A DNA stretch of 64,000 nucleotides, taken from positions 25,533-89,532 of the forward strand of contig DATDQB010000023.1 of the NCBI GenBank assembly GCA_035292445.1, given 5' to 3'. Made by a program: the position numbers and the translations under genes. This DNA is from Candidatus Omnitrophota bacterium (GTDB lineage Bacteria > Omnitrophota > Gorgyraeia > Zapsychrales > Zapsychraceae). The notes under the pieces were generated by a model. That model had not been told where the DNA came from and did not search any database. It saw nothing but the letters and a program-made list of their open reading frames with translations. Positions 1 to 64,000 of this stretch are shown piece by piece. How positions within the stretch are numbered: position 1 is the first letter of the stretch; every line of letters starts with the position of its first letter.

Positions 1-140
1 TAAGGTGGTTTCCGAAGAGAAAAAAGGCTTGTTTGGAATGGAGGGGGAAAAGCCAGCTAAAATTAAGGTCAGTTTGAAAAAAAGTAAGAATACTTCTTGA
101 TTTTTTCTCCAGTTCAAGGAAAATAAGTTTAATGAATAAA

Positions 141-181
141 TGTTCCACGTGAAACAATCAAGCAATGTTTCACGTGGAACA
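141..181. promoter_or_regulatory. parS: Two parS centromere-like sites in inverted orientation: TGTTCCACGTGAAACA (141-156) and TGTTTCACGTGGAACA (166-181), 9-nt spacer, immediately 5' of parA
   Basis: Exact match to the canonical 16-bp parS consensus tGTTNCACGTGAAACa read directly in the sequence. The second site is the reverse complement of the first. The ORF-track ATG at 140 lies inside the site, so the real parA start is probably downstream. Confidence 0.7.
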
Positions 182-199
182 GTTAAATTCAGCCAAAAA

Positions 200-1024
200 A
201 TGGGTAAAACAGTAGCCATAGGTAATCAAAAAGGGGGAACGGGTAAAACGACCACAGCGGTTAATTTGTCTGCTGCTTTGGCTGATTTGGGCAAAAGAAT
301 TCTCCTGGTGGATGCTGATCCCCAAGGCAATGCAACGAGTGGGATGGGGGTCAATAAGAACGAGTTAGACGTATCTGTTTATGACGTTATACTTAATAAA
401 GCCACCGCCCAAGAAGCTGTCATCGAAGGTGTTCACCCAAACGTAGATATCATTCCTTGCAATATTAATCTTACCGGCGCAGAGATAGAGTTAGTAGGAG
501 CCCTGTCCAGAGAAACCCGCCTTAAGAAAGCCTTAGAATCAATTAAAGAGAACTATGATTATGTTTTTATCGATTCGCCGCCGTCTTTAGGCTTGTTGAC
601 GTTAAATGCGTTGGTGGCAAGCGATTCTATATTAATTCCTATTCAATGCGAGTTTTATGCGTTGGAAGGCGTATCGCAGCTTTTAAATACATTACATCTT
701 ATCCGTGACGGGCTTAATCCAAAGCTTTCCGTTGAAGGCGTCTTATTGACGATGGCCGATTTTCGGACGAATTTAACAACAGAAGTTATCAATGAGATCA
801 AAGCGTTTTTTAAAGACAAAGTTTATAATACAGTCATTCCTCGTAATATCCGGTTAAGTGAGGCGCCAAGCCATGGGAAGCCGATAGCCGTATATGATGC
901 TAACTCAATAGGAGCTATTCGTTATGCCGAGTTGGCAAAAGAATTTTCAGGAGAACCACAAATAATACGTAAACAATTTAATAGCAATGAGTTAGGTAAA
1001 ATTAGTGAAACAAAAGATAATTGA
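200..1024 (+). CDS. parA: ParA/Soj chromosome-partitioning ATPase
   Basis: Deviant Walker A motif KGGTGKTT near the N-terminus after the internal Met (MGKTVAIGNQKGGTGKTTTAVNL); ParA/MinD-like over its full length. Start moved from the ORF-track 140 to the ATG at 200 because 140 lies within parS. Confidence 0.9.
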   Translation: MGKTVAIGNQKGGTGKTTTAVNLSAALADLGKRILLVDADPQGNATSGMGVNKNELDVSVYDVILNKATAQEAVIEGVHPNVDIIPCNINLTGAEIELVGALSRETRLKKALESIKENYDYVFIDSPPSLGLLTLNALVASDSILIPIQCEFYALEGVSQLLNTLHLIRDGLNPKLSVEGVLLTMADFRTNLTTEVINEIKAFFKDKVYNTVIPRNIRLSEAPSHGKPIAVYDANSIGAIRYAELAKEFSGEPQIIRKQFNSNELGKISETKDN

Positions 1025-1060
1025 TAATATAATGTTCACATTATGAACAAAGGAGAAAAG

Positions 1061-1909
1061 ATGGAAAACCGAGCTCTTGGCAAGGGTCTTTCTGCGCTCA
1101 TTCCTGATAAAGACAGAAGCGGGGCGATAGCGGGCGAGGTTGTCGCCTACCTAAAAACGACGAAAATAAAAAACAGCCGTTTTCAGCCGCGCACGAAGTA
1201 TGATAATGAAAAATTGGAAGAGTTAAAAGAGTCTATAAAAACTAAAGGTATTATTCAGCCTATTTTAGTAAGAGAAACGCAAGGCGGCGAATATGAGGTA
1301 GTTGCCGGTGAACGCAGGCTTAAGGCGGCGCGGGCTTTGAACATGGAAGATGTGCCAGCCATCATCAAATCAGTTACGGATGAAGAGGCGTTTGTCATTG
1401 CGTTGATAGAAAATGTCCAAAGAGAGGATCTCAATCCGATAGAAGAAGCGCAGGCCTATCAACGGCTTATTGAAGATTTTAAATTAACCCAGGAAGACGT
1501 CGCTAAAGCCGTCGGAAAAGACCGTTCGACCGTCAGCAATATTATGCGCTTGCTTAAACTCCCCGAGGAAATTCAAAAGTTTGTTTATGGCGGCGAAATT
1601 TCCATGGGGCATGCGCGCGCGTTACTTTCTTTGGAATCCGCGGAGGATATCAAAAGATTTTTCGGCCTTATCCGTAAAAAAGGGCTATCGGTACGCGAAC
1701 TGGAGAACCTGATTCAATCGAACGACGGAAAGGCCCGTCGGGTAAAATCGAAGGAAAAAAGGGATTTTGAGATCGTTGCGCTGGAAGAACAACTGCAAAA
1801 AGCCCTCGGCACCAAAGTGCGCATCAAAGCTAACAAAAAACGCGGCAAAATCATCATCGAATATTATTCGCTGGACGATCTCGATCGCATCATAAGAAAG
1901 ATCAAATAA
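1061..1909 (+). CDS. parB: ParB/Spo0J partition protein (parS-binding)
   Basis: ParB N-terminal box (GLGRGLxAL-like MENRALGKGLSALI) and HTH region. AAGGAG Shine-Dalgarno 6 nt before the ATG at 1061. The ORF-track start at 1043 is probably too long. Confidence 0.9.
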   Translation: MENRALGKGLSALIPDKDRSGAIAGEVVAYLKTTKIKNSRFQPRTKYDNEKLEELKESIKTKGIIQPILVRETQGGEYEVVAGERRLKAARALNMEDVPAIIKSVTDEEAFVIALIENVQREDLNPIEEAQAYQRLIEDFKLTQEDVAKAVGKDRSTVSNIMRLLKLPEEIQKFVYGGEISMGHARALLSLESAEDIKRFFGLIRKKGLSVRELENLIQSNDGKARRVKSKEKRDFEIVALEEQLQKALGTKVRIKANKKRGKIIIEYYSLDDLDRIIRKIK

Positions 1910-2412
1910 TGAAAGAGCCGGCACTTGTTATTCTGAAACCGGACGCTATTGCTAAGGGCCTGGTCGGGCATATCCTTTTGAAATTCGCCGAAGCCAATTT
2001 AGAAATTATCGGCATAAACATATTCAAACCAACCCGCAAACTCGTTGAAGAACATTATAACAATATAAAGGGGCGTCCGTTTTTTAGGGGAACGGTATCT
2101 TTTTTTATGGGCAAATATCATAAAAACAAGAGAGTCATCGCCGTTGTTTATTATGGCGATAACGCGGTCACCAAATGCCGTAATCTCGCTGGGGCAACCA
2201 ATCCCGAAGAGGCCGGCCCGCACACGATCAGGGGCGCTTACGGGCGCATTACGACCAGAGGCATCTATGAAAATGTGGTTCATGTTTCTTCGAGCAAAAA
2301 AGAAACGCAGCGGGAAATAAAATTGTGGTTTACCCCGGATTCTATCAGCCGAAAACTTTATTCGACAAAAACGATAACTGTTAAATTGCAAAAAACAAGG
2401 ACATGGGCATGA
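1909..2412 (+). CDS. ndk: Nucleoside diphosphate kinase
   Basis: NDK motifs LVILKPDAI, RPFF and NPEEAGPHTIRGAYG with catalytic-His context and C-terminal LWF. ATGA overlap with the parB stop. Confidence 0.85.
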   Translation: MKEPALVILKPDAIAKGLVGHILLKFAEANLEIIGINIFKPTRKLVEEHYNNIKGRPFFRGTVSFFMGKYHKNKRVIAVVYYGDNAVTKCRNLAGATNPEEAGPHTIRGAYGRITTRGIYENVVHVSSSKKETQREIKLWFTPDSISRKLYSTKTITVKLQKTRTWA

Positions 2413-3230
2413 TCAAAGGCATGACGGGTTATGGCAGCGCCCAACTTTCGACAAAAGAGGCCAAGGCGCTCATTGAAATCAAAAGCCTCAACGGCCGTTA
2501 TCTTGACATAATCTATTATCTACCAGCTGGTTACGTATCGTTCGAAGATAAGATCCGACAGCATTGCGAGCAATATTTGGAAAGAGGGCGCGTTAGTATT
2601 TCATTAAAGGTGACACAAAAAAAGAAAGAAGAAGTTGTGCTCAACAAAGAAGCGGTGCAAAGTTATTTACGTCATGCTAAAGAGCTGAGGAAGCAGTTTC
2701 GCATAAAAAACGATTTGACGGTGGCGGATATCATTAAGCTGCCCGGGGTTTTTGAGGTCCGGGAAACCACGGTTAATGCGGAGCGCTTATGGCCGGGCAT
2801 TGAGCGGGGTTTAAAAAAGGCGCTTGGCGCGCTGGATCAAATGCGCAGGAGAGAGGGGCTAAGCCTTCAGCGTGACATCAAAGGGCAGCTTCAAAAGATG
2901 ATGAAAGAAATATATGTTATTCAAACGCGATCCAGGGCGGTCTTGAAAGAAATGAAACAATCGATGGCGGCGGAAGAATTCCAGGCCTATCAACGCGGCA
3001 GCGACACCAACGAAGAGCTGTCCCGGCTTAAGCATCACATGGTTGAAATGAAGAGATTGTTAAATGGCACTTCTTCCGTTGGGAAAAGGATCGATTTTAT
3101 TGCCCAGGAGATGCAGCGCGAGACCAATACCATCGGCGCCAAGCTCCAGGACCGCATCGTTTCCAACGCCGTGATCGCTTTGAAAAGCGGGATCGAAAAA
3201 ATTCGCGAACAGGCCCAAAACATAGAATAG
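2403..3230 (+). CDS. yicC: YicC-family stress-induced protein (YicC N-terminal plus DUF1732)
   Basis: N-terminus MIKGMTGYG is typical of YicC. Conserved yicC-gmk-rpoZ-coaBC synteny. Confidence 0.75.
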   Translation: MGMIKGMTGYGSAQLSTKEAKALIEIKSLNGRYLDIIYYLPAGYVSFEDKIRQHCEQYLERGRVSISLKVTQKKKEEVVLNKEAVQSYLRHAKELRKQFRIKNDLTVADIIKLPGVFEVRETTVNAERLWPGIERGLKKALGALDQMRRREGLSLQRDIKGQLQKMMKEIYVIQTRSRAVLKEMKQSMAAEEFQAYQRGSDTNEELSRLKHHMVEMKRLLNGTSSVGKRIDFIAQEMQRETNTIGAKLQDRIVSNAVIALKSGIEKIREQAQNIE

Positions 3231-3237
3231 ACCCATT

Positions 3238-3813
3238 ATGAAGAAGGGTAAAATTTTTATTCTTTCCGGCCCTTCTGGTTCAGGAAAAACGACCCTTTAC
3301 CGAAAGCTCCTAAAGAGCAGGAAGCTCAAAGACAAAATCGTTAAGAGCGTTTCTGTCACGACCCGGCCTCAACGAAAGGGAGAGGTCCATGGCCGTGATT
3401 ATTTTTTTGTCAGCCGCTTGATGTTTTTGCATAAAAAGGGGGCTGGCCATTTTCTTGAATCGCAGAAGGTGTTTGATAATTATTACGGCACCCCCAAAGC
3501 CAATGTGGCGCGTTTGCTAAGGAGAGGAAAACATACGCTTTTATGTATAGATGTCAAAGGGGCCAAGGTGGTTTGCCGCAGGCTCCCTAAGGCCGTTACG
3601 ATATTCATTAAGACAAGAACCGTTAACGAGCTAAAAAAACGGCTTTTTAAAAGGGGGTCAGAGGATAAAAAACGCCTCTTTCTCAGGCTTCAAACGGCCA
3701 AAAAAGAACTCAAGGAAGCCAAGCGCTATAAGTATATCGTTATTAACGACCTAATCCCAAAAGCCCTTCAAAGGCTGGAAGCGATCATTTTATCCGAAAT
3801 CCAAGACAATTAA
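3238..3813 (+). CDS. gmk: Guanylate kinase
   Basis: P-loop GPSGSGKTT at the N-terminus; length and synteny (gmk-rpoZ) as expected. Confidence 0.85.
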   Translation: MKKGKIFILSGPSGSGKTTLYRKLLKSRKLKDKIVKSVSVTTRPQRKGEVHGRDYFFVSRLMFLHKKGAGHFLESQKVFDNYYGTPKANVARLLRRGKHTLLCIDVKGAKVVCRRLPKAVTIFIKTRTVNELKKRLFKRGSEDKKRLFLRLQTAKKELKEAKRYKYIVINDLIPKALQRLEAIILSEIQDN

Positions 3814-3870
3814 AAAGGAGCTGTTAAAACTTTTCTAACTAAAAGAGTTGGAAGGCGTTATAAGTTCCTT

Positions 3871-3899
3871 TTGACAAATATAAGACTATATGATATATA
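3871..3899 (+). promoter_or_regulatory. Putative sigma-70 promoter (TTGACA-17-TATATA) upstream of rpoZ
   Basis: TTGACA at 3871-3876, 17-nt spacer, TATATA at 3894-3899, in an AT-rich gap. Confidence 0.45.
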
Positions 3900-3970
3900 T
3901 ATTTTCCTTTTATAAAGAAAGATTTTTATTTTTTATTAAGAAATAGCAATTTTAGGAGGCAATTGAGATC

Positions 3971-4246
3971 ATGAGTATTCAGCCCTTAGAAGAGATGCTC
4001 CCCAAAGCAGGAAACAGCATTTATCGCCTTGTTCGCATGGCGGCCACCCGCGCGCTTGAGCTCTCCGAAGGAAGAAAATGTTTGATCGAGAATCCATCCA
4101 GCGACAAAGCCACCACCATGGCATTGGAAGAAATCCTTGCCGGCCGGGTCGTTTCTAGAGAGGCCAAAGACCTGCTGGCCAAACCGGAAAAAGAAAAACC
4201 GCAGAAAAAACAAGCAGAACTCGAAGCTGTCTTAGAAAGTGAATAA
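3971..4246 (+). CDS. rpoZ: RNA polymerase omega subunit
   Basis: 91 aa with the RpoZ signature (LVRMAATRALELSEG). Downstream of gmk as in many bacteria. Confidence 0.85.
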   Translation: MSIQPLEEMLPKAGNSIYRLVRMAATRALELSEGRKCLIENPSSDKATTMALEEILAGRVVSREAKDLLAKPEKEKPQKKQAELEAVLESE

Positions 4247-4784
4247 TCCAAAACGAGTCATTTTAGGCGTTACGGGAAGCATCGCCGCCTATAAATCCGC
4301 CGATATTGCCCGCCGGCTGATAGAAAAGGGATTGAAGGTTTCGGTCGTGATGACGAAAGAGGCCGAATACTTTATCACTCCTTTGACCTTATCCAGCCTG
4401 ATCGGCGAAGAGGTGTATCGCGGCACCTTCGATTCCTCATCCAATGGTTGGGCAATGCCGCATATCCAGCTAGCCAAAAAGGCGGATGTTTTATTGATTG
4501 CCCCCGCCACCGCCAATATCATCGCCAAATTAGCCCATGGTTTTGCCGACGATCTTTTAACCTGCGTTGCTTTGGGGGCCAAGGCGCCCATTTTAATTGC
4601 CCCGGCGATGAATACCGAAATGTACAAAAATAAATTCGTTCAGAATAATTGCGCTGTTTTGAAAAAACACGGTGTTGCGTTCATAGATCCGACTAAAGGC
4701 AAGTTGGCGTGCGGTGATACGGGTGAAGGACATATTGCGGACGAAGAAGATATTGTCAGAGCGGTTTTAAGGGCCTTGAAATAG
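4239..4784 (+). CDS. coaC: Phosphopantothenoylcysteine decarboxylase flavoprotein (CoaC-only, no CoaB domain)
   Basis: Flavoprotein fold signature (ILGVTGSIAAYKSADIARRL). About 180 aa, so it lacks the CoaB synthetase half. Confidence 0.8.
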   Translation: MNNPKRVILGVTGSIAAYKSADIARRLIEKGLKVSVVMTKEAEYFITPLTLSSLIGEEVYRGTFDSSSNGWAMPHIQLAKKADVLLIAPATANIIAKLAHGFADDLLTCVALGAKAPILIAPAMNTEMYKNKFVQNNCAVLKKHGVAFIDPTKGKLACGDTGEGHIADEEDIVRAVLRALK

Positions 4785-4786
4785 CC

Positions 4787-4861
4787 GGCGTGGTAGCCAA
4801 GTGGTAAGGCGGGAGTCTGCAAAACTCCTATCCAGCGGTTCGATTCCGCTCCACGCCTCCA
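4787..4861 (+). tRNA. tRNA-Cys (anticodon GCA), CCA encoded
   Basis: Cloverleaf read manually: acceptor GGCGTGG/CCACGCC, anticodon loop CTGCAAA, T-loop GGTTCGATTCC, 3' CCA. Confidence 0.85.
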
Positions 4862-4869
4862 ACAATTCC

Positions 4870-4952
4870 GGGCAAGTGGTGGAATGGCATACACGCAGGA
4901 CTTAAAATCCTGTGGCCGTAAGGCTGTGAGGGTTCGACTCCCTCCTTGCCCA
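4870..4952 (+). tRNA. tRNA-Leu (anticodon TAA), long variable arm, no encoded CCA
   Basis: Acceptor GGGCAAG/CTTGCCC, anticodon loop CTTAAAA, long variable arm GGCCGTAAGGCTGT, T-loop GGTTCGACTCC. Confidence 0.8.
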
Positions 4953-4974
4953 TAAAGTCAGTCATAAGGCGTAA

Positions 4975-5038
4975 GTGGTAAGTTATAAAAAAAGTAACAA
5001 TCAGAAATTTTTACTTATAACTTACGACTTATAACTTA
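4975..5038. repeat. 11-bp inverted repeat (GTAAGTTATAA / TTATAACTTAC) plus a direct copy of CTTATAACTTA in the tRNA-Leu to tRNA-Val spacer
   Basis: Read directly from the sequence. Possible processing or promoter element for tRNA-Val/thrS. Confidence 0.3.
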
Positions 5039-5051
5039 AAACTAAATATAT

Positions 5052-5129
5052 GGGCTCATAGCTCAGCTTGGTTAGAGCGTTTCCTTGACATGGAAAAGGT
5101 CCGAGGTTCGAGTCCTCGTGGGCCCACCA
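5052..5129 (+). tRNA. tRNA-Val (anticodon GAC), CCA encoded
   Basis: Acceptor GGGCTCA/TGGGCCC, anticodon stem TTTCC/GGAAA with loop TTGACAT, T-loop GGTTCGAGTCC, 3' CCA. Ends 8 nt before the thrS ATG. Confidence 0.85.
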
Positions 5130-5137
5130 GAAAAACA

Positions 5138-6868
5138 ATGGAATACAAAACCGATTTAGACAAGCTTAGACACAGCTGCTCGCACATCATGGCGCAGGCG
5201 GTGAAGGAGCTTTGGCCGGCGACCAAAGTGACCATCGGCCCCGCCATCGATAACGGCTTTTATTATGATTTTGATAAGAAAGAGCCGTTTACCGACGAGG
5301 ATATTAAAAAAATAGAAAAGCGCATGCGGGAGATCATTAATCGTAAGCCCGCCTTTAAACAATCGCTCATGCCGCGCAAAGAAGCCATCAAAATGTTCAA
5401 GGACATGAAGGAAGATTATAAAGTCGAGTTAATTGAAAAGTTGCCCGATGAAAAGGTCTCGATTTTTCATACCGGTGATGAATGGCTGGACCTTTGCAAG
5501 GGCCCGCACATTGATAATGCCGGAAAGATCAAGGCGTTCAAATTGCTCAGCGTGGCCGGGGCGTATTGGCACGGCGATGAAAACAACACGATGTTGCAGC
5601 GCATTTATGGAACGGCGTTCTTCGATAAAAAAGAGCTCGACGAATTCTTGCGATTGCTCGAAGAAGCGCAAAAGCGCGACCATCGAAAGCTCGGGCCGCA
5701 ACTGGATCTGTTTAATTTTTATCAGGAAACCGCCGGGCCCGGGCTTGTTTTTTATCATCCTGCCGGAGCGACGTTGCGCCGCATCATTGAGAATTATATC
5801 GTTGATCAAAATGTCAAGCGTGGCTATCAGCTGGTCCAAACGCCGCATATCTTAAAAGGAAAGCTGTGGGAGATCAGCGGGCACGCCGAGCATTATCGCG
5901 AGAACATGTATTTTTTCAAGGTCGACAACGAAGAGTATGCCGTTAAGCCGATGAATTGCCCGGGGCACATCCTGATTTATCAATCCACGACCCGCTCCTA
6001 TCGGGATCTGCCGATCCGCTATTTCGAGCTGGGCAATGTTTACCGACGGGAAAAGGCCGGCGTCATGCACGGGCTGTTGCGGGTGCGCGGGTTTACCCAA
6101 GACGACGCCCATATTTTCTGCCGCGAGGACCAGATCAAGCAAGAGGTCATGAATGTTATTGACTTCACCTTTCACGTGATGAAAGATTTCGGCTTCAATG
6201 AAATGAACATCGAACTGAGTACACGTCCGGAAAATTATATCGGCAGCCTCAAAGATTGGGAGACGGCAACCCGGGCGCTGGAAGACGCCCTGAAAGAAAA
6301 GAAGTTAAAATATCAAATCAACGAAGGCCAAGGAGCGTTTTATGGTCCCAAGATCGACGTTAAACTGAAGGACGCCTTAAATCGCGAATGGCAGTGCGCG
6401 ACCATCCAGTGCGATTTTTCGTTACCCGAGAGGTTTCAGCTCAAATATATCAACGAAGAAGGCGGCGTGAGTCGGCCCACCATGATTCATCGTGCTATAC
6501 TTGGTAGTGTCGAACGATTTTTCGGCACGTTGATTGAGCATTACGGAGGCGCTTTCCCGGTCTGGTTGGCGCCGACACAAGCGTTAATTATCCCCATCAA
6601 AAGCGAGCACGTTGCGTACGCAAACACCGTAAAAGAGAATTTACAAAAAGAAGATATCCGCGTTATAATTGATGACAGAAATGAAAGTTTAGGCAAGCGC
6701 ATCCGTGAAGGCATGGTCAGGAAGGTCCCGTATTTGATCATTCTAGGCGATAAAGAAGTTAAAGATGAAATTTTATCCATCCGCCGCTACGGCAAGGGAG
6801 ATGAGGGAACAATGGCCCTTGATAAATTTATTAAACAAATTCAAAACGAGATAAACAGCAAACAATAA
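5138..6868 (+). CDS. thrS: Threonyl-tRNA synthetase (lacks the N-terminal TGS domain)
   Basis: Class II aaRS motifs and the ThrRS editing-domain signature HSCSHIMAQAVKELWP within 10 aa of the start. The ORF-track start at 5090 overlaps tRNA-Val, so the ATG at 5138 is used. Confidence 0.9.
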   Translation: MEYKTDLDKLRHSCSHIMAQAVKELWPATKVTIGPAIDNGFYYDFDKKEPFTDEDIKKIEKRMREIINRKPAFKQSLMPRKEAIKMFKDMKEDYKVELIEKLPDEKVSIFHTGDEWLDLCKGPHIDNAGKIKAFKLLSVAGAYWHGDENNTMLQRIYGTAFFDKKELDEFLRLLEEAQKRDHRKLGPQLDLFNFYQETAGPGLVFYHPAGATLRRIIENYIVDQNVKRGYQLVQTPHILKGKLWEISGHAEHYRENMYFFKVDNEEYAVKPMNCPGHILIYQSTTRSYRDLPIRYFELGNVYRREKAGVMHGLLRVRGFTQDDAHIFCREDQIKQEVMNVIDFTFHVMKDFGFNEMNIELSTRPENYIGSLKDWETATRALEDALKEKKLKYQINEGQGAFYGPKIDVKLKDALNREWQCATIQCDFSLPERFQLKYINEEGGVSRPTMIHRAILGSVERFFGTLIEHYGGAFPVWLAPTQALIIPIKSEHVAYANTVKENLQKEDIRVIIDDRNESLGKRIREGMVRKVPYLIILGDKEVKDEILSIRRYGKGDEGTMALDKFIKQIQNEINSKQ

Positions 6869-6884
6869 AACAGGAGGTGCTCCT

Positions 6885-7430
6885 ATTCAAAAATTCACCC
6901 GTATCAATGAGCGCATTAAAGCGCGCGAGGTCCGCGTGATCGGGCCTGATTCCGAGCAATTAGGCGTCGTTGTTTTGCAGCGCGCCTTGGACTTGGCCAG
7001 GCAGCATGAATTGGATCTGGTCGAGATCGCCCCGACGGCAAACCCGCCCGTCTGCCGCATCATGGATTACAGCAAGTTCAAATACGATCAGGAGAAAAAA
7101 GAGCGGCGCATCAAGCGCAATCAACACGTCGCTCATTTAAAGCAGATCCGCATGAAACCTCATATCGGGGAGGGGGATTATCAGATCAAGCTGCGCCAGG
7201 CGATTAGTTTTTTAAAGAAGAAGGACAAAGTTAAGATCAACATGTTCTACCGCGGGCGCGAGATGATGCATAAAGAGCTGGGAGAGGAAATCGTCAACAG
7301 GTTTGTTAGGGATCTGGTCGAATTCGGCCAGGCCGAAAAGGCGCCTTTTATGGAGGGCCGTGTGATGTCGGTGGTCATTAACCCCGTTGCCGGCAAACCG
7401 GCTAAGAAAGAAGAAGAACAGGCTGCGTAA
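6885..7430 (+). CDS. infC: Translation initiation factor IF-3, probable non-canonical AUU start
   Basis: IF-3 N-terminus INERIKAREVRVIG is encoded upstream of the GTG at 6936. In-frame ATT at 6885 lies 7 nt after an AGGAGG SD, and the frame opens only after the TAA at 6867. Confidence 0.8.
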   Translation: MQKFTRINERIKAREVRVIGPDSEQLGVVVLQRALDLARQHELDLVEIAPTANPPVCRIMDYSKFKYDQEKKERRIKRNQHVAHLKQIRMKPHIGEGDYQIKLRQAISFLKKKDKVKINMFYRGREMMHKELGEEIVNRFVRDLVEFGQAEKAPFMEGRVMSVVINPVAGKPAKKEEEQAA

Positions 7431-7513
7431 AAAAAGTGTTTTCAAATCCGGGAATTTTTGCTAAGGTAGTGTCTTCGTATTTTTATTAAAAGTGGTGTTG
7501 AAAGGGAAAGTGC

Positions 7514-7711
7514 ATGCCTAAACTGAAAACAAATAAATCTGCGGCCAAACGTTTTCGACGCACGAAGTGGGGAAAGATCAAGAAAAGAAGCGCCAATCGC
7601 GGACATATTTTAAGTAAAATGTCCAGCAAAGCCAAACGCAAGCTTCGCCGAAGTTCTTACCTTTCCAAAGCCGATGAGAAAAAAATAAGGAGGCTGTTGC
7701 CTTATGGCTAG
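7514..7711 (+). CDS. rpmI: 50S ribosomal protein L35
   Basis: 65 aa, [14 protein letters not shown] signature. Confidence 0.9.
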
Positions 7712-8144
7712 AGTTAAGGGAACCGTTGCCGCTCAAAGAAGGCGGCGTAGATATGTTAGGGCCGCTAAAGGCCAGTTCGGCCACCGAAGCAAGCGCTATA
7801 TCCAGGCCAGGCGTTCCGTCGAGAAGGGCATGGTGTATGCGTTCCGTGACCGCAAAGCGAGGAAGCGGGAATTTAGGCGCCTTTGGATCACGCGTATTAA
7901 TGCCGCCTGTCACGAGTCGGGCATTTCTTATAGCCGTTTCATCAAGGGTTTGAATGACGCCAAGATCAGCATCAACCGCAAGGTGATCGCCGATTTGGCT
8001 GTTCAGGCGCCGACAGTTTTCAAGAAATTGGTCAAGATCGCCAAAGAAGGCAAAGTGACCGAAGCCGCTACTGTTAAGAAAGAAGAAACAGCGCAAAAGG
8101 CAGAGAAAAAAGCCAGTAAAACCAGCGCCTCTTCAAAGAAGTAA
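7704..8144 (+). CDS. rplT: 50S ribosomal protein L20 with a Lys/Ala-rich C-terminal extension
   Basis: [16 protein letters not shown]... L20 signature. About 28 extra C-terminal residues ([22 protein letters not shown]). Confidence 0.9.
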
Positions 8145-8172
8145 TCGTTTAATAAAAAGAATTTTATTAGTA

Positions 8173-8210
8173 CTCTTTTGGGCCCTCATTGGTAGGGCCC
8201 AAAATTATTA
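8173..8210 (+). terminator. Strong stem-loop (11-bp stem TTTTGGGCCCT / AGGGCCCAAAA) between rplT and pheS; possible terminator or attenuator
   Basis: Palindrome around the GGGCCC core. Followed by AAAAUUAUUAU rather than a clean U-run, and a downstream GGGGCC could pair alternatively. Confidence 0.35.
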
Positions 8211-8253
8211 TAGGGGCCTTGTTGCTGAAGGGGTTCTATTATAGAATGACGGT

Positions 8254-9264
8254 ATGATCTGGGATTTTCAAAAAATTCAGCAGGAGCTTGAAGAGGAAGC
8301 AGGCGGTGTTAATGACGGCCAGAACCTCGAGGCCTTTCGGATAAAGTATTTAGGCAAGAAAGGGCTCATCCAGCAGATCTATTCTTCTCTCTCTTCTTTG
8401 CCTTCCGACCAAAAGCCCTTGGTCGGTAAAGGCGTCAATGCCCTAAGAAGCCGCGTTACCCAAATTATCGAAGACAAAAAGACGGCGATCAAACAAAAGG
8501 AAAAACGGTCTTCCCAAACCGATCTGGATGTAACGCTGCCGGGCGTCGCCCATCGCATCGGTCATCAGCACATTCTCACCCAAACCATCGATGAGATATG
8601 TTCGATCTTTGAGCGCATGGGGTTTGCGGTCCAGGAAGGCCCGGAAATCGAGCACGAGTTCAACAACTTTACCGCTCTTAATATTCCGGCGGACCACCCT
8701 TCCCGCGACAGCTTTGATACGTTCTATTTGGATTTAAAAGACCCACACGACAAAAAAGCCAACTTACTGTTGCGCAGCCACACCTCTCCGGGCCAGATCC
8801 GTATTATGGAAAACCATAAACCGCCTTTTGCCGTTGTGATCCCGGGGAAAGTGTATAGGCCCGATGCGGTGGACGCCAGCCATTCGTTCATGTTCCATCA
8901 GATCGAGGGGCTCCTGGTTGATAGCGACGTTAAGTTCTCTGACCTTAAGGGGTTGTTGACGCATTTTTGTAAGAAGCTTTTTGGTGAAGACATTGAAATG
9001 CGCTTTCGTCCGCACTTTTTCCCTTTCACCGAACCGTCCGCCGAGGTCGATATTTCATGGAAAGGCGGAAAAAAGAAATGGCTTGAGATCATGGGTTGCG
9101 GCATGGTGCATCCGAAAGTGTTTGAGGCCGTCGGTTATCCGAAAGGAAAATATACGGGGCTTGCTTTCGGCTTGGGGGTTGAGCGCATCGCCATGCTTAA
9201 GCACGGCATTGCGGACATCCGGGTGTTTTTTGAAAACGATAAACGGTTTTTGGAGCAATTTTAG
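8254..9264 (+). CDS. pheS: Phenylalanyl-tRNA synthetase alpha subunit
   Basis: Class II motifs (FRPHFFPFTEPSAEVD, GLAFGLGVERIAML). Confidence 0.9.
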   Translation: MIWDFQKIQQELEEEAGGVNDGQNLEAFRIKYLGKKGLIQQIYSSLSSLPSDQKPLVGKGVNALRSRVTQIIEDKKTAIKQKEKRSSQTDLDVTLPGVAHRIGHQHILTQTIDEICSIFERMGFAVQEGPEIEHEFNNFTALNIPADHPSRDSFDTFYLDLKDPHDKKANLLLRSHTSPGQIRIMENHKPPFAVVIPGKVYRPDAVDASHSFMFHQIEGLLVDSDVKFSDLKGLLTHFCKKLFGEDIEMRFRPHFFPFTEPSAEVDISWKGGKKKWLEIMGCGMVHPKVFEAVGYPKGKYTGLAFGLGVERIAMLKHGIADIRVFFENDKRFLEQF

Positions 9265-9267
9265 AAT

Positions 9268-11310
9268 ATGAAAGTCAGTTTAAACTGGTTAAAAGATTAC
9301 GTCACCCCCGGCATAGGCGCCGAAGAGCTGGCGCATCGTCTTACGATGGCTGGTTTGGAGGTGGAAACCATTCATTCGGCCGATGGGGATAAGGTTTTTG
9401 AAATCGAGGTTACGCCCAACCGGGCTGATTGTTTGAGTATGGTGGGCATCTCCCGCGAAGTCGCGGCAATTTTAAATAAAACAAGAAAACCGCCGAGGAT
9501 CAAGGATACTTCTTATCCAAAGATAAAATGCGAAATTGCTATTGAAGATAAGAGCGGGTGTTCGCGCTATATCGGCACCGTTATCGAAGGCGTTACCGTT
9601 GGCCAGGCGCCTGATTGGATGAGAAAAAATTTATCGGTCGTCGGCATTCGCCCGATCAGCAACATCGTTGATATCACCAATTTTTGTTTGATGGAATCGG
9701 GCCAGCCGTTACATGCTTTTGATTACGACAAATTGATCGGCGGGAAAATCGCAGTTCGGCGCGCCAGAAAAGGCGAGAAGATCGTTACGATCGATGGGTT
9801 GGAGCGCGAATTGGATGAAACGATCCTCGTCATTGCCGATAGCAAGCGCCCTGTCGCCATCGCCGGCATTATGGGTGGCAAAGATGCGGAGGTAAACGAA
9901 AAGACCAAAAATATCCTTCTTGAAAGCGCCTATTTCGATCCCATCCTTATCCGGCGGGCGGCCCGCAAGCTGGGGTTGGCCAGCGACTCATCATATCGGT
10001 TCGAACGGGGCGTTGACAGGGGGGGAGTTAAAACCGGCTCTGATAGGGCCGCTTCTTTAATACTCGAAATCGCCAAGGGAAAGGTGACCCGATATGCGGA
10101 TGTTAATATTACCGGCAAGACAAAAACAACAAACAGTATATCCGTTTCGGTTCAAAAGGTTAATCAATATTTGGGCGCCGATATCCTTTCGGGCCGGTGT
10201 CAGACGATCTTAAAAAAGCTGGATTTTAAAGTTGCTGCGCGGGGTAAGGGCGGGCTGCTTGTCCAGCCGCCTTCAACGAGGCCGGATGTGAAGTTGGATG
10301 TCGATGTGATCGAGGAAATTGCCCGCATTGAAGGTTATGACCGGCTTCCCACCAGCTTTCCGACGATAAAAATATCCGATATCCCGCTTGATGAAAAGAG
10401 ATTTTTAAGAGAAAAGATCAGAAAAGCATTGATAGCCCAGGGATTCGATGAGGTGATCACCTATTCCATGACGAATCGGGAGGTTTTAGTCAAGGCCAAG
10501 CAGAACGATATTAAAAGCGTCAAAGTCATTAATCCTTTAACGCAAGAGCAGGAAGTCATGCGCCCGAGCTTGTTGCCCGGGCTTCTTAACACTGTTTCAT
10601 TCAACATTAATCGTGCCCAAAAGGATCTGAAAATTTTTGAAGCGTCGAAGATATATCGGGATGAAGGTGAAATTGAAGCGCTTGGGATCATGATGACAGG
10701 CATGGCCTCGGAGGATTGGAGGCAGGCAAAGAAACAACACGTCGATTTTTACGATATAAAGGGAGCTATTGTTAAGGCGATCCGATATGTGTTGGGTTGC
10801 CGCCCCATGGTTTTCGTGCCGTTGCAAGAAAATTTTTTGGAGCCCGGCCTGTCAGCGGCTGTTGAGCTCGATGGTTCAGTTATAGGTTTAATCGGGAAGG
10901 TGGAAGAGGGGGTTTTAAACAGTTTTGATATCAAGAATGCGGATGTTTGGTTTGCCCAAATCGAGTTAAAAAACATTATTTCCCGAAAGCCGCTCAAGCG
11001 GGCTTATCAAACGATTTCTCCTTATCCGGCGATCGTGAGGGATGTCAGCTTGACGATAGATAAGAGATATTTCTATCAACAACTCGTTGAAATCATCAAA
11101 GAAAAGGGCCTAAAAAATCTCGTAGAAATTCATTTTAAAGAGGACTATACTAATATGGTCCGTGATAAAATTGCCTCGCATCACCGGGGCATCTTGCTCT
11201 CTCTGGTTTATCAGTCCGCCGAACGCACCCTTCAAGAAGCCGAGGTCAATAATGACCACCAAAAACTTCTTAAGGCTCTGGTAGAGCGGTTACAAGTAGT
11301 GATCCGATAA
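9268..11310 (+). CDS. pheT: Phenylalanyl-tRNA synthetase beta subunit (short form, 680 aa)
   Basis: B3/B4 and B5 domain signatures and the FDYDKL motif. Directly follows pheS. Confidence 0.9.
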   Translation: MKVSLNWLKDYVTPGIGAEELAHRLTMAGLEVETIHSADGDKVFEIEVTPNRADCLSMVGISREVAAILNKTRKPPRIKDTSYPKIKCEIAIEDKSGCSRYIGTVIEGVTVGQAPDWMRKNLSVVGIRPISNIVDITNFCLMESGQPLHAFDYDKLIGGKIAVRRARKGEKIVTIDGLERELDETILVIADSKRPVAIAGIMGGKDAEVNEKTKNILLESAYFDPILIRRAARKLGLASDSSYRFERGVDRGGVKTGSDRAASLILEIAKGKVTRYADVNITGKTKTTNSISVSVQKVNQYLGADILSGRCQTILKKLDFKVAARGKGGLLVQPPSTRPDVKLDVDVIEEIARIEGYDRLPTSFPTIKISDIPLDEKRFLREKIRKALIAQGFDEVITYSMTNREVLVKAKQNDIKSVKVINPLTQEQEVMRPSLLPGLLNTVSFNINRAQKDLKIFEASKIYRDEGEIEALGIMMTGMASEDWRQAKKQHVDFYDIKGAIVKAIRYVLGCRPMVFVPLQENFLEPGLSAAVELDGSVIGLIGKVEEGVLNSFDIKNADVWFAQIELKNIISRKPLKRAYQTISPYPAIVRDVSLTIDKRYFYQQLVEIIKEKGLKNLVEIHFKEDYTNMVRDKIASHHRGILLSLVYQSAERTLQEAEVNNDHQKLLKALVERLQVVIR

Positions 11311-11465
11311 TAAATCCCTGCTGTGCGCGTTATTGGCTCAATATAAAGAACCAATACTCTATTAAAGGGAGCCTACCTTCCGGCCCTGCCGGAGCGGCAC
11401 CCACTTGGTGACTAGGTTCACCTTATATGAAAGTCAGACGGCATAAGCGGGGATAAATTTCTTCC

Positions 11466-12860
11466 ATGAAAAGAAAGCCACCCGCCAATTCTTCAAAAGA
11501 AAACCTGTTTTCCCTGGCCAATAAAGAAGCTAATTTCCAAACGACCCCTTTAAGCGCGCGCATGCGCCCCCAATCGCTGGAAGAGTACGCCGGGCAGAAG
11601 CATATTTTAGGAGAGGGGAAGTTGTTCTCCAGGGCCATCGAAGCCGACCGCATCACTTCCCTGATCCTTTATGGCCCGCCGGGAGTGGGGAAAACGACGT
11701 TGGCGCATCTCATCAGCCAGAAGACCAAATCTTTCTTTGAGCGCATCAACGCCGTTTCTTCCAGCGTTGATGAATTGCGAAAAGTGATCGTCGCCGCCCA
11801 AAACAGGCGCGATACAACGGCGCAGAAAACGATCCTTTTTATCGACGAGATCCATCGGTTCAATAAGGCGCAACAGGATGTCTTGATGCCGGATGTCGAG
11901 GAGGGAAGCATCATTTTGATCGGCGCGACCGTCTTTAATCCGTTTTTCTCGCTGGTCAGCCCGCTTCTTTCGCGATCGTTGGTTTTTGAGTTAAAACCGT
12001 TAAGCGAGGAAGAGATCCTGGCAATTTTACAAAGAGCGTTACGGGATAATAAGCGGGGCTTGGGCGAAATGGAAATCAACGTCGACCAAGAAGCGCTCAA
12101 ATTTTTAGCCAAGGCTTGCGATGGCGATGCCCGCAGGGCCCTGAATGCTTTGGAGGTCGGGTGTTTAACGACCCCAAAGGCCAAGGACGGTCAAATTAAT
12201 TTTACATTAGAGGTAGCCCAGGAATCCATCCAGAAGAAACAAGTCGTTTATGACCGCGACGGCGACCAGCATTATGACACGGCATCGGCGTTTATCAAAT
12301 CCATGCGCGGGTCGGATCCGGACGCGACCCTATATTGGCTGGCCAAGATGATCTATGCCGGGGAAGATCCGCGTTTTATCGTCCGGCGCATCTGTATCTG
12401 CGCGGCCGAAGATGTCGGGTTGGCCGACCCGCAGGCACTGGTCGTGGCCAATGCCGCGCATCAGGTCCTCGAATTTGTCGGCATGCCGGAAGGACGTATT
12501 CCGCTGGCCGAGGCGGCCGTTTATGTGGCCTGCGCGCCCAAATCCAATTCAGCTTACCTGGGCATTGAACAGGCGTTAGACGATGTAAAGAACAACAGGT
12601 CCCAAGAAGTACCCACGCACCTTAAAGATACATCTTATCCCGGAGCCAAAAAGTTGGGCCGCGGCAAAGATTATAAATACGCGCATGATTTTGAAGGGCA
12701 TTTTGTTGAGCAGGATTATATGAGCGTCAAGACCAAATATTACCGGCCCACCCAGATGGGCAAGGAGAAATTCATCAAGGAACGGCTGGATGAGCTGTTA
12801 AAGCAGGGTCAAAATTTGCAGTTGTACAAAAATATAAAAAATGATAATATAGAGCGCTGA
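11466..12860 (+). CDS. rarA: Replication-associated recombination protein A (AAA+ ATPase RarA/MgsA)
   Basis: Walker A GPPGVGKTT, Walker B ILFIDEIHRFN, MgsA C-terminal helical domain. Confidence 0.85.
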   Translation: MKRKPPANSSKENLFSLANKEANFQTTPLSARMRPQSLEEYAGQKHILGEGKLFSRAIEADRITSLILYGPPGVGKTTLAHLISQKTKSFFERINAVSSSVDELRKVIVAAQNRRDTTAQKTILFIDEIHRFNKAQQDVLMPDVEEGSIILIGATVFNPFFSLVSPLLSRSLVFELKPLSEEEILAILQRALRDNKRGLGEMEINVDQEALKFLAKACDGDARRALNALEVGCLTTPKAKDGQINFTLEVAQESIQKKQVVYDRDGDQHYDTASAFIKSMRGSDPDATLYWLAKMIYAGEDPRFIVRRICICAAEDVGLADPQALVVANAAHQVLEFVGMPEGRIPLAEAAVYVACAPKSNSAYLGIEQALDDVKNNRSQEVPTHLKDTSYPGAKKLGRGKDYKYAHDFEGHFVEQDYMSVKTKYYRPTQMGKEKFIKERLDELLKQGQNLQLYKNIKNDNIER

Positions 12861-12865
12861 TTTTT

Positions 12866-12883
12866 GAAAACCGAAAGGTTTTC
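12866..12883 (+). terminator. Hairpin GAAAACC-GAAA-GGTTTTC just after the rarA stop (weak terminator candidate)
   Basis: 7-bp stem with a GNRA-like loop; no clean downstream U-run. Confidence 0.3.
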
Positions 12884-12908
12884 TATCAGCGGATCAAAGA
12901 GAACTTAA

Positions 12909-13469
12909 GTGAAGGATAAAACGAAACAAGACCTTAGAGAGAGGATATTAACCCTTTTAAGGAATCAGAAGGAGGAAGAGCGGATCAAGAAAAGCTTATC
13001 GATCAAAGACAAGCTTTTTAAGACGAAGCTCATTCAGGAAGCAAAGACGATCCTTTTTTATGCGTCATTTGACGGGGAAGTTGATACATTTGAAATGATA
13101 AGACAAGCCAGCCAATTAGGAAAAAGAATCGGGTTACCGATCATTCAAAGCAAACAAAAACAAATAATCCCTGCATTATGGGATGTTCATGAATCCTTGG
13201 TAGAAGGGCCGTACGGCATAAGACAACCGCAAAACCATCCAACGAAACGATTTTCGATGGAAGAACTGGATGCCGTGATAGTTCCCGGAGTCGCTTTTGA
13301 TAGAAATAATCATCGTCTCGGGCGCGGCGGCGGCTATTATGACCGTTTTTTAGCTGTTTTACCCAAGGAAATTCCTACCATTGGCTTGGCTTTTGATTTT
13401 CAATGCATCGATTCTATCCCCGGCTTGGGTGATCACGATGTGCGCCTTTCGCGCGTTGTGACGAATTAA
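12909..13469 (+). CDS. 5-formyltetrahydrofolate cyclo-ligase (MTHFS)
   Basis: GRGGGYYDRFL motif near the C-terminus. GTG start. Confidence 0.75.
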   Translation: MKDKTKQDLRERILTLLRNQKEEERIKKSLSIKDKLFKTKLIQEAKTILFYASFDGEVDTFEMIRQASQLGKRIGLPIIQSKQKQIIPALWDVHESLVEGPYGIRQPQNHPTKRFSMEELDAVIVPGVAFDRNNHRLGRGGGYYDRFLAVLPKEIPTIGLAFDFQCIDSIPGLGDHDVRLSRVVTN

Positions 13470-13542
13470 TCACCCGCTTCCTCCTTCCCAAATAACTAAT
13501 TTATAAGACACAGTCTTGTTATTGATAGAGAGGAGTTTTGTG

Positions 13543-15120
13543 ATGAATCCCGAAATGAACATATATGTTCAAAGTACCATTCTTTCCATTTTTGCCATCG
13601 TGATCTTCTTTGCCGGCTATCTTTTAAGGTGGTTTTTCGCTGGTAAGAAATTAAAAGAGGCCGAAGAAAAAGCCAAGGCGTTGCTCTCCGGCGCCGAGAA
13701 AGAGACTGAGACAAAGAAGAAAGAAATCGAACTTCAAAGCAAGGACATGATGATCAAGCTGCGCCAGGATTTTGAGCGTGAAACCAAAGAGCGCCGCGAA
13801 GAGCTCCTGGCCGCGGAGAAACGCATCCTCCAAAAGGAAGAGAACCTGGATAAGCGGGTCGATCTTTTGGAGAAAAAAGAAAAGGACATCAATCAGCGTT
13901 TAGGGATTTTACAGGAGAATGAAGAGAGCATAAAGAAGAAAACAGAGGAGTTAACCCGCCTCATTGCTGAAGAAAAAGTGCGTCTTCAAAAGATATCCTC
14001 TTTGTCGGAAGAGCAGGCTAAGAATTTGCTTTTATCCCGTCTCGATGAAGAATTGGTGCACGAAAAGGCGGTACGCATTAAAAGGGCAGAGGATGAAATA
14101 AAAGATACGGGCGACAAGCGAGCCAGAGAAATTGTTTCGGTGGCCATTCAGCGCTGCGCCTCCGAGCATACGGCCGGCACAACAGTTTCGGTCGTTATGC
14201 TTCCCAATGACGAGATGAAAGGGCGCATTATCGGCCGCGAGGGCCGTAATATCCGCGCTTTGGAGGCGGCCGCCGGCGTTGATATCATTATCGATGATAC
14301 TCCCGAGGCAGTTACGATTTCAGGTTTTGATATGTACCGGCGGGAAATTGCCCGCATCGCATTGGAAAACCTTATTTCCGATGGGCGCATCCATCCCGGG
14401 CGAATCGAAGAGGTCGTGGAGAAGGCCAAGAAAGAGCTGGAAAACATTATTAAGGAAGAAGGGGAGAAGACGGCGTTTGATCTGGGTATCCATGGCATGC
14501 ATACCGAGCTTTTGAAGCTGGTTGGGAAATTAAAATTCAGGACCAGCTACGGCCAAAACGGTTTGGCGCACACCAAAGAGGTGGCGATTCTTTGCGGGAC
14601 GATGGCGAGCCTATTGGGCTTGGACTCAAAGATCGCCATGCGCGCCGGCTTGCTTCATGACATCGGTAAAGTTGTCAGCCAAGATGTGGAAGAAGGCACG
14701 CACGCCATTGTCGGAGGCACACTAAGCCGTAAATACGGCGAGCGTGAAGAAGTGGCGAATGCGGTCGAGTCGCATCATGAGGAAGTGGAGATGGCCTCCA
14801 TCTATGGGGCTCTTTTATGCGCGGCGGATGCCATCAGCGCCTCCCGTCCCGGAGCCCGCGCGGAAACGCTTGAGACGTACGTGAAGCGGTTGGAAAATCT
14901 GGAGAAGATAGCCAACTCGTTCAAAGGCATCAGTAAAACGTACGCTTTACAGGCCGGCCGCGAGATCCGTATTTTGGTTGACCCGGATAAGATTAACGAT
15001 GATGAGTCTGTTGTTCTGGCCCGCGATATCCGGCAGAAAATCGAAGAGGAAATGGAATATCCGGGACAGATCAAGGTGATTGTTGTTCGGGAAAAACGGG
15101 CCGTGGAGTTTGCCAAATAA
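13543..15120 (+). CDS. rny: Ribonuclease Y (N-terminal TM, KH and HD domains)
   Basis: N-terminal hydrophobic helix, coiled-coil, KH region (GRIIGREGRNIRALE), HD motif (HDIGK). AGAGGAG SD before the ATG at 13543. Confidence 0.85.
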   Translation: MNPEMNIYVQSTILSIFAIVIFFAGYLLRWFFAGKKLKEAEEKAKALLSGAEKETETKKKEIELQSKDMMIKLRQDFERETKERREELLAAEKRILQKEENLDKRVDLLEKKEKDINQRLGILQENEESIKKKTEELTRLIAEEKVRLQKISSLSEEQAKNLLLSRLDEELVHEKAVRIKRAEDEIKDTGDKRAREIVSVAIQRCASEHTAGTTVSVVMLPNDEMKGRIIGREGRNIRALEAAAGVDIIIDDTPEAVTISGFDMYRREIARIALENLISDGRIHPGRIEEVVEKAKKELENIIKEEGEKTAFDLGIHGMHTELLKLVGKLKFRTSYGQNGLAHTKEVAILCGTMASLLGLDSKIAMRAGLLHDIGKVVSQDVEEGTHAIVGGTLSRKYGEREEVANAVESHHEEVEMASIYGALLCAADAISASRPGARAETLETYVKRLENLEKIANSFKGISKTYALQAGREIRILVDPDKINDDESVVLARDIRQKIEEEMEYPGQIKVIVVREKRAVEFAK

Positions 15121-15122
15121 AC

Positions 15123-15935
15123 ATGAAGATTCTTTGCATTGGAGACATTGTTGGCAAACCCGGCCGAGCAGCCGTAGAGGGGCTGCTAGATAAGCTCAAG
15201 AAGAAATACGATATTGAGTTTGTCGTGGCCAACGCCGAAAATACCGCCGGCGGAGCAGGCTTGACGTCGCGGCTAGCGAAGGTGCTTTTTCGGGCCGGTT
15301 GCGATGTCCTGACGTTAGGGGATCATGTCTGGGACCAAAAGGAACTGGAGCAGTATTTAAATACAACCGATAAAGTCATCCGTCCTGCCAATTTCCCCTC
15401 AGGTGTTCCGGGACGCGGCTGGTGTGTCCATGCGACACCATCAGGTCACAAGGTGGGCGTCATCAATCTTTTAGGCCGCGTTTTTATGCGCCACAACGTG
15501 GAATCCCCTTTTATGACCCTTAAGGAAATTGTTAAGCAGATCAAGAAAGAAACACCTATCATTATTGTCGATTTTCACGCGGAGACAACAAGTGAAAAGG
15601 TCGCCATGGGCCATTTTATTGACGGGGAAGTTTCCGCCATTGTCGGCACGCATACCCACATCACCACCAGCGATGAAAAAATCCTTCCCAAGAAGACGGC
15701 TTATATCACCGATCTGGGCATGACAGGGCCGTATGATTCCGTCATCGGGCAGGATAAAGAGGCGATCATCCAGCGGTTCTTAACCAGCATGCCGGTCAAA
15801 TTTCATGTGGCCTCGGGCAATGTCGAGCTGCACGGCGCCGTGATCGATGTCGATGCCAAAAGCGGAAAGGCCGATTCCATCGAGCGGATCAGCTGCCCTT
15901 TCGAATTTGATGAGAAAAAAGCCTCATCCGACTAA
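15123..15935 (+). CDS. ymdB: YmdB-family metallophosphoesterase (2',3'-cyclic nucleotide phosphodiesterase)
   Basis: MKILCIGDIVGKPGR N-terminus with GDHVWD and GTHTH motifs. Conserved rny-ymdB pairing. Confidence 0.8.
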   Translation: MKILCIGDIVGKPGRAAVEGLLDKLKKKYDIEFVVANAENTAGGAGLTSRLAKVLFRAGCDVLTLGDHVWDQKELEQYLNTTDKVIRPANFPSGVPGRGWCVHATPSGHKVGVINLLGRVFMRHNVESPFMTLKEIVKQIKKETPIIIVDFHAETTSEKVAMGHFIDGEVSAIVGTHTHITTSDEKILPKKTAYITDLGMTGPYDSVIGQDKEAIIQRFLTSMPVKFHVASGNVELHGAVIDVDAKSGKADSIERISCPFEFDEKKASSD

Positions 15936-16018
15936 AATGCAGATAAGCCCTTGTCGGGCGAGTTTTCATATATTATAATTTTGGAAGCTAAGGGAATAAT
16001 CAGCCAAAGGAGCCCGGC

Positions 16019-16414
16019 ATGAGTCAATGGGATGGATTAAACAGGCGCCGCTTTCCGCGAGTTAAATTTCCCTGTTTGGTTGTGATTCATCAGAAAGAAG
16101 GCGACAGTAAAGAAACGATTCTTTGCCATACAGAGAATGTCGGCGTGGGCGGAACATGCATCATCATAAAGCAGCATGTTAAATTGTTTGCCCCGGTTGA
16201 TATTGAGCTTGATTTGATGGACATGAAAGAACACGTTAAATGCAAGGGCAAGGTCGTCTGGAACATCCGCCGCAGGAAGGAAACCGACAATAAGCCCTTG
16301 TTTTACGATATCGGCATCGAGTTCGTTGACATCAAGCCGGCAGATCATAAGCGGATAGAGGACGTTATCATTAAATTAGTTAAAGAAAAAAAGGACTCAT
16401 CCTACATCGTTTAA
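16019..16414 (+). CDS. PilZ-domain (c-di-GMP-binding) protein
   Basis: RRRFPR (RxxxR-like) and NVGVGG (D/NxSxGG-like) motifs; 131 aa. Confidence 0.55.
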   Translation: MSQWDGLNRRRFPRVKFPCLVVIHQKEGDSKETILCHTENVGVGGTCIIIKQHVKLFAPVDIELDLMDMKEHVKCKGKVVWNIRRRKETDNKPLFYDIGIEFVDIKPADHKRIEDVIIKLVKEKKDSSYIV

Positions 16415-16466
16415 CCAAGGCTCACCAACGCGCTGTCAGTCAGCTCCTCATAACGAATTATAAACC

Positions 16467-17735
16467 ATGATAAGAGTCAGATTCGCCCCCAGCCCAACAG
16501 GATATCTTCATATCGGCGGCGCACGAACGGCATTGTTTAATTGGATGTATGCCCGCTCCCAAAACGGGACGTTCATCCTTCGTATCGAAGATACGGACCA
16601 GCAGCGCTCCAAAAAAGAATTTGAGGAAGAAATTTTAACCAGCATGAAATGGCTGGGGCTCCTCTGGGATGAGCTATATCATCAAAGCGAGCGCTTCGAT
16701 GTTTACCGCCAATACGCGGATAAGCTCATCCAGGAAGACAAGGCTTATAAAGACGGCGAAGCCGTCATCCTTAAAATACCCCAACAAGAGATCAAACTGT
16801 TTGATCTGATCAGAGGCGAGATCGCCTTCGATTCGGCCACCATCAAGGATCAGGTCTTGATAAAATCCGATGGCTCCCCGACTTATAGTTTCGCTTGTGT
16901 CGTTGACGATGCCCTTATGGAGATCTCCCACGTGATCCGCGGGGAAGACCACATTTCCAATACGCCCAAGCAGATGATGATCTATCAGGCGCTGGGCCTA
17001 AAAGCGCCGAAATACGCACACCTTCCTCTGATCATGGGCGAGGAAGGCCGTCTCTCCAAAAGGACGGGGGCGGTAGCGGTGAGCGACTATAAGAAAGAAG
17101 GATTCTTACCCGAGGCGCTGGTCAACTACCTCATGCTTCTGGGCTGGTCGCCCGGTGGCAACCAGGAGGTCGTTGATATAAAGACGGCATTAAAGAATTT
17201 TTCCATCAAGAAGGTCAATAAGGCCGCGGCCATCTTTTCCATGGAAAAGCTGGAATGGATCAACGGCCAGTACATCAAAAAAATGGATGATGAAAAATTG
17301 GTGGAAGCGCTCATACCCTTTTTAAAGGACAAAAATTATATTAATGGGAATTTTGATAGAAAACGCCTTAAAAATATAGTAAAACTATTTAAAGGAAGAT
17401 TGTCGACATTGACCGACTTTCTGGAATGGGCGGATTTTGTTTTTGTCGATGAAGTCAAGCCGGATGAAGCCGCCAGAAAAGAGCATTTGTCGGTTAATCG
17501 TGCCAAAGAATTCGAGCTGTTAAGGAAGCGTTTTGCGGCGTTGGATCCTTTTGATGCCCAATCGATCGAGGCAGCCTTTCGGGAGACGGTCGAGGCATTA
17601 GGTCTTAAGTCGGCGGATTTGGTTCATCCGATCCGTGTGGCTTTGACCGGGCGTGCTGTCGGGCCGGGTTTATTTGAGACAATAGAGATTTTGGGTAAAG
17701 AAAAGACTATTCAACGATTATCCAAAGCGTTTTAG
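16467..17735 (+). CDS. gltX: Glutamyl-tRNA synthetase (short form)
   Basis: HIGGARTALFNW (HIGH) and RLSKRTG (KMSKS) motifs. Confidence 0.9.
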   Translation: MIRVRFAPSPTGYLHIGGARTALFNWMYARSQNGTFILRIEDTDQQRSKKEFEEEILTSMKWLGLLWDELYHQSERFDVYRQYADKLIQEDKAYKDGEAVILKIPQQEIKLFDLIRGEIAFDSATIKDQVLIKSDGSPTYSFACVVDDALMEISHVIRGEDHISNTPKQMMIYQALGLKAPKYAHLPLIMGEEGRLSKRTGAVAVSDYKKEGFLPEALVNYLMLLGWSPGGNQEVVDIKTALKNFSIKKVNKAAAIFSMEKLEWINGQYIKKMDDEKLVEALIPFLKDKNYINGNFDRKRLKNIVKLFKGRLSTLTDFLEWADFVFVDEVKPDEAARKEHLSVNRAKEFELLRKRFAALDPFDAQSIEAAFRETVEALGLKSADLVHPIRVALTGRAVGPGLFETIEILGKEKTIQRLSKAF

Positions 17736-17752
17736 GTGCTTAAGGAGAGTCT

Positions 17753-17935
17753 ATGGTTCCTCAGTGGCTGATGTCCGTATATGTGGTCTGTTTTTTGGGT
17801 TTATCGGGCTGCGCTACGGTTGAGGGGACGGCGATGGGTGCGAAAAAGGATGCGGAAGCGGCCTGGGCTTATATGAATGATGAGGACCACTGGATCAAAA
17901 AGACGGATAATTGGATGAAAGAACATTTGTGGTAG
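17753..17935 (+). CDS. Small lipoprotein (60 aa), possibly entericidin-like
   Basis: Lipobox LGLSGC followed by a Gly/Ala/Lys-rich segment. Confidence 0.35.
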   Translation: MVPQWLMSVYVVCFLGLSGCATVEGTAMGAKKDAEAAWAYMNDEDHWIKKTDNWMKEHLW

Positions 17936-17962
17936 CAGGAATCGCTTAAAAGCATTATCATT

Positions 17963-17990
17963 AAGAGGCTAACTTTAGCCTCTTTTTTAT
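17963..17990 (+). terminator. Rho-independent terminator (AAGAGGCTAA-CTTT-AGCCTCTT followed by TTTTTT)
   Basis: Perfect 9-bp GC-containing stem plus U-run, read in the sequence. Confidence 0.6.
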
Positions 17991-17993
17991 TTT

Positions 17994-18545
17994 ATGAAAG
18001 TCTCCCGCAAAGATTTCATTTGTTGTTCGTTTTTTATTATCTTCTGGCTCCTTCCTATTATTTATACCGGATTAACCTATCGGGATACGCCGTTTTTGCC
18101 CAGAACGCTTACATATCTACAGCGCATTTCTCATTTATTCACGCGGATAAGCCCCGTCTGGGAAACTATTTACATCCAGGCCCTTCCCGAGGGTGAGAAA
18201 GGTTGGGTCGTCTTGCCGATGGAGGACTATTTTCGATTGAAACCCTTCGGCTATAGAACGCGGTTATACGAGATGCTGCTTTACTCAAAGGATTTTAAAG
18301 ATTTTAAGAAAGGTGAGGAAGCTTACAAGGCCCGCCAGAAAGAGCTCGCTCATTGGGTTGCCGGCCGATATGCGAAGAGATATCCCCAGCGCCCGCCGCT
18401 ATTAACCGTCCGTTTTGTTGCCGGCATATATACTATCGAAAAGGACCGTACTTTTGAAGGGCGCTGGAAGGATGTTGCGATCGATCATTTTGAGCCCAAA
18501 GATCAATACATTTTTTCGACGCACTATCTAAAAAATGAATTTTGA
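17994..18545 (+). CDS. Hypothetical N-terminally membrane-anchored protein, translationally coupled to the HTTM gene
   Basis: One N-terminal hydrophobic helix; no motif I recognise. Overlaps the downstream HTTM ORF by 11 nt. Confidence 0.45.
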   Translation: MKVSRKDFICCSFFIIFWLLPIIYTGLTYRDTPFLPRTLTYLQRISHLFTRISPVWETIYIQALPEGEKGWVVLPMEDYFRLKPFGYRTRLYEMLLYSKDFKDFKKGEEAYKARQKELAHWVAGRYAKRYPQRPPLLTVRFVAGIYTIEKDRTFEGRWKDVAIDHFEPKDQYIFSTHYLKNEF

Positions 18546-19401
18546 CAGGATAAAACAATTTTGGTTTGCCCCTTGTGATACGATTCGTTTGGATACGTTT
18601 CGTTTTGCGTTGGGGATCTTTCTTTTGCTTTACATGCACGAACGCTGGCTTTACGCCTCCGAGTGGCTGACGCCGGCGGGTTTTCACCCCTCCCCCGGAA
18701 ACCAGCCCTTTCATCCCTTAAGCGTTCCTTTGCTGCCGGAAGAGGCTTTGCCTTTTTTTGGGGCTGTCTTATTCGGCAGCATTTTCGCTTTTACCATCGG
18801 CTGGCATACCAAGTGGGTGGTTTGGGTGGTGTGGGCGTGTGTAAGTTATGTGACCTTTGCCGATCAGTACGCCGCTTATACTCTTAATAAATTGTCTGTC
18901 GTTTCTTTGTTCGTTCTGGCTTGCGCGAGTAAAGGGTCTTATTGGAGCGTTACCGATAGGAATATACCGCAGCAAAGCATTTGGGCAATCCGTATTTTAC
19001 AGGCGACTTTTGTGATTCAGTATTTTGCGGCCGGATGGAATAAGGCGGTTTTAGGGGATTGGCTGGACAGCCCCTTTATTTTATGGACGCACATGCAGGG
19101 GTATTATCGAACGGATGTCGCCGCCTGGTTATTGAATAATATACCCCTTAAAGGCTGGGCGTTCATGCAAATAAGCGCTTTATTGTTTGAGCTTCTTGTG
19201 CCGGTGCTTTTTATCATTCCTTCGGCGCGGCGCATCGGTTTTATCTGGGGAAGCTGTTTTCAGCTCATGATCGCCCTTTGCATGCATCAGCTCATTTATT
19301 TCATGTTGATCATGTGGTGTTTTTACATTGTTTTTATTGATGAAAAGACGCTGCATCGGTTCTATGATGTGTTTATACGAAAATTTAAGGTATTTAGATG
19401 A
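18535..19401 (+). CDS. HTTM-like polytopic membrane protein (vitamin-K-dependent gamma-carboxylase-related family)
   Basis: About 288 aa and multi-pass. Sequence character (FRFALGIFLLLYMHERW..., several aromatic-rich TM helices) resembles HTTM-domain proteins. Assignment made from memory of the family, not a database search. Confidence 0.45.
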   Translation: MNFDRIKQFWFAPCDTIRLDTFRFALGIFLLLYMHERWLYASEWLTPAGFHPSPGNQPFHPLSVPLLPEEALPFFGAVLFGSIFAFTIGWHTKWVVWVVWACVSYVTFADQYAAYTLNKLSVVSLFVLACASKGSYWSVTDRNIPQQSIWAIRILQATFVIQYFAAGWNKAVLGDWLDSPFILWTHMQGYYRTDVAAWLLNNIPLKGWAFMQISALLFELLVPVLFIIPSARRIGFIWGSCFQLMIALCMHQLIYFMLIMWCFYIVFIDEKTLHRFYDVFIRKFKVFR

Positions 19402-19955
19402 AATCAGGCCCAGCGCATTTAAAACAAATAATTTTTATTGTCGTCGCTTTATGGGCTCCTTTTATAAGCGGGTGTGACCAGCTCTACCGGCTATTACACA
19501 AAGAAGGGGCTGAAGAAAAGAAGATTATCGGGGAGGCGGAAACCCTCGAAAAGAACCCGAACATCGAAGAAGTCCAGCTCCTGCTGAAGATCTACGGATA
19601 CGACCCCGGCCCCATAGACGGCTTATTCGGCGGGCGTACGCGGGATGCGATCAAGCGGTTCCAAGAAGATAACGGGCTCAACCCGTCCCGTTTTGTGGAC
19701 CAGCAAACATGGGAAAAGCTAAGGATTTTTAAAGACAACGGGTTAATTGTCGATGGCCAGCTTAATGTCGCGTTGATCCAAAAATTGTTGAAGGCCGCTG
19801 GCTTTAACCCCGGAGCGGCCGACGGGGCCTTGGGGGCGAAAACGAAAGCGACCATCCTCGCCTTTCAGAAGGCGCAGCAGTTGAAGGCGGACGGGAAAGT
19901 CGGCTATAAAACGCTTACCGCGCTTTTGCAGTATTTATCCTCCTCCCAACAATGA
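19398..19955 (+). CDS. Lipoprotein with two peptidoglycan-binding (PG_binding_1) repeats
   Basis: Lipobox FISGC. Duplicated motif IDGxFGxxTxxAIxxFQ typical of PG-binding domain 1. Confidence 0.6.
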   Translation: MKSGPAHLKQIIFIVVALWAPFISGCDQLYRLLHKEGAEEKKIIGEAETLEKNPNIEEVQLLLKIYGYDPGPIDGLFGGRTRDAIKRFQEDNGLNPSRFVDQQTWEKLRIFKDNGLIVDGQLNVALIQKLLKAAGFNPGAADGALGAKTKATILAFQKAQQLKADGKVGYKTLTALLQYLSSSQQ

Positions 19956-20026
19956 AAGTCTTAAATTTTCTCGATTGATTTTTTGTTCTATGTTATGATT
20001 CTGTATTATTACTTTCAGGAAAGATC

Positions 20027-21163
20027 ATGAAAATCCATGAATATCAAGCTGTAGGCTTGTTTAAAAAAGCCGGTATACCGACTTCCGAAGGCAAGGTGGC
20101 CGTCCAGTTGAGCGAGGCGGTTTCCATCGCCAAGCGGCTGGGGTACCCGATTGTCTTAAAGGCCCAGGTTTTGGTCGGCGGCCGCGGCAAGGCCGGCGGG
20201 GTCAAGGTCGTTAGCACCCAGAAAGAGTTGGAAGAGAAATTTGAGCAGATAAGAAAGCTGAATATCAAAGGTTATGCCGTTGAACGGATTTACGTGGCCC
20301 GGGCCCTTGATATTAAGAAGGAATACTACCTCTCCTGCATTGTCGATAACAACGCAAGCGATGTGGTCGTTATCGCCAGCGCCGCCGGCGGCATTGACAT
20401 CGAGGAAACGGCCAAAACCAACCCCAAGGCGATAAAAAAGTTTTATTTAAACGGAAGCAGGCAACCGGATGCCAAGCAGCTGACCGCTTTTATCCATTCC
20501 GTTCTTACGAGCCCGGCCCACCAGAAGCAAGCCGTAGATATCGCTGAAAAATTGATTAAACTTTTTTTTGAAAATGATTGTTCGTTGGCGGAGATCAATC
20601 CATTGGTCGTTAATGAAAAGAATTCTTTGGTCGCCGGCGATGCCAAGGTCGTTCTGGATGATAACGGGCTCTTTCGCCATAAAGACCTTCAGGCGTTAAG
20701 AGATATCAAATATGAAGATTTGGATGAGCTGGAGGCCAAGGAAAAGAATTTGAGTTTTGTCAAGCTCGACGGCAACGTCGGTTGTATCGTCAATGGAGCG
20801 GGGCTGGCGATGGCAACCATGGACATCGTGAAGCTGGTCGGCGGGCAGCCGGCGAACTTCCTGGATGTGGGAGGAAGCTCGAATCCGGAAAAAGTGCTGA
20901 ACGCTTTAAAAATCATCCTGAAGAATAAAAACATCAAAGCCATTTTGATCAACATTTTCGGCGGCATCACCCGCTGCGATGATATTGCCCAAGGCATCAT
21001 CCAGGCCAGAGCACAGATCAACATTCCCGTTCCTTTGGTGGTGCGCTTAACCGGAACCAACGAAGAGATCGCCAAGAAAATGTTATTGACGGAAGGAATT
21101 CAAACCTTTGCCACGATGCGGGAGGGTGTCAACAGGGTTGTGGAGTTGGCGAGAAAAGTATGA
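20027..21163 (+). CDS. sucC: Succinyl-CoA synthetase beta subunit
   Basis: ATP-grasp N-terminus [18 protein letters not shown] and CoA-ligase C-terminus. Confidence 0.9.
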
Positions 21164-22029
21164 GTATTCTGATTGACAGCTCATCTAAGGTTATTGTCCA
21201 GGGCATTACCGGCCGGGACGGCTCTTTTCATGCCGAACGCATGAAGGAATACGGCACCAAAATTGTCGGCGGTGTCACCCCGGGCAAAGGCGGCCAGGAA
21301 GCGGCCGGCGTTCCGGTTTTTAATACGGTTAAAGAAGCTAAAAAAAAGACAGGTGCGGATACAGCGGTCATTTATGTGCCGGCGGCGTTTGCGAAAGCGG
21401 CTGTCTTGGAAGATATCGAGGCCGGTATGGAGCTGGTGATCTGTATTACCGAAGGGATCCCGGTCTTGGACATGGTTGAGGTGGCCAGGGCGTTGAAAAA
21501 ATCCAAAACGCGCCTTATCGGCCCCAACTGCCCTGGGGTTATATCTCCAGGCAAGTCAAAGGTAGGTATTATGCCGGGGCATATTCATAAGCCCGGTCCC
21601 ATCGGAGTTGTTTCCAGAAGCGGAACTCTCACATATGAAGTTGTTTATAACCTGACGTTAGGCGGGTTGGGCCAATCCACATGCGTTGGCTTGGGCGGCG
21701 ACCCTATTATAGGCACCCGTTTTGTCGAGGTCCTGGAAATGTTTATGAAGGATAAAGAGACAAAAGGGGTTGTCATGGTGGGGGAGATCGGTGGCCATGA
21801 TGAGCAGGCCGCAGCCGTGTACATCAAAAAACACGCCAAAAAACCCATTGTCGGCTTCATCGCCGGGCGCACCGCCCCTGAAGGAAAGCGCATGGGCCAT
21901 GCGGGGGCCATTATATCCTCCGGAGAGAGCACGGCCGAGGCCAAACGCCGCGTTCTTTCGGATGCGGGCGTTATAGTCGTTGATTTTCCCGATGAAATTC
22001 CTACCGTTTTTAAACAAAAGCTGAAATAA
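21160..22029 (+). CDS. sucD: Succinyl-CoA synthetase alpha subunit
   Basis: CoA-binding [11 protein letters not shown] motif and phosphohistidine loop (GHAGAIIS). Confidence 0.9.
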
Positions 22030-22081
22030 ATTCCCCGCCCCGCATCAATCGTATTATAATATTTAAATCCAAAGGATTCCT

Positions 22082-23185
22082 ATGCCCCGCAAGCGGCTTA
22101 AAAACATATTTCTTTCCTCCATTCATCAAAACGCCGGCAAGACCACCATGTCGGTCGGGCTTTTCAAGGTGTTTCAAGAGCGGCGGATCAAAACGGCCTT
22201 TCTAAAGCCGGTCGGCCAGGAGGTGGTCAATATCGGGGAGCGCAATATCGATAAGGATTCGTACCTCATCGGCAGTGTTTTCCGCATCGGCCGGCGTTAT
22301 CATGAAATGAATCCGGTCACCATCGGCCGCGGCTATACCGAAAAGTATATTTTCAACCCCCATAAAGAACAGCTTCAATCGGCCATTGAGCAATCGTTTC
22401 ACAGCTTGACCAAGGGAAAAGACGCCATCATCGTTGAGGGAACGGGCCATGCGGGCGTGGGTTCCGTTATCGATTTTTCGAACGCGGATGTGGCCAAATT
22501 GTTGGGGTCGAAAGTGATCATTGTCAGCGAGGGAGGCATCGGCAAATGCATTGACGAAGTGATCTTAAACAAGGGGCTGTTCGATTTGCGCGGCGTTGAG
22601 GTGCTGGGGGTTATCGTCAATAAAGTCATGCCGGAGAAATTTCAAAAGGTCAAAAGGGCGCTCACTCAAGGATTTGAGAATAAAGGGATTCGTCTGTTAG
22701 GCATCGTCCCGGTCGACCCGTTGCTTAGTGCCCCAACGGTGGAGCAGGTCAGGGACCGGCTTAATTTGCGGTTACTTTGCGGCCGGGCCAGCATCAGGCG
22801 CCGCATTAAAGACACGATCGTCGCCGCCATGGAGCCGCACAACATGATTCATTATCTTAAAGACGGTACGCTCGTCATCACTTCAGGGGATCGGGTGGAC
22901 AATATTTTATTAGCCGTCAGTTCCCATGTGGTCGGGGACGGGCGGAGTTTCCAGATTTCGGGGATTATATTAACCGGCGGGCTTAAGCCGAACCCGGAGA
23001 TCATCGATCTTTTGAAAAAAAGCCATATTCCCGTTATGTTGACGCGGGAAGATACGTATGCGGTGGCGGCGAAAATCGAACATTTGGTCTGTAAGATCCA
23101 AAAAACGGATAAGGATAAAATCGAAGAAGCGACCCAGCTTGTTAAAGAACATATTGATTACGAGTATATTATTAACAATGCCTAG
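22082..23185 (+). CDS. Stand-alone Pta-N-terminal-like protein (P-loop BioD-like plus DRTGG domains), no phosphotransacetylase catalytic domain
   Basis: N-terminal GKTTMSVGL P-loop-like segment and a central/C-terminal DRTGG-like region (LVITSGDRVDNILLA). Placement from memory of Pta N-terminal architecture. Confidence 0.5.
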   Translation: MPRKRLKNIFLSSIHQNAGKTTMSVGLFKVFQERRIKTAFLKPVGQEVVNIGERNIDKDSYLIGSVFRIGRRYHEMNPVTIGRGYTEKYIFNPHKEQLQSAIEQSFHSLTKGKDAIIVEGTGHAGVGSVIDFSNADVAKLLGSKVIIVSEGGIGKCIDEVILNKGLFDLRGVEVLGVIVNKVMPEKFQKVKRALTQGFENKGIRLLGIVPVDPLLSAPTVEQVRDRLNLRLLCGRASIRRRIKDTIVAAMEPHNMIHYLKDGTLVITSGDRVDNILLAVSSHVVGDGRSFQISGIILTGGLKPNPEIIDLLKKSHIPVMLTREDTYAVAAKIEHLVCKIQKTDKDKIEEATQLVKEHIDYEYIINNA

Positions 23186-23322
23186 GTTATTTAAGGGAAA
23201 AAGAGCCCGATAATTAATCGTAATATTTTATTGATTCCTCCGGGGCAAAGGGATAATATACCAATTTATTCTAATCCTTTCGTAGTCAAATCTTTAAAAA
23301 TAATCAGCTAAAGAGCAAGAAT

Positions 23323-23341
23323 ATCCGGTTAATAACCGGAT
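23323..23341. promoter_or_regulatory. 19-bp perfect palindrome ATCCGGTTA-A-TAACCGGAT 16 nt upstream of nqrA (candidate operator)
   Basis: Read directly from the sequence. Sits between a -10-like region and the nqrA start. Confidence 0.3.
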
Positions 23342-23356
23342 AAGGACAAATGTCTT

Positions 23357-24706
23357 ATGGCGCATTTCCAAATACGCAAAGGGCGGGATATCAAATTAAA
23401 GGGGGCGGCTGAGAAGAGGGTTGTCGGGCTACCGCTTCCGTCCAAGGTCGCCATTCAGCCTTTGGAATTTCGCGGACTTAAATTGCGCCCTGCGGTCAAA
23501 GAGCAGGATCTGGTCAAAGTCGGAAGCGTTTTATTGACCGATAAATATAACCCTGATATTAGGATCGTTTCTCCGGTGAGCGGTAAGGTCGCCGCGATCG
23601 TCCGCGGCGAAAAAAGAGTGCTGACAGCTGTTATCATTGATACCGACGGTAGACAAGAAGCCACTATCTACCCGCCATATTCTAAAGACAAAATCGGAAA
23701 CCTATCACGAGAAGAGATCCTCAGCCGCCTTTTGGAAGGCGGCGTCTGGCCGTGTATCCGCCAAAGGCCATTTTCCAAAGTAGCCAATCCGCACGATACG
23801 CCAAAAGCGGTTTTTGTTCAGGCCATGAATACGGAACCGTTGGCCCCGGATATCGATGTGATCCTTAAGGGCCGGGAAGAAGAGTTTCAGGCCGGATTAG
23901 ATGTATTAAGGAAGTTAACTCCCGGGGATGTCCATTTGTGCTGTGATGCCAAGGCAACCTCGCCCGTTTCAAGTCAATCGAAAAATGTCCGCATTCATCA
24001 GTTTTCCGGCCCTCATCCGGCCGGTAACGTCAGCACCCACATCCACCACATCGCCCCGATTAAAAAAGGGGATATTGTTTGGTATGTGCGCGCGGAAGAT
24101 GTCTTGCGCGTTGCTGCGCTTTTCTTAAAAGGCGTGTTTTCGCCGGAGCGTTATGTGGCTATTACGGGAGAAGGGGCGGATAGGCGCCTTTACGCTAAAA
24201 CAGTTGTCGGCGCCTCTGTCAGCAGTCTTTTGGAAGGGAAGCTCAAAGCCGATATGCGCTATATTTCAGGAAGCATTTTGGTCGGGACCAATGCCGGGCA
24301 ACAGGGGTATCTGGGCTTTTATGATTCGCAGATTACGGTTATTCCTGAGGGTGGCAAGAGGCATCTTTTGGGATGGCTGAACCCGGGCTTTAAGTCCTAT
24401 AGTTTTTCGAAAACGTTTGTTTCGTCTTTTTTGCCGCAGCAAGAAGTCAGCGTGGATACGGACATTAACGGCAGTGAGCGCGCGATTGTGTTAAATCATG
24501 TTTATGACCAGTATGTTCCCCTCGATATTATGACATTTTTTCTTCTTCGGGCGGTGGTGGCCGGTGACATTGAAGAGGCCGAGAAGTTGGGGATTTTGGA
24601 GTGCGATGAGGAAGATTTTGCCCTTTGTTCTTTTGCTTGTCCTTCAAAAGTGGATGTGGGTGCGGTTATCCGCGGCGGGCTTGATGAGATCGAAAAAGAA
24701 GGATAA
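23357..24706 (+). CDS. nqrA: Na+-translocating NADH:quinone oxidoreductase subunit A
   Basis: Size and sequence typical of NqrA; first gene of a six-gene nqr block. Confidence 0.85.
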   Translation: MAHFQIRKGRDIKLKGAAEKRVVGLPLPSKVAIQPLEFRGLKLRPAVKEQDLVKVGSVLLTDKYNPDIRIVSPVSGKVAAIVRGEKRVLTAVIIDTDGRQEATIYPPYSKDKIGNLSREEILSRLLEGGVWPCIRQRPFSKVANPHDTPKAVFVQAMNTEPLAPDIDVILKGREEEFQAGLDVLRKLTPGDVHLCCDAKATSPVSSQSKNVRIHQFSGPHPAGNVSTHIHHIAPIKKGDIVWYVRAEDVLRVAALFLKGVFSPERYVAITGEGADRRLYAKTVVGASVSSLLEGKLKADMRYISGSILVGTNAGQQGYLGFYDSQITVIPEGGKRHLLGWLNPGFKSYSFSKTFVSSFLPQQEVSVDTDINGSERAIVLNHVYDQYVPLDIMTFFLLRAVVAGDIEEAEKLGILECDEEDFALCSFACPSKVDVGAVIRGGLDEIEKEG

Positions 24707-24724
24707 AAAATTTAAGGCACATCG

Positions 24725-25897
24725 ATGAAATTACTTGAAAAACAATTGAAAAAGATCGAACATCTTTTCGAAAAGGGGAAACCGTTGGAGAAATTTTATC
24801 CCCTTTTTGAGGCGCTCGATACTTTTTTAATGACACCGGGCAAAGTTACCCAAAGGGGGCCGCACATCCGTGATGCGGTGGATATTAAAAGAGTCATGGT
24901 ATTTGTCATCATCGCGCTTATTCCAACAACTTTGATGGGGATTTACAATGCGGGGTATCAGATATTGGTTGCCAAGGGATTGTCTGCGGATTTCGGACAA
25001 TGCTGGCTTTTGGGCGCGCAAAAAATCATCCCGATCATCCTGGTTTCTTATTTAGCCGGCGGGGTATGGGAAGTCTTATTCGCCGTTGTTCGTAAGCATG
25101 AGATCAATGAAGGATTTTTGGTCACCGGCCTTCTTTTTCCCTTAACGTTGCCGCCGGACATGCCGTTATGGCAAGTGGCGGTTGGTATTTCTTTTGGCGT
25201 TGTTTTTGGAAAAGAGATTTTCGGCGGGACAGGGATGAATATCTTTAACCCGGCATTAGTGGCGCGGGCGTTCGTGTTTTTCGCCTATCCGGCGCAAATG
25301 TCAGGCTCGAACATTTGGGTGGCGGTCGATGGCTTCACGCGCGCCACACCCTTGGCCGTTGCCAAGGAGATCGCCAAAGGCCAGCCGGTGTTGCAGGGAT
25401 TACAGGATGCTGGGTACAACTTAAGCAATATGTTCTATGGTTTTATTCCCGGCTCTATCGGAGAAACCTCGGCCTTGGCGTGTGTTATCGGGCTTATTTT
25501 CCTTTTAATTACGGGAGTGGCCAGCTGGAGAACGGTTGCCGGCTCTGTTTTTGGGATGTTGGCGATGGCCAGTGTTTTTTATCTTTTGCGCGGGCCCGAT
25601 AAATTGGCCATTTTCGCGCTTCCGCCGCACTGGCATTTGGTGATGGGAGGCTTCGCCTTTGGAGCCGTGTTCATGGTGACGGATCCGGTTTCTTCGTGTT
25701 ACACTGATGCGGGCCGCTGGATCTTCGGATTTTTAGTCGGGGTATTAACGATCCTTATCCGGGTGGTCAATCCGGCGTACCCCGAGGGGGTCATGCTCTC
25801 GATTTTATTTATGAATGCCTTTGCGCCTTTAATTGACCATTTTGTGGTGGAGGCGCACATTGGAAAAAGACAGAAGTTTCTTAGTAAAACAATATAA
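24725..25897 (+). CDS. nqrB: Na+-NQR subunit B
   Basis: Polytopic; FMN-attachment region and NqrB/RnfD-like fold. Confidence 0.85.
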   Translation: MKLLEKQLKKIEHLFEKGKPLEKFYPLFEALDTFLMTPGKVTQRGPHIRDAVDIKRVMVFVIIALIPTTLMGIYNAGYQILVAKGLSADFGQCWLLGAQKIIPIILVSYLAGGVWEVLFAVVRKHEINEGFLVTGLLFPLTLPPDMPLWQVAVGISFGVVFGKEIFGGTGMNIFNPALVARAFVFFAYPAQMSGSNIWVAVDGFTRATPLAVAKEIAKGQPVLQGLQDAGYNLSNMFYGFIPGSIGETSALACVIGLIFLLITGVASWRTVAGSVFGMLAMASVFYLLRGPDKLAIFALPPHWHLVMGGFAFGAVFMVTDPVSSCYTDAGRWIFGFLVGVLTILIRVVNPAYPEGVMLSILFMNAFAPLIDHFVVEAHIGKRQKFLSKTI

Positions 25898-25900
25898 GCC

Positions 25901-26629
25901 ATGATTGATACAAAAAGTAACCAATATGCCTTTATTTTCGCGATCATTGTTTGTGTGGTTTGCGGCGTTTTGCTTTCGGCGGTTTCCGAAGGCTTAAGAA
26001 AACGCCAGGAGATCAACGTGGATTTGGATATTAAGAAAAATATTCTCAAGGCGGTTGTTTTGGAGGTGCCCATTCCACAGAAGGCAAAGCCGCAAGAGGT
26101 CCTTGAGATTTATAAAACCAAGATAGAAGAGCATGTCATTGATGGGCAAGGAAATATCATTGAGGGCCGAAAGCCGGCGGATATTAAGAAGGGTGAAAAA
26201 GGGGTTTATCCCTTGTATATTTATAGTGAAGGCGGGAAAGTCAAATCCTATGCTTTTCCTATCGTTGGACAAGGGCTGTGGTCGACGCTTTACGGTTATT
26301 TGGCGCTGGAGGGGGATGCCACCACGGTGCGGGGGATCACTTTTTATAAGCACGGAGAAACGCCGGGGCTGGGCGCTGAAATAGAAAAAGCGTGGTTTCA
26401 GGACAATTTTAAAGGAAAGACGATTTATTCCATTAAAAAGCAAGAGTTAACGCCTATTGCGGTGGTTAAGGGTAAAGCGGCGGATGTTTATCAAGATAAT
26501 CCCGAGGCGGCCAAATATCATGTGGACGGTATTACGGCGGCAACGATAACCAGCAGCGGTGTCACGGAAATGATGGACCGCACGCTGAGGGCGTACGAGC
26601 CGTATTTTAGCAAGGTCAGAAAAATATAG
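25901..26629 (+). CDS. nqrC: Na+-NQR subunit C
   Basis: Single N-terminal TM and the covalent-FMN motif DGITAATITS. Confidence 0.85.
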   Translation: MIDTKSNQYAFIFAIIVCVVCGVLLSAVSEGLRKRQEINVDLDIKKNILKAVVLEVPIPQKAKPQEVLEIYKTKIEEHVIDGQGNIIEGRKPADIKKGEKGVYPLYIYSEGGKVKSYAFPIVGQGLWSTLYGYLALEGDATTVRGITFYKHGETPGLGAEIEKAWFQDNFKGKTIYSIKKQELTPIAVVKGKAADVYQDNPEAAKYHVDGITAATITSSGVTEMMDRTLRAYEPYFSKVRKI

Positions 26630-26704
26630 TTCTCGCTGGATGCGGTTAAAGCGCTTGTATTGAGAGCGCAGGCATATTAATATTAAATCAAGGAGGCTAA
26701 ACCA

Positions 26705-27340
26705 ATGGCCGAAGCACTATTATCGAAGAAAAATAAAAAACTTGTTAAAGATGGTCTATGGGATGCCAATCCCCTTACCTTTCAAGTCTTAGGGATTTGT
26801 TCGTCGCTTGCGGTCACCACTCAGCTTAAGACGTCGTTGATCATGGCTTTTGGGCTCACGTTTGTTACAGCGATGTCGAATGTCGTGATTTCCTTAATGA
26901 GGAATTATATTCCCTCGAAAATTCGCATCATCGTTCAGCTGACGGTTGTTTCCGCCTTGGTAATCACAATTGACCAGATTTTGAAGGCGTACATGTACGA
27001 TGCCAGCAAACAGCTGAGCGTTTTTGTCGGGTTGATCATCACTAACTGTATTGTTGTGGGGCGCCTCGAAGCCTTTGCCATGAGCAATCCGCCATGGAAA
27101 TCGTTTTTGGATGGATTGGGAAATGGTTTGGGATACAGCGCCGTTTTGGTTATCTTAGGGATCATCAGGGAAATTTTTGGAAGCGGCACTTTATTGGGAT
27201 ATCACGTGATACCACGTTCTTTTTACGACGCCGGTTATGTGAATAACGGCATGCTGGTTTTGGCCCCGGGGGCGTTTTTCCTGTTGGGCTGTATTATCTG
27301 GATCCAACGGGCCATTTCAGGCTATGCGGAGGTGAAGTAA
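26705..27340 (+). CDS. nqrD: Na+-NQR subunit D
   Basis: NqrD/RnfE-like 6-TM protein, 211 aa. Confidence 0.85.
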
Positions 27341-27341
27341 A

Positions 27342-27950
27342 ATGATCCATTATGTCAATCTCGCCATAAAAAGTATTTTCGTCGAGAATATCCTTTTGGC
27401 TTTCTTTTTAGGGATGTGTTCTTTCCTGGCGTGCTCCAAAAAAGTTGAAACAGCCGTCGGCTTGGGTTTTGCGGTCGTGTTCGTTTTAACGATCACCACT
27501 CCGATTTGCTGGGCGGTTAAGAATTTTTTGCTTAAAAAAGGCGCGCTGGCTTGGACGGGTTTGTCCGATATCGACCTAAGCTTCCTGATTTTCATTTCTT
27601 TTATTGCCGTTATCGCGGCCATGACGCAAATTGTCGAAATGCTCGTAGAAAAATTAAGCCCGGCGTTATATAACGCTTTAGGGATTTTCTTGCCGCTTAT
27701 TGCGGTTAATTGCGCGATTTTAGGGGCGGCGCTTTTTATGGATCAGCGCAATTACAATTTCCCGGAATCGATCGTTTTCGGTTTTGGTTCCGGGGTGGGC
27801 TGGGCGTTGGCCATCATTTCCATGTCGGCCATTCGTAAAAAGCTTGATTATTCGAACATCCCCGCTCCGTTAAGAGGGCTTGGTATCACGATGCTTTTAA
27901 CAGGACTGATGTCGGTCGGCTTCATGTGCTTTGCCGGCATCAGACTTTAA
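27342..27950 (+). CDS. nqrE: Na+-NQR subunit E
   Basis: NqrE/RnfA-like, 202 aa. Confidence 0.85.
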
Positions 27951-27976
27951 TAAAATTTTAGGATAAGGAAAGAAGT

Positions 27977-29209
27977 GTGGAGCTTTTAGGTTTTGTTACT
28001 ATTAGTACGGTTGTTTTTACCGGGCTTATCGTTCTTTTGGTCGCGATTCTTTCGTTCATCGAGGCCAAAGTCGTCAAAGCCGGAAATTGCAAGGTCTACA
28101 TCAATGATGATCCTAATCCTCTTCTTGTGTCCGCTGGGAAAAGCCTTCTTTTTACGCTAGCCAACACAAAAATTTTTCTTCCCTCCGCCTGCGGCGGCGG
28201 CGGCACCTGCGCGATGTGCAAATGCCAAGTGCTTGAAGGCGGCGGCAACATTTTGCCTACGGAAACCGGACAATTGACCCGCCGGGAACAAAAAAATCAT
28301 TACCGATTATCCTGCCAGGTGAAAGTCAGGAATGATCTTAAGATCCGCATTCCCGATGAGGTTTTTCATATTCAAAAATTTGACTGCACGGTTGTCAGCA
28401 ACAAAAATGTGGCCACGTTCATCAAAGAGCTCGTTCTAAAGCTTCCCGAAGGGCAAAATCTTAATTTCAAGGCTGGCGGTTATATTCAGATTGATGTTCC
28501 GGAATACGCGCTTACTTTCAAGGATTTTAAGATCGAAGAGAAATACCATCCCGATTGGAATAGATATAATCTGTGGGACCTGAAAGCCCAAAACGATGAG
28601 TCGACTTTCCGCGCGTATTCGATGGCCAACCATCCGGCCGAGGGCAATATCGTCATGCTTAATGTCCGAATCGCCACGCCTCCGCCGCGCGATATGAGCC
28701 TGCCCCCCGGCAAAGCCTCTTCCTACATGTTTAATCTTAAGCCAGGAGACAAAGTAGCGATCAGCGGGCCATACGGTGAATTTTTTATTAAGGATACCAA
28801 ACGCGAGATGCTTTATATTGGCGGCGGCGCTGGAATGGCGCCCATGCGAAGCCATTTGTTTCATTTATTTCATACGCTTAAAACCCGCGATCGAAAGGTC
28901 AGTTATTGGTACGGCGCCCGGTCAGTCAGAGAGATGTTTTATACCGAAGATTTTAAGAATATCGAAGCAAATTTTCCTAACTTCTCTTATCACATTGCCC
29001 TTTCAGAGCCGCTTCCCGAAGATAATTGGAGCGGGCCAAAGGGCTTTATCCACCAAGTCGTGTATGAGCAGTACCTTAAAAACCATCCTGAACCCGAAGA
29101 AGTTGAATACTATCTTTGTGGCCCACCTATGATGATCGATGCCGTCCAAAAAATGTTGGATTCTTTGGGCGTCCCTAAAGAGATGATCGCATTCGATTCG
29201 TTTGGATAA
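27977..29209 (+). CDS. nqrF: Na+-NQR subunit F (2Fe-2S ferredoxin, FAD and NADH domains)
   Basis: Ferredoxin cysteine cluster [12 protein letters not shown], then FAD-binding RAYSMAN and NAD-binding motifs. Confidence 0.9.
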
Positions 29210-29273
29210 TAGTATAGGGTTAATAGTCAATAGTTAATAGGATCATGTCTTATCAGGCAGGCACTATTTACCA

Positions 29274-29447
29274 TTAACTATTAGCAGGTTTTTCACATTC
29301 GTCAGGGTCTTTCCCCTCTTTAAGGCAGGCGCAATCATCCGGCGATAACCCACAGCCGCGCTGGAGGGCTTTGCGTTTGATGAGGAGCCCAACGGCCATG
29401 GCTGCAAAGCAAATGGCGAGAATGATTAGAGTGGCAAGAAGGTTCAT
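29274..29447 (-). CDS. nqrM: Small single-TM cysteine-motif protein (58 aa), NqrM-like (Na+-NQR maturation factor candidate); absent from the ORF track
   Basis: Manual translation: MNLLATLIILAICFAAMAVGLLIKRKALQRGCGLSPDDCACLKEGKDPDECEKPANS. A TM helix followed by a CG..C.C...C motif, convergent with the end of nqrF. Resembles the NqrM/DUF539 pattern as I recall it. Confidence 0.45.
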   Translation of the reverse strand: MNLLATLIILAICFAAMAVGLLIKRKALQRGCGLSPDDCACLKEGKDPDECEKPANS

Positions 29448-29561
29448 AACCCTAGTATAGGATAACCGCTTTCTGTATTCAAGCGCCTCGATTATCCGTT
29501 TGTGAATGGAATAATTTATGCTAGAATAACACCCGTGTTATTTTAGAGATGAAATGAGCCT

Positions 29562-30800
29562 ATGAAGCAACCTACCAAAAAGCTTAATATCAGCCAGCCC
29601 CAAGAGTTGAAGGTTTTAAGAAAGATCGTTGAGATCACCAACTCCGAGCTTGATTTGAATCTCATCCTTAACGAAGTCGTTCAGGCCGTTAATGATCTAA
29701 CCAAAGCCGATTCCGTTTTTATTTATCTTTTGGACGATAAAAAGAAGAGCCTGGTTTTGACAGCCTCCAAAACCCCGCATAAAAAGGAATTGGGAAGCGT
29801 CGTGTTGAAGGTCGGCGAAGGGATCACCGGATGGGTCGCCCGCGAGAACAAGCCCGTTGCCATCGGCGAAGGGGCTTATCAGGATAAACGCTTTAAGAAT
29901 TTTGATGTCCTGCCCGAAGACCGTTATGAAGCGTTCCTATCGGTCCCTATTACGGACAATAATGAGTCAATCGGCGTTATTAATGTGCAGCATAAAAAGG
30001 CGCATGAATACGCTCAAAATACAACCGACCTACTTTTATTAATTGCCAAGCAGGTCAGCGGCGTTATCGAAAACGCGAGGCTGTATCAGGAAACAAAACA
30101 GAAAGCTTTGCAATTCGACAGCCTTAATAAGGTCAGCCAGTCGATCACCTCCCAGCGGTATCTTGATGAGATCCTTAACCTGATCGTTGTCGTCACCGCT
30201 GAGATGCTTAATTCCAAGATATGTTCCATTATGTTGTTGGATGAAAAAGGAAACGAATTGGTTATCAAGGCGACGCAGAGCTTAAGTGATGAATACCGTA
30301 AAAAACCCAATCTGAAAGTCGATAATAGCGTCAGCGGGAAAGTCATTAAAACAAGAACTCCTATAACCATTTATGATGTTCAGAAGGAACAGGATTACCG
30401 CTTTCGCGATCTGGCCGTTAAAGAGAATTTGACCTCCATGCTGGCGGTTCCCATGGTTGTCAAAGAAAAGGCCATCGGTATTTTAAGCGTTTACACCAAG
30501 ACGCCGCATGTTTTTAACCAGGAAGAGATCGATGTCCTGCAAATGGTCGCCAATCAGGCGGCGGTGGCGGTCGAGAATACAAAACTTGTCGAAGAGACCG
30601 TTAAGGCCAAAGAAGCTTTGGAGACTCGTAAGATCATCGAACGGGCCAAAGGCGTTTTGATGCGCATGAGCGGCTTGAGCGAGGAAGCGGCATACCGGTT
30701 GATCAATAAAAAAAGCATGGATTCGGGAAAAACCATGAAAGATATTGCCGAATCCATTATGCTCATGGATGAGCTTCAAAGAGGTAAAGAGAAGTTGTAA
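29562..30800 (+). CDS. GAF-GAF-ANTAR RNA-binding antitermination regulator
   Basis: Two GAF-like regions and a C-terminal ANTAR domain (IIERAKGVLMRMSGLSEEAAYRLINKKSMDSGKTMKDIAESIM). Candidate ANTAR RNA targets lie immediately downstream. Confidence 0.8.
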   Translation: MKQPTKKLNISQPQELKVLRKIVEITNSELDLNLILNEVVQAVNDLTKADSVFIYLLDDKKKSLVLTASKTPHKKELGSVVLKVGEGITGWVARENKPVAIGEGAYQDKRFKNFDVLPEDRYEAFLSVPITDNNESIGVINVQHKKAHEYAQNTTDLLLLIAKQVSGVIENARLYQETKQKALQFDSLNKVSQSITSQRYLDEILNLIVVVTAEMLNSKICSIMLLDEKGNELVIKATQSLSDEYRKKPNLKVDNSVSGKVIKTRTPITIYDVQKEQDYRFRDLAVKENLTSMLAVPMVVKEKAIGILSVYTKTPHVFNQEEIDVLQMVANQAAVAVENTKLVEETVKAKEALETRKIIERAKGVLMRMSGLSEEAAYRLINKKSMDSGKTMKDIAESIMLMDELQRGKEKL

Positions 30801-30822
30801 AAAATATTTTTAAGAAACACCC

Positions 30823-30854
30823 TTGACAGAAGAAACATCAACGTGTATATTTAT
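30823..30854 (+). promoter_or_regulatory. Putative promoter P1 (TTGACA ... TATATT) preceded by a CCC motif shared with P2
   Basis: TTGACA at 30823-30828. The -10-like TATATT at 30849-30854 gives a long (20-nt) spacer; alternative -10 at 30846-30851. Confidence 0.4.
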
Positions 30855-30868
30855 ATTTAGTTCGAGTT

Positions 30869-30916
30869 GGACGAAGATGTCCTCTTAAGCGCCGAAGCTT
30901 AAGGGGATTTTTTATT
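30869..30916 (+). promoter_or_regulatory. ANTAR-type attenuator 1a: hexaloop hairpin GGAC-GAAGAU-GUCC overlapping the intrinsic terminator CCUCUUAAGC-GCCGAA-GCUUAAGGGG plus U-run
   Basis: Hairpin at 30869-30882. Terminator stem 30881-30906 with hexaloop GCCGAA and a U7 tract to 30916. The 3' end of the first hairpin is the 5' arm of the terminator. Confidence 0.55.
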
Positions 30917-30935
30917 TAGGTTACAGAATTTAGAA

Positions 30936-30990
30936 GACATTGAAGTCCTCTTTTAAAGCGTGGCGGCTTTGAAAGGGGATTTTTTATTTT
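30936..30990 (+). promoter_or_regulatory. ANTAR-type attenuator 1b: hairpin GAC-AUUGAA-GUC (A1/G4 hexaloop) plus terminator CCUCUUUUAAAGC-GUGGCG-GCUUUGAAAGGGG plus U-run
   Basis: Hairpin 30936-30947. 10-bp terminator stem with hexaloop GUGGCG at 30947-30978, U-run 30980-30990. Confidence 0.55.
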
Positions 30991-31014
30991 CAGTTTTAGG
31001 AAAGGAGGGTTAAT

Positions 31015-31149
31015 ATGCGACAAGATGATATGTTTTTTGAATCCTTCTCAAAGCAGATGAAGACGCTGGCCTACTTAATTGTGTTTTCATACGTTGCTTT
31101 GGGGGTCAGTTTGATGTGGACGGATTTGGTCCAGGCATTCCATTTTTAG
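31015..31149 (+). CDS. Small hydrophobic protein (44 aa) downstream of the first attenuator pair; not in the ORF track
   Basis: AGGAGGG SD 6 nt before the ATG at 31015. Translation MRQDDMFFESFSKQMKTLAYLIVFSYVALGVSLMWTDLVQAFHF with one predicted TM segment. Confidence 0.35.
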   Translation: MRQDDMFFESFSKQMKTLAYLIVFSYVALGVSLMWTDLVQAFHF

Positions 31150-31263
31150 TTGTTTTATAGGCCGGTGACGGCTTAAAAGATTCGGTTTGTTGAGCGGCGC
31201 GGCTCATTGGGTCAGGGATGATCAGGTTAAATAAAAGATTAATTATTCAGTTCGAGGTGAGCC

Positions 31264-31353
31264 ATGGAAAAAGAATACTTAGATACGTTTATTCGTTATC
31301 TGATCAGGATGTGTGCGGAAGAGTCTAAAGGGCTTGTTGAAGCGGAAGAATAG
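31264..31353 (+). CDS. Possible 29-aa ORF (MEKEYLDTFIRYLIRMCAEESKGLVEAEE) with a GAGGTGA SD
   Basis: Short ORF with a plausible SD in the otherwise non-coding amtB upstream region. Confidence 0.2.
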   Translation: MEKEYLDTFIRYLIRMCAEESKGLVEAEE

Positions 31354-31384
31354 GCAAAATCTTCCCGCGATTTTAAAAAAGCCC

Positions 31385-31413
31385 TTGACAAACACAAAAG
31401 GCAATTGTATACT
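31385..31413 (+). promoter_or_regulatory. Promoter P2: TTGACA-17-TATACT upstream of the amtB leader
   Basis: Perfect -35 at 31385-31390, 17-nt spacer, TATACT at 31408-31413. Confidence 0.55.
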
Positions 31414-31476
31414 TCATTCGACTTTTGAGCAAAGCAGCTCGCGCTTAGACCAAAGGCGGTTTAAGCAAATAGGCAA

Positions 31477-31524
31477 GGACAAAGATGTCCGACGAGATTC
31501 TTAGGGATCAAGTCGGATTTTTTT
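31477..31524 (+). promoter_or_regulatory. ANTAR-type attenuator 2a: GGAC-AAAGAU-GUCC hairpin (A1/G4) overlapping terminator UCCGAC...GUCGGA plus U7
   Basis: Hairpin 31477-31490. Terminator stem 31488-31517, U-run 31518-31524. Confidence 0.5.
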
Positions 31525-31541
31525 ATGCCCTTTTAAGAAGC

Positions 31542-31595
31542 GGACAATGAGGTCCTCCAACTCTATTTAAAACGAGAGAAGGGGGATTTTTTTTG
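31542..31595 (+). promoter_or_regulatory. ANTAR-type attenuator 2b: GGAC-AAUGAG-GUCC hairpin plus terminator CCUCC..CUCU-loop-GAGAG..GGGGG plus U9
   Basis: Hairpin 31542-31555. Terminator 31554-31585, U-run 31587-31595. About 55 nt upstream of amtB. Confidence 0.55.
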
Positions 31596-31651
31596 GCCAA
31601 AAGGGCTTGTAGGATAAATTCAGGTTAAATAACAAACAGGAGGAAAAGTAA

Positions 31652-32884
31652 ATGGAAATCAATACAGGAAACACAGCTTGGGTTCTGGCTTCATCCGCGC
31701 TGGTTATGCTGATGACGCCGGGGCTGGCCTTGTTCTACGGGGGCATGGTCAGACGTAAAAATGTGTTGGGAGTTTTGATGCAATGTTTTATCATCTTGTG
31801 TCTCATAAGTTTACAGTGGGTTCTTTTTGGATATAGCTTGGCGTTTGGGCCGGGAAATCAGTTTATCGGCGGACTCACATGGTTCGGGCTAAATGGCGTT
31901 GGTCAAGCGCCTAATCCGGATTATGCAGCAGATATCCCCCATCTGGCCTTTATGATCTTCCAAGCCATGTTCGCTATTATTACGCCGGCTTTAATCATTG
32001 GCGCTTTTGCCGAACGCATGAAATTTTCAGCGTTTATCTGGTTCAGCCTTCTGTGGGCGACCTTGGTGTATGATCCGATCTGTCATATGGTTTGGGGCGT
32101 TGGCGGGTGGGTCCGAAACATGGGCGCTTTGGATTTTGCCGGAGGCACGGTCGTTCACATTAATGCCGGTATAGCTGCGTTGGTGTGCGCTATTGTTTTA
32201 GGGAAAAGATATGGTTATGCGAATAAACCAACACCGCTCCACAATATTCCTTTTACGGTTTTGGGCGCGGCCTTACTATGGTTCGGCTGGTTCGGCTTTA
32301 ATGCCGGCAGCGCTTTAGCGGCGAACGGATTGGCAGCCAATGCTTTTGTCACGACCAATACGGCGGCAGCAGCTGCGGGTTTAAGCTGGGCGCTCTTGGA
32401 GTGGTGGAAAACCGGCAAGCCGACGATGTTCGGTACGGTTACAGGCGCGGTTGCAGGGCTGGTCGCCATTACACCGGCGGCGGGGTTTGTGGATACCATT
32501 GCCGCCATCATCATTGGTTTAAGTGTCAGCGCCGTTTGTTTCTTTGCGGTAAGCGCCATTAAACCAAAATTCGGTTATGATGATTCCTTGGACGCTTTTG
32601 GTGTCCACTGCATCGGAGGGATTTGGGGTGCGCTCATGACAGGTGTTTTCGCCTCAAAAGCCGTTAATTCAGCCGGGAATGACGGCTTACTTTACGGCAA
32701 CCCCGGATTGCTGTTGATTCAATTAAAAGCCGTTGTCATTACGGTCGTTTATTCTTTTGTGGTTTCTTTCATTATCCTCAAAGTGGTGGATATGATTTTG
32801 GGCGCCAGAGTAAGCCAGGAAGATGAGGTCATGGGACTTGATCTGACACAACACCACGAAAGAGCGTATACCATTTTAGAATAA
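31652..32884 (+). CDS. amtB: Ammonium transporter
   Basis: Amt/MEP family 11-TM protein with conserved DFAGG and twin-His context. Confidence 0.9.
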   Translation: MEINTGNTAWVLASSALVMLMTPGLALFYGGMVRRKNVLGVLMQCFIILCLISLQWVLFGYSLAFGPGNQFIGGLTWFGLNGVGQAPNPDYAADIPHLAFMIFQAMFAIITPALIIGAFAERMKFSAFIWFSLLWATLVYDPICHMVWGVGGWVRNMGALDFAGGTVVHINAGIAALVCAIVLGKRYGYANKPTPLHNIPFTVLGAALLWFGWFGFNAGSALAANGLAANAFVTTNTAAAAAGLSWALLEWWKTGKPTMFGTVTGAVAGLVAITPAAGFVDTIAAIIIGLSVSAVCFFAVSAIKPKFGYDDSLDAFGVHCIGGIWGALMTGVFASKAVNSAGNDGLLYGNPGLLLIQLKAVVITVVYSFVVSFIILKVVDMILGARVSQEDEVMGLDLTQHHERAYTILE

Positions 32885-32903
32885 ACTTTAATAGGAGAAC
32901 ACA

Positions 32904-33245
32904 ATGAAACTAATTACAGCAATTATTCAACCCCATAGGTTGGACGAGGTTAAAAAGGCCCTTTATGATGCTGATGTGAACTTGATCACCGTCAGTGAGG
33001 TGCTCGGGCACGGACGGCAAAAGGGCGTCGATGAGTATTACCGCGGCTCCAAAGAGAGCGGAAACCTGTTAAGGAAGATCCGCCTTGATATCGCGGTCAA
33101 TGACAATTTTGTCGAACCGACCATTAAAGCGATCATCAAGGGGGCCCGTACGGGCAAGATCGGGGATGGGAAGATTTTCGTTACCGATTTGCCGCGCTGC
33201 ATCAGGATCAGGACCGGGGACGAAGGGTCCCAGGCGATCGGGTAA
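32904..33245 (+). CDS. glnK: Nitrogen regulatory protein P-II (GlnK-type, adjacent to amtB)
   Basis: 112 aa, T-loop GRQKG..YRG, C-terminal TGKIGDGKIFV...IRIRTGDEG. Confidence 0.9.
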   Translation: MKLITAIIQPHRLDEVKKALYDADVNLITVSEVLGHGRQKGVDEYYRGSKESGNLLRKIRLDIAVNDNFVEPTIKAIIKGARTGKIGDGKIFVTDLPRCIRIRTGDEGSQAIG

Positions 33246-33267
33246 GGAAATGCAGTTTAAGTAAGGG

Positions 33268-33312
33268 ATTAAAGGTCAGCCCAGCCCTAATATTTATTTA
33301 GGGTTGGGCTGT
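33268..33312 (+). terminator. Imperfect 14-bp hairpin after glnK (CAGCCCAGCCCUAA / UUAGGGUUGGGCUG) without a clean U-run
   Basis: Read in the sequence; possible weak terminator or RNA-processing site. Confidence 0.3.
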
Positions 33313-33375
33313 ATCTGTCTGAAACTAAACAGTTTTTAGGTCGAGAAAAGTCCGTTGCTGACGGGAAAAATTATC

Positions 33376-33404
33376 TTGACAAAAAATAACCTCAAATGTA
33401 TACT
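33376..33404 (+). promoter_or_regulatory. Promoter P3: TTGACA-17-TATACT upstream of the glutamine synthetase leader
   Basis: TTGACA 33376-33381, 17-nt spacer, TATACT 33399-33404. Confidence 0.55.
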
Positions 33405-33474
33405 CAACCAAGTTTTAGGAATTGGCAATTTCATGGGCACAACCTTATCGATGGAGATAAGCATCAATCCCCAA

Positions 33475-33530
33475 GGGCAATGAGGTCCTTCTTAATAAAG
33501 CAGCGGTTTTGCTAAGAAGGGCTTTTTTAT
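33475..33530 (+). promoter_or_regulatory. ANTAR-type attenuator 3: GGGC-AAUGAG-GUCC hairpin plus terminator CCUUCUUAA-(AGCA-GCGGUU-UGCU)-UUAAGAAGG plus U-run, 18 nt before the GS gene
   Basis: Hairpin 33475-33488 (same AAUGAG hexaloop as 2b). Terminator 33487-33521, U-run 33523-33530. Confidence 0.55.
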
Positions 33531-33548
33531 TTCGTAGGAGAATTCAAG

Positions 33549-35726
33549 ATGATTAAAAAAGGAGATAAAGATATGAGTTCAACGTCAAGATTCAAAGAAG
33601 TCGACTTTTCGAATAAAGGAGAAAGAATGATAGAAGCTACCAAGCCGCAAGCGATCACGGATTATTACGGAGAGAACGTTTTCAGCTTAAAGGTCATGCG
33701 CGAGTATCTCTCGCCCAAAGCCTATAAATCTATCAGCGAAACGATCAAAAACGCCGGTAAATTAGACCCCAGCATTGCCGATGAAGTGGCTGAGGCCATG
33801 TTAAAATGGGCGGTTTCTAAAGGGGCAACGCATTTTACTCATTGGTTCCAGCCCTTGACCGGATTAACTGCCGAAAAGCACGATTCTTTTATCGAGCCGG
33901 ACGGAGAAGGTAGTTGTCTCGTGGAATTTTCAGCCAAAGAATTGATCCAGGGCGAACCGGACGCTTCAAGCTTCCCTTCAGGCGGGTTAAGACCGACATT
34001 TGAGGCCCGTGGGTATACGGGATGGGACCCTACCTCACCAGCGTTCATTAAAGAAGGCCCTAAAAGCGCGACACTTTGTATCCCGACATATTTCGTCGGT
34101 TGGAACGGCGAGGCGTTGGATAAAAAGACGCCTTTATTGCGCTCCATGAAGGCCCTTGCCAAACAAGTCAACCGCTTGGCCACACTTTTAGGCATTGAGA
34201 AAAAGCAACAGCCGTATTCCACTTTAGGCGGCGAACAAGAATATTTTCTTATTGACCGGCCGTATTACCTTCAGCGCATTGATCTTGTCCAAACAGGCCG
34301 AACGCTTTTTGGGAAAGAGCCGGCTAAACATCAACAGATGGCCGATCACTACTTCGGCCCGATCAAAACCCGTATTATGGCCTTTATGGAGGATTTGGAC
34401 CGTGAGATGTGGAAATTCGCAGCCCCAACAACCACACGCCACAATGAGGTCTCTCCTGCGCAATTTGAAGTAGCGCCGGTTTTCGAAAACCAAAACCTGG
34501 CTGTCGACCACAATATGTTATTAATGGAAGTCATGCAAAAGGTGGCCGAAAAAAACGGCTTAGCCTGTTTATTGCATGAGAAACCGTTTGCCGGCGTCAA
34601 CGGTTCCGGTAAACATAACAACTGGTCTATCACCGGCCCTGACGGAAAGAATTGGTTATCTCCCGGTGATAATCCGCATGAAAACGAAAGATTTTTGATC
34701 ATGCTTTGCGCCGTTATTAAGGCTGTCGATACGTATGCCGCCATGTTGCGCGCGGCTGTTGCTTCAGCCGCTAATGACCACCGCCTTGGCTCTCACGAAG
34801 CGCCGCCGGCGATCATCTCCATTTATTTAGGCGAGCAATTGACCGATATTATCGAGCAGATCGAAAAAAGTTCAACGGCCAAAAGTTCCAAGCAAGGCGG
34901 TTCTTTGGAGGTTGGGGTTGATTCTTTGCCGACTTTGCCGCGGCACGCTTCCGACAGAAACAGGACGTCGCCATTTGCTTTTACCGGAAGCAAATTCGAG
35001 TTTCGCGCCGTCGGTTCAAGCATGAGCTTGGCCGGGCCCAACGTTGTCCTTAACACGATCGTGGCCGACTCGTTGGATGAGATTTGCACCCAACTTGAAG
35101 CCGATAAAAAGGCCAAGAAAAGCATTGATAAAGCAGCGCAGAAAATATTGCAAGACATCATCAAAAAACATAAGCGCGTTATCTTCAACGGTGATAATTA
35201 TACGGAAAGCTGGCTCAAGGAAGCCAAAAAGCGCGGGTTACCCAATATGATCACAACGCCTGAAGCCCTTGAAACATTGAAAGACCCGAAGATCATCAAA
35301 CTTTTTGAGAGGCACAATGTTCTTTCCAAAAGAGAACTGGATTCCCGTTACGGCGTTTATACGGAAACCTATAAAACCATTCTCAACTACGAAGCCAAAC
35401 TTATGGTCGATATGGCAAGGACCTTGATCATACCGGCCTGTGTGGGCTACCAGGAAGAATTGGCCGAGACCATCAAATCCGTAGAGGGGATCAACAAAAC
35501 AAAAGCGACAGCCTCGAGGAAAGTCCTTAAAGAGATCAGCGGATTGGTCGAAAAGGCCTTTGCTTCCGCCGATAGTTTGGAGAAGGCCTCCTCTGGCTCA
35601 TCAACGGAAAAAATTAAAGATGAGATGGTTGAGCTTCGAGACACGGTTGATGCTTTAGAAGGTTTAGTTGCCAAAAAAGTTTGGCCGCTGCCTTCCTATG
35701 CTGAAATGCTGTTTGTTTTAAAATAA
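33549..35726 (+). CDS. glnN: Glutamine synthetase type III (GlnN, about 725 aa)
   Basis: Length and GS catalytic motifs characteristic of type III GS. Preceded by its own promoter and ANTAR attenuator. Confidence 0.85.
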   Translation: MIKKGDKDMSSTSRFKEVDFSNKGERMIEATKPQAITDYYGENVFSLKVMREYLSPKAYKSISETIKNAGKLDPSIADEVAEAMLKWAVSKGATHFTHWFQPLTGLTAEKHDSFIEPDGEGSCLVEFSAKELIQGEPDASSFPSGGLRPTFEARGYTGWDPTSPAFIKEGPKSATLCIPTYFVGWNGEALDKKTPLLRSMKALAKQVNRLATLLGIEKKQQPYSTLGGEQEYFLIDRPYYLQRIDLVQTGRTLFGKEPAKHQQMADHYFGPIKTRIMAFMEDLDREMWKFAAPTTTRHNEVSPAQFEVAPVFENQNLAVDHNMLLMEVMQKVAEKNGLACLLHEKPFAGVNGSGKHNNWSITGPDGKNWLSPGDNPHENERFLIMLCAVIKAVDTYAAMLRAAVASAANDHRLGSHEAPPAIISIYLGEQLTDIIEQIEKSSTAKSSKQGGSLEVGVDSLPTLPRHASDRNRTSPFAFTGSKFEFRAVGSSMSLAGPNVVLNTIVADSLDEICTQLEADKKAKKSIDKAAQKILQDIIKKHKRVIFNGDNYTESWLKEAKKRGLPNMITTPEALETLKDPKIIKLFERHNVLSKRELDSRYGVYTETYKTILNYEAKLMVDMARTLIIPACVGYQEELAETIKSVEGINKTKATASRKVLKEISGLVEKAFASADSLEKASSGSSTEKIKDEMVELRDTVDALEGLVAKKVWPLPSYAEMLFVLK

Positions 35727-35746
35727 GAAAAAATGTTTTCAATCAG

Positions 35747-35781
35747 CAGGGACAGGTTGCTAAACCTGTCCCTGTTTTTTT
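35747..35781 (+). terminator. Rho-independent terminator after glnN (CAGGGACAGGUU-GCUA-AACCUGUCCCUG plus U7)
   Basis: Perfect 12-bp stem plus U-run. Confidence 0.65.
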
Positions 35782-35793
35782 GAGGAGTTTTTT

Positions 35794-36558
35794 GTGATCA
35801 TTATCATTAAACATATCGATATCGAAGGCCCGGAAACACTCGGTGAGTATCTTAAGTCCAAAGGCTATCCTTTGAAGATAGTTGATCTTCATTTGGGCGA
35901 TAAGCTTCCTGAAGATTTATCCGACGTGGAGGCGGTTGTATGCCTTGGCGGGCCCATGAATGTGTATGAAGAAGATAAGTATCCTTTTTTGAAGGAAGAA
36001 AACGCGTTTATCAAAAAAATTATTAAGAATGAGATCCCTTATTTGGGGATCTGTTTAGGCTCGCAATTATTGGCCAAGGCCTGCGGGGCGCGGGTAACAA
36101 AGTCACCCGTTAAAGAGGTCGGCTGGTTTAATGTCGATCTGACCGGGGAGGGCAAGAAAGACCCGCTTTATCAAGGGATGGAGAAGAGCATTGATGTTTT
36201 TCAATGGCATGAAGACGCCTTCGCCATTCCCAAAAACGGCAAATGGCTGGCATGCGCCGAGGGGTGCGTGCATCAGTCTTTCCGTGCCGGAACATGCGCC
36301 TACGGGATCCAATTCCATATTGAGATCACCGATAAAAGTATCGGGGATTGGTCGGACGCCTATTTTAAGAACGATGCGAAAGCGTTAAAAACGAAGAAAG
36401 AGGCCATGTTGAAAACGTATGCCCAAAAGAAAAAAGCCTTTCATTCTACGGCCGAGCGCGTATATAGCAATTTTTTAAAAATCGTTTCTACCCGCAACCG
36501 ACAGCGTTCCATCAATGGAAAAAAGAAGATCATGGAAACGACAGTAACGTTGCTTTAA
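35794..36558 (+). CDS. Class I glutamine amidotransferase (GATase1) domain protein
   Basis: GICLGSQLL nucleophile-elbow motif with the catalytic Cys, and HxE near the C-terminus. GTG start after a GAGGAG SD. Confidence 0.7.
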   Translation: MIIIIKHIDIEGPETLGEYLKSKGYPLKIVDLHLGDKLPEDLSDVEAVVCLGGPMNVYEEDKYPFLKEENAFIKKIIKNEIPYLGICLGSQLLAKACGARVTKSPVKEVGWFNVDLTGEGKKDPLYQGMEKSIDVFQWHEDAFAIPKNGKWLACAEGCVHQSFRAGTCAYGIQFHIEITDKSIGDWSDAYFKNDAKALKTKKEAMLKTYAQKKKAFHSTAERVYSNFLKIVSTRNRQRSINGKKKIMETTVTLL

Positions 36559-36613
36559 GAAGTAAATGATATAAAAATTTTTCCCATATAATGCACAAAA
36601 AATAGGCAATGGT

Positions 36614-38233
36614 ATGCGCATCGCGTTAGCACAGATTAATACAACCGTTGGGGATCTGGCCGGTAACCAAGCAAAGATCGCCGGGTATATTCAAAGGGCG
36701 AAGGACCGCCAGGCCGATATCGTTGTTTTTCCGGAATTGGCCGTTACCGGCTATCCACCGGAAGACCTGCTGTTGAAGGGGCATTTTGTAAAAGAAAACA
36801 TCAAAACGCTTCGTCAATTGGCCAAGGCCGCCTCCGGGATAACGGTCATCGTCGGCTTTGTCGATCGGGATGCGAAGAAAAATTTATATAATGCCGCCGC
36901 CATCCTTGAAAATAAATCCGTCAAAGGCGCTTATTATAAACAAAAACTTCCCAACTATGGCGTGTTTGATGAGAAGCGGTATTTTCAGCCCGGAGGAACT
37001 GATAAAACATTTAAGCTGGGTGGCGTTAAGTATGCCGTAAGTGTTTGCGAAGATCTTTGGGAAGACGTCTGCCAAAAACAGGCCAAGGCGGGAGCGAAGC
37101 TTTTAATTAATATTTCAAGCTCACCTTATGACAGCGGGAAATTAAAGGCGAGGGAAGCGCTTATCAAAGGCCGCGCCAAACAGACCAAAACCCACATTTG
37201 TTATTGCAATTTGGTGGGGGGCCAGGATGAGCTTGTTTTCGACGGAAGCAGCATGATCGTTGACCCTAAAGGGCGTTTATTGGCCATGGCGAAAGAGTTT
37301 GAGGAGGATTTGTTGATAGCGGATTTTGATCTGGGGAAAAACGATCCCAGGAAAAGGGCTCTGGGCGAACACATGTATAAGCCGGCACCGCCGCTCGAGC
37401 GGATTTTGAAGGCGCTGGTATTGGGAACAAAAGACTACGCTTTAAAAAATGGGTTCAAGAAAGCCGTGGTCGGTTTAAGCGGCGGCATTGATTCCGCTTT
37501 GGTAGCCGCCCTTGCGGTTGAGGCGCTGGGGAAAGACAACATCATTGGCATTACCATGCCTTCGCGCTTTAGTTCAACCGGAACAAAGGCGGACGCCAAA
37601 CAATTGGCGCATAATCTGGGCATTGAATTAAAGGAGATCCCGATCGAAGGGATTTTTCAGGCCTATCTGGAAACGCTTAAGGAGCCGTTTAACGGCCTTA
37701 AGCCAAATATTGCCGAAGAAAACGTTCAGGCCCGGATCCGCGGCAATATTTTAATGGCCCTATCCAATAAATTCGGCTGGTTGGTCCTGACAACAGGCAA
37801 TAAGAGCGAAATAGCCGTTGGGTATTGCACGCTTTATGGGGATATGTCGGGCGGGTTTGCGGTTATCAAGGATGTGCCAAAAACAGTTGTTTATCAATTA
37901 TGTCTAATTATTAATCAAAAAAGGGGAAATGTTATCCCCCAATCTGTGATCGACCGTCCGCCAACAGCGGAATTAAGGGAAAACCAGAAAGACCAGGACA
38001 GCCTCCCGCCTTATGATGTTTTGGATGGCATACTAAAGAGCTATGTGGAAGAGCATAGGTCTTTCACGCAAATGGCGAATAGGAAAGACCAGGAAATCGT
38101 TAAAAGCGTTATATCCATGGTGGATAGAAGCGAATATAAGCGCCGCCAGGCCCCACCTGGGATTAAGATCACTCCCAGGGCGTTCGGCAAGGATTGGAGG
38201 CTTCCTATCACCAATAAATACAAGGAGTTCTGA
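36614..38233 (+). CDS. nadE: Glutamine-dependent NAD+ synthetase (nitrilase/CN-hydrolase plus NadE domains)
   Basis: N-terminal CN-hydrolase region (Glu-Lys-Cys triad context VSVCEDLW) and C-terminal NadE P-loop SGGIDS. Confidence 0.85.
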   Translation: MRIALAQINTTVGDLAGNQAKIAGYIQRAKDRQADIVVFPELAVTGYPPEDLLLKGHFVKENIKTLRQLAKAASGITVIVGFVDRDAKKNLYNAAAILENKSVKGAYYKQKLPNYGVFDEKRYFQPGGTDKTFKLGGVKYAVSVCEDLWEDVCQKQAKAGAKLLINISSSPYDSGKLKAREALIKGRAKQTKTHICYCNLVGGQDELVFDGSSMIVDPKGRLLAMAKEFEEDLLIADFDLGKNDPRKRALGEHMYKPAPPLERILKALVLGTKDYALKNGFKKAVVGLSGGIDSALVAALAVEALGKDNIIGITMPSRFSSTGTKADAKQLAHNLGIELKEIPIEGIFQAYLETLKEPFNGLKPNIAEENVQARIRGNILMALSNKFGWLVLTTGNKSEIAVGYCTLYGDMSGGFAVIKDVPKTVVYQLCLIINQKRGNVIPQSVIDRPPTAELRENQKDQDSLPPYDVLDGILKSYVEEHRSFTQMANRKDQEIVKSVISMVDRSEYKRRQAPPGIKITPRAFGKDWRLPITNKYKEF

Positions 38234-38334
38234 TTCTTATTAAATTATTAATACTAATACTAAATTATAGTTGAATTATGTTTGAAAGTATGTAAAATTG
38301 GAAAATGGTCTTGAAAGATAGAAGGTAAAGTAGA

Positions 38335-38556
38335 GTGGACTTAGCCGATAAAATAGAGAATTCCTTTATTGCCCTGCAAGATGGGGGTATTTATCGTTAT
38401 ATCATCGAAGATACCGAACGGCTTTTGATCGAAAAAGCTTTGCAAAAAACGCGGGGTAACCAGATCTTGGCGGCGCGGATACTGGGCTTGAACAGAAATA
38501 CGATAAGGACCAAAATAAAAAAGCTAAAGATCGACTTAAGGAAGTTTAAAGAATGA
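38335..38556 (+). CDS. Small Fis-type HTH DNA-binding protein (73 aa), overlaps the gltB start by 4 nt
   Basis: C-terminal motif GNQILAARILGLNRNTIRTKIKKL, typical of Fis/NtrC-family HTH. GTG start. Confidence 0.5.
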   Translation: MDLADKIENSFIALQDGGIYRYIIEDTERLLIEKALQKTRGNQILAARILGLNRNTIRTKIKKLKIDLRKFKE

Positions 38557-41500
38557 ACCTTAATTATCCAAAACAACAGGGCCTTTACCACCCGCAGTTT
38601 GAGCACGATGCCTGCGGCGTCGGCTTTGTGGCCCATTTAAAGGGCAAAAAGTCGCATGAGATCGTCCGAAACGGCATTACTATTTTGGAGAATTTAAGCC
38701 ATCGGGGCGCCTGCGGCTGTGACCCCGAAACCGGGGATGGGGCAGGCCTTTTGATCCAAATGCCGGACCAATTCTTTAGGAAAGAATGCGCCAAACTCCA
38801 TATTAAATTGCCTCCTTTGGGAGATTACGGCGTGGGGATCGTCTTTTTACCGCCGAAGATAGAAGATCGAAATGTGATCGAAGCCTGGACCGAGCATATC
38901 ATCTATGAAGAAGGGCAAAAACTTTTAGGCTGGCGCGATGTTCCTCATGACCCGACCAAGATCGGAAAAGTAGCGGCCTCCGTTAAGCCGACTTTTAAAC
39001 AGCTCATTATCGGCCGGGGCGATGGCACGGCGCGCGAGGCCTTTGACCGCAAGCTCTATGTGATCCGAAAAAGGCTTTTTAACCAGATCCAGCAATCAGT
39101 CCTTGAGCAAAAGAGCTATTATTATTTCTGCAGCCTTTCCAGCAAAACCATTGTCTACAAAGGCCAATTGATGGCCGAGCAGTTGGACCGCTTTTTCCCC
39201 GATCTGTCAGACCCGGATCTGCAGTCGGCGATCGCGATGGTCCATTCCCGATATAGCACCAATACGTTCCCTTCATGGGCGTTGGCGCATCCGTACCGCA
39301 TGCTTTGCCATAATGGAGAAATCAATACGCTTCGCGGTAACATTAATTGGATGAATGCGCGCGAAAAGCAGTTTATATCACAAGCCTTTGGAGAGGACAT
39401 TAAAAAGACCTTACCGGTGGTGGTCCCTCATGGCAGCGACTCGGCCACATTCGATAACGTTTTTGAGCTTCTGGTGTTAGCGGGCCGCCCTCTGCCGCAC
39501 GCCATCCTGATGATGATCCCCGAGGCATGGGAAGGCCATGAAAGCATGCCGGCGGAGAAAAAAGCTTTTTATGAATATCACGCCTGCCTGATGGAGCCGT
39601 GGGACGGGCCGGCATCGATCGCTTTTAGCGACGGAAGATATATAGGCGCCGTTTTGGACCGCAACGGCTTGCGCCCTTCCCGATACCTTGTCACGAAAGA
39701 TGATCTGGTGGTGATGGCCTCTGAAACCGGCGTCTTGCCGATCCCCGCTGATCGCATCAAGATGAAATGGCGGCTTCAGCCCGGGAAGATGTTTCTCGTT
39801 GATACCGAGGCCGGCCGTATCATTGACGATGAGGAAGTCAAACGCGAATACGCGACAAAAAAACCCTACGCGCAGTGGATCAAAGAGCAAATGATCGACT
39901 TAAGCGAGCTGCCCGAGCCCAAAAATGTTCACGGGTTGGATGAAAAAACTCTTTTGGCCCGCCAGCGTGCTTTTGGGTACACGATCGAAGACATTAAGCT
40001 TCTTTTAGAGCCGATGGCCACTCAAGGGGCGGAAGCGACCGGATCCATGGGGGATGACACGCCCCTGGCCGTCCTTTCCCGTAAGCCGCGGCTTCTTTAC
40101 GATTATTTCAAGCAATTGTTTGCGCAGGTGACCAATCCGCCGGTGGATGCCATCCGCGAGGAGGTCATCATGGCGGAGAACGTCCATCTCGGGCCCGAAG
40201 GCAATTTGTTGGATGAAACGCCGGAGCATGCCCATCGGCTGCGCATTCCGCGGCCCATCATCGCCAACGAAGAGCTGGAAAAAATTGCGCATGTGAAGAA
40301 AGGCGCTTTAAGGGCCAAGAAATTTAAAATGCTTTTTAAGGCTGAAGACGCTCGGGCAGGCCTTGAGAAAGCGCTGGAAGAATTATTCCTCGAGGTGGAT
40401 GCGGCTATCGAAAAGGGGTATTCGGTCATTGTCTTATCCGACCGGGGGGTCAATAAAAAGAATATCCCCATGCCCAGCGCGCTGGCCTGTTCGGGGCTGC
40501 ATCATCATTTGATCCGCCGGGGAACAAGAACAAAGGTGAGCCTTGTGCTTGAAACGGGCGAGGCGCGGGAAATGCATCATTTTGCCGTGCTGATCGGTTA
40601 CGGGGCGAACGCCATCAATCCGTATCTGGCCCTTGAAACCATTGAAAGCGAGATCAGAAAAGGCGATTACAAAAACATTCTGTTCAAAGACGCCAAGAAG
40701 AACTATATAAAATCGACTCGTAAAGGGCTATTCAAAGTTATTTCCAAAATGGGGATCTCGACGATTCATTCCTACTGCGGGGCCCAAATTTTTGAGGCGG
40801 TGGGCTTGGGCCAGGTGCTCATTAATAAATATTTTACAGCCACCCCTTCGCGTATCGGCGGTATCGGGATTGAAGAAGTGGCGGAAGAAATGATCCGCCG
40901 GCACCAGGACGCGTATCCGCAAGAAAATAGGTATGATAACATGCTCGATCAAGGTGGGTTCTACGCGTGGCGCCGCGACGGGGAGCACCATCAGCTCAAC
41001 CCGCAGACGATCGGTATGCTGCAGCATGCGGTGCGAAGCAATAACTATGAGCTATATAAGCAATTCGCCAAGTTGGTCAACAACCAACAAACGAACCTTG
41101 CCACCATTCGCGGGCTTTTGAAATTCAAGCAAGGCAATCCCATTCCTATCGAAGAGGTCGAGCCGGCAACTGAAATCGTCAAGCGTTTTGCAACGGGCGC
41201 GATGAGTTACGGCTCAATTTCCAAAGAAACACACGAAACGCTCGCCATTGCGATGAACCGGATGGGAGGTTTTTCCAATACCGGCGAGGGTGGCGAGGAT
41301 CCGGAGCGGTTCAAGAAAGACCCTAACGGCGATTGGCGGCGAAGCCGCATTAAACAAGTGGCCGCGGGCCGTTTTGGGGTAACGATTGAATATCTTGTTA
41401 ATGCCGATCAAATGCAAATAAAAATGGCGCAGGGGGCCAAGCCGGGCGAGGGCGGCCAACTTCCGGGCTATAAGGTCAGCAAAGAAATTGCCAAAACGCG

Positions 41501-43094
41501 CTATACAACTCCAGGCGTGGGTTTGATTTCTCCTCCGCCGCATCATGACATTTATTCCATCGAAGATTTGGCCCAATTGATCCATGATCTGAAAAACGCG
41601 AATCCCCGAGGGGACGTGAGCGTTAAACTGGTGGCGGAAATCGGCGTGGGGACCATTGCCGCCGGCGTTTCCAAAGGAAAATCCGATCATGTTTTGATCA
41701 GCGGTTATGAGGGCGGAACGGGTGCTTCTCCGCAAACCTCCATCAAGCATGCGGGCCTTCCCATGGAATTAGGCATCGCGGAAACACAGCAAGTGCTGGT
41801 GATGAATGATTTACGCGGGCGCATCCGCGTGCAAACCGACGGCCAATTAAAAACTGGCCGCGACGTGGCGATCGCCGCCATGTTGGGCGCGGATGAGTTT
41901 GGTTTCTCAACGGTCGCGTTGGTGACGCTGGGCTGCATCCTGCTTCGTAAATGCCATTTGAATACCTGCTCGGTCGGGATCGCTACCCAAGACCCGGAAT
42001 TACGCAAAAGATTCGACGGAAAACCGGAGTATGTTGTCAATTTATTTACCTTTGTCGCCGAAGAGGTCCGTGAAATCATGGCCCAATTGGGTTTTAGAAA
42101 ATTTGAGGATATGGTCGGCCGCGTGGATATGCTCGAAACGGCTGTTTTGATCGATCATTGGAAAGCCAAGGGATTGGATCTAACCAGCGTTTTACACAAG
42201 CCCGATGTGCCTGATTATGTAGCTATTCATCATGTGGGTAAACAAGACCACGGCCTTGAAAAGGCGTTGGATAATAAGCTCATCGAAGCCTGTAAGGCCG
42301 CTATTGAAAATAAATCGTATACCAAGTTCGATTGCGAGATAAAAAACACCAACCGCACCGTCGGCACGATGTTAAGCAGTGAAATCGCCCGGCGTTACGG
42401 GCTGGCCGGGCTGCCGGATAACACGATCGATATCAGGTTCCATGGTTCCGCAGGACAAAGCTTTGGCGCTTTTCTTGCCAAGGGTGTTACCTTTACGCTG
42501 GAAGGCGATGCGAACGATTATGTCGGTAAAGGTTTATCCGGCGGGAAACTTATCATTTATCCGCCGAAGACGGCCCCTTTTGTTCCCGAAGAAAATATTT
42601 TAATCGGCAATGTCGTGTTGTATGGCGCGATCATGGGGGAAACGTATTTCCGTGGCATCGCGGGCGAGAGGTTTTGCGTGCGTAATAGCGGCGCTTGTGC
42701 GGTCATCGAAGGATTGGGAGACCACGGTTGTGAGTATATGACCGGCGGGCGCGTGGTGGTCCTGGGGCCCGTGGGGCGCAATTTCGCCGCCGGCATGAGC
42801 GGCGGGATCGCTTATGTTTGGGACAGGCAAGGCGATTTCAAAGGCAAATGCAACATGGAAATGGTGGAGCTTTATCCGCTTGAGCGGGAAGATGATATCC
42901 AAGAGCTCCACCGGCTCGTTGAAAACCATTTACGGTATACCGGCAGTACGCAGGCCAAGAAAGTTTTGGATAACTGGAAGATGGTTTTCCCTCAATTCAT
43001 TAAGGTCTATCCGACCGATTATCGTCGGGTGATCGAAGAGGCCAACAAGATCCAAAAAGAAGCGCAACTCGAAAGCGCTCCTTCCAAAAAGTGA
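38553..43094 (+). CDS. gltB: Glutamate synthase (GOGAT) large subunit
   Basis: N-terminal Ntn amidotransferase Cys (HDACGVGFVA), FMN/3Fe-4S central domain, GXGXG C-terminal domain; 1513 aa. Confidence 0.9.
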   Translation: MNLNYPKQQGLYHPQFEHDACGVGFVAHLKGKKSHEIVRNGITILENLSHRGACGCDPETGDGAGLLIQMPDQFFRKECAKLHIKLPPLGDYGVGIVFLPPKIEDRNVIEAWTEHIIYEEGQKLLGWRDVPHDPTKIGKVAASVKPTFKQLIIGRGDGTAREAFDRKLYVIRKRLFNQIQQSVLEQKSYYYFCSLSSKTIVYKGQLMAEQLDRFFPDLSDPDLQSAIAMVHSRYSTNTFPSWALAHPYRMLCHNGEINTLRGNINWMNAREKQFISQAFGEDIKKTLPVVVPHGSDSATFDNVFELLVLAGRPLPHAILMMIPEAWEGHESMPAEKKAFYEYHACLMEPWDGPASIAFSDGRYIGAVLDRNGLRPSRYLVTKDDLVVMASETGVLPIPADRIKMKWRLQPGKMFLVDTEAGRIIDDEEVKREYATKKPYAQWIKEQMIDLSELPEPKNVHGLDEKTLLARQRAFGYTIEDIKLLLEPMATQGAEATGSMGDDTPLAVLSRKPRLLYDYFKQLFAQVTNPPVDAIREEVIMAENVHLGPEGNLLDETPEHAHRLRIPRPIIANEELEKIAHVKKGALRAKKFKMLFKAEDARAGLEKALEELFLEVDAAIEKGYSVIVLSDRGVNKKNIPMPSALACSGLHHHLIRRGTRTKVSLVLETGEAREMHHFAVLIGYGANAINPYLALETIESEIRKGDYKNILFKDAKKNYIKSTRKGLFKVISKMGISTIHSYCGAQIFEAVGLGQVLINKYFTATPSRIGGIGIEEVAEEMIRRHQDAYPQENRYDNMLDQGGFYAWRRDGEHHQLNPQTIGMLQHAVRSNNYELYKQFAKLVNNQQTNLATIRGLLKFKQGNPIPIEEVEPATEIVKRFATGAMSYGSISKETHETLAIAMNRMGGFSNTGEGGEDPERFKKDPNGDWRRSRIKQVAAGRFGVTIEYLVNADQMQIKMAQGAKPGEGGQLPGYKVSKEIAKTRYTTPGVGLISPPPHHDIYSIEDLAQLIHDLKNANPRGDVSVKLVAEIGVGTIAAGVSKGKSDHVLISGYEGGTGASPQTSIKHAGLPMELGIAETQQVLVMNDLRGRIRVQTDGQLKTGRDVAIAAMLGADEFGFSTVALVTLGCILLRKCHLNTCSVGIATQDPELRKRFDGKPEYVVNLFTFVAEEVREIMAQLGFRKFEDMVGRVDMLETAVLIDHWKAKGLDLTSVLHKPDVPDYVAIHHVGKQDHGLEKALDNKLIEACKAAIENKSYTKFDCEIKNTNRTVGTMLSSEIARRYGLAGLPDNTIDIRFHGSAGQSFGAFLAKGVTFTLEGDANDYVGKGLSGGKLIIYPPKTAPFVPEENILIGNVVLYGAIMGETYFRGIAGERFCVRNSGACAVIEGLGDHGCEYMTGGRVVVLGPVGRNFAAGMSGGIAYVWDRQGDFKGKCNMEMVELYPLEREDDIQELHRLVENHLRYTGSTQAKKVLDNWKMVFPQFIKVYPTDYRRVIEEANKIQKEAQLESAPSKK

Positions 43095-43121
43095 GCTTCG
43101 GTAAGATAATTTAAAGAAAAT

Positions 43122-44558
43122 ATGGGTGATATAACCGGTTTCATGAAATATAAAAGGCAGGATTTTGACAAAGAGCCTGCCAAAGAGCGTATTAAACACT
43201 GGCAAGAGTTTTATAAACAAATGCCCGATGAGGAATTGCGTAAACAGGGCGCGCGCTGCATGGATTGCGGCGTGCCTTTTTGCCAATCGGGCTGTCCCAT
43301 CGGCAACATCATTCCGGACTGGAACGATCTGGTTTACAGGGAGAACTGGAAAGAGGCCATCGAGCGGCTTCACAAAACCAATAATTTTCCCGAATTCACC
43401 GGCCGCATTTGTCCGGCCCCATGCGAAAACGCCTGCGTATTGGCGATCAATGAGCCAGCGGTCACGATCAAAAATATCGAGGTGTCCATTATCGAGCGGG
43501 CTTACAAGGAAGGGTGGATCAAGCCCACGCCACCCAAACACCGTACGGGCAAAACGGTCGCCGTTATCGGGTCCGGGCCGGCGGGCTTGGCCTGTGCCGA
43601 TCAATTGAACAAAGAAGGCCACACGGTCACGGTTTATGAAAAAAATGAGGTCTTGGGCGGCCTTTTGACGCTGGGTATCCCAGAATTTAAAATGGAAAAA
43701 TGGGTAGTGGAGCGTCGTCTTAAACGGATGGAAAAAGAAGGCGTGAAATTCAAGACCAAGGCCCATGTCGGCGTCGATGTGTCGGCCAAAGAATTGGTCC
43801 AAAGTCACGATGCTGTTGTTCTAGCCGGCGGGGCCGAGCAGCCGCGTGATCTAAATGTCGAAGGCCGTGATCTACAGGGCGTTTATTATGCGATGGAATA
43901 TTTAACGCAGCAGAACCGCATTTGTTTGGGCCAAAAGATCAATCTTAAGGACCGGATCTCCGCCGAGGGCAAACGGGTGATCGTTCTAGGCGGCGGCGAT
44001 ACGGGCAGCGATTGTATCGGGACGGCGAATCGCCAGGGGGCCAGTGTCGTTAAAAATTTCGAACTCCTGCCGCGGCCGCCCAAAGAACGCAGCCTCAATA
44101 ACCCTTGGCCGCAATGGGCCTTTATTGAGCGCTCCTCCACATCGCATGATGAAGGGGTGGTCCGTGATTACGCGATCATGACCAAACGATTAAGCGGGGA
44201 AAACGGTAAATTAAAGAAGCTTCACGGGATCCGCCTGAAATTCGGGGCGAAAGACCCGAAAACAGGGCGCCAGCAGATGGAGGAGGTTGCAGGGTCGGAA
44301 TTCGAGGAAGAGGTAGACTTGCTCCTTTTAGCGATGGGTTTCTTGGGCCCTGTAAAACGTGGCATGTTGGAGGAATTGGGTGTAGAATTAGACGAACGCA
44401 GCAACGTAAAAACGAATGAAAATAAAATGACAAGCATTCCCGGCGTTTTTGCCGCTGGCGACATGAGGCGGGGGCAATCCCTGGTTGTTTGGGCCATTCA
44501 TGAAGGCCGGGAGGCGGCCAAGGGCGTGCAAAATTATCTTACGGCACAAAGAGTTTAA
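43122..44558 (+). CDS. gltD: Glutamate synthase small subunit (NADPH-dependent)
   Basis: 4Fe-4S cysteine clusters and FAD/NADPH Rossmann motif VAVIGSGPAGLACA. Confidence 0.9.
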   Translation: MGDITGFMKYKRQDFDKEPAKERIKHWQEFYKQMPDEELRKQGARCMDCGVPFCQSGCPIGNIIPDWNDLVYRENWKEAIERLHKTNNFPEFTGRICPAPCENACVLAINEPAVTIKNIEVSIIERAYKEGWIKPTPPKHRTGKTVAVIGSGPAGLACADQLNKEGHTVTVYEKNEVLGGLLTLGIPEFKMEKWVVERRLKRMEKEGVKFKTKAHVGVDVSAKELVQSHDAVVLAGGAEQPRDLNVEGRDLQGVYYAMEYLTQQNRICLGQKINLKDRISAEGKRVIVLGGGDTGSDCIGTANRQGASVVKNFELLPRPPKERSLNNPWPQWAFIERSSTSHDEGVVRDYAIMTKRLSGENGKLKKLHGIRLKFGAKDPKTGRQQMEEVAGSEFEEEVDLLLLAMGFLGPVKRGMLEELGVELDERSNVKTNENKMTSIPGVFAAGDMRRGQSLVVWAIHEGREAAKGVQNYLTAQRV

Positions 44559-44575
44559 ATGAAAGGATGTGCATT

Positions 44576-45109
44576 ATGAAATGGAGCAGTTATTTAGTAT
44601 TATTGGCCGTTTTTGTGTTGGCTTGCGGCGAGCCGAGGACGCAAGAGAAACAATCGGCCCTTCAAAGACCCGATGCGCGCGCACAGGCGCAGGCATTTAT
44701 TGAAAAGGGTATGGAAGACCTTCGTAACCAGGACATTGTCGGCGCCATTCAAAGTTTTGATAATGCCATTAAAACCGAACCCCAAAATCCGGAAAATTTT
44801 CTGGTATTAGGCCAAGTGTATTTGCGGCTTAGAAACTATGACAAGGCCGTTGACACGCTTAATGCGGGCACAAGGGTTGACCCTAATAACGGGGAAATTT
44901 ATTACTTTTTAGGCGCGGCGCATGCCATCAGGCAACACACGCCGGGAAATGCGCAAGAGGATTTTGATCGGCAGGAAGCCGTTGGAGCCGCGAAGCGAAG
45001 CGTTGAAATTTTCATTCAGGAAAGAAATGAAGAGAAGCTGAAGCTGGCTTTGGGGTTATTGAAGAGCCTGGAAGAGGGAGAAGCCATCGGAGAAATTTCG
45101 GGACAATAA
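44576..45109 (+). CDS. TPR-repeat lipoprotein
   Basis: Lipobox VLACG after a signal peptide, then TPR-like helices. Start set to the ATG at 44576 (SD AAGGA). Confidence 0.55.
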   Translation: MKWSSYLVLLAVFVLACGEPRTQEKQSALQRPDARAQAQAFIEKGMEDLRNQDIVGAIQSFDNAIKTEPQNPENFLVLGQVYLRLRNYDKAVDTLNAGTRVDPNNGEIYYFLGAAHAIRQHTPGNAQEDFDRQEAVGAAKRSVEIFIQERNEEKLKLALGLLKSLEEGEAIGEISGQ

Positions 45110-45147
45110 TTGCCCCGTTTATCAACATCAATTATCCCATTGGACAA

Positions 45148-45996
45148 TTGATAGCCCATCTCACCCTCCTTATTTATTTCGTTTGCCTTTTGACCCTCCC
45201 TACGCCTATGGCGCAAGCCGGGGCTGCCATTGAGCAGCGTCAGCGCGCCATGCAACACCAGCAGCAGGAAGCCATCCGTCGGCAGCAACAACAGATCATC
45301 CAACAGCAACAAGCGGCCTACCAGCAGGCGGTGGTTCAACGACAGATACAGCAACAAACGATGCAACAAGCCCTCCAACAGCGGGCCGTGGCCCAACAGC
45401 GGGCGTACAACCAAGCCGTGCAGGAAAAGGTGCAAGAGGTTTATCAGCAGCGGCAAACCAATATGCAAAGCGTGCAGCAACGCGTGGCGGAACAGCTGCG
45501 GGCGCAGCAACAGGCTTATAACCAAGCCATGCAGCAGGCCGGCGTTCTGATGAGCCAGCAATTCCAGCAAAGCAACCCTTCACAAATTTCCATTCCAGCC
45601 GTACAAGGGGCCGCTTACGGCGATCTATTTTATGAGCCTCCCGTGGCGGAGGTCGTCAATATCACGGATGTCTGGCAACAGATGGAAGCGAACAGCCATG
45701 CCTGGCCGCTGATGATCGATATGGAGCCGAAGATCATAACGGTGCAGCATACAATCGATAAATTGCGGACCGAGGGGATCTCCATTCAAAAACCTCCTAC
45801 CCATTATGTCCAGCTCATTGATTCGATGGCGTTCCAAAACCCGTCGCTTCTTGATCAACCCTTTGAAGACATTTTGAAAGTGGTCGCCATCATTGAATAC
45901 GATTTCAATAACGGGCAGGACAAAGACGCTTTGGCGCGCCAGATCCTTAAGGACGATAAAGCTTTTTGGGATAATAAAAAAAGATTGGGCTTTTGA
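45148..45996 (+). CDS. Secreted Gln-rich protein: signal peptide, about 110-aa Q/A-rich heptad-like low-complexity region, C-terminal globular domain
   Basis: Signal peptide ending AQA; long CAG/CAA-rich stretch 45230-45560 encoding QQ..Q..A..Q repeats. Confidence 0.5.
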   Translation: MIAHLTLLIYFVCLLTLPTPMAQAGAAIEQRQRAMQHQQQEAIRRQQQQIIQQQQAAYQQAVVQRQIQQQTMQQALQQRAVAQQRAYNQAVQEKVQEVYQQRQTNMQSVQQRVAEQLRAQQQAYNQAMQQAGVLMSQQFQQSNPSQISIPAVQGAAYGDLFYEPPVAEVVNITDVWQQMEANSHAWPLMIDMEPKIITVQHTIDKLRTEGISIQKPPTHYVQLIDSMAFQNPSLLDQPFEDILKVVAIIEYDFNNGQDKDALARQILKDDKAFWDNKKRLGF

Positions 45997-46013
45997 CCGG
46001 AAGAAAAACTCGT

Positions 46014-47510
46014 ATGGTAAAAAAATACATCTTAGCGTTGGACCAGGGCACAACGGGATCGAGGGCTTTTATTTTCGATGGAATGGGGCGTATCGTTACC
46101 AGCCATTACAGGGAATTTAAACAGTATTATCCCAAGCCCGGCTGGGTCGAGCATGACGCGGATGAGATCTGGGCTTCGTGCTGCGAGGTCATCAAAGGCG
46201 CGATCAGTAAGGCGGGGATCGACAAGAAACAGATCGCTGCCGTCGGTATTACCAATCAGCGGGAAACAACCGTTTTATGGGATCGCGCGACATCAAGGCC
46301 TCTCGCCAGGGCCATCGTTTGGCAATGCCGGCGCACTGCCGATATTTGTAGGGGCATAGCGCGCTATGCCCCTACATTCAAACGAAAAACGGGCCTTGTG
46401 CTGGACCCGTATTTCAGCGGGACAAAGATCAAATGGCTCTTGGATAACGTGAAGGGCCTGCGTTCAAGGGCGCGAGAAGGGAAGGTCTGTTTTGGCACCA
46501 TTGACAGTTGGCTTATTTGGAAATTAACCGGCGGTAAGTCTCACGCAACGGATGTCACCAATGCTTCCCGCACGTTGATCTTCAATATACGGAATTTAAA
46601 ATGGGACGATGAATTATTAAGGATTTTGAGTATACCAAAATCAATTTTGCCTAAGGCTCAAAATTCTGGGTCAATTTTTGGATATACTGCCGTAGGGGCG
46701 CAGCATGCTGCGCCCCTACCGTCTGGTATTCCAATTGCCGCCGTGTTAGGCGACCAACAAGCGGCATTATACGGACAAGGCTGTTATGCGCCAGGAAGCG
46801 TTAAGAATACTTATGGCACGGGATGTTTTATCATGCTCAATACGGGAAGAAAATTGATCTATTCAAAGAAGGGCTTGTTGACAACGCTCGCCAGCGACGA
46901 TCAAGGGAGGCCCGTTTACGCCTTGGAGGGCGCCATTTTTATCGCCGGCGCGGCGGTCCAATGGCTGCGCGATGAATTGAAAACGATTAAAACATCTGCC
47001 GAATCCGATAAAGCCATCAAGGGCCTTAAGGACACTAACGGAGTTTATTTTGTGCCGGCATTTACGGGCCTTGGCGCGCCTTATTGGGACGCACATGCCC
47101 GGGGGCTTATTACCGGTTTGACGCGAGGCGCGAACCGACAGCACATTATCCGGGCGGCATTGGAGGCGATCGCGTATCAGGTCAAAGATGTTTTTGACAT
47201 CATGAAGAAAGAATCCGGTCGGGCTATCCCCGAATTAAAAGTTGATGGCGGCGCTTGCCGCAGCGACTTTTTAATGCAGTTTCAGGCCGACCTTCTCAAT
47301 TGCCGCATCGTGCGGCCCAGGGTCATTGAGTCGACGGCGCAAGGGGCGGCGCATTTGGCCGGGGTGACGGTAGGGTTGTGGCGAGGCAAAAAAGATTTAA
47401 AAGCCCTCCAAAAGAAAGATCGCGTTTTCATCCCGCGAATGAAAGTCCGTAAGCGTGAAGAGTTGTATGCGGGCTGGCAAAGAGCCGTTACCCAGGCAAG
47501 AACGACATGA
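46014..47510 (+). CDS. glpK: Glycerol kinase
   Basis: FGGY kinase N-terminus YILALDQGTTGSRA and conserved C-terminal domain. Confidence 0.9.
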   Translation: MVKKYILALDQGTTGSRAFIFDGMGRIVTSHYREFKQYYPKPGWVEHDADEIWASCCEVIKGAISKAGIDKKQIAAVGITNQRETTVLWDRATSRPLARAIVWQCRRTADICRGIARYAPTFKRKTGLVLDPYFSGTKIKWLLDNVKGLRSRAREGKVCFGTIDSWLIWKLTGGKSHATDVTNASRTLIFNIRNLKWDDELLRILSIPKSILPKAQNSGSIFGYTAVGAQHAAPLPSGIPIAAVLGDQQAALYGQGCYAPGSVKNTYGTGCFIMLNTGRKLIYSKKGLLTTLASDDQGRPVYALEGAIFIAGAAVQWLRDELKTIKTSAESDKAIKGLKDTNGVYFVPAFTGLGAPYWDAHARGLITGLTRGANRQHIIRAALEAIAYQVKDVFDIMKKESGRAIPELKVDGGACRSDFLMQFQADLLNCRIVRPRVIESTAQGAAHLAGVTVGLWRGKKDLKALQKKDRVFIPRMKVRKREELYAGWQRAVTQARTT

Positions 47511-49012
47511 AGCGTGATATCAAGAAATGCACTGAGGGCATTTTTGATCTTTTGGTCATTGGCGGCGGGATCAACGGCGCTGCCATCGCTCACATGGCGG
47601 CGTTGAATGGCCTTAAAACGTGCCTTTTAGAAAAGGATGATTTTGCCGGCGGAACCTCCAGCAAATCGACAAAGATCGTTCACGGCGGGTTACGGTACCT
47701 GGAGAATTTTGAGTTCGGCCTTGTGCGCGAAGCCCTCCGCGAACGCACGGTCCAGATAAAGAACGCCTCCCACCTTGTAAAACCATTGGGTTTTATCATT
47801 CCCGTCTATAAAACAGACAGCCGGCCGTTATGGCTGATGAAGTTGGGCGTCTTGTTGTATGATCTTTTAAGCGGGAAATATTTGATCCACAAAAGGCGAA
47901 GCCTCACATCTGCCGAGATAGAGCATTTGGTGCCGGGGATAAAAAAGGAAGGATTGGTCGGCGGCATACTTTATTACGACGGGCAAATGGACGATGCGCG
48001 CTTGGTTTTGGAAAATGTCCTAAGCGCCGATGAGAAGGGGGCGCGTGTCGCTAATTATGTTGAGGTCAAGTCTTTGCTCAAACAGCTGGGGAAAACGGTG
48101 GGGGTCGAGGCCTATGACAAGATCCATCAAAGGCCCTTTCAGGTCAGGGCTAAAAAAATTGTTTGTGCTGTTGGCGCATGGACGGATCTGTTCTTGGATA
48201 AGGAGCATGCCCAGATGCCTCAAAAGGTGCGCGCCACCAAAGGCGCCCATATCGTCTATCGCGGGCAGGTCTGTGACCACGCGCTTTTGGTGCCGACAGC
48301 ATCGGAGCGAAGGGTTTTCTTTGTCATTCCCTGGCACGGAAACTCATTGATCGGGACAACAGACACCGATTTCGGCGGCAACCCGGATCAGGTCACTGCC
48401 GAAGACGACGATATCGCGTATTTGTTCAAAGAAGCCTCCCGCGTATTTCCCGATGTTGATTTCAAGAAGGAGGATATCATAACGACCTTCGCCGGCCTTC
48501 GGCCGCTGGCTTTCAGGGAAGGCGCGCCATCGTCCATATCCAGAAGGCATCAAATCGAAGAATCGTATTCAGGCGTTGTGTATGTTTACGGCGGGAAATA
48601 CACGACCTATCGAAAGATCGCGGAAGATGTCTTAAAGCACGTTACTAAAAAAGACCTTGTTGATACAAGCCAACATTTTCCTCTTTATGGAAGCGGCGAA
48701 ATATCCCAAACAGCTTCCGATGTCGCCCAGCAGGCCGGCCTTGACGAAGGGGTAATTGAAAATTTGTTTAATATGTACGGCATCCGTTATCAGGACGTCT
48801 TAAAGCTTGTTGAAGAAGATCCAGATCTGAAAGAGCCGGTTGCCTCGCACTCGAAGTTTATCAAAGCCCAGATCGTTTACGCCATTGAAACGGAAATGGC
48901 GCAGACGGAGGATGATATTTTGTCTCGACGGCTGGGCTTGATTTACGAGGACATTGACACCAAGCCATGCAAAGACGCTGTTAATGAATTTTTGATAAAA
49001 GCACATTCTTAA
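47507..49012 (+). CDS. glpD: FAD-dependent glycerol-3-phosphate dehydrogenase (GlpD/GlpA-like)
   Basis: Dinucleotide-binding motif LLVIGGGINGAAIA, DAO-family fold. 4-nt overlap with glpK. Confidence 0.8.
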   Translation: MKRDIKKCTEGIFDLLVIGGGINGAAIAHMAALNGLKTCLLEKDDFAGGTSSKSTKIVHGGLRYLENFEFGLVREALRERTVQIKNASHLVKPLGFIIPVYKTDSRPLWLMKLGVLLYDLLSGKYLIHKRRSLTSAEIEHLVPGIKKEGLVGGILYYDGQMDDARLVLENVLSADEKGARVANYVEVKSLLKQLGKTVGVEAYDKIHQRPFQVRAKKIVCAVGAWTDLFLDKEHAQMPQKVRATKGAHIVYRGQVCDHALLVPTASERRVFFVIPWHGNSLIGTTDTDFGGNPDQVTAEDDDIAYLFKEASRVFPDVDFKKEDIITTFAGLRPLAFREGAPSSISRRHQIEESYSGVVYVYGGKYTTYRKIAEDVLKHVTKKDLVDTSQHFPLYGSGEISQTASDVAQQAGLDEGVIENLFNMYGIRYQDVLKLVEEDPDLKEPVASHSKFIKAQIVYAIETEMAQTEDDILSRRLGLIYEDIDTKPCKDAVNEFLIKAHS

Positions 49013-49027
49013 ACAAAGGAGTTCGTC

Positions 49028-50488
49028 ATGAAATTCGCCATCCCGAAATTATGTTTAATGTTTGTTCTCACCGCACAGCTTTGTTTGGCGCAGGAAGTCC
49101 AAAAGAGCACCATCGATGATCAGAAAAATGTCGAGGTAACGGTTTATAACAGCGACATCGGCCTGGTCAAAGATACCCGGCGGATCAATCTGAGGCAGGG
49201 AGAAGGAGAGTTGCGGTTCATGGACGTGGCAGCGTATATCAATCCCGTAACGGTCCATATCAAGTCGCTCAATAATCCAAAATCATTCATGGTGCTGGAG
49301 CAAAATTACGAATACGATCTCATGGATGCCAATAAATTGCTGGATAAATACGTCGGGCAAAAGGTCAAGCTGTTGACGTACAATGAATATCAGGATAAAA
49401 AAGAAGAGATCGAGGCGGAGTTGCTAAGCAACAATAACGGGCAGATCTTTAAGATCGGCAACGAAATCCACTTGGGCCATCCCGGGTTTAAAATCCTGCC
49501 AAAAATCCCGGAAAATTTGATCGCTAAGCCAACACTTTCTTGGCAGTACGACAATTCAGGCGCGAAGGAACACGAAGTGGAGGTTTCTTATTTGACCAAT
49601 TACATTAACTGGAAAGCCGATTATATCGTCGTCCTGAACCAAGACGACACCAAGGCCGATCTGTCGGGATGGGTGAGCCTGGATAATCGAAGCGGGACAA
49701 TGTATAACAATGCCAAATTAAAACTTGTCGCCGGCGAGATTAATCGTGTTTATGATGCCGTGGGCGGTTTAAGAAGCGATATGGTCGCTAAATCAGCTAT
49801 GGCTATGGAATCCGCGCCCCAATTCGTTGAGCAGGGATTTTTCGAGTACCATATTTATGATCTCCAGCGGCGTACAACGATAAAAAACAATCAAACCAAG
49901 CAGATCAATTTATTGGAAGCCGCAGACATTAAAACTGAAAAAGAGCTTTTGGTCCATGGGCAGAATTATTATTTTATTGGCCAGTATGCCGGCCAAGAGC
50001 TCAAAGACCCGGTTGAAGTTTTTGTTAAATTTAAGAATGAGAAGGAGAATAATCTGGGCATGCCACTTCCGGCCGGTACCATGCGGCTTTATAAGAAAGA
50101 CCAGGAAGACAGCCTTCAGTTCATCGGGGAGGACCGCATCGAGCATACGCCCAAAGATGAAGAGGTTGAATTAAAGATCGGCAAGGCCTTTGATGTGGTT
50201 GAAGAGCGCAAGCAATCCGCCTTTCAAAGTGAATATCTAGGTGGTGATTATGTCTATGAATCGGAGTGGGAGATCACGTTACGAAACCACAAAGAAGAAG
50301 ACGTGGTGGTAGGCATTATCGAGCCCATGGCGTATGCCAACTGGCAGATATTAACGGCAACGCATCCTTATGAGAAAAAAGACGCTTTCACCGTCCAGTT
50401 TACGGTACCTGTTCCCAAAGACAAGGAAGTAAAGCTCATCTACCGTATAGAGGTCAGCAGCTCCAAATCCCGGTTATCAAAGCAATAA
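49028..50488 (+). CDS. Secreted DUF4139/DUF4140-like protein
   Basis: Signal peptide. Family assignment by resemblance from memory; low certainty. Confidence 0.4.
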   Translation: MKFAIPKLCLMFVLTAQLCLAQEVQKSTIDDQKNVEVTVYNSDIGLVKDTRRINLRQGEGELRFMDVAAYINPVTVHIKSLNNPKSFMVLEQNYEYDLMDANKLLDKYVGQKVKLLTYNEYQDKKEEIEAELLSNNNGQIFKIGNEIHLGHPGFKILPKIPENLIAKPTLSWQYDNSGAKEHEVEVSYLTNYINWKADYIVVLNQDDTKADLSGWVSLDNRSGTMYNNAKLKLVAGEINRVYDAVGGLRSDMVAKSAMAMESAPQFVEQGFFEYHIYDLQRRTTIKNNQTKQINLLEAADIKTEKELLVHGQNYYFIGQYAGQELKDPVEVFVKFKNEKENNLGMPLPAGTMRLYKKDQEDSLQFIGEDRIEHTPKDEEVELKIGKAFDVVEERKQSAFQSEYLGGDYVYESEWEITLRNHKEEDVVVGIIEPMAYANWQILTATHPYEKKDAFTVQFTVPVPKDKEVKLIYRIEVSSSKSRLSKQ

Positions 50489-50527
50489 AATAGGCCATTA
50501 AGCCGTTATGTTAGCCCAAAATTCAAG

Positions 50528-50555
50528 TTGACAAAAGTGGCCGAAATGATATATT
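50528..50555 (+). promoter_or_regulatory. Putative sigma-70 promoter TTGACA-16-TATATT upstream of carA
   Basis: TTGACA 50528-50533, TATATT 50550-50555. Confidence 0.45.
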
Positions 50556-50621
50556 GTTCCAGGCTATTGAAGTTGATAGTCCTACCTTGATATCCTACTT
50601 ATACAAATATTATAAGACTAC

Positions 50622-51725
50622 ATGAGTAAAGCCATACTTTTTCTGGAAGACGGCACGCATTTTATTGGCGAGTCGCTATCCGCACAGGGAGAAACTGCGG
50701 GCGAAATCGTCTTTAATACGGCGATGACGGGCTATCAAGAGGTTTTGACAGACCCATCCTACGCCGGCCAGATCGTTTGCATGACGTACCCACTCATCGG
50801 CAACTACGGCATCAACGATGAAGACGGCGAATCCAAAAAAATTCATCTCAAAGGTTTTGTCGTTAAGGAATTCTGCCGCGTCCATTCCAATTACCGGGCC
50901 ACCCAAAGCCTGATCGATTATTTGGATAAGAATAAGATCATCGCCATTGAAGGCATTGACACCCGCGCGCTCACGCGCCACCTTCGTATGGCCGGCGCCA
51001 TGAAAGCGCTCATTTCCACGACCGATTTTGACTTAGCAAGCCTCAAGAAAAAGATCGCTAAAATCCCTTCCATGGAAGGAAGCGATTGGGTCAAAAAGGT
51101 CACGACCAAAAAGAAATATATTTGGCAGGAAAAGGACGCGCCCAAACCGCGGTTTAAGGTGGCGGCCATCGATTGCGGGATCAAATTCAACATTTTGCGC
51201 ATTTTAACGCGGCTGGGCTGCGAAGTTCACGTGTTCCCGGCCGATGCGACGCCCAAAGAAATAATGGCCATCAAACCCGACGGGCTTTTTATCTCCAACG
51301 GCCCCGGCGACCCCGCCGCGATCACCTACACCATTGAAACGGTCAGAAAATTGTTCGGAAAATTGCCCGTCTTCGGGATCTGCTTGGGGCATCAGATCGT
51401 GGGGCTTGCTTTGGGAGGGCAGACGTATAAATTAAAATTCGGCCATCACGGGGCGAACCACCCGGTCAAAGACCTATTGGATAACCGCATCGGCATTACC
51501 TCACAGAATCACGGGTTTTGCGTGGACATAAAGACGCTTAAACCCAAAGAGGTCGAGATGATCGACATCAATTTGAACGACCAAACACTTGAAGGCATAC
51601 GCCATAAACAGATGCCGATTTTATCGTTCCAGCATCATCCGGAAGCAGCACCAGGCCCGCATGATGCGCAGTATCTGTTCGGATATTTTATAAAGATGAT
51701 GGAAAAAAATAGTAAGAAAAAATGA
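50622..51725 (+). CDS. carA: Carbamoyl-phosphate synthase small (glutaminase) subunit
   Basis: CPSase small N-domain plus GATase1 (GICLGHQ). Confidence 0.9.
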   Translation: MSKAILFLEDGTHFIGESLSAQGETAGEIVFNTAMTGYQEVLTDPSYAGQIVCMTYPLIGNYGINDEDGESKKIHLKGFVVKEFCRVHSNYRATQSLIDYLDKNKIIAIEGIDTRALTRHLRMAGAMKALISTTDFDLASLKKKIAKIPSMEGSDWVKKVTTKKKYIWQEKDAPKPRFKVAAIDCGIKFNILRILTRLGCEVHVFPADATPKEIMAIKPDGLFISNGPGDPAAITYTIETVRKLFGKLPVFGICLGHQIVGLALGGQTYKLKFGHHGANHPVKDLLDNRIGITSQNHGFCVDIKTLKPKEVEMIDINLNDQTLEGIRHKQMPILSFQHHPEAAPGPHDAQYLFGYFIKMMEKNSKKK

Positions 51726-51728
51726 ATG

Positions 51729-51787
51729 TGGTTACCTGTTACCAGTAACCAGTTTCCGGTAACGGGAAACGGGCAACTGGTAACCCG
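51729..51787. repeat. Eight tandem heptamer repeats (TGGTTAC CTGTTAC CAGTAAC CAGTTTC CGGTAAC GGGAAAC GGGCAAC TGGTAAC) forming a long imperfect palindrome between carA and carB
   Basis: Strict 7-nt periodicity read directly. The outer arms GGTTACC...GGTAACC are mutually complementary. Confidence 0.5.
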
Positions 51788-51808
51788 AAGTAATATTTAA
51801 GACGCGAA

Positions 51809-55092
<3,284 letters not shown>

Positions 55093-55108
<16 letters not shown>

Positions 55109-56469
55109 GGATATCCCACCATAAAGATGCGGCCAAAATTGCGTACATGGGCCTTTACGCCCTTCAGCACCGCGGGGAGGAGGCCGCCGGCATCGCCTCC
55201 TTTGACGGCAAGCATTTTCACATCGTCAAGAATCCGGGGTTGGTGGCGGATGCTTTCGATGAAAGATCCCTGCGGGGGTTAAAAGGGGAAACGGCGATTG
55301 GCCATTGCCGGTATTCAACGACCGGCTCATCGACGGCAAAGAACGTGCAGCCCTTTATGGTGCAGCATCGCGGTAAGCCGATCGCTATCGCGCATAACGG
55401 GAATTTGACGAACACGGCGGAATTGTATAAAAAACTCGAGGAAAGCGGGTCTATTTTTCAGACCACGATGGACTCCGAGCTCATCGTCCATTTGCTGGCG
55501 CACACGAAAAACGGTGATGTGAAAGAGTGGTTCATGCGCGTTTTGCCTCAATTAAAGGGAGCGTTCTCATTGGTCTTTTTGTGGGGCGATATGATCATCG
55601 GCGCCCGCGACCCGCATGGATTCAGGCCCCTTTGTCTGGGGGAGTTTGAGGGAAGTTATATTTTGGCCAGTGAAAGCTGCGCGCTGGATCTGATCCGCGC
55701 CCAGTTCATCCGGGAGATCGAGCCCGGCGAGGTTGTTTTTATTAATGGCAATAAAATAGAGTCGGCCTTTTTGCCCGAGGCCAAAATGACCAAGCGTTGT
55801 TCGTGCATCTTTGAAAACATTTATTTTGCCCGGCCTGACAGTAACATTTTTGATGATAACGTGTATCAAGTGAGAAAACGCTTGGGCGCGCAATTGGCCA
55901 AAGAACATCCGGTCAAGGACGCGGATTTTGTCATGTCGATCCCTGACTCCGGAAATTATGCGGCGATCGGTTATGCGGAAGAACTTAGGTTGCCCTACGA
56001 AGTCGGCATTATCCGCAATCACTATATCGGGCGCACGTTCATTCAGCCGACCCAGCTGTTGCGCGATCTGCGCGTTAAGATCAAGCTTAATCCGATCAAA
56101 AGCGTACTCGATGGTAAAAAAATCGTTGTCGTCGAAGATTCGATCGTGCGGGGGACCACATCAAGGGGACGCGTGGACGCGCTACGGCGCGTCGGTGCTA
56201 AGGAGATCCATATGCGCATCAGCTGTCCGCCGATCAAATCGCCGTGTTTTTACGGGATCGATTTTCCCAGCAAGCGCGAGCTCATCGCATCGACCAAGTC
56301 GGTGGAGGAGATCGCTGATTTTATCAAGGTGGATTCGCTTAAGTATTTGAGTATGGAAGGCATGTTATCGGTCATGAAACAGCCGAACAATTTTTGTCAT
56401 GCGTGTTTCTCGGGCAAGTACCCGACGCAAATACCAACGAAGAAAAGCAAATATTTATTAGAAGTATAA
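55093..56469 (+). CDS. purF: Amidophosphoribosyltransferase
   Basis: N-terminal MCGIIGI (Ntn Cys1) and PRTase motif [12 protein letters not shown]. Overlaps the carB end by 16 nt. Confidence 0.9.
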
Positions 56470-56473
56470 ATCC

Positions 56474-58087
56474 ATGGGCAAATTTATTTTTATAACCGGA
56501 GGCGTTGTTTCAAGCTTGGGCAAAGGCATTGCCGCCGCCTCTATCGGCAAATTGCTGGAGGCGCGCGGGCTTAAAACAACGATCATCAAGTGCGACCCGT
56601 ATCTTAACGTCGATCCGGGGACGATGAACCCTTATCAGCACGGGGAAGTCTATGTGACCGATGACGGGGCGGAAACGGATCTGGACCTGGGTCATTATGA
56701 ACGCTTCACCAACGCCCTTATCACCAAAGACAGTAATATAACGACGGGAAAGATCTATTATACGGTCATCACCAAAGAACGTCGCGGTGATTATCTGGGC
56801 AAGACCGTCCAGATCATCCCGCACATCACCGATGAGATCAAACGCAGCATCCGAAAAGTTTCCAAAGACCAGGATGTGGATGTCACGATCGTTGAGATCG
56901 GGGGCACGGTTGGGGATATCGAAAGCTTGCCGTTTTTGGAGGCCATTCGCCAGCTTCGTTGGGAGTTGGGCGAAGGGTACGGCGTTAATATCCACGTCAC
57001 CCTTTTGCCTTATATCCGTTCCGCCGGCGAACAAAAAACCAAACCGACCCAACATAGCGTGGGGCGCCTTCGGGAGATCGGTATCACACCGGATATTTTG
57101 ATGTGCCGTACCGAGCGTAAGATCACCAAGGACCAAAGAGAGAAGATCGCTCTTTTTTGTAACGTCGAGCCCGAGGCCGTTATCGAGGCGATCGACGTCC
57201 GGCATATCTATGAAGTGCCGCTCGCGTTGAAAAAAGAAGGATTGGACGACTTGATTTTGCGCAAGCTGCATCTGAAGCGGGAATCCAAAGATCTGAAAGA
57301 CTGGAAAAATCTGGTCATTAAATGCCTAAAACACCCCGAGCAGGAAGTTGATGTTTGTGTCGTCGGAAAGTACATTTCCCTTCCGGATGCCTATAAATCC
57401 ATTTATGAAGCGCTGGTCCACGGCGGCATTGCCAATAACGCGAGAGTTAACATTATAAAAATCGACGCCGAAAAGGTTGATAAGCGCACCATCGAAGGCA
57501 AACTAAAGAATGCACACGGCATCCTTGTCCCCGGTGGATTCGGCGATCGCGGGATCGAAGGCAAGATCAAGGCCGTCCAGTTCGCCCGCGAGAATAAGAT
57601 CCCTTATTTTGGGATTTGCCTGGGGATGCAGGTGGCTTGTATCGAATTTGCCAGGGATGTTTGTGATATGAAAGGCGCGGATTCGACGGAATTTGACAAG
57701 GATACCAAATATCCGGTCATTTCTTTGTTGGAGGAGCAGCGGGACATCAAAGAGCTGGGGGCAACGATGCGCCTGGGCGCCTATGGGTGCAAAATTAACA
57801 AGACTTCCCTAAGCTACAAGGCATATAAAAAGGAACAGATCTCTGAGCGGCACCGCCATCGTTATGAATTTAATAATAACTACCGGGAGGCTTTTGAAAA
57901 AGCGGGAATGGTTTTTACCGGCATTAATCCGCAGCAAGATTTGGTAGAAATTATCGAGCTGAAAGATCATCCCTGGTTTGTGGCCGGCCAATTCCATCCG
58001 GAATTCCAGTCCAAGCCGGATCGCGCCCATCCGTTGTTCAGAGATTTCGTTAAAGCGGCGTTAATTTATAAGAAGGAAAAGAAGTAG
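56474..58087 (+). CDS. pyrG: CTP synthase
   Basis: N-terminal synthetase domain [18 protein letters not shown] and C-terminal GATase1 (GICLGMQ). Confidence 0.9.
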
Positions 58088-58100
58088 GTTTGAGGTAGAT

Positions 58101-58500
58101 TTGCGTGGGTGGCGGAATTGGTATACGCGCACGTTTGAGGGGCGTGTGGGGCAACCCGTGAGAGTTCAATTCTCTCCCCACGCACTAATTTCGATGGTTC
58201 CCCCGTTTTTTCTAAATGAATATTTTAATAAGGTAAACGGGGCCCCGCCTACAATAATATTTTTAGGAAACGGCGGGGAAGTCCACTCCCGCGCATAAAC
58301 TTGGGAGTTCTCCCGACGCTCACTTACGTTCGGTCGGGACCCCGACTGAGCATAAGCGAACGTCGGGGAATTCTCTCCCCGCGCATTCTGCTTCGCCCCG
58401 ATGCTTTCGCTCGGGGCTTCGCAGGAATAAATTTCAGCGAAGCAGAATGTTCCTACGAAGCTCAAAGCGGAAGCATTTGAGCGGAGTAGAACATTTAAGG
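58101..58500. repeat. Highly structured, repeat-rich spacer between pyrG and rpe: dispersed copies of AATTCTCTCCCC(A/G)CGCA in both orientations plus nested long hairpins
   Basis: Inverted pair 58102-58120 / 58167-58185. Direct copies at 58270-58294 and 58365-58387. 14-bp stem GCATTCTGCTTCGC (58383-58396) / GCGAAGCAGAATGT (58436-58449) enclosing an inner GCCCCGA/TCGGGGC hairpin. A GCTCAAA/TTTGAGC hairpin lies at 58460-58482. Confidence 0.4.
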
Positions 58501-58510
58501 AAAAATAATA

Positions 58511-59215
58511 ATGTCCAAATCGATAAAAGTCGCCGCCAGCATTCTCTGCGCCGATTTTACCAAACTCGGTGATGAGATTAAAAAATGCGAAGATGCCGGC
58601 GTTGATATGCTCCACATTGATGTGATGGACGGCAATTTCGTCCCCAATATCAGTATCGGTCAGGTGATCCTGGAGGCGATCCGCCCTATCACGAAACTTC
58701 CCATCGAAACGCACTTGATGATCGAGCATCCATGGTTTTATATCGATGAATTCTGCGATAAGGGGGCGGACATTGTTTCTATTCATGCCGAGTGCTATGG
58801 CCCAAGAAGAATGGGAAAAGAGCAACTGGAGTTTCCCAAAGAAGTTGACACAATCGATGCCCAGCGCGCCCGCAAAGACATTTTGCGCATCAAGAAAAAA
58901 GGGAAAAAAGCGTTCATGACGATCAATCCAGGCACACCCCCCTGCCTGGACGGCGTGCTCAAAGACTTGGATGGCGTTTTGGTGATGTCGGTCAATCCCG
59001 GTTTTGCCAAACAGGCCTTTAACCCCATCGCCCTATCCAAGATCGAACAATTAAGAAAATCTTTTAAAGGGGATATCGCCATCGATGGGGGCGTCAATGA
59101 TAAGACAGCCCCCGGTTGCGTCAAAGCCGGGGCCAATATCCTCGCCACCGCCAGCTATTTCTTCAATTCTCCTAACCCCAAAAGGGCTGTTCAATTTCTC
59201 AAAAGCCTCGCCTGA
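58511..59215 (+). CDS. rpe: Ribulose-phosphate 3-epimerase
   Basis: MSKSIKVAASILCADFTKLGDEI...HIDVMDGNFVPN signature. Confidence 0.85.
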   Translation: MSKSIKVAASILCADFTKLGDEIKKCEDAGVDMLHIDVMDGNFVPNISIGQVILEAIRPITKLPIETHLMIEHPWFYIDEFCDKGADIVSIHAECYGPRRMGKEQLEFPKEVDTIDAQRARKDILRIKKKGKKAFMTINPGTPPCLDGVLKDLDGVLVMSVNPGFAKQAFNPIALSKIEQLRKSFKGDIAIDGGVNDKTAPGCVKAGANILATASYFFNSPNPKRAVQFLKSLA

Positions 59216-59335
59216 TTTTTAGTTATAAATATTAATAAAAAATACTCTTTATTGCCCAAGAAATACCTACATGTTATATTTAAATAAAGTTGTCCCGGCT
59301 TGAGCAAGCCATTGGGACAGCATCCATTTTCCATC

Positions 59336-61366
59336 ATGAGAATACATCCAAAATTCACTTCCCGCAACGCCCAGGCCGCCTTGGAGTATATGCTTCTTTT
59401 AGCGGTTGTTGTGGCCATTGTGCTGGTCGGGCTACAAAATAAACTACCCCGGGCCAACCGTGCGACAGAACAGTATTTCAATGAAACGGCCAATATCATT
59501 ATGGGGCAAAACCCATCGAGCTCTTGTACAACGGGGGGCTGGACAGCTTGGACCGCCTGTAGCCTTCTTTGCGGATCCGGAGGAACGCAAACAAGAACGT
59601 GTACGGATACCTGCGGCAGCGGCTGCGCCCCGGATCAATACGGGTCTATCACTTCAAGGCCTTGTAATCAATTCCCTTGCCCGCCGGTTGATTGCCAGTG
59701 GGATCCGGCAGGATGGTCCGCCTGCCCTGCCTGCGTGAATCCGGGGCAACTCCCTACGCAGACAAGGCAATGTATATGTCCTCCTGCGCCTGTCGGGCAA
59801 AATTGTATAGGAGCGGCTTCACGAAACTGCAACTTTAATCTTTGTCCGACGCCGACGTGCGTGTGGGATCCTTGGTCGGCCTGTTCGCTTCCCTGCGGCG
59901 GCGGGGTTCAAACAAGGACATGTACTTGCCCGCCGGGTGTGCCTCCGGGGTCATACTGTCCCGCTGACGGCAACGGTCTGAGTTTAACCAGAGCGTGCAA
60001 TACACAAGGCTGTGATTGTTTGCCAACATCCGCTTCACCTACCTGTGGAGGACCCGTCACGATTCCGGCCAATAATCAGCCTGTTTCCAGCGGCTCGGTC
60101 GTTCAGGTTGCTTGTGGGACGGGGTGTCTGGGGTTTGTAACCTTTGCTTGCAATAGTGGCTTCTGGAATTTTGTCAGTGAGACGTGTACCGTTTCCTGCG
60201 GCAACAATGTCTGCGATGTGTCTGCGGGAGAGAATTCGACCAACTGTTGTCAGGATTGTCATGGGACACCGGCCTGCGGGGATACGGTTTGCTGCGCTGC
60301 CGGCGGGGAAGACCGGACAAACTGCTGTGCCGATTGTGCTAGCTGTGGAGATACTTTCTGTGACGCTCCCTGCGGGGAGAATTCGACGAATTGTTGCCAG
60401 GACTGCGGGGCGGGATGCGGCGATGGAATTTGTTGCTCGAGCGCAGAAACTAACACCAATTGTTGCGATTGCGTCAGCGTATTAACGACCGGCGACGGGC
60501 TCTGCTGCGCCAATACCGGCGAAGACGCGACCAATTCCTGCGATTGTGTCGCCGGCTTTAATTGCGGGGACGGTTTATGTTGCGCCGCAACAGGGGAAGA
60601 TATCAATACTTGTGTGGCCGATTGTTTGACTTGCCCAACTTTCGATGTCACGACGTGTGGAGGGATAGGGATGACAACCCTTCCGGCAGGCACCGCCAGC
60701 GGGACTTCCGTTAGTGTGCCCTGCGACGGCTGTTCGGGTTCTGTCACGGCTGATTGTGTTGCCGGGGGATGGACAAATATCGATGAGAGCAATTGTTGTT
60801 ACGATGGGCGCTGTTTCCAGCAGGCGGATTGTACTTCTTGTGAATCGCTTTCGTGCTGCGGGTGGTGCGATCCAAGTGATCCTAATAACCCCAGTCCAGG
60901 ATGCTGTAGTGAATTTAATTCGCCTTTAGGGACGTGCTCCGTGCCATGCATTAGCTGTTTTAGATGGGACGGAACCTGCTGTGACAGCATGAATGGGGGG
61001 AATGTCTCTGAATGTACGTTTTGCTCTGACAATGGGAATATGTATTGTACACCAACGGATTGTACGAATTTCTGTCCTAGTGCCCAAGCGGGATGTGGGG
61101 GAGGCAACGCTTGTTTATCTTTTGGGACATGTGTTGGCGGATTTTTTAATGGGGATGACTGTGTTGATCCAAATACGCCGCCGGGTTGTATTATGACACC
61201 TGGACAGGTATCCGATAGCCAATGTATGCTCAACGGCGGGACCTGCGGTGCTTGCTCTGGAGAGATTGGCCAGTTTTGTTCTGGCACGTCTTACTGTCCT
61301 TGTACGGGATGTTGTGATAGTGCTACATTTACATGCGAATTCTCCCCATCGTGTCTTCCACCCTAA
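59336..61366 (+). CDS. Large secreted Cys-rich protein: TadE/Flp-pseudopilin-like N-terminal segment, three thrombospondin type-1-like repeats, tandem CGDG-type Cys-rich repeats, C-terminal Cys-rich domain
   Basis: N-terminus RNA-QAALEYMLLLAVVVAIVLVG matches the Flp/TadE pattern (E at +5, Y at +6, hydrophobic helix). W-x-x-W-x-x-C-S-x-x-C-G-x-G motifs at three positions (WTAWTACSLLCGSGGTQTRTC and two more). Repeated CGDGxCCxxxGEDxTNCCxDC units. About 14% Cys. ATG at 59336 preferred over the TTG at 59300, which sits in a hairpin. Confidence 0.7.
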   Translation: MRIHPKFTSRNAQAALEYMLLLAVVVAIVLVGLQNKLPRANRATEQYFNETANIIMGQNPSSSCTTGGWTAWTACSLLCGSGGTQTRTCTDTCGSGCAPDQYGSITSRPCNQFPCPPVDCQWDPAGWSACPACVNPGQLPTQTRQCICPPAPVGQNCIGAASRNCNFNLCPTPTCVWDPWSACSLPCGGGVQTRTCTCPPGVPPGSYCPADGNGLSLTRACNTQGCDCLPTSASPTCGGPVTIPANNQPVSSGSVVQVACGTGCLGFVTFACNSGFWNFVSETCTVSCGNNVCDVSAGENSTNCCQDCHGTPACGDTVCCAAGGEDRTNCCADCASCGDTFCDAPCGENSTNCCQDCGAGCGDGICCSSAETNTNCCDCVSVLTTGDGLCCANTGEDATNSCDCVAGFNCGDGLCCAATGEDINTCVADCLTCPTFDVTTCGGIGMTTLPAGTASGTSVSVPCDGCSGSVTADCVAGGWTNIDESNCCYDGRCFQQADCTSCESLSCCGWCDPSDPNNPSPGCCSEFNSPLGTCSVPCISCFRWDGTCCDSMNGGNVSECTFCSDNGNMYCTPTDCTNFCPSAQAGCGGGNACLSFGTCVGGFFNGDDCVDPNTPPGCIMTPGQVSDSQCMLNGGTCGACSGEIGQFCSGTSYCPCTGCCDSATFTCEFSPSCLPP

Positions 61367-61386
61367 TTAGAATAAAATAAGTTAAT

Positions 61387-61403
61387 AAAGGTGCGACACC
61401 TTT
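61387..61403. terminator. Short hairpin (AAAGGU-GCGAC-ACCUUU) in the 57-nt gap between the convergent Cys-rich genes; possible bidirectional terminator
   Basis: Read in the sequence; no classical U-run on either side. Confidence 0.35.
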
Positions 61404-61423
61404 AGGGGGATTTCCGTCACTTT

Positions 61424-64000
61424 TTAGGGGGGATCGCACCCATGGCATGTAATATTATCACCCAGGTCCACACAGCCGGAACCATGGCTTGAGCAATAGG
61501 TACCACAACCCCATGCTTGCGCGCCGGAGCAGTTCCAGGTAAAAGTACAGCGGCAAGGATCCGATGGGTTTGATGCCATACACCCCATTCCATACGGATC
61601 TGAGCAATTACAGACGCTAGCGCAGTTGGGCTCGGTTGGCGTGCAGCCCATACAATAAGGGGAAACACCAGGGGTTCCATCAGCGCAATCCGCGTCCTTG
61701 CCGCCGCAGTAGGTATCGCAACCCCATTTCTGGGCACCTGCGCAACTCCAACTCATACTGCACCAACAATTGGGATTGCTGTTTCCTGACATGCACATTC
61801 CCATAGAAAATGGGTCGCTGCAATCACAAAGGGTATCGTTACAGTCGACTTCTGGCGGTGGTGGTGGCGGCGGCGAACACGTATTCGAGTTAAATATCCA
61901 AGAACCATTATTACACGTATAACTGCATCCTCCGGAGTACCCAATGACACAAGAACCGCTTGAACCGTTGTGAGCAGTGGCAGCAAGATAGCAATCGTTT
62001 ATGATTGTTTCTGGACAAGGATTTCCACCGCTGCACACACCGCCGCTGCAGGTCCCGCTGGCGCAGAAAGTCCCGGTTGTCCCGCAGCTGTTGCCGCAGC
62101 TGTCATTGATAGGTGTTCCGCAAGAAATGGTTGAAGGATTAGCGCATTGGCTTGAGTTAAAGCCTGTTCCGAAAGTGCCGCAGAAGGTGCCACAGATATC
62201 ATATATGGGATCCCCGCAAGCCACCGATGAAGCGCTTGGACAAGAAGGCGAACCGCAATCTTGTGGACAGTCGCATTGGTCTTCTGGAGGATCGCAATTA
62301 CCGTCAGGACAGACGGGACCGATTTGTTGACACCAACACTGGCCTGTTCCATTATCTTCCGGGCAAGGATTACCGCCAGCACTCTGGCAAAGCATACCCC
62401 CGCAACACGGCCCTGGAGTAACATTACCGCAGGTGTTTCCGAGAGAGAGACAAGGACAACTACTACACTCACCCGTATAAGGAGGGCAGGGGCCGCTGCA
62501 TGAAGGGCATACGCCGGAGCCCGTGCAATTAGTTGTACAATCTGATGAGCGTGTGTATATCACCCCACAGTTGAGCCATCCACAGGCCGTGCAAGTGAAT
62601 TCATCATCGACACAAGTGTTATTCCAGGACCAAGAGCCGTTATCGCAGGTGGCTGAACAGTTGCCTATATCCGAACAAACACCCGAAACATTTTGACCAT
62701 CACTGTAAGTGCCGGGAGGTATGGAGCATTGTGTTTCGCCACCTCCGTCGCTTACTCCCCCTGAGCAGGTCGCTGAGCACGTATTCGAGCTGGGTGTTGT
62801 CCAGCTGCCATTATCGCATGTATAACTACAGGAACCACTATATCCACTGGCGCAGCTGCCGCTTGTGTTACCGGATGCAGTGCCGCCTGTTAAGTCGCAA
62901 TTACTGATGGTTGTTGCGCCACAAGGGTCCTTAGTTTTTGAGCACATCCCACTATTTGAGCCGCCACAACTTCCATCACAGCGCCATCTCCATTCAGCCG
63001 TAGTATCCGCATAGGCTCCGTCATTGGCCGTTCCAGCCGAGCATCCATTCTGAACGGCATTGTTGCAAACTCCGTTAAGAGGCGAGCACCCCGTGCAGTA
63101 CCAGTAATCGTCATCATTACACGCTACGGCGCAGGGGCCTTGGCATCCCCCTGAAGCGGCGCAAACTGCCGCGTCCGGAGTTATGCCCTTGGTGCCGCTG
63201 GCGCAGACACGTGAGCTACAGGTGATGCCATTACACCAATTAGACCCACACGTCGCCGAACAAGATGCGTTGGAATAAGAGCCGGATAAGCTCCCATTAT
63301 TACATGTCCTGGTCTGACTGCTACAGGAGCCGCTGCAAGTTTCAGAGGCATTCAGATACGCCGTGACACTGTTACCATGAGCTATGGTTCCCCCCCAAGG
63401 TAGATTGCAGGGAGCTGAACACGTATTCGAGCTGGGTGTTGTCCAGCTGCCATTATCGCATGTATAACTACAGGATCCAGTATAGCCACTGGCGCAGCCG
63501 CCGCTTGTGCTACCGGATGCAGTAGCTAATACGTCGCAATTACCATTAACAGTTGTTGCGCTACAAGGATTCTTAGTTTTTGAACACACGCCGCTGGGTG
63601 AACAGCCAAGCCCTTGAGGAGAATCATCACAATGCCATCTCCATTCCGCAGACGTATCACCATAAACTGAATTATTAGGCGTACCTTTGGTACAGCCGTC
63701 TACCACGCTGTTATCGCATTGACCATTGTCACACACCCCACAACTTGCCTCTGCGCCCGGACAAGTGGGAGAGCCCGTACAATGGGAAACGCTACAATAT
63801 GTTTTTCCATCATCACTACAAGTTGTACAATCTGTTGCTGGGCCACCGTCGCAGCATATTAGATTGCCGCCTGACGGCGCATCCCATCCAAGGCAGCTCA
63901 AACAGGTACAGGTGCCTCCGGAAGCGGTGTAGCCGTTGATACATGTGACAGCACAATGATCGCCTCCTCCTGGACAAGAAGAAACAGCTGTTGCCGTTCT
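61424..64000 (-). CDS. Very large Cys/Gly/Ser/Thr-rich secreted modular protein (5' end beyond the window), paralogous C-terminal domain to the + strand neighbour
   Basis: Open frame continues upstream of the TTG at 63901 (CINGYTASGGTCTC...), so the gene is 5'-truncated by the window. Recurrent module C-x-x-GY(S/T)G(S/G)CSYTC(D/N)NGSW..(S/N)NTC three times, AEWRW(H/R)CD motif twice, a PPPPPPP linker. C-terminal C.C..W.C.GAQ.WGC.TYC units shared with the + strand protein; both proteins end in PP. Confidence 0.7.
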   Translation of the reverse strand, partial: RTATAVSSCPGGGDHCAVTCINGYTASGGTCTCLSCLGWDAPSGGNLICCDGGPATDCTTCSDDGKTYCSVSHCTGSPTCPGAEASCGVCDNGQCDNSVVDGCTKGTPNNSVYGDTSAEWRWHCDDSPQGLGCSPSGVCSKTKNPCSATTVNGNCDVLATASGSTSGGCASGYTGSCSYTCDNGSWTTPSSNTCSAPCNLPWGGTIAHGNSVTAYLNASETCSGSCSSQTRTCNNGSLSGSYSNASCSATCGSNWCNGITCSSRVCASGTKGITPDAAVCAASGGCQGPCAVACNDDDYWYCTGCSPLNGVCNNAVQNGCSAGTANDGAYADTTAEWRWRCDGSCGGSNSGMCSKTKDPCGATTISNCDLTGGTASGNTSGSCASGYSGSCSYTCDNGSWTTPSSNTCSATCSGGVSDGGGETQCSIPPGTYSDGQNVSGVCSDIGNCSATCDNGSWSWNNTCVDDEFTCTACGWLNCGVIYTRSSDCTTNCTGSGVCPSCSGPCPPYTGECSSCPCLSLGNTCGNVTPGPCCGGMLCQSAGGNPCPEDNGTGQCWCQQIGPVCPDGNCDPPEDQCDCPQDCGSPSCPSASSVACGDPIYDICGTFCGTFGTGFNSSQCANPSTISCGTPINDSCGNSCGTTGTFCASGTCSGGVCSGGNPCPETIINDCYLAATAHNGSSGSCVIGYSGGCSYTCNNGSWIFNSNTCSPPPPPPPEVDCNDTLCDCSDPFSMGMCMSGNSNPNCWCSMSWSCAGAQKWGCDTYCGGKDADCADGTPGVSPYCMGCTPTEPNCASVCNCSDPYGMGCMASNPSDPCRCTFTWNCSGAQAWGCGTYCSSHGSGCVDLGDNITCHGCDPP
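62779..63645 (-). repeat. Two about 220-bp near-identical direct repeat units (62779-62996 and 63421-63645, period about 642 bp) inside the Cys-rich gene; recent internal module duplication
   Basis: Long identical strings are visible in both copies (for example ACGTATTCGAGCTGGGTGTTGTCCAGCTGCCATTATCGCATGTATAACTACAGGA). A third, diverged copy of the encoded module lies near 61900-61980. Confidence 0.7.

Follow-up and report, generated by a model that had tools for sequence, protein, structure and literature searches.

ANTAR proteins have been linked to nitrogen assimilation before. In Geobacter, control of amtB, glnK and nif genes by the ANTAR protein GnfR was reported in 2010, with antitermination tested on nifH (PMC2995071), and a bioinformatic report of 2012 described ANTAR control of genes for P-II, ammonium transporters and glutamine/glutamate synthases (PMC3369931). 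The canonical ANTAR motif consists of an upstream hairpin, P1, which is clear of the terminator, and a second hairpin, P2, which overlaps it (PMC3369931, PMC8934654). In EutV, residues R142, K149 and Y164 touch the G at loop position 4 (G4) (PMC8934654), and the second hexaloop is required in vivo (PMC3369931). Here, we analyze a 64-kb stretch of the genome of an uncultured Omnitrophota bacterium (hereafter, the window), in which a GAF-GAF-ANTAR gene and its neighbors very probably form a regulon that controls ammonium assimilation by one-component, ANTAR-type transcription antitermination.

Results

The regulator and the neighboring genes

The locus comprises the following genes, closed by a terminator:

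29562-30800, + strand: GAF-GAF-ANTAR regulator gene, 412 aa (Pfam domains)
31015-31149, + strand: 44-aa ORF with a strong Shine-Dalgarno sequence, product predicted to span the membrane once, first gene under attenuators 1 and 2
31652-32884, + strand: amtB, ammonium transporter (Pfam Ammonium_transp, 3.3e-133)
32904-33245, + strand: glnK, P-II protein (Pfam P-II, 3.1e-26)
33549-35726, + strand: glnN, type III glutamine synthetase (Pfam GSIII_N, 9.9e-76; Gln-synt_C-ter; Gln-synt_C)
35745-35776, + strand: strong terminator closing the glnN transcription unit (14 pairs, 7 G-C)

The regulator has the architecture originally predicted for it, with two GAF domains (GAF_2 in two stretches, 3.5e-41) and a C-terminal ANTAR domain (aa 349-399, 72.6 bits versus a cutoff of 27.3), and is 100% identical to a protein (P0001) from a Candidatus Omnitrophota MAG. 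In the AF2 model (pLDDT 80.8), long helices connect the tandem GAF domains to a three-helix ANTAR domain, the order being GAF1 (aa 12-150), a helix (152-193), GAF2 (198-315), a second helix (320-370) and the ANTAR helices (374-411). Residues R356, K363 and Y378 align with the G4-contacting R142, K149 and Y164 of EutV. Among the downstream genes, amtB and glnK are separated by 19 nt and appear to be co-transcribed, whereas the 44-aa ORF matches no significant Pfam family but shows weak, syntenic similarity to ORFs of 40-47 aa upstream of amtB elsewhere.

The closest match to each GAF domain of the regulator, by sequence as well as structure, is the GAF domain of PtsP (EI-Ntr) (3ci6, 2e-20; NF008283, 7e-22 and 1e-18; TM-score ~0.9), followed by that of NifA. 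The PtsP domain reportedly binds glutamine and reports nitrogen status (PMC4848567). Given that both GAF domains most resemble these nitrogen-sensing domains, albeit at only ~30% identity to the domains on which the ligand assignment is based, the signal read by the tandem module is most likely glutamine and/or 2-oxoglutarate, two of the candidates named at the outset.

Promoters

Three sigma-70-type promoters were found by promoter scan:

30823-30851, + strand: promoter A, TTGACA-17-TATATT, 11/12
31385-31413, + strand: promoter B, TTGACA-17-TATACT, 11/12
33376-33404, + strand: promoter C, TTGACA-17-TATACT, 11/12

All three are thus consensus-like, as anticipated, although promoter A had been considered looser than the others and is not. 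Since its -10 box ends 17 nt before the first hairpin (see below), this hairpin would be located right at the 5' terminus of the transcript. Near-consensus promoters were also present within 110 nt of 69 of 91 arrays, and no match to the sigma-54 consensus was found in the leaders; control is therefore placed after initiation. The contrast with the NtrBC/sigma-54 paradigm drawn in the original prediction is accordingly real for these leaders, but it is not a novelty (PMC3369931, PMC2995071).

Five attenuator units

The leaders of the 44-aa ORF, amtB-glnK and glnN contain five units (U1-U5), each composed of a 4-bp hexaloop hairpin, GGRC-RNNGAN-GUCC, and an intrinsic terminator (T1-T5), with three further hexaloop hairpins upstream; bit scores are those of the covariance model described below:

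30869-30882, + strand: attenuator 1 hairpin, GGAC-GAAGAU-GUCC, loop G1 and G4 (21.4 bits)
30879-30913, + strand: terminator T1, stem 30879-30908, apex hexaloop GCCGAA, U run 30908-30913 (-17.9 kcal/mol)
30935-30948, + strand: attenuator 2 hairpin, (A)GAC-AUUGAA-GUC(C) (25.8 bits)
30945-30985, + strand: terminator T2, stem 30945-30980, apex hexaloop GUGGCG, U run 30980-30985 (-20.8 kcal/mol)
31426-31441, + strand: extra upstream hexaloop hairpin, UGAGC-AAAGCA-GCUCG (A1, G4)
31443-31466, + strand: P1 hexaloop hairpin, GCUUAGACC-AAAGGC-GGUUUAAGC (A1, G4), 10 nt upstream of hairpin 3
31477-31490, + strand: attenuator 3 hairpin (P2), GGAC-AAAGAU-GUCC (20.6 bits)
31487-31524, + strand: terminator T3, stem 31487-31518, U run 31518-31524 (-16.3 kcal/mol)
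31542-31555, + strand: attenuator 4 hairpin, GGAC-AAUGAG-GUCC (20.1 bits)
31552-31594, + strand: terminator T4, stem 31552-31587, U run 31587-31594 (-12.9 kcal/mol)
33444-33461, + strand: P1 hexaloop hairpin, CUUAUC-GAUGGA-GAUAAG (G1, G4), 13 nt upstream of hairpin 5
33475-33488, + strand: attenuator 5 hairpin (P2), GGGC-AAUGAG-GUCC (23.9 bits)
33485-33528, + strand: terminator T5, stem 33485-33522, U run 33523-33528 (-18.0 kcal/mol)

The proposed layout, with attenuators 1 and 2 before the small ORF, 3 and 4 before amtB and 5 before glnN, was borne out, as was the sharing of the hairpin 3' arm with the terminator: in every unit, T1 and hairpin 1 included, the entire arm forms the base of the terminator, with all 4 nt of GUCC paired there. 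Hairpin and terminator are mutually exclusive in all five units. Taken by itself, the hairpin contributes -1.6 to -4.0 kcal/mol, compared with -17 to -24 kcal/mol for the terminator fold. Constrained folding puts the cost of forcing the hairpin at 4.7-9.8 kcal/mol, and the default state is therefore termination. With the hairpin forced, four units, namely U1-U3 and U5, have 2-4 unpaired nt before the U run, whereas in U4 the terminator helix is lost entirely. A residual helix of 8-11 bp persists once the hairpin forms, and the size of the drop in termination is an assumed quantity.

Single- and dual-hexaloop geometry

The original prediction described five dual-hairpin leaders with exactly the two-hexaloop geometry of ANTAR substrates, an account which needs revision. 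It had listed four of the terminator-abutting hairpins, all of which are present, but not the one at 30869-30882, with loop G1 instead of A, and it missed the three hexaloops at 31426-31441, 31443-31466 and 33444-33461. Moreover, it took the terminator loop for the partner hexaloop, whereas G4 is found only in the loops of T1 (GCCGAA) and T2 (GUGGCG); T3 and T5 carry tetraloops and T4 a 10-nt loop. The terminator-abutting hairpin is the equivalent of P2, and only units 3 and 5 possess a true upstream P1. Thus, there are two canonical dual-hairpin units, and units 1, 2 and 4 are single-hexaloop attenuators. Similarly, in related genomes, 31 promoter-proximal units leave no room for P1, as do three of the five units of the window. 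By analogy with the EutV requirement, the three units lacking a second hexaloop may work less well or differently.

An alignment of 18 amtB-type leaders revealed compensatory changes in eight of the nine P1 pairs, with the observed covariation reached by none of 500 shuffles, and RNAalifold recovered the same hairpin. In the same alignment, the P2 stem displayed one-sided change only (G.U to A-U) and no compensatory covariation; its conservation could be partly due to the overlapping terminator.

Conservation of the motif across Omnitrophota

The pattern GRCRNNGANGTCC matches the window six times versus 0.34 expected, and five of the matches are the leaders. The sixth, at 58272, lies in neither an A/T-rich leader nor a terminator setting, and the covariance model gives it no more than 8 bits. 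This model (R1), trained on 118 units, all from other genomes, implements a search proposed in the original prediction, and within the 64-kb window it retrieved exactly the five leader sites (20-26 bits, E 0.001-0.02), the next match scoring 12 bits. Chance alone yields many hexaloops of the generic form ANNGNN closed by 4 bp or more, with 138 on the + strand and 82 on the - strand; significance is limited to the specific motif in its context.

Across 80 related Omnitrophota loci, R1 produced 119 matches on the strand of the regulator and none on the opposite one, and the complete hairpin-plus-terminator unit was likewise found ~126 times on the former and almost never on the latter. When the loop was left free, G4 was present in 112 of 112 hairpins, A1 and A5 each in 93 of 112, and positions 2, 3 and 6 were variable; the minus-strand control of this analysis yielded no pattern. 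The hexaloop motif is not a chance occurrence. Other Omnitrophota genomes show the same order, regulator-amtB-glnK-glnN, and the targets in relatives include amtB, glnK, glnN, a type I glutamine synthetase and, in some cases, the regulator gene. The attenuator system is conserved phylum-wide.

Discussion

Synteny, strand bias, the G4/A1 signature and the shared EutV residues give strong comparative support to the proposal that amtB-glnK and glnN are gated by antitermination; that the regulator pairs with these RNAs, which way the control runs and which ligand is read are inferred. In the resulting model, three strong sigma-70-type promoters would fire roughly constitutively, and each transcript would meet one or two intrinsic terminators ahead of the coding region, stopping there by default. 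At low glutamine or high 2-oxoglutarate, the regulator would adopt its RNA-binding state and grip the hairpin through loop A1 and G4, thereby retaining GUCC, which otherwise forms the base of the terminator stem, adjoining the U tract. With 2-4 unpaired nt now lying between the U tract and what is left of the terminator helix, RNA polymerase would continue into amtB-glnK, glnN or the 44-aa ORF. Ahead of amtB and glnN, the P1 hexaloop 10-13 nt upstream would aid binding in the manner of EutV, whereas units 1, 2 and 4 would depend on a single hairpin, perhaps helped at T1 and T2 by the apex G4 hexaloop. Placing units in tandem would compound the default termination and make the response steeper.

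The attenuators might instead be ANTAR targets of another trans-factor, for example a REC-ANTAR protein like GnfR or EutV, with the adjacent protein serving other targets or acting as a co-regulator. The inspected part of the genome is 64 kb, the characterized nitrogen-related ANTAR systems have REC input (PMC2995071), and some related loci (L008, L017, L019 and others) carry the regulator without nearby nitrogen genes. However, in most of the longer loci the regulator adjoins attenuator-controlled nitrogen genes in the same orientation, four loci have an attenuator unit ahead of the regulator gene as well, and the G4-contact residues are kept, making this scenario very unlikely. Still less credible is that the hairpins act without protein, as a small metabolite riboswitch, the upstream part of leaky constitutive terminators or mRNA-stabilizing 5' stem-loops. 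Stem-loops at the 5' end of a transcript can protect mRNA, and class I hairpins are indeed located at the very 5' end; yet a 14-nt hairpin is too small for a ligand pocket, and no Rfam family matched, the glutamine riboswitch included. A terminator or stability role would also leave unexplained the conserved G4/A1 with free positions 2, 3 and 6, which is the published ANTAR code (PMC3369931; PMC8934654).

A further alternative concerns the input. Rather than binding glutamine or 2-oxoglutarate directly, the sensor could contact GlnK (P-II) or bind a cyclic nucleotide, as PDE- and CyaB2-type GAF domains do. P-II acts on NifA through the GAF domain of NifA in some systems, the NifA GAF is the second-best family match of the regulator, glnK belongs to the regulon, and the overall tandem-GAF fold is nearest to PDE5, PDE2 and CyaB2. 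Nevertheless, the top single-domain matches of both GAFs are to PtsP/EI-Ntr, a reported glutamine binder (PMC4848567), and we consider this alternative rather unlikely.

The antitermination regulon favored here operates by an already known mechanism, and what is new is the GAF-GAF input, the single-hexaloop and tandem units and the phylum-wide conservation. In Geobacter, leader terminators likewise precede nitrogen-assimilation genes, amtB and glnK included, and overlap a short conserved ANTAR-bound element, CAGGCAANGGCGCC, which as a hairpin reads GGC-AANGGC-GCC with an A1 and G4 hexaloop. However, the input of GnfR comes from a histidine kinase by way of a phosphorylated receiver domain, and sigma-54/GnfM promoters drive its genes, whereas the Omnitrophota protein carries tandem GAFs on the same polypeptide and its leaders have sigma-70-like promoters and often tandem units. 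In predicted ANTAR nitrogen regulons, the target RNAs are also located upstream of genes for P-II, ammonium transporters and glutamine/glutamate synthases, with several attenuators per organism, e.g., 13 in six transcription units of Desulfotomaculum acetoxidans (PMC3369931); these predictions came from searching Firmicutes and Proteobacteria with a dual-hairpin model, with Omnitrophota unsampled and no tie to GAF-GAF proteins (PMC3369931).

EutV of Enterococcus faecalis shares the G4-contact residues, the A1/G4 hexaloops and the terminator-overlapping proximal hairpin (PMC3369931, PMC8934654), and the linker of 5-12 nt in eut leaders is close to the 10-13 nt separating P1 from P2 in units 3 and 5. 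Nonetheless, EutV is a response regulator for ethanolamine use which needs both hairpins in vivo, whereas three of the five units of the window have no P1. NasR of Klebsiella oxytoca (NIT-ANTAR) is also a one-component protein, with its sensor fused to ANTAR and its gene next to the target leader, and controls nitrogen assimilation via A1/G4 hexaloops (PMC12591593, PMC7496416). Its NIT domain senses nitrate/nitrite and it acts on a single nasF leader, unlike the GAF-GAF protein, which presumably senses nitrogen status and serves several operons through tandem attenuators. Finally, the GAF of PtsP, the top match to both regulator GAFs, controls a PEP-dependent phosphotransferase, whereas the regulator couples two such domains to an RNA-binding output and has no PEP-utilizing domain.

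The regulator protein

Sequence comparison and structure prediction make it very likely that this part of the window constitutes an ANTAR antitermination regulon under the control of the protein encoded beside it. The original prediction, that a GAF-GAF-ANTAR gene, promoters and five hairpin-terminator units lie together here, is borne out. Its interpretation as an ANTAR antitermination regulon holds in substance, being imprecise on geometry and novelty. Functional statements throughout are drawn from sequence, predicted structures and comparative genomics, and are to be read as predictions. The genes concerned are as follows.

29562-30800, plus strand: regulator gene, 412-aa product in which Pfam places two GAF domains ahead of an ANTAR domain at the C terminus
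31015-31149, plus strand: 44-aa ORF, downstream of units 1 and 2
31652-32884, plus strand: amtB
32904-33245, plus strand: glnK
33549-35726, plus strand: glnN, type III glutamine synthetase

The Pfam GAF_2 match in the regulator (3.5e-41) is spread over two stretches, and the ANTAR domain (PF03861), at residues 349-399, scores 72.6 bits, the cutoff being 27.3. PDB entries for Rv1626, NasR and EutV match the ANTAR segment (1.6e-9 to 1.5e-8). In EutV, R142, K149 and Y164 are reported to hold the flipped-out G at loop position 4 (PMC8934654); their counterparts in the alignment are R356, K363 and Y378, the first two of which are invariant among 16 homologues. The AlphaFold model (mean pLDDT 80.8) has the order GAF1, long helix, GAF2, long helix and three-helix ANTAR, with a long helix at 320-370 joining the input to the ANTAR domain and further helices at 374-388 and 392-411; as a whole, the predicted fold is similar to the tandem GAF modules found in PDE5, PDE2 and CyaB2. 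Pfam finds no REC domain, the input being GAF-GAF, and no histidine kinase gene adjoins the regulator, whose upstream neighbor is nqrF and which is followed by the leaders. Since the defining features that can be tested are present, we assign the protein to the ANTAR family, its dimeric RNA binding and antitermination being predicted only. A 100% identical protein is recorded from a metagenome-assembled genome labeled Candidatus Omnitrophota. A 57-aa cysteine-rich ORF (29274-29447, minus strand), located between nqrF and the regulator gene, has one predicted membrane helix and no Pfam match, and may not be a gene.

Five attenuators behind sigma-70-type promoters

The hairpins and the stems of the terminators that they overlap (T1-T5) are located as follows.

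Unit 1: hairpin 30869-30882 (GGAC-GAAGAU-GUCC), terminator stem 30879-30908
Unit 2: hairpin 30935-30948 ((A)GAC-AUUGAA-GUC(C)), terminator stem 30945-30980
Unit 3: hairpin 31477-31490 (GGAC-AAAGAU-GUCC), terminator stem 31487-31518
Unit 4: hairpin 31542-31555 (GGAC-AAUGAG-GUCC), terminator stem 31552-31587
Unit 5: hairpin 33475-33488 (GGGC-AAUGAG-GUCC), terminator stem 33485-33522

Each unit consists of a hairpin of 4 bp capped by a six-base loop; the hairpin's 3' arm, GUCC, forms the first four bases of the terminator stem, and a U run stands behind every one of the five terminators. As the full GUCC arm pairs inside the terminator stem, hairpin and terminator are mutually exclusive in all five units. 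The loops carry G at position 4 (G4) in all five cases and A at position 1 (A1) in four, unit 1 having G1.

Folding gives the lone hairpin a weak -1.6 to -4.0 kcal/mol and the terminator -17 to -24 kcal/mol, and forcing the hairpin in constrained folding costs 4.7-9.8 kcal/mol. Because the terminator fold outweighs a hairpin that is costly to force, the default state predicted by folding is termination. With the hairpin forced, 2-4 unpaired nucleotides (GGA or GGGC) separate the residual helix from the U run in units 1, 2, 3 and 5, and in the constrained fold of unit 4 the terminator helix is gone altogether. A hairpin-stabilizing factor would part the terminator stem from the U tract; since a stem generally must abut its U tract, termination would be expected to fall once the two are detached.

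Three promoters, at 30823, 31385 and 33376, match the sigma-70 consensus at 11/12, each with one or two units downstream; in the case of unit 1, 17 nt separate the end of the -10 box from the hairpin. The sigma-54 -24/-12 element TGGCAC-N5-TTGCW, with up to 2 mismatches allowed, has no match in 30800-31650 or 33245-33550, and its matches across the whole window are fewer than expected by chance. None of the Rfam 15 covariance models, the glutamine riboswitch included, scores near gathering on these leaders, where the weak matches reflect terminator shape only; a scan of L009, a related locus from another genome, gave no meaningful family either.

Significance and recurrence of the motif

The search motif GRCRNNGANGTCC matches the window six times against 0.34 expected. 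Five of these matches fall in the leaders; the other, at 58272, lacks an A/T-rich leader or terminator context. Counts of generic ANNGNN hexaloop hairpins were set aside as evidence, such hairpins numbering 138 and 82 per strand by chance.

In a species-representative genome collection, 514 stretches matched the search patterns, 441 of which encode a relative. From other genomes we compared 80 loci with regulators 68-77% identical, in many of which the gene order regulator-amtB-glnK-glnN-GATase-nadE recurs; the motif was found again in 54, with 1 minus-strand match among more than 100. Covariance model R1 was made from 118 units of other genomes, the window contributing none. The covariance-model search proposed with the original prediction was run with R1 on the 64-kb window and recovered exactly the five leader sites, at 20-26 bits; the next match scores 12 bits and the site at 58272 only 8. 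Over 0.97 Mb of loci, all 119 R1 matches (E ≤1) lie on the regulator's strand; most of them are training sequences, so that what is telling is the absence of matches on the minus strand. In 57 of 81 sequences, counting the window along with the 80 loci, the regulator's strand has one or more units with a terminator.

A loop-free test, independent of our own ascertainment, required only GG[AG]C-N6-GUCC followed by a T run. Its 112 plus-strand sites have G4 in every case, A1 in 93, G1 in 15 and A5 in 93, with positions 2, 3 and 6 varying; the 10 minus-strand sites are without the pattern. An invariant G4 together with A1 is the published ANTAR recognition code (PMC3369931, PMC8934654), and we file the RNA as an ANTAR-type target whose binding is predicted.

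Exact-motif counts underestimate the units, since L009, which lacks the exact motif, still has degenerate variants (GGGC-AAGGUA-GUUC and GGGA-AAUGAA-GUCC, at 2720-2870) ahead of its terminators. A metagenome-wide scan with GGGCANNGAAGTCCTCTT is uninformative on the wider regulon because the matches listed are nearly all chance: 2 of 120 are real attenuators (L163 and L170), and almost all the others lie by chance within GC-rich coding regions.

Two side observations concern the comparison loci. An inverted repeat of about 110 nt (L009, 2872-2986 and 4786-4900; fold -41.5 kcal/mol, z = -11) without an Rfam family occurs in several copies on both strands in L009, L030, L044 and L052, including the amtB and glnN leaders of L009, and looks like a MITE-type element. 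L034 is labeled as a Nanoarchaeota archaeon and many loci as 'uncultured Planctomycetales'; they encode an Omnitrophota-type regulator (~71% identical), and the labels probably reflect binning or labeling problems in the public records.

Leader geometry: one hexaloop or two

In the canonical ANTAR substrate, the upstream hexaloop hairpin, P1, is clear of the terminator, and the second, P2, overlaps it (PMC3369931, PMC8934654). The hairpins originally singled out are therefore the equivalents of P2. The claim that every leader has the two-hexaloop geometry applies to units 3 and 5, which have an upstream P1; units 1, 2 and 4 are single-hexaloop, and a convincing P1 was looked for there and not found. 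Three upstream hairpins had been missed.

31426-31441: extra hexaloop hairpin in the amtB leader (UGAGC-AAAGCA-GCUCG)
31443-31466: P1 of the amtB leader (GCUUAGACC-AAAGGC-GGUUUAAGC), 10 nt before hairpin 3
33444-33461: P1 of the glnN leader (CUUAUC-GAUGGA-GAUAAG), 13 nt before hairpin 5

These linkers compare with 5-12 nt between P1 and P2 in eut and 2-25 nt in an actinobacterial survey. The amtB-type P1 is conserved. Across 18 leaders, 8 of its 9 pairs change on both sides, and the closing C-G pair and loop G4 are each kept in 17; the whole leader structure has 36 compensatory cells, and its covariation score and cell count were equaled by 0 of 500 shuffles. Sliding the register by 1-3 columns lowers the paired fraction from 86% to 26-49%, with far lower scores, and RNAalifold independently recovers both hairpins in the 18-leader alignment. 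The P2 stem is invariant save for G.U to A-U changes, and covariation is uninformative on it either way.

The original prediction sought the second hexaloop in the terminator loop itself. Only T1 (GCCGAA) and T2 (GUGGCG) have an apex hexaloop with G4 in the window, T3-T5 not qualifying. Across loci, the apex is a hexaloop in about one-fifth of attenuator terminators in the minimum-energy fold, or in about half of the units of class I leaders if one includes folds that internal T runs truncate; where it is one, G4 is enriched (22 of 28 versus 18 of 81 control hexaloops; Fisher 2e-7). The control consisted of other terminators of the same loci and replaced mononucleotide shuffles, which are ill suited to testing for second hexaloops, any terminator being itself a hairpin. 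With hexaloop apices no commoner than this, we reject, as a general rule, the terminator apex as an obligatory second hexaloop; the idea holds in part. At about 8 tandem junctions, a terminator with a G4 hexaloop apex stands 8-15 nt ahead of the next hairpin; the U tract then acts as the linker, and the spacing is that of a dual-hairpin substrate.

Two classes of leader recur across the loci. In class I leaders (31 arrays), the hairpin begins 10-19 nt past the -10 box, without space for a P1; class II leaders measure 30-81 nt, and P1 is often 7-12 nt ahead of P2. A P1-like hexaloop lies at most 20 nt upstream in 40 of the 126 units; 40 have an R1/G4 hexaloop (purine at position 1, G at position 4) within the terminator, and 56 have neither. 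The arrays comprise 61 single, 25 double and 5 triple ones, with a median spacing of 56 nt. By sequence, the full dual-hairpin definition fits two of the five units in the window (3 and 5), units 1, 2 and 4 answering only to the minimal definition, with a single hexaloop, that Walshe et al. put forward (PMC8934654).

Predicted regulon and neighboring genes

We infer three transcription units under control in the window: the 44-aa ORF, amtB-glnK and glnN. The hexaloop motif is absent from the downstream glutamine-using genes of the window (GATase, nadE, gltBD, carAB, purF and pyrG). The region after glnN (35794-58087) encodes a class I GATase, glutamine-dependent NAD synthetase, gltB/gltD, carA, purF and pyrG; the large ORF beside carA (51809-55108) is presumably carB. 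Directly 5' of gltB and overlapping its start codon, 38335-38556 encodes a 73-aa Fis-family HTH_8 protein (1.5e-13), which might regulate glutamate synthase by binding DNA.

In other genomes, the units precede two types of amtB, glnN, type I glutamine synthetase, 40-47-aa membrane ORFs, and genes for a DUF2934 protein and a Gcw_chp-like protein. Attenuated genes at L042 10414-11877, L045 10436-11899, L080 8342-8554, L058 8476-9285 and L008 10044-10745 encode type I glutamine synthetase, a 71-aa DUF2934 protein, a Gcw_chp-like protein and LuxR/GerE-type regulators. Attenuated ORFs for predicted single-pass membrane proteins of 40-47 aa lie just 5' of amtB in the window (31015-31149) and at L023 8381-8500, L078 8867-8992, L074 8785-8907 and L018 9688-9807; their similarity is weak (tblastn E 0.09-0.6), their position is conserved, and they have no Pfam family. 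A 29-aa ORF at 31265-31354 was dropped as a gene, being without conservation. Four loci have a unit ahead of the regulator gene itself (L041 1848, L044 633, L055 84 and L066 6878), which suggests autoregulation in some lineages; no attenuator was found upstream of 29562 in the window.

The GAF domains and the candidate signal

Taken singly, each GAF domain has its best match in the N-terminal GAF of PtsP/EI-Ntr (PDB 3ci6, 2.3e-20; TM-score ~0.9 at 2.0 A) and its next best in the NifA GAF. In NifA, the GAF domain is responsive to 2-oxoglutarate or P-II. The PtsP profile of NCBIfam, NF008283, matches the two domains at 7e-22 and 1e-18, covering only profile positions 2-163 of 748 with 137.7 bits against a cutoff of 583. 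With the match limited to the GAF part and the PEP-utilizing enzyme part unmatched, we rejected an assignment as PtsP/EI-Ntr: the regulator is GAF-like only. [quoted passage not shown] Because of the matches to PtsP/EI-Ntr and then NifA, the ligand candidates originally proposed appear reasonable and somewhat better supported than before; we give about even chances to glutamine or 2-oxoglutarate being the direct signal.

Implications and comparison with known systems

Taken jointly, these features could describe an Omnitrophota-wide master switch of ammonium assimilation consisting of one RNA-binding protein and not a DNA-binding regulator. The protein's EI-Ntr/NifA-like tandem GAF domains would detect glutamine and/or 2-oxoglutarate directly, and it would act on minimal, 5'-terminal, tandem single-hexaloop attenuators; in stacked arrays, the apex G4 hexaloop of one terminator would also be the P1 of the next unit. 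We offer this reading tentatively, the odds being somewhat against it as a whole. If true, it would provide the first functional assignment of a GAF-ANTAR protein and a natural case of one hexaloop sufficing for antitermination in vivo. The predicted regulon as such offers a model, concrete and testable, of how nitrogen is controlled in a phylum without cultured representatives. The structural work on EutV left open whether one hexaloop is sufficient (PMC8934654), and the ~126 natural attenuator variants, many of them single-hexaloop or tandem, bear on the need for one or two in vivo. The motif and R1 can serve in the annotation of nitrogen regulons in metagenome-assembled genomes of Omnitrophota. 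No characterized GAF-ANTAR protein was found in the searchable literature, and there was none as of 2012 (PMC3369931), which makes the regulator a well-defined candidate for the first.

The mechanism class is already known, and nothing is overturned. Ramesh et al. described ANTAR target RNAs 5' of genes for P-II, ammonium transporters and glutamine/glutamate synthases, with 13 attenuators over six transcription units in one organism (PMC3369931). Thus, of the proposed departure from NtrBC/sigma-54 control, the leaders without a sigma-54 element stand, whereas ANTAR control of nitrogen genes was established before. The closest characterized analogue is the Geobacter REC-ANTAR protein GnfR, which binds CAGGCAANGGCGCC, a GGC-AANGGC-GCC hexaloop over the nifH, glnK and amtB terminators (PMC2995071). 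Unlike GnfK/GnfR, which has a REC input and a cognate histidine kinase, the regulator here is a one-component GAF-GAF protein, and its promoters are sigma-70-type, whereas those of the GnfR genes are sigma-54. The window and its relatives are further set apart from known systems by abundant single-hexaloop, promoter-proximal, tandem units, and the Omnitrophota system by its conservation across an uncultured phylum.

Follow-up and report, generated by a model that had tools for sequence, protein, structure and literature searches.

On its forward strand, the window (the whole 64-kb stretch of DNA analysed) contains an uninterrupted open reading frame at 59300–61366, whose likely start is the ATG at 59336, giving a product of 676 aa and a stop codon. 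This start is preferred because it is the one used by the ENA gene calls and leaves a leader of 12 aa, comparable to the leaders of the orthologues. ENA gene calls on metagenomes include an identical protein encoded on five contigs from five samples, which excludes an assembly artefact. The orthologues are P0002 (43% identity across aa 1–325) and P0031 (36% identity across aa 1–432). A weak promoter-like site is found at 59252–59280, while a terminator search at the gene gave none that was convincing. The gene lies between rpe and a convergent gene for a 1492-aa Cys-rich protein, which carries a Sec signal, MVDQRFKKS..LAFA/Q (the slash marks cleavage), and has module types in common with the window protein. 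The host is bacterial, as the sequence contains a 6S RNA and its pyrG is 70–77% identical to that of Omnitrophota metagenome-assembled genomes. The features of the locus are collected in Table 1.

Table 1. Genes and protein modules at the rpe-linked locus, with positions in the window and the evidence for each
Feature	Position	Strand	Evidence
rpe (ribulose-phosphate 3-epimerase), conserved upstream neighbour defining the syntenic slot	58511–59215	+	PF00834
Whole CDS, modular Flp/Epd-type pilin-like protein	59336–61366	+	ORF; same product on 5 contigs; orthologues P0002, P0031
Basic leader MRIHPKFTSRNA, aa 1–12; putative prepilin-peptidase cleavage after Ala12	59336–59371	+	−1/+1 pairs of the family; weak Flp/PilA PDB alignments
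Putative mature N-terminus QAALEY and hydrophobic alpha-1 helix, aa 13–33 (Gln+1, Glu+5, Tyr+6)	59372–59434	+	Invariant residues; PF04021; hydropathy; AF2 helix
Second half of pilin module, aa 34–60 (..LPR....A.E.YFNETANIIMG.NP)	59435–59515	+	Conserved; short family members stop here
TSP1-type repeat 1, aa 64–115	59525–59680	+	PF00090 15.1 bits, E 0.027, full-length alignment; PF19028 E 0.007
TSP1-like repeat 2, degenerate, aa 120–170	59693–59845	+	Motif W..GWSAC..C....TQTRQC.CPPAP, by sequence
TSP1 repeat 3, aa 175–226	59858–60013	+	PF00090 32.7 bits (threshold 21.6); PF19030 24.5 bits (threshold 23.8)
Small Cys-containing beta module, copy 1, aa 228–284	60017–60187	+	Pattern C..CG..V.IP.....G....V.C..GC.G.V...C..G.W......C
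Six tandem CGD-type Cys-rich repeats, ~20 aa each, aa 288–430 (CGDxxC....GE...NCC.DC)	60197–60625	+	Regex map
Small beta module, copy 2, aa 433–487	60632–60796	+	Cys/Gly/Trp pattern of copy 1
Cys-dense C-terminal region, aa 488–676 (189 aa)	60797–61363	+	Cys content
Convergent 1492-aa Cys-rich secreted protein, 3' part; runs off the window	61424–64000	−	ORF list; full sequence from L001

The first 60 residues of the protein make up a complete small pilin module, composed of a basic leader, the motif A/Q-x-A-x-E-Y, a hydrophobic helix, and a conserved YFN..IMG..P tail, and all 102 cysteines (~15% of the residues) come after residue 60. The N-terminus MRIHPKFTSRNA-QAALEYMLLLAVVVAIVLVG is present in the ORF as quoted in an earlier note on this DNA. 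Its 12-aa leader has a charge of +3 and Ala at position −1, and the predicted mature N-terminus is QAALEYMLLLAVVVAIVLVGL. Among the 228 family members scored, the −1/+1 pair is Ala–Gln in 141, Gly–Gln in 83, and Ser–Gln in 3, so that Ala, Gly, or Ser followed by Gln is found in 227. Gly is usual at −1 for bacterial prepilin peptidases, and the Ala of the window protein counts against reading it as a pilin. Q13, A15, E17, and Y18 are invariant in all 24 aligned members. An AF2 model predicts a helix at aa 10–55, and the hydropathy profile agrees with a hydrophobic segment. The motif does not occur by chance: a six-frame regex scan of the window finds it once, and the family HMM finds no second member among all ORFs of at least 40 aa in the window.

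In Pfam, the protein matches best, and almost exclusively, the archaeal Epd/DUF361 family (PF04021), with 18.8 bits for the whole protein and 23.0–23.3 bits when the N-terminus is scanned by itself (threshold 23.7); Flp_Fap is not matched. Both the score just below threshold and the missing Flp_Fap match count against the pilin reading. Two relatives, P0133 (24.9) and P0167 (23.9), exceed the PF04021 threshold, and of the 24 members 23 match PF04021 (best E 1e-6) and 11 match Flp_Fap (best E 2e-4). The TadE model (PF07811) gave no match to the window N-terminus at E<=10 and matched one of 24 relatives (E 0.073); a TadE-like globular domain is also absent. A profile search against the PDB yielded no significant pilin match, the best scores being spurious ones to LptE (E 0.24); the only pilins listed, Caulobacter PilA (E 0.56) and Flp (E 5.1), are likewise not significant, and in their alignments mature residue 1 is placed on the Gln. 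Models of the prepilin-type N-terminal cleavage/methylation signal (IPR012902 type) in NCBIfam and Pfam were not matched, the motif being of the class III/Flp type. The EppA-processed DUF361 pilins and the Flp class have Gln at +1, Glu at +5, a leader of 5–13 aa, and 54–63 aa after cleavage (PMC3875500). The mature window protein would have 664 aa as compared with ~45–65 aa for pilins of the Flp/Epd class, a size that the module of aa 13–60 alone fits. Judged by its sequence, the N-terminal module is of the Flp/Epd type ('class III signal peptide', PF04021); of the Flp/TadE-type N-terminus proposed in the earlier note the Flp part thus stands, and the TadE pseudopilin part does not.

The relatives of this module are mostly small. 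With aa 1–70 as a query, phmmer returned 159 proteins at E<=1e-3, mostly whole proteins of 56–120 aa aligned over query positions 8–63, with homology spanning 55–60 residues and E values down to 1e-17; P0038 and P0067 in this list are repeat-driven false positives. A profile search gave 325 proteins, named in their sources 'Flp pilus assembly pilin Flp' or 'class III signal peptide-containing protein [Ca. Omnitrophica]'. Of the family members, 182 of 241 are no longer than 100 aa, 58 of 241 have a small CGD knot directly on the pilin, and the length of the cargo, i.e. of the part following the pilin module, ranges from 0 to ~1370 aa. By homology, residues 1–60 are a full copy of the small pilin module that makes up the whole protein in most relatives. 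Other searches were less productive: a word-match search for homologues with the 63-aa N-terminus alone found nothing beyond a single candidate word match, and a locus search seeded with an alignment of two N-termini retrieved no relative from GTDB genomes and only the known P0002 contig from JGI metagenomes, its back-translated patterns (NAQAALEY) being too specific.

The gene order carAB-purF-pyrG-rpe-[pilin] is the same in all eight relatives examined, whether the pilin is short or long. Two long forms, P0127 with 1431 aa and P0105 with 665 aa, are among these eight. Adjacency of rpe and the pilin gene is also found in the window, at the P0002 loci, and at L010. The conserved slot together with the module homology indicates that the window gene is a positional orthologue of a small pilin gene that has gained cargo. 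Family homology and the shared genomic slot also bear out the claim of a fusion, in which a prepilin-like N-terminus of the Flp class, such as normally sits on very small pilins, is joined to TSP1 and Cys-rich repeats. A gene whose product in related species is only a pilus subunit of 60–100 residues has here gained a 616-residue Cys-rich tail, most likely for the display of an adhesin on a pilus or the cell surface.

The cargo follows the pilin module after the linker NPSSS. It opens with three TSP1 repeats, continues with six CGD-type Cys repeats that have a small beta module on either side, and ends in 189 Cys-dense residues. The TSP1 repeats are visible as three W..W..C...C...TQTR.C segments. 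Repeat 3, scanned alone, is matched over positions 2–49 of the 49 in the PF00090 model, while repeat 2, scanned alone, has no Pfam match. The whole-protein scan gives no TSP_1 match, presumably because scores are corrected for composition and Cys makes up 15% here; P0105 (40.9) and P0027 (51.9), both members of the family, pass TSP_1 as whole proteins. The three-repeat region matches the repeats of thrombospondin-1 in the PDB (7yyk/1lsl) with an E value of 1.6e-10. In an AF2 model of aa 1–290 (mean pLDDT 74) the repeat region reaches 70–90, with repeat 1 at ~70–85, and all top 40 Foldseek matches in the PDB are proteins with thrombospondin type 1 repeats (TSR), e.g. properdin (1.2e-5) and TSP-1 (2e-4, probability 1.0). 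Repeat 1 is aligned to properdin/TSP-1, and repeat 2 lies inside alignments of 175–208 columns to multi-TSR properdin. A TSR fold is therefore predicted for this region by the model. TSP1 domains are adhesive modules (PMC3417536).

The first beta module is seen again in P0127 (E 2e-4) and in the giant proteins encoded nearby; it has no Pfam or NCBIfam match and is modelled with three strands at a pLDDT of ~75–80. For the second, BLASTP gives a weak match to its counterpart in the neighbouring 1492-aa protein. A likeness to Sushi/CCP domains (PF00084) is seen by eye only (..Y.C..G.W....C), neither module being matched at E<=10. The CGD repeats match repeat proteins of Myxococcota and Deltaproteobacteria in HMMER searches (E 2.8e-33 to 1e-9) and are directly similar to unnamed CGDGxCC..GE..C.CP.DC repeats in Myxococcota proteins; no tandem repeat at the DNA level underlies the array. 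TIGR02232/DUF4215 (PF13948) was not matched by the whole protein or by the isolated 144-aa region at E<=10. The C-terminal region has no family match in Pfam or NCBIfam; within it, aa 523–588 align with part of the 1492-aa protein encoded downstream (41% identity, E 5e-7). AF2 gives the C-terminal region a pLDDT of ~30–45, and the model of aa 228–676 (mean pLDDT 45) is unusable. Residues 61–676 are a disulfide-rich cargo of extracytoplasmic type.

The earlier note described three TSP1 repeats, at least five Cys repeats of the CGD type with a myxobacterial likeness, and a Cys-dense C-terminal domain. The three TSP1 repeats are confirmed by the threshold passed by repeat 3, the PDB match, and the likeness of the fold model to properdin and TSP-1, and the density of Cys in the last 189 aa by the sequence itself. 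The CGD repeats are present, with six counted in the regex map; their myxobacterial character holds as a similarity to Myxococcota proteins and not as a match to TIGR02232. Among HMM checks of the kind it suggested, repeat 3 alone passes TSP_1, PF04021 falls just short of its threshold, and TadE, Flp_Fap, and TIGR02232 are negative.

A search for pilus machinery in the 64-kb window and 10 kb on either side found housekeeping genes only and no gene for a prepilin peptidase, type IV filament ATPase, platform protein, or secretin; in all eight relatives, such genes are likewise absent from the 10 kb around the pilin gene. The lack of machinery genes near the locus, in the window and in the relatives alike, counts against the pilin reading, so that processing and filament assembly are inferred. 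Omnitrophota commonly have Tad and T4a pili, and a host-dependent way of life has been inferred for the phylum (PMC10066038).

That the gene encodes a modular pilin of the Flp/Epd type (type IVc-like) presenting adhesion modules is a proposition to which we give about an even chance. The basic leader and hydrophobic helix would put the protein into the inner membrane with its N-terminus inside and C-terminus outside, and the cargo would fold oxidatively in the periplasm, forming up to 51 disulfides. A prepilin peptidase of the A24 family (TadV/CpaA- or PilD/EppA-like) would then cleave after Ala12 and expose Gln13, and a Tad-like or other type IV filament machine would pull the helix bearing Glu5 out of the membrane and polymerise the subunit. 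Given a cargo of ~65 kDa, the subunit would most likely sit at the filament tip or be sparse in the filament, where the rod-like TSP1 stalk and the Cys-rich modules would be presented for attachment to another cell or surface. The protein may thus act as an adhesin. A 65-kDa cargo with ~51 disulfides is large for passage through a Tad secretin, which counts against the pilin reading as well.

Alternatively, though rather unlikely, the class III signal could serve for export or anchoring only, so that the protein, whether cleaved by a prepilin peptidase or uncleaved, would be tethered by its helix or form a short pseudopilus-like stub at the envelope, displaying the cargo outside any long pilus. 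Archaeal substrate-binding proteins with class III signal peptides would be an analogue. In none of 11 genomes is the locus linked to pilus genes, the cargo is very large for a 48-aa carrier, and the range of cargo length tolerated in the family would be easier to accept if the module were a membrane tether and not a filament subunit. Nevertheless, the whole pilin module is conserved, including the YFN..IMG..P half, which short members would need only for filament packing, and the bare relatives of 56–70 aa have no cargo to anchor.

It is improbable that the protein is a major subunit, with every subunit of the filament bearing cargo on the flexible NPSSS linker to form a 'bottle-brush' adhesive fibre. 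The gene is the sole occupant of a slot that holds a bare pilin gene in the relatives, the CGD knot carried by 58 of 241 members suggests a surface-exposed C-terminus tolerating additions in every subunit, and the first cargo modules are thin, rod-like TSRs. Against this stand sterics, as ~65 kDa per subunit would also have to pass the outer-membrane secretin, and the clashes of S. sanguinis PilB when modelled in the filament body (PMC8179133). Moreover, the Tad loci of Omnitrophota have Flp genes of their own (bioRxiv 10.64898/2026.06.07.730766), and the major pilin may therefore be a different one. The presence of one gene per locus counts against a tip-only role, if the locus encodes the only or major pilin.

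Equally doubtful is an ordinary Sec signal peptide or anchor with a chance likeness to pilins on a secreted or periplasmic Cys-rich protein, an outcome named in the earlier note as one that would speak against its reading: PF04021 stays below threshold with nothing else found in whole-protein scans, machinery is absent nearby, and the neighbouring proteins with paralogous modules are Sec-secreted, but the invariant Q/A/E/Y (Sec signals are not conserved in sequence), the module homology over 55–60 residues, the lack of an AXA-type site after the helix (..LPRANRA/T, with Asn at −3), and an uncharged stretch of ~16–20 residues (AAL-E-YMLLLAVVVAIVLVGL) exceeding the usual Sec h-region all argue against it, as do the canonical Sec signals of both neighbouring Cys-rich proteins of the same genome.

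The modular pilin reading relates the protein to several known systems. It shares the short basic leader, Glu+5, Tyr+6, the hydrophobic helix, and a mature module of ~48 aa with the Flp/Fap pilins of Tad (type IVc) pili (PF04964; Caulobacter PilA, 8u1k; P. aeruginosa Flp, 8u2b). Unlike them, it has Gln+1, Ala at −1 (as most of its family), and no Flp_Fap match of its own, its gene never adjoins tad genes, and it bears a 616-aa cargo, whereas Flp pilins bear none. Gln+1, Glu+5, a leader of 5–13 aa, and the small size of the module recall the Epd/DUF361 pilins of archaea (M. maripaludis EpdA–E, MMP1685; EppA-processed; PMC3875500), from which it differs in its bacterial host, in Tyr+6, absent in M. 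maripaludis pilins, and in a score just below the Pfam threshold. Tad systems derive from Epd-like archaeal pili (PMC6668835). TadE/TadF/TadG pseudopilins (PF07811, PF13400) are comparable as larger proteins with a Flp-like N-terminal segment that work with Tad pili.

Similar in design are the modular type IV pilins (S. sanguinis PilB with vWA and PilC with a lectin module; CofB/TcpB), in which a short linker connects a pilin carrier to adhesion modules that are not pilus-specific, and which are proposed to be, probably, tip-located (Raynaud et al. 2021, PMC8179133). Their carriers are of the T4a, T4b, or Com type and combine the IPR012902 N-methylation motif with a globular pilin domain, whereas the carrier here is a minimal one of the Flp/Epd type, and its cargo consists of TSP1 and Cys knots, from 0 to ~1370 aa at one orthologous locus. 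Such a minimal carrier would have escaped the survey of Raynaud et al. (2021, PMC8179133). The best reading of the protein is that of a variant of the known modular pilin idea on a Flp/Epd-type carrier. The cargo is related by the W..W..C..CG.G.QTR.C pattern to eukaryotic TSR proteins (thrombospondin-1, properdin, TRAP/CSP, semaphorin-5A), though the repeats here are bacterial, have eight Cys rather than six, and include a degenerate one. A pilin N-terminus followed by three TSP_1 domains is also found in P0021, a metagenomic classical type IV pilin of 438 aa (N-terminus FTLIEIL) that is 41% identical to the TSR region of the window protein; in contrast, it belongs to the prepilin-type N-methylation class and has no CGD repeats.

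Pilins of the Flp/Epd type are the smallest known and are thought of as bare helices, and catalogues of modular pilins have, to our knowledge, been limited to the classical N-methylated class. Here, at one conserved locus of an uncultured phylum, a minimal pilin type is the carrier of up to ~1400 aa of cargo. TSP1 modules are best known from animal and apicomplexan adhesion, and a well-supported bacterial lineage of them is now added. Tentatively, the rpe-linked pilin gene of Omnitrophota may be regarded as an evolvable display scaffold, whose products at a single locus range between a bare Flp/Epd-like pilin of 56 aa and a protein of 1431 aa. TSP1, CGD knots, and small beta modules, as Cys-rich modules for adhesion, would have been repeatedly added to the exposed C-terminus and swapped with neighbouring giant adhesin genes, and the cargo would determine for which hosts or surfaces the filaments of these ultra-small, host-dependent bacteria are specific; the cargo might even decorate every subunit of the fibre. 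Members of the Omnitrophota are believed to be attached to, or to prey on, other microbes. If the cargo were shown on filaments, the protein would be a concrete candidate for a host-attachment determinant of Omnitrophota and a natural case of domain grafting onto a type IVc pilin.

The pilin-like gene lies in an open frame of the window and probably starts at ATG 59336, which gives a protein of 676 amino acids. Gene calls in ENA use the same start on five independent contigs (five samples), all of which encode an identical protein, and therefore the gene is no assembly or frameshift artefact. The protein contains 102 Cys residues (15%), every one of them beyond residue 60.

Features of the pilin-like protein (aa), the window, its extended locus (L001), and the orthologous locus of a GTDB Omnitrophota MAG (L010)
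Feature	Location	Strand
Open frame	window 59300-61366	+
Leader	aa 1-12	
QAALEY and hydrophobic helix	aa 13-33	
Conserved tail of the N-terminal module	aa 34-60	
Three TSP1-type repeats	aa 64-115, 120-170, 175-226	
Small beta module	aa 228-284	
Six CGD-type repeats	aa 288-430	
Beta module, second copy	aa 433-487	
Cys-dense end, 189 aa	aa 488-676	
Two giant Cys-rich paralogues, 1492 and 1500 aa	window 61424-64000; L001:12089-16567, L001:16679-21181	-
Peptidase_S74-domain protein, gene after the giants	L001:21184-22031	-
Orthologue in MAG contig JABDFL010000029	L010:3376-4944	+
6S RNA	window 11312-11457	+
DUF4139 protein	window 49028-50488	+

Judged by its sequence, the N-terminal module amounts to an entire small pilin. 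When aa 1-70 were searched exhaustively with phmmer against 1.84 billion representatives, 159 proteins came back (E ≤ 1e-3), most of them 56-120 aa long, and since these short relatives align over query positions ~8-63, the module corresponds to their whole length. A profile search yielded 325 proteins, called, where a name is given, 'Flp pilus assembly pilin Flp' (JGI) or 'class III signal peptide-containing protein [Candidatus Omnitrophica]' (NCBI). Q13, A15, E17, and Y18 are invariant in a 24-member alignment, and among 228 members scored, the pair spanning the predicted cleavage site is A↓Q in 141, G↓Q in 83, and S↓Q in 3. The single Pfam match of the whole protein is Class_IIIsignal (PF04021), with 18.8 bits against a threshold of 23.7, and the N-terminus alone scores 23.0-23.3 bits; the Pfam scan gave no match to TadE or Flp_Fap. 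Individual scans of 24 family members matched PF04021 in 23 (best E 1e-6), Flp_Fap in 11 (best E 2e-4), and TadE in one (E 0.07). The N-terminus had been described in the earlier note as of Flp/TadE type; the Flp-class part is borne out by the family's matches, while the TadE pseudopilin identity is rejected. Gln at +1, Glu at +5, a short leader, and ~50-60 aa after cleavage characterize the EppA-processed DUF361 pilins of Methanococcus and the Flp class (PMC3875500); the module has this combination, and its Tyr at +6 is an Flp feature. Such a mixed Epd/Flp signature is unsurprising, because Tad systems are thought to have descended from Epd-like archaeal pili (PMC6668835).

The pilin gene is located directly 3' of rpe in all eight family members examined for synteny, the short P0197, P0033, P0062, P0262, P0236, and P0206 and the long P0127 (1431 aa) and P0105 (665 aa), and the six contigs extending far enough upstream display the order carA-carB-purF-pyrG-(0-1 gene)-rpe-pilin. 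The window, the locus of the relative P0002, and L010 have the same upstream order; owing to this shared slot, the window gene is a positional orthologue of the small pilin gene. Downstream, seven of the eight carry a convergent GGDEF response regulator, a HisKA kinase, and a FIST protein (the P0105 contig stops within the gene after the pilin gene). A link of the pilin to c-di-GMP is possible. This signalling cluster (with a GAF/HisKA kinase) is seen at ~10.2-14 kb in L089, L091, L092, L094, L095, and L096, and at the P0127 locus. In the window genome it is missing from the 10 kb that follow the pilin gene, where it is replaced, over at least 10 kb, by the two giant secreted proteins and the Peptidase_S74 protein. 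No pilus-machinery genes adjoin the pilin gene in the window, P0002, L010, or the genomes of the eight relatives.

The window represents bacterial core genome, with 6S RNA, tRNAs, parAB, ndk, thrS, infC, pheST, nqrA-F, GS-III, GOGAT, carAB, purF, pyrG, and rpe, and its CTP synthase is 70-77% identical to those of Candidatus Omnitrophota MAGs. The 6S RNA (Rfam RF00013, 62.4 bits) is situated between pheT and the next gene, and the DUF4139 gene between the glycerol kinase/glycerol-3-phosphate dehydrogenase genes and carA. dnaA, dnaN, and gyrBA lie just upstream, and the window starts ~3-4 kb from these and yidC-jag-parAB (L098), so it adjoins the replication origin. Nearly all its genes are on the + strand, the cumulative GC skew climbs across its entire length, and oriC is ~60 kb away from the pilin gene, which is on the leading strand.

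The cargo (aa 61-676) begins with the TSP1 repeats (TSRs). Scanned in isolation against PF00090 (threshold 21.6), repeat 3 scores 32.7 bits and repeat 1 15.1, and repeat 2 alone gave no match; a PDB search with all three repeats together found the TSRs of thrombospondin-1 (E 1.6e-10). In the AF2 model of aa 1-290 (mean pLDDT 74), residues 10-55 form a helix and the TSR region reaches 70-90; the top 40 Foldseek matches of this model in the PDB are all TSR proteins, with the properdin alignment (175-208 columns) comprising all three repeats. The TSP1 repeats claimed earlier are thereby supported. Whole-protein hmmscan found no TSP_1, though an isolated repeat is ~11 bits above the threshold; this miss, like the '-' in precomputed annotations, is presumably due to the composition correction (15% Cys), which hides the domains.

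The CGD repeats, of which at least five had been proposed and six were mapped, resemble unnamed CGDGxCC..GE..C.CP.DC arrays in Myxococcota and Deltaproteobacteria proteins (E down to 2.8e-33). Their myxobacterial likeness thus holds for the sequence and not for TIGR02232, which was rejected together with DUF4215, as neither matched. No DNA-level periodicity was found in the repeat stretch. The small beta module also occurs in P0127 and both giants; a resemblance to Sushi was seen by eye, had no HMM support, and was discarded. AF2 gave the C-terminal half a pLDDT of 45. The giants, whose genes are convergent to the pilin gene, have CGD repeats, the small beta module, and a C-terminal segment in common with the cargo, which suggests module shuffling within the locus, and the 1500-aa one also carries a canonical TSP1 repeat. 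Likewise, the 41% identity of aa 523-588 to a segment of the 1492-aa giant suggests module exchange. Phage tailspikes and endosialidases have the Peptidase_S74 domain as their intramolecular chaperone/autoprotease. The domain has also been listed among the modules of modular pilins (PMC8179133).

The domain layout, the carrier's homology with small pilins, and the position of the gene as an orthologue are established. The protein may be a filament-displayed modular pilin, a reading to which we give about an even chance. It would be inserted in the membrane, its cargo on the non-cytoplasmic side, and its even number of Cys residues fits oxidative folding; an A24 prepilin peptidase would cut after Ala12, a type IV filament machine would polymerize the Glu5-bearing helix, and the rod-like TSRs and Cys-rich modules would be displayed for adhesion. 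Its main weaknesses are that a 65-kDa disulfide-rich cargo would have to cross a secretin and that Ala at -1 is atypical for bacterial prepilin peptidases. Display tethered to the membrane or a pseudopilus, without a long filament, is unlikely, though the likeliest of the alternatives. A fibre decorated at every subunit is improbable. That the N-terminus is an ordinary Sec signal is equally hard to credit, given the sequence invariance of the family N-terminus, the absence of an AXA-type site downstream of the helix, and the canonical Sec signal (MVDQRFKKS..LAFA↓Q) on both giants of the same genome. As to the filament-displayed pilin, Tad and T4a pili are common in Omnitrophota, whose host dependence has been inferred (PMC10066038). 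For modular pilins of other classes a position at the tip has been proposed, since within the body of the filament bulky modules would clash (PMC8179133).

In its working the protein would resemble known modular pilins, but its carrier is a minimal Flp/Epd-type module, unlike the IPR012902 class covered by the survey of Raynaud et al. In the literature searched, neither the pilin family nor its rpe linkage nor Flp-type pilins with TSP1 cargo were found described. P0021, a 438-aa metagenome protein annotated with a prepilin-type cleavage/methylation domain, is a classical type IV pilin (N-terminus NAFTLIEIL) with three canonical TSP1 repeats; by sequence comparison it is an independent pilin-TSR fusion of a different pilin class, so at least two separate graftings of TSRs onto pilins have taken place.

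The family varies greatly in length: among 241 members, 182 have up to 100 aa, 30 have 101-150, 12 have 151-300, and 17 exceed 300, and the extensions contain 10-20% Cys. Immediately behind the pilin module, 58 members (about a quarter of the family, e.g., P0032, P0039, P0040, and P0042) have a CGD knot, 22 a TSR-like module (GGW...C.CP.P..GG..C), and 29 a stretch of another kind. The ~100-aa members inspected have a single CGD knot, which recalls the loop closed by a disulfide at the C-terminus of T4a pilins. The domain order of the window protein (pilin, three TSRs, beta module, CGD repeats), for which the earlier note had proposed a metagenome search, is colinear with that of P0002 (43% over aa 1-325) and of P0031 (36% over aa 1-432). 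The pilin and TSRs are shared by P0027 and P0105, with whole-protein TSP_1 above threshold in both. In the L010 orthologue, the pilin module and a TSR-like stretch, which is degenerate, are retained and followed by a C-terminus of ~350 aa that is unrelated to the window cargo, not Cys-rich, and without a Pfam match. What we regard as the most interesting aspect of the finding is that, in a host-dependent phylum, one conserved locus shows such a range of lengths across the family.

Follow-up and report, generated by a model that had tools for sequence, protein, structure and literature searches.

A mosaic of cysteine-rich modules, probably an extracellular adhesin or fibre, in a Candidatus Omnitrophota genome

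The locus and its genes

The window, meaning the whole 64,000-nt stretch of DNA that was analysed, ends inside a minus-strand gene, here called P0001. Its 3' part (61424..64000) is a single open frame of 2,577 nt, or 858 codons plus a stop, which closes with TAA at 61424-61426 and has no start inside the window. The original prediction took this for a 5'-truncated gene of more than 858 aa and proposed extending the contig to find the 5' end and the type of signal. The complete ORF was recovered from a 205-kb metagenome contig (L001, positions 12914-17392) belonging to a Candidatus Omnitrophota MAG. It measures 4,479 nt and encodes 1,492 aa, with the 5' 1.9 kb lying past the window end; at that length the protein is large, and the earlier label of “giant” overstated it. 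Over the window's final 10 kb this contig showed 0 mismatches, and the products of adjoining housekeeping genes are exactly identical to NCBI Candidatus Omnitrophota proteins HLF18955-57. The completed N-terminus resembles a Sec-type signal peptide (MVDQRFKKS-AFIFLLMAGWASLAFA/Q). Beyond it, no transmembrane segment was seen on reading the sequence, and none of the searched motifs for known anchoring or sorting signals matched. As expected, the protein is rich in Cys, Gly, Ser and Thr (14.2%, 14.6%, 13.9%, and 9.9% of the window fragment, which contains 122 Cys).

Facing P0001 on the plus strand is a second Cys-rich gene (59300..61366) with TSP1 repeats. Its 688-aa form depends on a TTG start, and gene callers take an ATG that gives 676 aa. 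The tail-to-tail arrangement was described correctly, with the plus-strand gene ending at 61366 and a spacer of 57 nt (61367-61423). Within the spacer lies an 8-bp hairpin (61386..61404, UAAAGGUG-CGA-CACCUUUA), which is followed on the minus strand by a U-rich tract and so may be a terminator for P0001. Its folding energy (-7.7 to -11.3 kcal/mol; z -0.9 to -1.6) is unexceptional, and a terminator scan did not call it. The plus-strand protein has a pilin-like N-terminus that matches Pfam Class_IIIsignal below the cut-off (E 0.0016). Export signals are present in both proteins, in line with the idea that both are secreted; one is of Sec type and the other a sub-threshold class III signal.

Upstream of P0001, outside the window, is a tandem paralogue of ~1,500 aa (P0002) with different module content. 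It has Cys-rich repeats and a TSP1 repeat in common with the plus-strand protein. When the segments were scanned alone with Pfam, TSP1 scored 30.5 bits in the plus-strand protein and 33.3 bits in P0002 (cut-off 21.6 bits), so that the locus combines modules of extracellular-matrix type. P0001 itself differs in lacking the W..W..C motif of TSP1 (PF00090), and Pfam matched none of the P0001 modules scanned. As a side observation, HMMER composition filters masked genuine TSP1 domains in Cys-rich proteins until segments were scanned in isolation.

A co-directional upstream gene encodes a signal peptide and matches tail-fibre/S74 families (E 1e-29), and 9 kb upstream of P0001 there is a DsbA-like gene. 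No other Cys-rich ORFs were found within the window; a 1,513-aa ORF at 38553-43094, for example, contains 1.2% Cys. A prophage origin was considered and rejected, as phage-family matches are limited to the upstream fibre gene, with none for P0001, P0002, or the plus-strand protein, and the flanks consist of housekeeping genes.

Module composition of P0001 and its C-terminus

P0001 is a mosaic of ~20 modules of 45-60 aa and at least nine types, arranged like beads on a string. The part inside the window reads C-D-E-A-B-F-E-A-A'-G-H-A-Pro7-I-I from N- to C-terminus. Searches of Pfam, NCBIfam and PHROG gave no family match to any module of P0001. Hidden Markov models for A, B, and E, built from homologues in independent proteins, mapped six A, two B, and two E modules on the full protein, with domain E-values from 1e-5 to 1e-28. 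Four A copies are strong (E 1e-17 to 1e-19) and two weak, the B copies score about 1e-26 to 1e-28, and the two E modules score 6e-11 and 2e-22.

All modules described here are on the minus strand. The C-terminal part of module C (63905..64000, aa 635-666) matches P0002 at E 1.9e-30 (phmmer) and matched nothing beyond P0002 among 369 fetched proteins. Module D (63737..63904, aa 667-722, CLSCLGWD...CPGAEASCG) corresponds to aa 535-600 of the plus-strand protein. It is followed by a divergent first copy of module E (63578..63727, aa 726-775, AEWRWHC; domain E 6e-11), a module A (63416..63565, aa 780-829, CASGYTGSCSYTCDNGSW...SNTC) whose predicted fold appears Sushi/CCP-like, and a module B (63254..63409, aa 832-883, CNLPWGGTIAHGNSVTAY...NNGSLSGSY; domain E 7.5e-26). 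A Cys-rich linker, module F (63077..63253, aa 884-942), found only one weak phmmer match, to P0002 (E 2.6e-4). The canonical second copy of module E (62936..63076, aa 943-989, NGVCNN..NGCSAGT..DT.AEWRWRCDG..GG.NSG.C) is followed by another module A (62774..62923, aa 994-1043; domain E 2e-18) and a degenerate A-type module, A' (62612..62731, aa 1058-1097; domain E 1.2e-5).

Region G is Cys-rich (62243..62611, aa 1098-1220), with knottin-like Cys spacing at 62330-62452 as read from the sequence; phmmer on the fetched proteins and scans of genomes and metagenomes returned no relatives. Region H (62018..62242, aa 1221-1295) has two CG.PI.D.CG..CGT.GT units and a single weak match among the fetched proteins (P0223, phmmer E 9.6e-5). 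The last A copy (61874..62017, aa 1296-1343; domain E 5.7e-18) abuts a heptaproline linker (61853..61873, aa 1344-1350), the poly-Pro linker noted earlier.

The repeated modules of about 100 aa that had been proposed are real: an E+A unit (AEWRW plus GYSGSCSYTCDNGSW...SNTC) is present twice, with 72/106 residues identical and z = 36 against shuffles. Three more A-type copies are present. The 3' half of the A copy at 62774..62923 is a 117-nt DNA repeat that is 93% identical to a copy 642 nt off, as against 72-79% identity in the adjacent E parts of the repeated units, which hints at homogenisation. At the population level, the locus had been expected to be variable and repeat-evolving, with module copy number differing among strains or bins. 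Six independent assemblies, each covering 961-2,577 nt of the gene, differ by 0-4 nt and have no copy-number variation of modules, and 3/3 complete copies encode 1,492 aa; the expectation does not hold for these assemblies.

Downstream of the prolines, the C-terminus consists of an internal duplication (I1, 61625-61852; I2, 61427-61624), each half with one C.C...W.C.GAQ.WGC.TYC. The two halves are strongly similar (z 16, with 0/1000 shuffles equal), and no relatives were found outside the gene's own population by phmmer on the fetched proteins or by genome and metagenome scans. The motif, quoted earlier with a spacing one residue short, had been assigned to the C-termini of both convergent proteins as part of a common domain of ~110 aa. 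It is absent from the plus-strand protein, whose sole similar string (CPSAQAGCG) aligns instead to CPGAEASCG of module D. Smith-Waterman alignment of the C-terminal 110 aa scored 59 against a shuffle mean of 58.6 (z 0.04; 468/1000 shuffles as high), and 140 aa gave 76 against 71.8 (z 0.36; 334/1000 as high). BLASTP of the two proteins likewise produced no C-terminus-to-C-terminus alignment. The similarity thus disappears against composition-matched shuffles, the outcome that had been named in advance as refuting a shared domain. Both proteins do end in PP, as reported, but this is not a family trait, since 3/360 relatives end in PP and 0 in CxPP.

Module D is in these comparisons the only strongly supported module common to the two proteins (BLASTP E 3e-7, 41% identity; Smith-Waterman z 10.6, with 0/300 shuffles equal). 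An A-like module in the plus-strand protein is weak (domain E 1e-5, score 14, in a four-protein search; pairwise z 2.5). The proposed paralogy applies to some module types, D strongly and A weakly; the two proteins are mosaics and not paralogues along their length.

Relatives of the modules and predicted folds

Homologue, genome, and metagenome searches found no full-length P0001 orthologue outside its own population. A homologue search with the whole protein gave 686 high-scoring matches driven by a 45-aa myxobacterial Cys-rich repeat (C..TC...G..CG...D.CGG.L.CG.C, often with MYXO-CTERM), and it was repeated with the window fragment. Two copies of this repeat lie at aa 291-381, outside the window part; unlike its myxobacterial carriers, P0001 has no match to MYXO-CTERM or any other NCBIfam entry. 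BLASTP without composition correction aligned all the Cys-rich proteins with one another over long stretches (E 1e-20 to 1e-40); these alignments were spurious and were discarded.

At E <= 1e-3, 1,462 cluster representatives matched the A, B, and E families, and a single protein had as many as 31 matching stretches; module B is the commonest type, being the best-matching stretch in most top matches. A, B, and E are widespread, unannotated bacterial module families that elsewhere form long tandem arrays. Examples are P0129 (B), P0163 (A), and P0131, P0132, and P0134 (E), hypothetical proteins of Bdellovibrionota, Patescibacteria, Methylomagnum, and others, whose homologous modules are 45-75% identical each, with domain E-values down to 1e-28. 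These arrays contain mostly one module type, in contrast to the mosaic of P0001 with its C-terminal modules, which were absent from the other sequences searched. Among the GTDB loci listed with B modules, 10/20 are from Bdellovibrionota and 2/20 from Patescibacteria or Absconditabacterales, counts that come from query-specific patterns and are biased. Fusion partners in relatives are extracellular domains, namely type IV pilin N-termini (six relatives have a prepilin-type N-terminus), tail-fibre S74 chaperones, TSP1, Lcl_C, fn3/LamG, fibrinogen-C, and Hint.

Structure prediction, recommended earlier on the expectation of disulfide-rich folds, gave confident AlphaFold (AF2) models for module E (pLDDT 97.7; E-only alignment) and for the A-B pair (pLDDT 92.5; an alignment of natural pairs plus A-only rows). 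No solved relative was found for the E model. For the A-B model, the top 11 Foldseek matches, with a probability of up to 0.97, comprised only factor H, FHR-2, and beta2-glycoprotein I. The A-B profile against PDB sequences reached factor H only below threshold (E 0.017), and Pfam Sushi (PF00084) matched neither isolated A or B modules at E <= 10 nor the full proteins. In its predicted structure, the A-B pair appears to resemble Sushi/CCP pairs. Strings of such modules (factor H, beta2-glycoprotein I, factor XIII B; PF00084) are extracellular and bead-like, built from disulfide-held beta modules of ~50-60 aa, as predicted for P0001. In the comparison with Sushi, module A has a near-invariant Trp close to its end. 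Cys numbers differ, with six in module A, four core and two optional in module B, and four in canonical Sushi, where they are invariant and bonded 1-3 and 2-4. P0001 also differs from Sushi strings in being bacterial and in having A and B interleaved with the unrelated E, D, F, G, H, and I.

Cysteines are gained or lost pairwise across homologues, which points to disulfides. In module B the optional Cys co-occurs with the tail Cys (160/14/61/622, odds ratio 117), and in module A columns 23 and 31 are both present or both absent (41/0/0/9); both counts draw in part on related sequences that are not independent of one another. The stability of extracellular disulfides is uncertain in anaerobes, which many Omnitrophota are.

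Possible roles of the locus

Omnitrophota are uncultured, mostly ultra-small, and suspected of being host-dependent or predatory. We favor, with a probability of roughly 0.6, a reading of P0001 as a Sec-exported extracellular string of disulfide-stabilised beta modules that serves as an adhesin or fibre at the cell surface. The exported modules would undergo oxidation, a DsbA-like gene being present 9 kb upstream. They would then make up an extended rod or fibre that resists proteases and is located on the cell surface or close to it, and through which the cell attaches to surfaces, or to cells of a host or prey. The adhesive role is argued by association. P0001 may cooperate with the tail-fibre-like protein, its paralogue P0002, and the pilin-like TSP1 protein opposite. 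The best candidate for a binding or anchoring end would be the lineage-restricted I1/I2 duplication, set off by the heptaproline.

Several alternatives were weighed against this. The modules might instead be rigid spacers in a structural envelope or matrix component, such as an S-layer-like coat, a sheath, or a biofilm scaffold. The high Gly, Ser, Thr, and Asn content, the repetitive disulfide-rich beta modules, the adjoining fibre-forming tail-fibre-like gene, and the failure of Pfam scans to recognise a ligand-binding domain would all fit, yet just two genes of this kind occur, a self-assembly domain is not apparent, and relatives carry such modules joined to pilins, Lcl_C, LamG, and fibrinogen-C, partners typical of binding proteins. 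A distinct C-terminal head after the Pro linker further suggests a functional tip, and we consider the structural role unlikely. The idea of a paralogous tail-to-tail Cys-rich pair with a common C-terminal domain, forming a variable, repeat-evolving surface locus, draws on the convergent arrangement of two Cys-rich, exported products, on module D in both, on the different modules of the tandem paralogue, and on the hint of homogenisation between two A copies. Against it stand a C-terminal similarity at the level of shuffled sequences, a motif confined to an internal duplication, the near-identity and constant length of the assembled copies, and a PP ending that relatives do not conserve, which together make it very unlikely.

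That P0001 is a delivery scaffold showing a toxic or lytic C-terminal domain to a neighbouring cell is suggested by relatives P0132 and P0175, in which modules of the P0001 type precede Hint or PT-HINT domains, as is typical of polymorphic toxins; G-H-I, for which the searches returned no relatives elsewhere, would also suit a toxin tip, where this is frequent. However, P0001 has no Hint, pretoxin or toxin-family match, the next gene downstream is the convergent 688-aa gene rather than a small immunity-like one, and its Cys-rich, internally duplicated C-terminus is unlike known toxin domains, so that we regard a toxin function as extremely improbable. Similarly little weight attaches to a metal-binding or redox-active protein (metallothionein-like or MopE-like) without disulfide bonds. 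A Cys content of 14%, the joining of such modules to Cu-binding_MopE motifs in P0166, and the anaerobic life of many Omnitrophota would favor it, but the pairwise gain and loss of Cys, the confident beta-module models like disulfide-bonded CCP, the nearby DsbA-like gene, and the absence of a metal-binding family match in Pfam scans all argue the other way.

Returning to the adhesin or fibre, adhesion roles have been proposed for large Omnitrophota surface proteins (PMC10066038), and class III signal peptide genes have been noted close to giant genes and to secretion systems (10.1101/2023.11.21.568195). The giant Omnitrophota ORFs (Archaeovorin, dockerin/TSP3 types; >20-30 kb) have phylum, proposed extracellular adhesion, and class III signal peptide association in common with the P0001 locus. 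P0001 differs in its length of 4.5 kb and in lacking a transmembrane anchor and dockerin, TSP3, and discoidin domains; conversely, Cys-rich, Sushi-like or TSP1 modules are not mentioned for the giant proteins (PMC10066038; 10.1101/2023.11.21.568195).

More speculatively, and with doubt prevailing, the four adjacent genes could form one composite attachment apparatus by which an ultra-small Omnitrophota cell engages a host or prey, with I1-I2 as the specificity determinant. Its parts, of extracellular-matrix type, would be the secreted tail-fibre-like protein with its S74 chaperone, P0001 and P0002 as two ~1,500-aa strings of Sushi-like modules, and the convergent pilin-signal protein with TSP1 repeats. 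If so, A, B, and E would be new adhesion-domain families enriched in predatory or epibiotic bacteria. Defining these three widespread families, which have confident predicted folds, no Pfam entry, and more than 1,400 protein clusters, would improve the annotation of “hypothetical” surface proteins. As a candidate for attachment, the P0001 locus is tractable (1.5 kaa vs. 40 kaa), and its modules occur also in Bdellovibrionota and Patescibacteria.

The complete gene and its neighborhood

On the minus strand, translation of window positions 61424-64000 gives 858 codons without a stop, terminated by a TAA at 61424-61426. Because this frame continues past the window end, no start codon context for the encoded protein, P0001, lies inside the window. 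The fragment is rich in Cys (14.2%, 122 residues), Gly (14.6%), Ser (13.9%), and Thr (9.9%), and 57 nt separate its stop from the end of a convergent plus-strand ORF (59300-61366; 688 aa from a TTG), so translation and composition bear out the Cys/Gly/Ser/Thr-rich convergent frame that had been described. These two are the only ORFs in the 64-kb window with >5% Cys. The start codon of the plus-strand ORF is ambiguous (TTG at 59300, or the gene callers' ATG at 59336, giving 676 aa). Another very long ORF at 38553-43094 (+) is unrelated to P0001 (1,513 aa, 1.2% Cys), and its N-terminus (CGVGFVAHLKGK...) resembles the glutamate synthase large subunit.

Exact-sequence look-up of the adjacent ribulose-phosphate epimerase retrieved six assemblies. 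The longest, a 205-kb ENA contig (L001, L007), has 0 mismatches to the last 10 kb of the window and carries the whole gene at L001 12914-17392 (4,479 nt encoding 1,492 aa). Recovery of the start confirmed that the gene had been 5'-truncated by the window; at 1,492 aa the protein is therefore large, not “giant” as first proposed. We infer a Sec signal peptide from the n-, h-, and AXA features of its N-terminus, MVDQRFKKSAFIFLLMAGWASLAFA/QLPG. The CarB, PurF, and PyrG sequences encoded in the window match NCBI HLF18955-57 exactly, and those entries come from a “Candidatus Omnitrophota bacterium” MAG.

The P0001 gene sits beside that of a paralogue, in a cluster that also includes a gene for a secreted tail-fibre-like protein, and it faces the gene of a Cys-rich TSP1 protein. 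Along the direction of transcription, the tail-fibre-like protein (421 aa; L007 8733-9998, past the window end, same strand as P0001) is followed by P0002 and then P0001, with the plus-strand protein opposite. The 421-aa protein has a signal peptide, a match to a tail-fibre PHROG (E 1e-29), an internal duplication of ~77 aa, and a C-terminal Peptidase_S74 chaperone. Only 3 nt lie between the end of its gene and P0002. It is thus a “tail fibre” that is cellular and secreted, and its gene apparently forms an operon with P0002 and P0001. P0002 (L007 10001-14503) is a 1,500-aa tandem paralogue that has its N-terminal 330 aa in common with P0001, a middle block at 62% identity, and a different C-terminus; it contains a canonical TSP1 repeat, WSGWSACSVSCGGGTQTRTC (TSP_1, 33.3 bits with the segment scanned alone). 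Some 9 kb upstream of the cluster of Cys-rich genes, a DsbA/Thioredoxin_4 gene (L007 208-1107) possibly encodes the oxidase for the Cys-rich proteins of the locus. The N-terminus of the plus-strand protein is class-III-signal-like (archaeal or Flp-pilin-like; ...NAQAALEYMLLLAVVVAIVLVG; Pfam match E 0.0016, below cut-off). Its TSP1 repeats exceed the Pfam cut-off (30.5 bits) solely when the segment is scanned alone; a full-length Pfam scan reported no TSP_1, probably owing to the HMMER composition filter.

Module composition and predicted folds

P0001 is a mosaic of small Cys-rich beta modules. Neither the whole protein nor its isolated modules matched any Pfam, NCBIfam, or PHROG model, and modules were therefore defined from homologues, using HMMs seeded from P0001, iterated against fetched relatives, and mapped back (domain E-values down to 1e-28). 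Module A (...C.SGY.GSCSY.C.NGSW......C) was located at aa 463 (weak), 508, 780, 994, 1058 (weak), and 1296 of 1,492, module B (C.LPWGG.I.HG.SVTAY...C.SQ.R.C.NG.LSGSY....C) at aa 558 and 832, module E (NG.C.N...NGCS.GT......DT...W.W.C.G..GG....C) at aa 726 and 943, and a Myxobacterial-type 45-aa repeat at aa 291 and 337, outside the window. The order within the window, with coordinates verified by translation, is C(part)-D-E-A-B-F-E-A-A'-G-H-A-Pro7-I1-I2. The repeated module of about 100 aa noted previously proved to be an E+A pair (aa 724-830 vs. 940-1046, 72/106 identical, z = 36). In the underlying DNA, a 117-nt direct repeat (62765-62881 and 63407-63523, 93% identical) spans the 3' half of the A copies, and the adjoining E-module copies are only 72–79% identical. 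Gene conversion acting locally, or tighter constraint, could account for this difference. At 62330-62452 (-), the Cys spacing C-x6-C-x7-CC-x4-C-x16-C-x-C reads like an inhibitor-cystine-knot (knottin) framework, with tighter knottin-like spacings readable in P0002 (CSDGAGCTANSQCCSNNCSGNVC).

AlphaFold2 models built with module alignments were confident, with five short strands for module E (pLDDT 97.7) and an all-beta A-B pair (pLDDT 92.5). The top 11 Foldseek matches of the A-B model were all factor H, FHR-2, or beta2-glycoprotein I (best E 0.045, probability 0.97), and the A-B sequence profile matched factor H among PDB sequences (E 0.017). However, the Pfam Sushi model matched neither module, so the likeness of A-B to Sushi/CCP domains is taken as a resemblance in predicted fold and not as family membership.

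Cysteine covariation suggests how these modules are stabilized. In module B, an optional Cys preceding the second core Cys is found together with one 3–5 residues after the last core Cys; among 857 distinct instances from the fetched relatives, 160 have both, 14 and 61 only one, and 622 neither (odds ratio 117). Module A Cys columns 23 and 31 are likewise present or absent together (41/0/0/9). Instances of each module are mutually related, so p-values overstate the significance, although the pattern is still clear. The module B pattern reads as a clean signature of a facultative disulfide, and the copy in the window has both optional Cys.

Comparison with the convergent protein and among assemblies

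The sequence features on which the original prediction was based are real, but its distinctive claim, a C-terminal domain common to P0001 and the plus-strand protein, is wrong. Against composition-preserving shuffles (n = 1000), the last 110 aa gave a Smith-Waterman score of 59 (shuffles 58.6 ± 10.1, z 0.04, 468/1000 at least as high as the real score) and the last 140 aa a score of 76 (71.8 ± 11.6, z 0.36, 334/1000), and composition-adjusted BLASTP found no match between the two C-termini. The similarity thus disappears under alignment statistics, the outcome specified beforehand as counting against this claim. The GAQ.WGC.TYC motif does exist in P0001, in two internally duplicated units (I1 vs. 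I2, z 16), and is not common to the plus-strand protein; CPSAQAGCG, the only similar string in the latter, belongs to module D instead. The true common unit is module D (fragment aa 20-88 vs. 535-600 of the plus-strand protein, 41% identity, E 3e-7, z 10.6). Support for an A-like module in the plus-strand protein is weak: a four-protein search gave it a domain E of 1e-5 and a score of 14, and the pairwise z was only 2.5. It is P0002, rather than P0001, that has Cys-rich repeats and a TSP1 repeat in common with the plus-strand protein. Only 3/360 relatives end in PP and 0/360 in CxPP, so the PP ending of both proteins was treated as coincidence.

A variable, repeat-evolving locus was likewise not evidenced. 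All three complete P0001 copies are 1,492 aa long, differing at 3–4 residues, and the window part differs by 0–4 nucleotides over overlaps of 961–2,577 nt. No module copy-number variation was seen in the six assemblies, of which three come from ENA, two from JGI, and one from Logan; they seemingly represent one population, so between-species variation could still exist.

Relatives and possible roles

Scanned in full with HMMER, 1.84 billion cluster representatives yielded 1,462 matches at E ≤ 1e-3, of which 147 reached E ≤ 1e-30, the best stretch in most matches listed being module B (fragment 195-250) or E (fragment 302-358). Matching proteins reach 3,573 aa, with up to 31 matched stretches each. 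Some relatives are single-type arrays: B in P0129, A in P0163, and E with a terminal Hint domain in P0132. Others fuse A/B/E-type modules to extracellular domains: to Peptidase_S74 (P0201, P0210), to a type IV pilin N_methyl motif and Shufflon_N (P0206), or to Hint/PT-HINT, TSP_1, Lcl_C, fn3 with Laminin_G_3, or Fibrinogen_C; six have prepilin-type N-termini. Among 20 listed GTDB loci with close B modules, a biased sample, 10 are Bdellovibrionota, two Patescibacteria or Absconditabacterales, and the remainder Pseudomonadota or unclassified proteobacterial MAGs. Among fetched proteins, modules C, D, and F matched only P0002, region H had one weak match, and G and I had none. The C-terminal 395 aa had no relative in 185,579 GTDB species representatives and one identical contig, nothing else, in JGI metagenomes.

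P0001 belongs with known modular disulfide-rich bacterial surface proteins, and the added value is modest: it lies in three module families that are widespread yet undescribed, two of them with a Sushi-like predicted fold. Adhesion roles have been proposed for large Omnitrophota surface proteins, and class III signal peptide genes have been noted near secretion and pilus systems (PMC10066038; 10.1101/2023.11.21.568195); the Omnitrophota literature searched, including these two sources, makes no mention of cysteine-rich, Sushi-like, or TSP1 modules. Export and oxidative folding would give an extended rod, which may mediate attachment or form an extracellular fibre. A structural matrix protein or a toxin scaffold is possible but less supported, as is a metal-binding protein, against which the Cys covariation in A and B speaks, favoring disulfides over metal ligation. 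In an attachment or fibre role, the duplicated I1-I2 domain behind the Pro7 linker would be a candidate binding or anchoring end. At the other end, the domain following the signal peptide (aa 26-110, outside the window, beginning YWCISNTSGFDIFVPTKTLTEFESFL...) has weak matches (E 6e-7 to 5e-4) near the N-termini of four B-module proteins (P0200, P0353, P0160, P0141) and may represent a conserved domain serving as head or anchor.
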